Below, one piece after another: positions 1 to 12,546 of a DNA stretch of 12,546 nucleotides. The DNA lies in the NCBI GenBank assembly GCA_964549305.1, contig CAZJVM010000070.1, forward strand, positions 1 through 12,546. Reading direction: 5' to 3'. Made by a program: the position numbers and the translations under genes. Under the pieces are notes generated by a model. That model did not search any database, had not been told where the DNA came from, and saw only the letters and a program-made list of their open reading frames with translations. Position 1 is the first letter of the stretch. Each line of letters opens with the position of its first letter. This stretch comes from an uncultured bacterium. Lineage in GTDB: Bacteria > Schekmanbacteria > GWA2-38-11 > J061.

Positions 1-17
1 CGGAAGGGAGTTTAGTT

Positions 18-2456
18 TTAAATCCTGAAAAACTCTTTTACTTTTTTTACTGCCTCGAGGGCATCTTTCGCGTAAAGAGAAGCGCCTATTTTATCGGCAA
101 AGCTTTGTGTTACCACTGCACCTCCCACTGCAACGGGTATTTTTATATTCTTGTCCCGAAGCGATTTTATTACTGTTTCCATCTGCATTACGGTGGTAGT
201 CATCAGCGCTGAAAGCCCTATCAGGTCAACCTTGTTTTTCTCCGCTTCTGCCAATATGGTTTCGCAGGGCACATTCTTGCCCACGTCAATTACATTGAAT
301 CCGTGGTTTTGAAGAAGCGTGGTGAGAATGTTCTTCCCGATGTCGTGTACATCTCCTTCCACTGTTGCCATTAGAATTTTTTTACCTGTCTGTTCACCCG
401 TTTCCTTCATATCCCGCTTGATTCTTTTCAACGCCTTTTCGATTACTTCCGCGGACATGAGCACCTGAGGAAGAAACATCGTGTTGTCGCGAAAGGATTC
501 GCCGACTTTTTCAAGAGCGGGAATGAGGTATTTGTTGCTTATGTCAAGGGGGGCGACTCCCTCGTCCAACGCTTTTTCAACAAGAGGGATGATTGCATCC
601 TTGTCACCTTCTATTACGGATTTTAAAACTTTATCTTCCATGCTTGCGGGCTCATCGCTGACCGATACCTTTCCCGATGCCTGTTTCTGTCCGCTTCCCG
701 ATTCCTTTAGCTCGAGGTTTGTCGAAGTGGTGAAGTTGATATATTTTACCGCGCCCCTGTCAAAACCTGTTAGAAGTGACGCGGTGACAATTGTCTCCTG
801 TATGCGCGCCTCGAGGGGATTGATTATTGCCGCATCGAGACCCTTTGCAATTGCCATTGTAAGAAACGCCGAGTTTACCGTGTTTCGCGAAGGAAGTCCG
901 TGGGATACATTGCTTACGCCGAGAATTGTGGGAATGTTCAGCTTTGTTTTTACAAGCTCTACTGCGCGCAAAGTTTCAAGGGCGCAATCGGGTTGTGCCG
1001 CAACTGTGGATACCACGCAGTCCGCAATAATGTCTTCACGGCGAAGCCCTTCCTTTTCCGCGCGCTCGACAATCTGCCTGATTATATCGAATTTTTCTTC
1101 CGCAGTCTCCGGTACGCCTTTTTCATTGACTGCGAGGGCAAGGACCGCGGCGCCGTATTTTTTCGCGATGGGAAGAATCGAGGAAAGTTTTGACTCCTCG
1201 CCACTTACGGAGTTGATAATAGCTTTTCCCGAAAATGCCTTTAACCCCGCCTCGATTGCCTCGGGATTTGACGAATCTATCATAAGGGGTACATCGGCGG
1301 CAGACTGCACTTCGTAAACTGCCCTTGAAATAAGCTCCACTTCGTCTGCGCCCGGTATGCCCATATTGATATCGAGCATAGCCGCGCCTGCCTTCACCTG
1401 CCTGATTGCGTCTTCGCGCACAAGGGAGAAATCTCCTGCCTGGACTTTCTCCGATAATATCCTTCGCCTCGTAGGATTGATTCTCTCTCCGACTACCGTA
1501 AAGGGATTGCCCCCTCCTATTGCGTGAAGCGTTGTCCTTCCCGCGACAAAAAGACCCTCGGGGGATTTTCTTCTTTTCGGTTTCAGCCCTTTTACGGCTT
1601 TTTTCATTTCGGCAAGGTGCGCGGGAGTCGTGCCGCAACAACCTCCGATTATGCTTGCCCCGGCGCAAACAAGCTTCTTCGCGCCTTCGGACATATCCTG
1701 CGGTGTCGCGGGAAAGACCGTTTTGCCTTCAACGAGTTCGGGAAGTCCCGCATTGGGCTGAAAGATTAGCGGAGTTTTTGAAACCGATGCCATTTTTTCG
1801 GCAATCTCAGCCATACCTTCGGCGCCGAGACTGCAGTTCGCGCCCAGCGCGCTCACATCGAGGGCATCGATTATTACCGCGGCAATTTCAGGAGTAACTC
1901 CCACGAGGGTGCGAAGATTTGTCTGGAAGGTCATTGTGGCGATAACCGGTTTGTCAGTTACCGATTTTGCCGCGATTACTGCCGCCTTGAGCTCTGATGG
2001 CTCGTCCATTGTTTCGATTATGATTATGTCCGCGCCTGCGTCAACGCACGCCTTTATCTGATTTCTGAAAGCTTCGACGGCATCGTCGAATTTAAGATTT
2101 CCAACGGGATAGATTAGTTTTCCCGTAGGCCCTATTGACGCGGCGATTAGGGCTTTTCCGTCCGATATGTCCCTGAGCGTCTTTATCCCTTCAAAATTTA
2201 TCTTATATACATCTTCCCGGAGTGAGTGCTCTTCAAGCTTGATACTGCTTGCGCCGAAAGTGTTTGTTTCGAGTGCTTCGCATCCGGCGTCAATATATAG
2301 TTTCGCGATTTTCTGAAGCCAGTCCGGATGATTTATATTTATCATTTCAGGAGGAAGATTTTTTTCGAATGGCTTGTTTTGAAGCATTGTGCCGGTGGCA
2401 CCGTCAAATAGAAAAATTCTTTCACTCAGCGTTTTTTCGAATTCTTTTTTATTCAT
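18..2456 (-). CDS. metH: Cobalamin-dependent methionine synthase (homocysteine-binding, pterin-binding, cap and B12-binding domains; no C-terminal AdoMet reactivation domain)
   Basis: Homocysteine domain: FDGATGT, ETNTFGA, ASIGPTG and the Zn-ligand motifs GANCSLG and IIGGCCGT. Pterin domain: VGERINPT, LDINMG, IDSS, INSVSGE, GVSNVSHG. Cap: FLPQVLMSAE. B12 domain: GDVHDIGKNI, GLSALMTTT, VGGA. The protein ends at 812 aa just after the B12 domain. Confidence 0.93.
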   Translation of the reverse strand: MNKKEFEKTLSERIFLFDGATGTMLQNKPFEKNLPPEMININHPDWLQKIAKLYIDAGCEALETNTFGASSIKLEEHSLREDVYKINFEGIKTLRDISDGKALIAASIGPTGKLIYPVGNLKFDDAVEAFRNQIKACVDAGADIIIIETMDEPSELKAAVIAAKSVTDKPVIATMTFQTNLRTLVGVTPEIAAVIIDALDVSALGANCSLGAEGMAEIAEKMASVSKTPLIFQPNAGLPELVEGKTVFPATPQDMSEGAKKLVCAGASIIGGCCGTTPAHLAEMKKAVKGLKPKRRKSPEGLFVAGRTTLHAIGGGNPFTVVGERINPTRRRILSEKVQAGDFSLVREDAIRQVKAGAAMLDINMGIPGADEVELISRAVYEVQSAADVPLMIDSSNPEAIEAGLKAFSGKAIINSVSGEESKLSSILPIAKKYGAAVLALAVNEKGVPETAEEKFDIIRQIVERAEKEGLRREDIIADCVVSTVAAQPDCALETLRAVELVKTKLNIPTILGVSNVSHGLPSRNTVNSAFLTMAIAKGLDAAIINPLEARIQETIVTASLLTGFDRGAVKYINFTTSTNLELKESGSGQKQASGKVSVSDEPASMEDKVLKSVIEGDKDAIIPLVEKALDEGVAPLDISNKYLIPALEKVGESFRDNTMFLPQVLMSAEVIEKALKRIKRDMKETGEQTGKKILMATVEGDVHDIGKNILTTLLQNHGFNVIDVGKNVPCETILAEAEKNKVDLIGLSALMTTTVMQMETVIKSLRDKNIKIPVAVGGAVVTQSFADKIGASLYAKDALEAVKKVKEFFRI

Positions 2457-2464
2457 TGAAAAAT

Positions 2465-3268
2465 CTAATTATTTTTTTTGTTTTCCCTGATGTTTACCGC
2501 TTCAGCGGGTTGTCTCATTTTGTAGATGAAGAAAGCGATTGCTGCGGGCACGAGTATGAGCGCGACGCCCTGTGATGTGGAAATGAGATTTTCGATTATG
2601 AATCCTCTGTCATCACCTCTGAAAAATTCCACGCAAAATCTTGCCGTGCCGTAAAGGATTACATACAGGATGGCATTTTGTCCGTCAAACTTCTTTTTCT
2701 TTAGCGAGAAATGAAGAATTATGAAAATTAAGAGATTGAAAATGCTTTCATATATTTGCGTCGGGTGAATATGAAGTCCAAGCACCTGATAGGCGAGACC
2801 CTTTGGATTGGTGAATGTAACTGCCCAGGGAACATCCGTTTCTCTCCCGTAACAGCATCCTGCCATAAAACATCCCACTCTGCCGAATGCGTGACCAAGA
2901 GGAAGCGCAGTCGCGAAGATATCGATGAATTTCCAGGGGGGCATCTTTTTTCTTTTCAGGAGAAAGTATCCCACGGGAAGTGCCACAAGAAATCCGCCGT
3001 AGAAAACGAGTCCGCCTTCCCACACTTTGAATATGGAAAGCAGGTCATCACGATAATATCTGAATTCCACGATCACATACATAATACGGGCGCCGATTAT
3101 TCCCGCGATGACGAGATAAAGAGTTATGTCGAGGGCATTTTGCACATCGAGATTTTCCCTCTCTGCCTGCTTCATAATATAGAAAAGGGCAAGGAGTATG
3201 CCTATGGCAATGAGCGTGCCGTAGGTTTTTATTTCAAGCCCGAAAATATTGAAAAGTATGGGATGCAC
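2465..3268 (-). CDS. lgt: Prolipoprotein diacylglyceryl transferase
   Basis: Multi-TM membrane protein with Lgt motifs IGARIMYV, WEGGLVFYGG, GRVGCFMAGCCYG, HPTQIYE and RFCVEFFR. GTG start with an AAAGGA SD-like sequence about 10 nt upstream. Confidence 0.96.
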   Translation of the reverse strand: MHPILFNIFGLEIKTYGTLIAIGILLALFYIMKQAERENLDVQNALDITLYLVIAGIIGARIMYVIVEFRYYRDDLLSIFKVWEGGLVFYGGFLVALPVGYFLLKRKKMPPWKFIDIFATALPLGHAFGRVGCFMAGCCYGRETDVPWAVTFTNPKGLAYQVLGLHIHPTQIYESIFNLLIFIILHFSLKKKKFDGQNAILYVILYGTARFCVEFFRGDDRGFIIENLISTSQGVALILVPAAIAFFIYKMRQPAEAVNIRENKKNN

Positions 3269-3304
3269 TGAGTCACAATCCTTTAAATATTAAGCATTTT
3301 CTGC

Positions 3305-3334
3305 ATTATAGATTTATATAAGCTGAAGCGTCAA
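3305..3334 (-). promoter_or_regulatory. Putative sigma70 promoter for lgt-metH
   Basis: On the minus strand, TTGACG (3334-3329), an 18-nt spacer and TATAAT (3310-3305), lying 36 nt upstream of the lgt GTG. Confidence 0.65.
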
Positions 3335-3410
3335 GAAATTATATGGGAAAGGGAGCTTTTTTATGATAAAATCGGTAATAAAATCAATAAGAAAGCAGTG
3401 ATTTTATATC

Positions 3411-3439
3411 TTGACTTCAGTAAGATTTTCTGTTAAAAT
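3411..3439 (+). promoter_or_regulatory. Putative sigma70 promoter for gyrA with extended -10
   Basis: TTGACT (3411-3416), a 17-nt spacer and TAAAAT (3434-3439), with TG at 3431-3432. SD GAGGAG at 3484-3489. Confidence 0.75.
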
Positions 3440-3491
3440 TAGTGTAATTAAAGCATATAAAAATATAATAAAATATAAATTTTGAGGAGAA

Positions 3492-5921
3492 ATGATGTCA
3501 TCTGCCATATCAACTAATCTGATTCCCGTCAATATCGAAGACGAGATGAAGAATTCCTACATTGATTACGCGATGAGTGTAATCATAGGAAGAGCGCTTC
3601 CGGATGTGCGCGACGGATTGAAACCCGTACATCGCAGGGTTTTGTTTGCAATGGATGAATTACATCTTGTTTACAATAAGCCCTATAAAAAGTCGGCGAG
3701 AGTAGTCGGAGAAGTGCTTGGTAAATATCATCCTCACGGCGATTCCGCAGTTTATGACACGATGATAAGAATGGTGCAGGATTTTTCGCTTCGTTATCCT
3801 CTCATAGACGGACAGGGGAATTTCGGCTCAGTTGACGGTGATTCCGCCGCGGCAATGCGTTACACGGAAGTCAGAATGTCGAAGATTGCCCAGGAGATGT
3901 TGAGGGACATCGACAAGGAGACAGTGGACTTCATTCCAAATTTTGATGAAACACTTGCCGAGCCCGTAGTACTTCCTGCAAGAATTCCCAATTTGCTCGT
4001 CAACGGCTCATCGGGTATCGCGGTGGGAATGGCAACGAATATTCCGCCTCACAATCTCGGCGAAGTTGTGGACGCGGCAGTGCATCTTGTTAACAATCCC
4101 GACTCTACCATCGAGGAGCTCGCAAATTTCGTTCCGGGTCCTGATTTTCCCACAGGCGCATATATATGCGGAAAAAACGGTATCCGCGACGCGTACAGAA
4201 CCGGCAGAGGAAAGCTGATTTTAAGGGGAAAGAGTTTCATCGAGGAGCTGAAAAACGGAAGGCAGAATATCATTATCACCGAGCTTCCCTATCAGGTTAA
4301 CAAGGCAAAACTCATTGAAGCTATCGCGCATCTTGTAAAAGATAAAAAAGTTGAGGGAATCTCCGACCTTCGCGACGAGTCTGACAGAGATGGGATGAGA
4401 ATATTCATCGGGCTCAAGCGCGACGCAATTGCTAAAGTGGTCCTCAACAATCTTTATAAGCATACTCAGCTTCAGCAGACCTTCGGAATCATAATGCTTT
4501 CTATGGTTAACGGAGAGCCCAAAGTCTTGAATCTCAAGGAAACACTGAGCTACTTCGTTGAATTCAGGAAAGAGATTATCGTAAAGCGCACCCGTTATGA
4601 TTTGAGAAAGGCCGAAGAGAAAGCCCACATACTCGAAGGTTTGAAAACGGCAGTCGAGAATATCGATGAGGTTGTGGCACTCATCAAGAAAGCGAAGAAT
4701 CCCGCTGACGCAAAGGAACAACTGATGAAGCGTTTTCCGCTCTCTGAAATTCAGGCAAAGGAAATTCTCATAATGCAGCTTCAGCGCCTCACCGGGCTTG
4801 AGAGAGATAAAATTATATCAGACTACAAGGAAACCCTTAAGCTTATTGCCGAATACAAGGCCATACTCTCGAACGAGCAGAAGGTCAGGGATATAGTGAG
4901 CAAGGAACTGCTCGAGGTGAAGGAAGAGTATGACGATGAAAGGCGCACAGAAATCATAGCCGATCCAACTGACTTCGATCGCGAGGACCTCATCAAGAAG
5001 GAAGATATGGCGGTGACCATTTCCCACACAGGTTACATCAAGAGAAACGCCCTGAGCGTTTACCAAAGCCAGAGGCGGGGCGGTAAGGGAAAAACGGGTA
5101 TGACCACGAGAACCGAAGATTTTGTGGAACATTTGTTCATTGCCAGCACGCACGACTTTATTCTTTTCTTTTCAAATTTCGGAAAAGTTTACTGGATAAA
5201 GGTTTACGAAATTCCCGAACTTGGCAGAAGCGCAAAGGGAAGAGCGATTGTCAATCTGCTCAATCTTTCTGCTGGTGAAAATATTTGCGCTTCCGTTCCT
5301 GTGTCGGAGTTTGATTCAGAGCATTATGTGACAATGGTGACGAGCAAGGGCATTATCAAGAAGACCACGCTCGATGCCTTCAGTCATCCGCGGGCAGGCG
5401 GAATCATCGCTGTCAACCTTGATGAAGGTGACGAGCTTGTTTCAGTGAAGATTACCGACGGGGCGAAAGACATACTCATAGCAATGAGAAACGGCAAAAG
5501 CATACGTTTCCCGGAATCGGATGTAAGGACAACAGGACGTGCGACAAGAGGCGTTAAAGGCGTATCCCTTACAAATGATGACAGGGTTATAGGAATGGCA
5601 ATCGTAGATAACAGCAACAGCATTCTCTCTGTTACCGAAAAAGGTTTTGGCAAGAGGACTGCCGTTAAGGAATACAGAGTGCAGTCAAGAGGCGGAAAGG
5701 GAATCATCACCATAAAGACCACCGAAAGAAACGGCAAAGTCGTCGGAGTAAAACAGGTCAGCGATTTGGACAACATAATGATTATTGCCTCTGACGGAAA
5801 AATAATCCGCCTCAATGTGGGTGAATTATCCATAATAGGACGAAACACTCAGGGTGTAAAACTTATCGGCATTGATGAAGCAGCTAAGGTTGTTGAGGTT
5901 GCTACTATAGCTCACGAGTAA
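3492..5921 (+). CDS. gyrA: DNA gyrase subunit A (true start may be the second ATG at 3495, which has better SD spacing)
   Basis: [30 protein letters not shown] (S85/D89, equivalent to E. coli S83/D87); catalytic Tyr124 in AAAMRYTE; GyrA-box QRRGGKG (5070-5090), which distinguishes it from ParC; beta-pinwheel C-terminal repeats. Confidence 0.98.
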
Positions 5922-6037
5922 TAAGCGAAGCCTGTATTTGTCCATATACTGCGTCAAAGTCCTGATTTCACCTGCTAAGGATAAGACGGTTTTCCATAAA
6001 CCTGCTGTAATTCCCGTGCACCAAAAAAGTGAAACTC

Positions 6038-7735
6038 TTACTCCACAGGCTTAAATGAATACTTCCCGCAGAAGCTTTTAACTTTGCGGTTAAAGATGTC
6101 GGGATGTTCGAGAGCTGAATAGTGGTCCGTGTTATCGAAAATGACAATCTGCGCGTCAGGAACTTTTGCATCTGCGATAATCTTGAAAAGCGCTGTTCCC
6201 ACTTCACGATTCATCACTGCATCGTGATATCCCCAGACAAGCAGAGTGGGTACTCTCAATTTTCCCGCCTTGATATCATCAAGGGCTTTCTTCTGTAACT
6301 TTAGAAAAGCCGGACTACCGGGATGAACACCGTGTTTTGTCATCAGTTTTGTCGCTTCAATCATCTTGGGCAAAGTTATAAATTTGAAGCGGCGCGCCAC
6401 TTTCTCATCCGTAATATTGTTGAGGGAGTAGGACTCCAATTCAAATCCCCGCCTTGTGCTTTCAATGGTAGGTCCTTCGGGAGGATTCAAAAAACCGAGT
6501 GTATAAATGAAAAATGGCATCGACCTTCTCAGGGGGTCAACAGGCGCGGGCGCGCCGTCAATATTGACAAGAGATTTGACCATTTCAGGATGGTCAATAG
6601 CAATTCGCGTTACTGGCCATCCTCCCTGTGAGTGCCCGATAAGATGAACTTTTTTTATTCCCATTGCCTTTATAAATCCCAGGACGTGCTCTACTACCTG
6701 TTCATAGTGCCTGTCGTAATCTTCCTCTTTTTTCGGATTGTCCGTGTAGCCCTGTCCAAGTCTGTCCAGAGCGTATACGTGGAAGTATTTTGAGAGATAA
6801 TAAAAATTCTGCTCCCAGCTTTGCGCGTTTCCTGCGCCCCCTGCCTGTCCGCCGTGTACAAGAAGCAAAGCATCACCTTCACCCTTATCAAAATATCTTG
6901 TCCTTATTCCGTCGATGTCTAAATATTTTGCGTCTTCGTCTTTCATTGAGCCTGCCCAGGGAGGAGGCGGAAGTTTTGCATAGGCAATGCCTTCTTTTTC
7001 TTCACCTCCCGATAGTTTTATTTTTTCGACAATGATTTTCACGGGAGATTGCTGTTGTCCCCTTATTTTTACAAGCGCCCTGATTGATGAATCATTGCAG
7101 ACGGGCTGATTGAGCGGTTGTGCCGATGCCGGATTTTCTTGTGATGACCGCGCGTCAAGTTGTTGTTGAATTTCCAATCTTTGAGATTGGGGAATTTCAT
7201 CAATGTCTTCATTTGATAAAAGGGAAACTGTTGGCCATTTCCCTTCCGGAAATTTTATTTCAGATTCACGGACGAAGGAGAAATTCCCCGGATTGTCCGC
7301 CTTGATATTCAGAATTTTGTAAGGCATATCAGGGGTGGTAAGGTTTTCAAAGGATGCTTCAGGTATGATTATTCTGTCCGTGATTTCAATATTCAAATTT
7401 TCGCAAAGAGGTTTTCCGGTATTGTTGTCAACAATGCTCATCGTCGAAGCTTTTGCATTGTCTTCCGCTTTTAAAATGAGATAGATGCCCGGAATGTCCT
7501 TGTCGATATTACACATTTCAAGGTATTGCTCATATTCAACTTTTATATTGGATTCCAAAAGTCCTGCAAGTTTGTAATCTGAAGTAATATTGTTTCCGCA
7601 TATTAAGAACGCTTTTCGTTCACCTCTGTCTAAAATACCTGAATCGATGGCGCACTCATCAGCAAAGAGATATGACGGGAAGACGAGAAACGACAGTAAA
7701 GACAACAGACAGGTGAAACGAAGCAGTCTTGTCAT
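6038..7735 (-). CDS. Predicted exported alpha/beta-fold hydrolase with an unrecognised N-terminal region
   Basis: Sec-type signal (MTRLLRF, hydrophobic core, YLFA/DE). The C-terminal ~300 aa contain LLVHGG, ALDRLGQGYTD, the nucleophile elbow GHSQGG, PTLLVWGYHD (acid) and TDHY (His). SD AGGAG at 7750-7746. Confidence 0.85.
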   Translation of the reverse strand: MTRLLRFTCLLSLLSFLVFPSYLFADECAIDSGILDRGERKAFLICGNNITSDYKLAGLLESNIKVEYEQYLEMCNIDKDIPGIYLILKAEDNAKASTMSIVDNNTGKPLCENLNIEITDRIIIPEASFENLTTPDMPYKILNIKADNPGNFSFVRESEIKFPEGKWPTVSLLSNEDIDEIPQSQRLEIQQQLDARSSQENPASAQPLNQPVCNDSSIRALVKIRGQQQSPVKIIVEKIKLSGGEEKEGIAYAKLPPPPWAGSMKDEDAKYLDIDGIRTRYFDKGEGDALLLVHGGQAGGAGNAQSWEQNFYYLSKYFHVYALDRLGQGYTDNPKKEEDYDRHYEQVVEHVLGFIKAMGIKKVHLIGHSQGGWPVTRIAIDHPEMVKSLVNIDGAPAPVDPLRRSMPFFIYTLGFLNPPEGPTIESTRRGFELESYSLNNITDEKVARRFKFITLPKMIEATKLMTKHGVHPGSPAFLKLQKKALDDIKAGKLRVPTLLVWGYHDAVMNREVGTALFKIIADAKVPDAQIVIFDNTDHYSALEHPDIFNRKVKSFCGKYSFKPVE

Positions 7736-7910
7736 TCTATATTTTCTCCTTTTATTATCGATTATTCCTTACTACTGCTCTTCAAGATATTTTAAAAACA
7801 GGTTTTGATAGAGTTTAACATTTTGATTATATTGGATGCCATTACATTATTAAAAATGATATTGTCTTTAAAAAAGATTTAATCACCACAAAGTTTTTTT
7901 GTCCCTGTAG

Positions 7911-7990
7911 TCTGTGTGTTCAATGGTTTATGTTTTTGATTTTAATATTTTTTACCACGCAACACACGGAACACACTGAGTGTTTCGTGT
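7911..7990. repeat. Degenerate AACACAC-based repeat and inverted-repeat cluster
   Basis: AACACAC at 7961 and 7970 (9-nt period). An 11-bp stem 7964-7974/7980-7990 with one G:U pair and a 5-nt loop. 7911-7929 is an imperfect reverse complement of 7952-7970 (13/19 identical). Confidence 0.45.
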
Positions 7991-8011
7991 TATGGGAAAT
8001 CCAAGAAGTTA

Positions 8012-8041
8012 TTGACACTCATTTTAGTAGATTGATATAAA
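8012..8041 (+). promoter_or_regulatory. Putative sigma70 promoter of the ACP operon
   Basis: TTGACA (8012-8017), an 18-nt spacer and TATAAA (8036-8041), with extended -10 TG at 8033-8034, about 100 nt upstream of the ACP start. Confidence 0.6.
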
Positions 8042-8047
8042 TATCAA
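8032..8047. promoter_or_regulatory. Operator-like palindrome overlapping the -10 box
   Basis: TTGATAT-AA-ATATCAA, a perfect 7-bp inverted repeat with a 2-nt spacer. Confidence 0.45.
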
Positions 8048-8140
8048 AGAGATAGCATAATGTGGCGCATTTTTTCATAGGATTGCGCCCCGATTGTCCG
8101 ATTCCATTAGCTTCAAAACCTATGAAAGGCAGAAAAATAA

Positions 8141-8443
8141 ATGAATGAAAAAGTGATTCAGATAATCTTCGATGTGGTTGACGAAGTTAACGAGGAATTG
8201 CCGGAAGAATCCCGCCTTGAAAAATCCCCCGATACAGTGCTTTTCGGTGAATCGGGAAAACTCGATTCTTTGGGGCTTGTCAATCTCGTTGTTGCCGTGG
8301 AAGAGAATCTCGAGGACGAATTCGGGAAAGCGATATCCCTTACCGACGAGAAGGCGATGTCGCAGAAAAGAAGCCCATTCAAAACGGTGAAGACTCTCGC
8401 CGAATACATTACAACTCTTCTTGAGGAGAAGGACAATAGCTGA
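8141..8443 (+). CDS. Acyl carrier protein (specialised, stand-alone)
   Basis: Small, very acidic 100-aa protein with the phosphopantetheine site GKLDSLGLV (Ser43), followed by VAVEENLEDEFG and a C-terminal TVKTLAEYI helix. Confidence 0.9.
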   Translation: MNEKVIQIIFDVVDEVNEELPEESRLEKSPDTVLFGESGKLDSLGLVNLVVAVEENLEDEFGKAISLTDEKAMSQKRSPFKTVKTLAEYITTLLEEKDNS

Positions 8444-9137
8444 CCGGAAAGTAATGCTCATAACGGGTACGCGCAAGGGAATAGGAAAATTCCTCGCTGA
8501 ATATTACTGCGCGAAGGGATACCGCGTCATAGGGTGCAGTCGCGGCAAAGCGGAATATGAGCTCGACAACTACACCCACTACTGCCTCGATGTCTGCGAT
8601 GAGGGGGAAGTGAAAAAGATGTTCAGGGACCTGCGCAAAGACTTCGGACGCCTCGATGTGCTCATCAACAACGCGGGAGTGGCTTCGATGAATCACTTTC
8701 TGCTTACTCCCATTGAAACGGTGAAGAAGATTCTGAATACAAATGTAGTCGGGGGTTTTCTTTTTTCCCGTGAGGCGACAAAACTTATGAAGAAGAATAA
8801 ATTCGGAAGGATTGTTAATTTTGTCACTTTTGCCATTCCCTTCAAGCTCGAGGGCGAAGCTATTTATGCCGCGTCGAAAGCGGCTGTGGCAACATTGACT
8901 GAAGTATTGAGCCGCGAACTCGCGGAATTCGGTATAACGGTAAACGCAGTGGGACCTCCCGCGGTGCAGACCGATTTAATCAGGGGAGTGCCAAAGGAAA
9001 AACTCGACAGACTTCTTCAGAGGCAGGCTATTCACCGTTACGGAGATATGAAGGAAGTGGCTAATGTGATAGATTTTTTCATTAAGCCCGAAAGCGAAAT
9101 GGTTACGGGACAGCTCATCTATCTCGGCGGTATCTGA
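8436..9137 (+). CDS. SDR family oxidoreductase, FabG/3-oxoacyl-ACP reductase-like (start uncertain: TTG 8421, ATA 8436 or ATG 8454)
   Basis: TGTRKGIG, INNAG, YAASK and GITVNAVGP motifs. Basic residues (TRKG, CSR) suggest NADP(H) preference. Its stop overlaps the next start (TGATG, 9135-9139). Confidence 0.88.
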   Translation: MADRKVMLITGTRKGIGKFLAEYYCAKGYRVIGCSRGKAEYELDNYTHYCLDVCDEGEVKKMFRDLRKDFGRLDVLINNAGVASMNHFLLTPIETVKKILNTNVVGGFLFSREATKLMKKNKFGRIVNFVTFAIPFKLEGEAIYAASKAAVATLTEVLSRELAEFGITVNAVGPPAVQTDLIRGVPKEKLDRLLQRQAIHRYGDMKEVANVIDFFIKPESEMVTGQLIYLGGI

Positions 9138-10486
9138 TGTTTATAGATTTTCTTCTTAAAGTTTTCGAGGAAAAACCGGACGCTGACGCTATAGTTTGGA
9201 AGGGAAAAGTTTCCGGTTACGGCTGGCTTCGCGAGAGAATAGAATATTGGCGCAAACGTCTTGAAGGCGAAAATGTGAAGCCCGGCACTGTGGTTGTACT
9301 TGAAGGTGATTTTTCTCCCAATTCCATCGCGCTTCTCCTTGCCCTTACGGAAATGCGCGCCATAATCGTTCCTCTTACAAAAATTGTGAAGGCAAAGCGC
9401 GAGGAATTTATTCAAATAGCGCGGGGCGAAAAACTGATTTTGTTATCGGAAGATGACGAAGCGGAAATCTCAGACCTTCCCTATGAGGCGAAGGGAGAAC
9501 TTTTCGAAACCATCCGCAATCGGAATGTGCCGGGACTAATCCTTTTCACATCGGGCTCAACGGGGAAGAGCAAAGCGGCAGTTCACGATTTTTCGAAGCT
9601 TTTTGAGAAGTTCAAGGTGAGAAGGCATTCGCTCAGAATAATTAATTTCCTCCTCTTTGACCATTGGGGCGGTTTGAACACTATGCTTTACGCCCTTTCA
9701 AACGGAGGTACCATAATCACAGTGCAGGACAGAAGTCCCGAAAGCGTGTGCGCTCTTGTGGAAAAGCACAGAGCAGACCTTCTTCCCTCGTCACCGACGT
9801 TTCTGAATCTTCTCATTATAAGCGAGGCATATAAGAAGTATGACCTGAGCAGTCTTAAGACCATATCTTACGGCGCCGAACCGATGCTTCCCCATACGCT
9901 CAGGAAACTTTCGGAAATATTTCCCGGCACAAAACTTCTTCAGACCTACGGGCTTATTGAGCTTGGAGTCCTGCGCTCGGAGTCAAAAAGCGCCGATTCG
10001 CTCTGGGTCAAGGTGGGAGGAGAAGGTTTTCAGACGAGAATAGTGGACGGCATACTTCAGATTAAGGCGCACTCTGCAATGCTTGGTTATCTCAACGCTC
10101 CGAGCCCTTTTACCGATGACGGATGGTTTATAACGGGCGACTCGGTAGAGCAGGACGGTGAGTACATAAAAATACTCGGGAGAAAATCGGAGATGATAAA
10201 TGTGGGAGGAGAGAAGGTATATCCCGCGGAGGTGGAAAGCGTGATTCAGCAAATGGACAATGTGTTAGAGGCTATTGTGTATGGCGAAAAGAATCCTATT
10301 ACAGGAAGTATAGTCTGCGCGAAGGTAAATCTCGTAAAGGACGAAGACCGCAAGGCGTTTGCAAAACGGCTGAAGAAGTTTTGCCGCGCGAAACTTCAGA
10401 ATTTTAAGGTGCCCGTAAAGGTAAAAGTTGTAGAGGAGAAGCTTGTAAGTGAAAGATTTAAAAAGAGCAGAAATATAAAACAGTGA
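9137..10486 (+). CDS. ANL-superfamily AMP-dependent acyl ligase (acyl-CoA/acyl-ACP synthetase-like)
   Basis: LFTSGSTGKSK P-loop, QTYGLIE, WFITGD, ILGRKSEMINVGGEKVYPAEVE and a C-terminal Lys in SERFKK. GTGA overlap with the next gene at 10483-10486. Confidence 0.92.
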   Translation: MFIDFLLKVFEEKPDADAIVWKGKVSGYGWLRERIEYWRKRLEGENVKPGTVVVLEGDFSPNSIALLLALTEMRAIIVPLTKIVKAKREEFIQIARGEKLILLSEDDEAEISDLPYEAKGELFETIRNRNVPGLILFTSGSTGKSKAAVHDFSKLFEKFKVRRHSLRIINFLLFDHWGGLNTMLYALSNGGTIITVQDRSPESVCALVEKHRADLLPSSPTFLNLLIISEAYKKYDLSSLKTISYGAEPMLPHTLRKLSEIFPGTKLLQTYGLIELGVLRSESKSADSLWVKVGGEGFQTRIVDGILQIKAHSAMLGYLNAPSPFTDDGWFITGDSVEQDGEYIKILGRKSEMINVGGEKVYPAEVESVIQQMDNVLEAIVYGEKNPITGSIVCAKVNLVKDEDRKAFAKRLKKFCRAKLQNFKVPVKVKVVEEKLVSERFKKSRNIKQ

Positions 10487-11508
10487 AAATTTGCAAACTT
10501 ACGCCTGAATATTTTGATAAACTTATTGCCTTCAATGAAAAGGTTTTTCCCGAAAGAGTAAATTTCAAAGAGAGATTCAAATCTCAATTTCTTGACAATC
10601 CTTATCTTGAAGACAGGGAGAAACCCTGCGGATATCTTTCTCTTTCCGATGAAGACGAGATAACGGGACAGTTTCTCATAAATCCCTGCAGGTTTCATTT
10701 CAAGGGAAATGATTACGGCGGATTTTTCGGCCACGATTTTTACGCTCTTCAGGAATACGGAGGAGAGCACGGAGCAATGCTTGCCCTCAGGGCAATCAGA
10801 GGGTCAAAGCCCTATTTCGCAATCGGGGTCACCGAAAAAGCTCAGAAGATTCATCTTTCGGTGAAGGCAAGGATAATAGGCAGTATGTACAAGTATGTTT
10901 GGTTTGGAAATATTATTCTCTCTTCCCTTAAGATGGCAAAATATTTTATTTCCCGAAACGATGCTTCCTCACCTGCATATGAAAAAGCGGATTTTCCGCA
11001 AAGAGTCAGGGCAGATTCCGGTGAAATCAAATTGTCGAAAACTCCACGCTTTACTGCTGATTATCATTGGGAGAATATGATTGAATTTGCCCGTGATTCG
11101 AAATTTCTTGAATGGCGTTTTGCTGAAAGGTTTGCAAGCTACGGTTTTTACACCTTTAAAAGCGATGATAAGGAATGTTTCTTTGCCCTTCGAAGATGTT
11201 TCTGGAAGGGTCTGAAACTCCTTGCCCTTGTCGATTACAGGACTCCTCCCGGTGACGCGAATGCGTCTGAAACCGTATTGAAAGCGTCAAAGATAATCGC
11301 GAAAAAAATGAAACGCGACGGCGTAATTTCATATAGCTCAAATCACTTTTATGACACGGAGTTTAAGAGACAGTTATTTTTCAGGGCAGGGCGTCCCTGC
11401 TACATAATGACCAATGCGAAAATGGATGTACGGGAAGATGATATTGAAGAAAGAAAATCGGTGTTTGCCACGATGGCGGATTCCGATACCGATTTTAATT
11501 TTGACTGA
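10483..11508 (+). CDS. Probable GNAT-fold (tandem) acyltransferase of the kind found in polysaccharide loci
   Basis: GTG start coupled to the ligase stop. Segments QFLDNPY, GHDFYALQEYGGEHGAML (degenerate motif A), RDSKFLEWRF, LALVDY and terminal TMADSD resemble, from recall, GNAT-like proteins of surface-glycan clusters. The fold assignment is by pattern only. Confidence 0.55.
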   Translation: MKICKLTPEYFDKLIAFNEKVFPERVNFKERFKSQFLDNPYLEDREKPCGYLSLSDEDEITGQFLINPCRFHFKGNDYGGFFGHDFYALQEYGGEHGAMLALRAIRGSKPYFAIGVTEKAQKIHLSVKARIIGSMYKYVWFGNIILSSLKMAKYFISRNDASSPAYEKADFPQRVRADSGEIKLSKTPRFTADYHWENMIEFARDSKFLEWRFAERFASYGFYTFKSDDKECFFALRRCFWKGLKLLALVDYRTPPGDANASETVLKASKIIAKKMKRDGVISYSSNHFYDTEFKRQLFFRAGRPCYIMTNAKMDVREDDIEERKSVFATMADSDTDFNFD

Positions 11509-12468
11509 TTAAATGCCTTTCCTTGAGAGCGAAACCCAAAGACCTGAAATCTTCGCGAGAAGAGAATACCTGTTGAATTTACTGTCAACGGCTTTTCTCT
11601 TTAAGGTGAAAAGGTTTTCTCCTTTCACGCAGTTTCCGTTAATTGTCGTAAGGGCGCATTCAAATCCCGATTCTTCGAGAATCTTAATCGTTGACTCATT
11701 GAAGTCCGGGGCATCTCCGTTGGGATAGGCAAAATACCTGACGGTGGTTTGAAGTTTTGTTTCGATTATTTTCCTGGATTCGCTAATTTCTTTTCGCGCC
11801 TGTGAAAGGGGAATTCCGCTTAAAATCGGGTGCGAAAGAGTATGCGCGCCGAAAGTTACAAATCCGCTTTCGCGCATTTCCTTAATCTGCGCCCAGTTCA
11901 GAATTCTATATTTTTCCCATTTACTGTCTGCATACAATTCTTCACTGTTTTTGGTAAACTCCGAGATGATTCTTTCTCTTTCACTCTCGTCATACCTTTT
12001 GAAATGCTCAGCAACATGGTCAAAGTGAAGGCCTTTGAGTTGTGGGTATTTTGTGAAGAATGCTTCGCTTTTTTCCTCAGTAATGATTTCAAGCATATCA
12101 AACCAGAATAGTTTTGGTGTGTCCACAAAATCGGTTGTAAGAAATACAATGGCAGGGATTTTGTACTTTATTAAAGTCGGAAATATATCAGAATAAAAGG
12201 ACTCATAACCATCATCAAATGTAATTACAATACCGTATTCAATATTGTTTTGGTTTTTGAGGCAGTCAACACATTCCTCAAGAGATATAATTTTATAATA
12301 TTTAAGCAGTTCTTTTATATGACTCTCAAAGTCCTTACCGCTTATATTGTGATAATTCAGGATGGTAATTTCGTTTTTCTTTCTGAAGCGCCACAGATGA
12401 AAAATCCCCGTATAAAAAACAAACCTGCTGAAAGTTTCACGCACCGCCTTTTTAATCAGATTTTTCAT
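11509..12468 (-). CDS. Polysaccharide deacetylase (CE4/NodB homology, IcaB-like type with helical insert)
   Basis: ILNYH, ITFDDGY, metal-binding GAHTLSHP and FAYPNG motifs, plus LKR near the C-terminus. No clear signal peptide. Confidence 0.92.
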   Translation of the reverse strand: MKNLIKKAVRETFSRFVFYTGIFHLWRFRKKNEITILNYHNISGKDFESHIKELLKYYKIISLEECVDCLKNQNNIEYGIVITFDDGYESFYSDIFPTLIKYKIPAIVFLTTDFVDTPKLFWFDMLEIITEEKSEAFFTKYPQLKGLHFDHVAEHFKRYDESERERIISEFTKNSEELYADSKWEKYRILNWAQIKEMRESGFVTFGAHTLSHPILSGIPLSQARKEISESRKIIETKLQTTVRYFAYPNGDAPDFNESTIKILEESGFECALTTINGNCVKGENLFTLKRKAVDSKFNRYSLLAKISGLWVSLSRKGI

Positions 12469-12546
12469 ATTATTTATTCAGAATAATTTAATATTTTACC
12501 ATGAAGAGCGTGAAGGCCTTGAAGTTTTTATTTCAAAATAATTGAA

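What the first reader, a model, noticed from the sequence alone, without database searches (positions are those of the whole stretch)
8141..11508. Ketosynthase-free ACP / reductase / adenylating ligase / GNAT acylation cassette
Seen: four co-oriented genes with overlapping junctions (TGATG, GTGA, and a probable ACP-SDR overlap) behind their own promoter. The operon ends at a convergent gene and contains no ketosynthase, malonyl transacylase or thioesterase. Established: ANL ligases can load free acids onto dedicated carrier proteins (DltA/DltC), FabG-type SDRs reduce oxoacyl-ACP, and some GNAT-fold enzymes use acyl-ACP donors (LuxI, FeeM). Inference: a self-contained load-reduce-transfer line that activates a small oxo-acid, reduces it to a hydroxyacyl group and transfers it to an amine, probably on a surface glycan or sugar nucleotide. 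Similar cassettes occur in other glycan loci as far as I recall, but I know of no characterised product.
Basis: partly seen in the sequence, partly recalled or inferred. Interest (0 to 1): 0.72.

Follow-up and report, generated by a model that had tools for sequence, protein, structure and literature searches.

The report
Chloramphenicol-type acyl module re-acylating sugars
Three adjacent genes of this uncultured bacterium are relatives of a carrier-protein module from the chloramphenicol and mupirocin pathways and, together with an acyltransferase and a neighbouring deacetylase gene, likely swap the acetyl group of a cell-surface amino sugar for a short hydroxy-acid, an untested route that recurs in many phyla.

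Summary
The four co-oriented genes and their overlaps are real. Gene 4 is a tandem GNAT (confident model; NMT/Eis-like fold).

(1) The unit has five genes: the convergent gene is an intact CE4 deacetylase, and in a same-family genome it is the co-oriented fifth gene. (2) The conserved core is only ACP-SDR-ligase. It occurs across many phyla with interchangeable acyltransferases, and 33 of 56 well-flanked loci insert FabH plus an MBL hydrolase, so 'ketosynthase-free' marks a subtype (22 of 56).

The ligase is 39% identical to MupQ and 37% to chloramphenicol CmlK. The ACP is CmlM-family, and the gene order matches cmlM-cmlJ-cmlK.

Best reading (inferred, 0.45): a MupQ-type route makes a short omega-hydroxyacyl-ACP, likely 3-hydroxypropionyl from malonyl-CoA, and the GNAT puts it on a sugar amine freed by the deacetylase (VimE/VimA logic). 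No substrate is shown.

The scan has noted this cassette on other DNA several times; the CmlMJK link was not in the notes I saw. New variant of a known kind; interest 0.45.

The parts
8012..8041 (+). Candidate sigma-70 promoter (perfect -35, 18 nt, extended -10) in an AT-rich divergent intergenic region; untested
   Evidence: Read by eye; the scan is not above chance
8141..8443 (+). Dedicated acyl carrier protein, 100 aa, CmlM (Sven0925) family; Ser43 (codon 8267-8269) is the predicted phosphopantetheine site
   Evidence: PF00550 E 0.0018, below cut-off; S43 invariant in 54 homologs; 28 of 53 residues identical to Sven0925 over residues 34-86, counted by eye from Fig. S2 of PMC4249514
8436..9137 (+). 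SDR reductase of a ligase-associated clade; start ATA 8436 or ATG 8454; TGxxxGIG, Y144-xxx-K148, Thr131 at the usual catalytic Ser position
   Evidence: PF13561 E 5.6e-44; clade support 99, apart from the pTML1 SDR and the FabG-like paralog; motifs; start comparison
9137..10486 (+). ANL adenylating ligase, 449 aa, of the MupQ / CmlK family
   Evidence: 39% to MupQ over 442 aa; 37% to S. venezuelae CmlK ortholog P0422 and 40% to the pTML1 ligase; at most 29% to other ANL enzymes of the genome
10483..11508 (+). Tandem GNAT acyltransferase, 341 aa, NMT/Eis-like fold, with a shortened motif A loop; predicted acyl-ACP:amine N-acyltransferase
   Evidence: AlphaFold2 with a 133-sequence alignment, pLDDT 94.9; Foldseek NMT E 2e-10; VIA Z 19.7 / rmsd 4.6 / 292 aligned to 2p6e and Z 19.5 / 3.2 / 272 to 4my0; motif A
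11509..12468 (-). CE4 (NodB/IcaB-type) polysaccharide deacetylase, 319 aa, convergent but part of the unit; motifs LNYH37, TFDDG83, HTLSH209, FAYPNG246 intact
   Evidence: PF01522 E 8e-26; motifs; co-oriented fifth gene in G002; convergent next to gene-4 orthologs in L098 and L107

Best explanation
This is a five-gene unit (ACP, SDR, MupQ/CmlK-family ligase, tandem GNAT, CE4 deacetylase) that likely swaps the N-acetyl group of a cell-envelope amino sugar for a short hydroxy-acyl group built on its own carrier protein. Shown: gene identities, folds, family membership of the ligase and ACP, and linkage in relatives. Inferred steps: (1) the genome's single ACPS-family transferase primes Ser43; (2) the ligase adenylates the free carboxyl of a dicarboxyl-CoA, most likely malonyl-CoA, and loads it on the ACP, as reported for MupQ/MacpD; (3) the SDR reduces the CoA end with NADPH to give 3-hydroxypropionyl-ACP (4-hydroxybutyryl from succinyl-CoA is the alternative), which needs no ketosynthase or FabD; (4) the CE4 enzyme removes an N-acetyl group from a sugar nucleotide or lipid-linked sugar in the cytoplasm; (5) the GNAT transfers the acyl group from ACP to the freed amine. 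I put the general acetyl-for-acyl swap on a sugar at about 0.7 and this specific MupQ-type chemistry at 0.45.
For: Ligase 39% to MupQ, and MupQ, CmlK, the pTML1 ligase and the window ligase share 36-46% identity. MupQ + MupS + MacpD make 3-hydroxypropionate from malonyl-CoA (PMC10098928 passages). At N181-T182 the pocket matches MupQ, not the pTML1 ligase. Gene order equals cmlM-cmlJ-cmlK and the ACP is CmlM-family. All five genes occur together in G002 at another chromosomal site, and none of ligase ortholog, ACP, gene 4 or close deacetylase was found in same-genus G001, 97% complete. Gene-4 relatives sit beside a CE4 gene in 8 of 10 metagenome loci. In G006 the same GNAT family directly follows an unrelated ACP donor module, FkbH-ACP-MaoC/SDR. 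L084 has a ligase-GNAT fusion behind an ACP and a PIG-L-like gene. Motif A is canonical in 7 of 7 relatives with no ACP module in the locus held, and shortened or degenerate in 7 of 8 module-linked ones (about three lineages, not independent). VimE/VimA is a precedent for CE4 plus acyltransferase swapping on a sugar (PMC7468200 passages).
Against: No substrate or product is shown for any gene here. The SDR is not orthologous to the pTML1 (TmlS-position) SDR: 26% identity, separate clade. The ACP barely matches the pTML1 ACP (E 0.04). So MupS chemistry is an analogy only. The ligase has Trp177 where MupQ, the pTML1 ligase and CmlK have Ile; Trp is the residue of the FabH-containing types. The window has no glycosyltransferase or sugar-pathway neighbours, and the LPS-core setting in G002 is an insertion, since lpxK and lpxL are 67 bp apart in G000. 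The GNAT + CE4 pair also occurs without any module nearby (L099, L101, L102, G003). L100 is module-linked but keeps a full motif A. The same triple feeds PKS, condensation-domain and halogenase pathways elsewhere. The SDR start codon is uncertain.
Confidence: 0.45

Rival explanations
1. Same sugar re-acylation, but the ligase loads a free small oxo-acid onto the ACP and the SDR reduces its ketone FabG-style.
For: The SDR's best structural-database hits are FabG enzymes; Trp177 suggests a small pocket unlike MupQ's; the SDR is not of the pTML1 SDR clade; CmlK has been proposed to tether a carboxylic acid on CmlM (PMC4249514).
Against: The only family members with reported chemistry start from malonyl-CoA; FabG hits are generic and no curated FabG equivalog cut-off is met.
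Confidence: 0.2
2. The module is not self-contained: the ligase supplies malonyl-ACP, the housekeeping FabH acts in trans and the SDR gives 3-hydroxybutyryl-ACP, a common N-acyl group of O-antigens (recalled).
For: FabH + MBL are inside 33 of 56 loci; the window ligase shares Trp177 with those types and groups next to them in a quick tree; G000 has one FabH on C119; F. psychrophilum uses ACP/KS/KR genes for its N-acyl group (PMC6519341).
Against: SDRs of the contiguous type differ from those of the FabH types (53-67% versus 32-50% identity to the window; separate subclades); the MBL hydrolase that accompanies FabH is absent; CmlM/J/K has no ketosynthase in the published gene table.
Confidence: 0.13
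3. The four genes make a small-molecule amide (chloramphenicol-like logic) and the deacetylase is a hitch-hiker or acts on that metabolite.
For: The closest characterised relatives are antibiotic pathways; contiguous-type triples also precede PKS, condensation-domain or AAC(3)-family genes among housekeeping genes; the window has no glycan genes.
Against: Gene-4 relatives lie in polysaccharide clusters with glycosyltransferases, Wzx/Wzy and aminotransferases; no scaffold-building or export gene is adjacent; CE4 linkage recurs in 8 of 10 loci.
Confidence: 0.13
4. The GNAT acylates proteins (NMT/Eis-like) and the CE4 protein removes the mark.
For: The top fold matches are N-myristoyltransferases and Eis-like tandem GNATs.
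Against: Identity to these is 7-12%, and glucosamine N-acetyltransferases share the fold (5kf1 Z 15.4, 4zm6 Z 16.4); CE4 enzymes act on sugars (recalled); glycan-locus context of relatives.
Confidence: 0.05

Closest known systems
CmlM / CmlJ / CmlK (sven0925-0927) of chloramphenicol biosynthesis, Streptomyces venezuelae (PMC4249514)
   Same: Same order ACP-SDR-AMP ligase (Table 3). Ligase 37% over 460 aa to P0422, identified as CmlK because both published sven0927 primers translate into it. ACP 28 of 53 identical in the core, by eye. The SDR is 41% to the SDR of a Rhizobium plasmid cluster that carries a CmlS halogenase above the NCBIfam cut-off. No ketosynthase.
   Different: No halogenase or NRPS here; a tandem GNAT and a CE4 deacetylase instead. 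CmlJ itself could not be fetched. The paper says the roles of these cml genes 'remain obscure', so it gives no chemistry to transfer.
MupQ / MupS / MacpD (mupirocin) and the matching ligase-SDR-ACP block of thiomarinol plasmid pTML1
   Same: Ligase 39% to MupQ (Q8RL54) and 40% to the pTML1 ligase, full length with shared family motifs; a three-protein, ketosynthase-free route to a hydroxyacyl-ACP.
   Different: The SDR (26%) and ACP (E 0.04) are of other lineages; the gene order differs; the product feeds a KS there and an acyltransferase here; Trp177 versus Ile. The Tml names are inferred from gene order and 46% identity to MupQ, as the record gives none.
VimE / VimA of the Wbp/Vim pathway (Porphyromonas gingivalis, Tannerella forsythia; PMC7468200)
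   Same: A CE4 deacetylase plus an N-acyltransferase proposed to replace the N-acetyl group of a sugar.
   Different: VimA is FemAB-like and transfers Ser or Gly; no ACP module. Homology to the window proteins was not tested.
Flavobacterium psychrophilum wfpC-wfpG (3,5-dihydroxyhexanoyl on bacillosamine; PMC6519341)
   Same: A dedicated ACP, a reductase and an acyltransferase for an N-acyl group of a surface glycan (predicted in that paper).
   Different: Uses two ketoacyl synthases and a PglD-like transferase; the word 'ligase' does not occur in the paper's main text; no deacetylase mentioned in the passages read.
NodB / NodA / NodF (Nod factor core; recalled, no call)
   Same: De-N-acetylation by a CE4 enzyme followed by acylation from a dedicated ACP.
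   Different: Long fatty acyl chain, NodE ketosynthase, NodC glycosyltransferase; no MupQ-type ligase. Not tested here.

Membership tests
CmlM/CmlJ/CmlK module | Gene order ACP-SDR-AMP ligase without a ketosynthase | tested here: met
   versus Table 3 of PMC4249514
CmlM/CmlJ/CmlK module | Ligase homologous to CmlK, well above other ANL enzymes | tested here: met
   37% / 460 aa, 253 bits in G000 versus 74 for the next hit
CmlM/CmlJ/CmlK module | ACP of the CmlM family | tested here: met
   28 of 53 identical by eye; the Bacillus ACP type shown in the same figure is 51% to the window ACP
CmlM/CmlJ/CmlK module | SDR orthologous to CmlJ | tested here: inconclusive
   CmlJ sequence not available; the SDR of a CmlS-containing Rhizobium cluster is 41% identical and in the same clade
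Chloramphenicol dichloroacetyl pathway | Adjacent CmlS halogenase | tested here: not met
   None in the window; the rest of the genome was not searched for it
MupQ/MupS/MacpD priming cassette | MupQ-family ligase | tested here: met
   39% / 442 aa
MupQ/MupS/MacpD priming cassette | MupS/TmlS-clade reductase | tested here: not met
   26% to the pTML1 SDR, lower than the genome's FabG-like paralog at 32%; separate clade. MupS itself was not fetched
MupQ/MupS/MacpD priming cassette | MacpD/TacpD-type ACP | tested here: not met
   No BLAST hit; profile E 0.04
MupQ/MupS/MacpD priming cassette | Dicarboxyl-CoA converted to omega-hydroxyacyl-ACP | not testable with these tools
   Needs reconstitution
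Tandem GNAT acyltransferases | Two GNAT folds in one chain | tested here: met
   32 of 133 family members hit PF13527 at E <= 0.001
Tandem GNAT acyltransferases | Acyl-ACP as the donor | not testable with these tools
   Indirect only: linkage, the L084 fusion and the shortened motif A
CE4 deacetylase | NodB domain with TFDD, HxxxH and catalytic His motifs | tested here: met
DltA/DltC | Amino-acid-activating ligase above family cut-off with the Asp that binds the alpha-amine | tested here: not met
   DltC models score 23 bits versus a cut-off of 68; the position after His176 is Trp, not Asp (position convention recalled)
FabG | TIGR01830 equivalog cut-off and catalytic Ser | tested here: not met
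   148 versus 297.75 bits; Thr131
Wbp/Vim pathway | VimA (FemAB-like) transferase and wbp genes | not tested
   No direct comparison with VimA or VimE; gene 4 has no FemAB Pfam hit

The most novel reading that the evidence does not exclude
The ACP-SDR-ligase triple is one portable, ketosynthase-independent acyl-donor machine shared by chloramphenicol (CmlMJK) and by glycan loci in many phyla. It uses MupQ-type activation of malonyl-CoA, and here it installs an N-3-hydroxypropionyl group on a surface sugar by deacetylation and re-acylation through an ACP-adapted tandem GNAT. The same chemistry would supply the two- or three-carbon ACP-bound substrate for CmlS and so address the unexplained origin of chloramphenicol's dichloroacetyl group.
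Probability: 0.25. Interest if true: 0.72.

Novelty: new variant of a known kind. Interest (0 to 1): 0.45.

Why it matters
The ligase family is large (3,333 clusters at E <= 1e-60 among 7,998 scored candidates) and is annotated generically as fatty acid-CoA ligase. Tying it to MupQ and CmlK gives a concrete assay (dicarboxyl-CoA loading, then reduction) for many unannotated glycan loci. It also gives a testable handle on the dichloroacetyl step of chloramphenicol, which the 2014 paper calls obscure. The acetyl-for-acyl swap would extend VimE/VimA logic to ACP donors. Limits: every part belongs to a known enzyme class, the host is uncultured, and the scan has already noted this cassette in other genomes.

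Tried and rejected
Structure prediction of gene 4 without an alignment failed (pLDDT 32). A profile search of PDB sequences with 7 homologs found nothing meaningful. The ESM Atlas gave no result. Complex prediction of GNAT + ACP gave no verdict (score 0.01).

Sequencing runs: no RNA holder listed. Laid contigs were short, showed no frameshift in what they covered, and did not cover the SDR start. No match to the ligase in the phage collection at E <= 1e-40.

Literature searches for this cassette in glycan loci gave no relevant paper (0 papers; 1 unrelated). Walker et al. 2020, the primary MupQ/TmlQ paper, is not held, so the bis-thioester intermediate and succinyl-CoA for TmlQ are recalled. 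The pTML1 gene table supplement was unreadable.

Rejected: LPS core as the substrate on the basis of G002's neighbourhood (insertion site). Rejected: malonate-CoA ligase MatB as the functional model (top PDB hit, but weak and without the family motifs). Rejected: Ile/Trp177 as a malonyl/succinyl switch, since MupQ and the pTML1 ligase both have Ile. The terminator-like hairpin at 11570-11591 is at chance level (2 found versus 4.4 expected). The ligase tree is the quick tree only, with long branches for the pTML1 and Rhizobium rows, so no order of events is claimed.
Full report
Observation. The window is the whole contig C70 of a 2.94-Mb genome. The SDR has ATA at 8436, where the ortholog in same-family genome G002 has ATG with the same 8-nt overlap; ATG 8454 is the alternative. 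Laid contigs do not cover this place. A promoter is plausible by eye, but the scan is not above chance.

Gene 4. Alone it hits only PF13527 at E 0.023. A 7-sequence profile found 651 representatives at E <= 0.001. I aligned 133 sequences: the window protein, its first homologs and the roughly full-length ones of the 150 listed. The model has pLDDT 94.9 and matches tandem GNATs: N-myristoyltransferases by Foldseek (E 2e-10), and 2p6e (Z 19.7, rmsd 4.6, 292 aligned), 4my0 (Z 19.5, 3.2, 272), Eis proteins and glucosamine N-acetyltransferase 5kf1 (Z 15.4, 4.4, 258) by VIA-align. The GNAT claim is confirmed; the fold does not give the acceptor.

The unit has five genes. The convergent gene is a CE4 deacetylase with intact motifs. 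G002 has ACP-SDR-ligase (65%)-gene 4 (43%)-deacetylase (49%), all co-oriented with overlaps. There the block lies between lpxK and lpxL, which are adjacent in the window's genome, so the LPS setting is an insertion and no evidence on the substrate. In same-genus G001 (97% complete) no ligase ortholog, ACP, gene 4 or close deacetylase was found. Of 10 metagenome loci with a gene-4 relative, 8 have a CE4 gene adjacent, 2 of them convergent as here. Two show the ligase directly upstream, and 3 near-identical loci lie in polysaccharide clusters with no module within 8 kb. Same-order G003 has the deacetylase ortholog with a distant GNAT beside a Wzx flippase, and no such ACP was found there. G006 (59% complete) has the gene-4 family directly after FkbH-ACP-MaoC/SDR.

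The conserved core. 178 stretches in the genome collection encode a ligase relative; the best 80 were kept (46-66% identity, many phyla). Among the 56 with at least 8 kb upstream, 55 have the ACP, 33 have FabH plus an MBL hydrolase, and 22 have contiguous ACP-SDR-ligase. Of the 28 contiguous loci among all 80, the next gene is AAC(3)-family in 10, a GNAT-like protein with a CE4 gene in 4, PKS in 2, MBOAT in 1 and a condensation domain in 1; the rest are other or truncated (my reading). About 15 of 80 loci carry a deacetylase-like ORF in the flank (my reading). L084 has a ligase-GNAT fusion and no SDR. So the triple is portable, the acyltransferase is interchangeable, and ketosynthase-free is a subtype.

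Known relatives. The ligase is 40% identical to the ligase of a ligase-SDR-ACP-PKS block on thiomarinol plasmid pTML1 and 39% to MupQ itself (UniRef Q8RL54). Passages of PMC10098928 state that MupQ, MupS and MacpD make the 3-hydroxypropionate starter from malonyl-CoA and that thiomarinol starts from 4-hydroxybutanoyl. The primary paper is not held; the bis-thioester intermediate is recalled. The window's SDR and ACP are not of the pTML1 lineages. A Rhizobium plasmid hit with a CmlS halogenase led to chloramphenicol. PMC4249514 lists cmlM (ACP), cmlJ (SDR) and cmlK (AMP ligase) in the window's order and says their roles remain obscure (passages). P0422 is the CmlK ortholog by two published primers and is 37% identical to the window ligase. 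CmlM matches the window ACP at 28 of 53 core residues by eye (supplement file 1; file 2 was not searchable). CmlJ could not be fetched. The closest architectural relative is thus CmlMJK, and the only chemistry in print that I could read is MupQ's.

Mechanism. Shown: parts, folds, families and linkage. Inferred: priming by the single ACPS-family enzyme; ligase loading of a dicarboxyl-CoA, with N181-T182 as in MupQ but Trp177 unlike it; SDR reduction to an omega-hydroxyacyl-ACP; CE4 de-N-acetylation; and GNAT transfer. Support for an ACP donor: two unrelated ACP modules precede this GNAT family, a fusion exists, and motif A (the CoA pyrophosphate loop; role recalled) is canonical in 7 of 7 relatives with no module in the locus held but shortened or degenerate in 7 of 8 module-linked ones. 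Those 15 rows are kin, about three lineages; L100 is the exception, and some loci are short. VimE/VimA is the precedent for the swap (PMC7468200 passages). F. psychrophilum wfpC-G is a precedent for ACP-made N-acyl groups on glycans (PMC6519341 passages). Against: no glycan gene in the window, no acceptor identified, the SDR is not MupS-like, and the same triple serves small-molecule pathways.

Other papers seen: PMC3069032 (passages; supplement unreadable, and it may hold the Tml gene names), PMC11273644 (one passage), PMC7024214 (search listing; the terms were not in the held part). Four searches for such a cassette in glycan loci found no relevant paper; the library lacks most subscription journals.

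Verdict. The triple passes as CmlMJK-type on order, ligase and ACP (SDR inconclusive) and fails membership of the MupQ/S/D cassette on SDR and ACP, though it likely works like it. The scan has noted the same cassette in other genomes. New variant of a known kind; interest 0.45.

Noticed in passing
window 8436-8438: The SDR has ATA where the G002 ortholog has its ATG start, with a well-spaced GAGGAG; either a non-canonical start, a shift to ATG 8454, or an assembly error.
   Followed up: partly
window 6038-7735 (-): 565-aa protein with a predicted signal-peptide-like N-terminus, about 250 unannotated residues and a C-terminal HsaD/BphD-like alpha/beta hydrolase domain (NF045632 E 2e-32, below cut-off); divergent from the cassette and not found beside it in the relatives' loci.
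   Followed up: no
window 18-5921: Housekeeping genes: MetH-like B12-dependent methyltransferase (812 aa, no C-terminal activation domain hit in Pfam), lgt and gyrA.
   Followed up: no
L084:5849-8338: Natural fusion of the ligase with a tandem GNAT (829 aa) behind a PIG-L-like gene, ACP and FabH, with no SDR, in a Bdellovibrionales genome.
   Followed up: partly
L097:6037-13656 (Rhizobium plasmid NZ_CP148093): ACP, GNAT-like protein, SDR, ligase, LbH acyltransferase, CmlS halogenase (above cut-off) and hydrolase, flanked by a type I secretion adaptor and IS elements: a candidate chloroacyl-transfer cluster.
   Followed up: partly
L095:6392-9353 (Bacillus cereus-group plasmids, 36 records): Ligase (50%) and CmlM-type ACP (51%) with an unannotated 362-aa protein and no annotated SDR next to them.
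   Followed up: no
L014, L037, L046, L050, L053, L054, L062, L078: Contiguous triple followed by an AAC(3)-family protein among housekeeping genes in Ignavibacteria/Bacteroidota, outside any glycan locus.
   Followed up: no
L135:5702-10577 (G006): FkbH-ACP-MaoC/SDR module directly followed by a gene-4-family GNAT in a glycan cluster.
   Followed up: partly
L011:10574-12735 (G002): A 521-aa secreted-looking protein and a small toxin-antitoxin-like gene pair accompany the cassette at its insertion between lpxK and lpxL.
   Followed up: no
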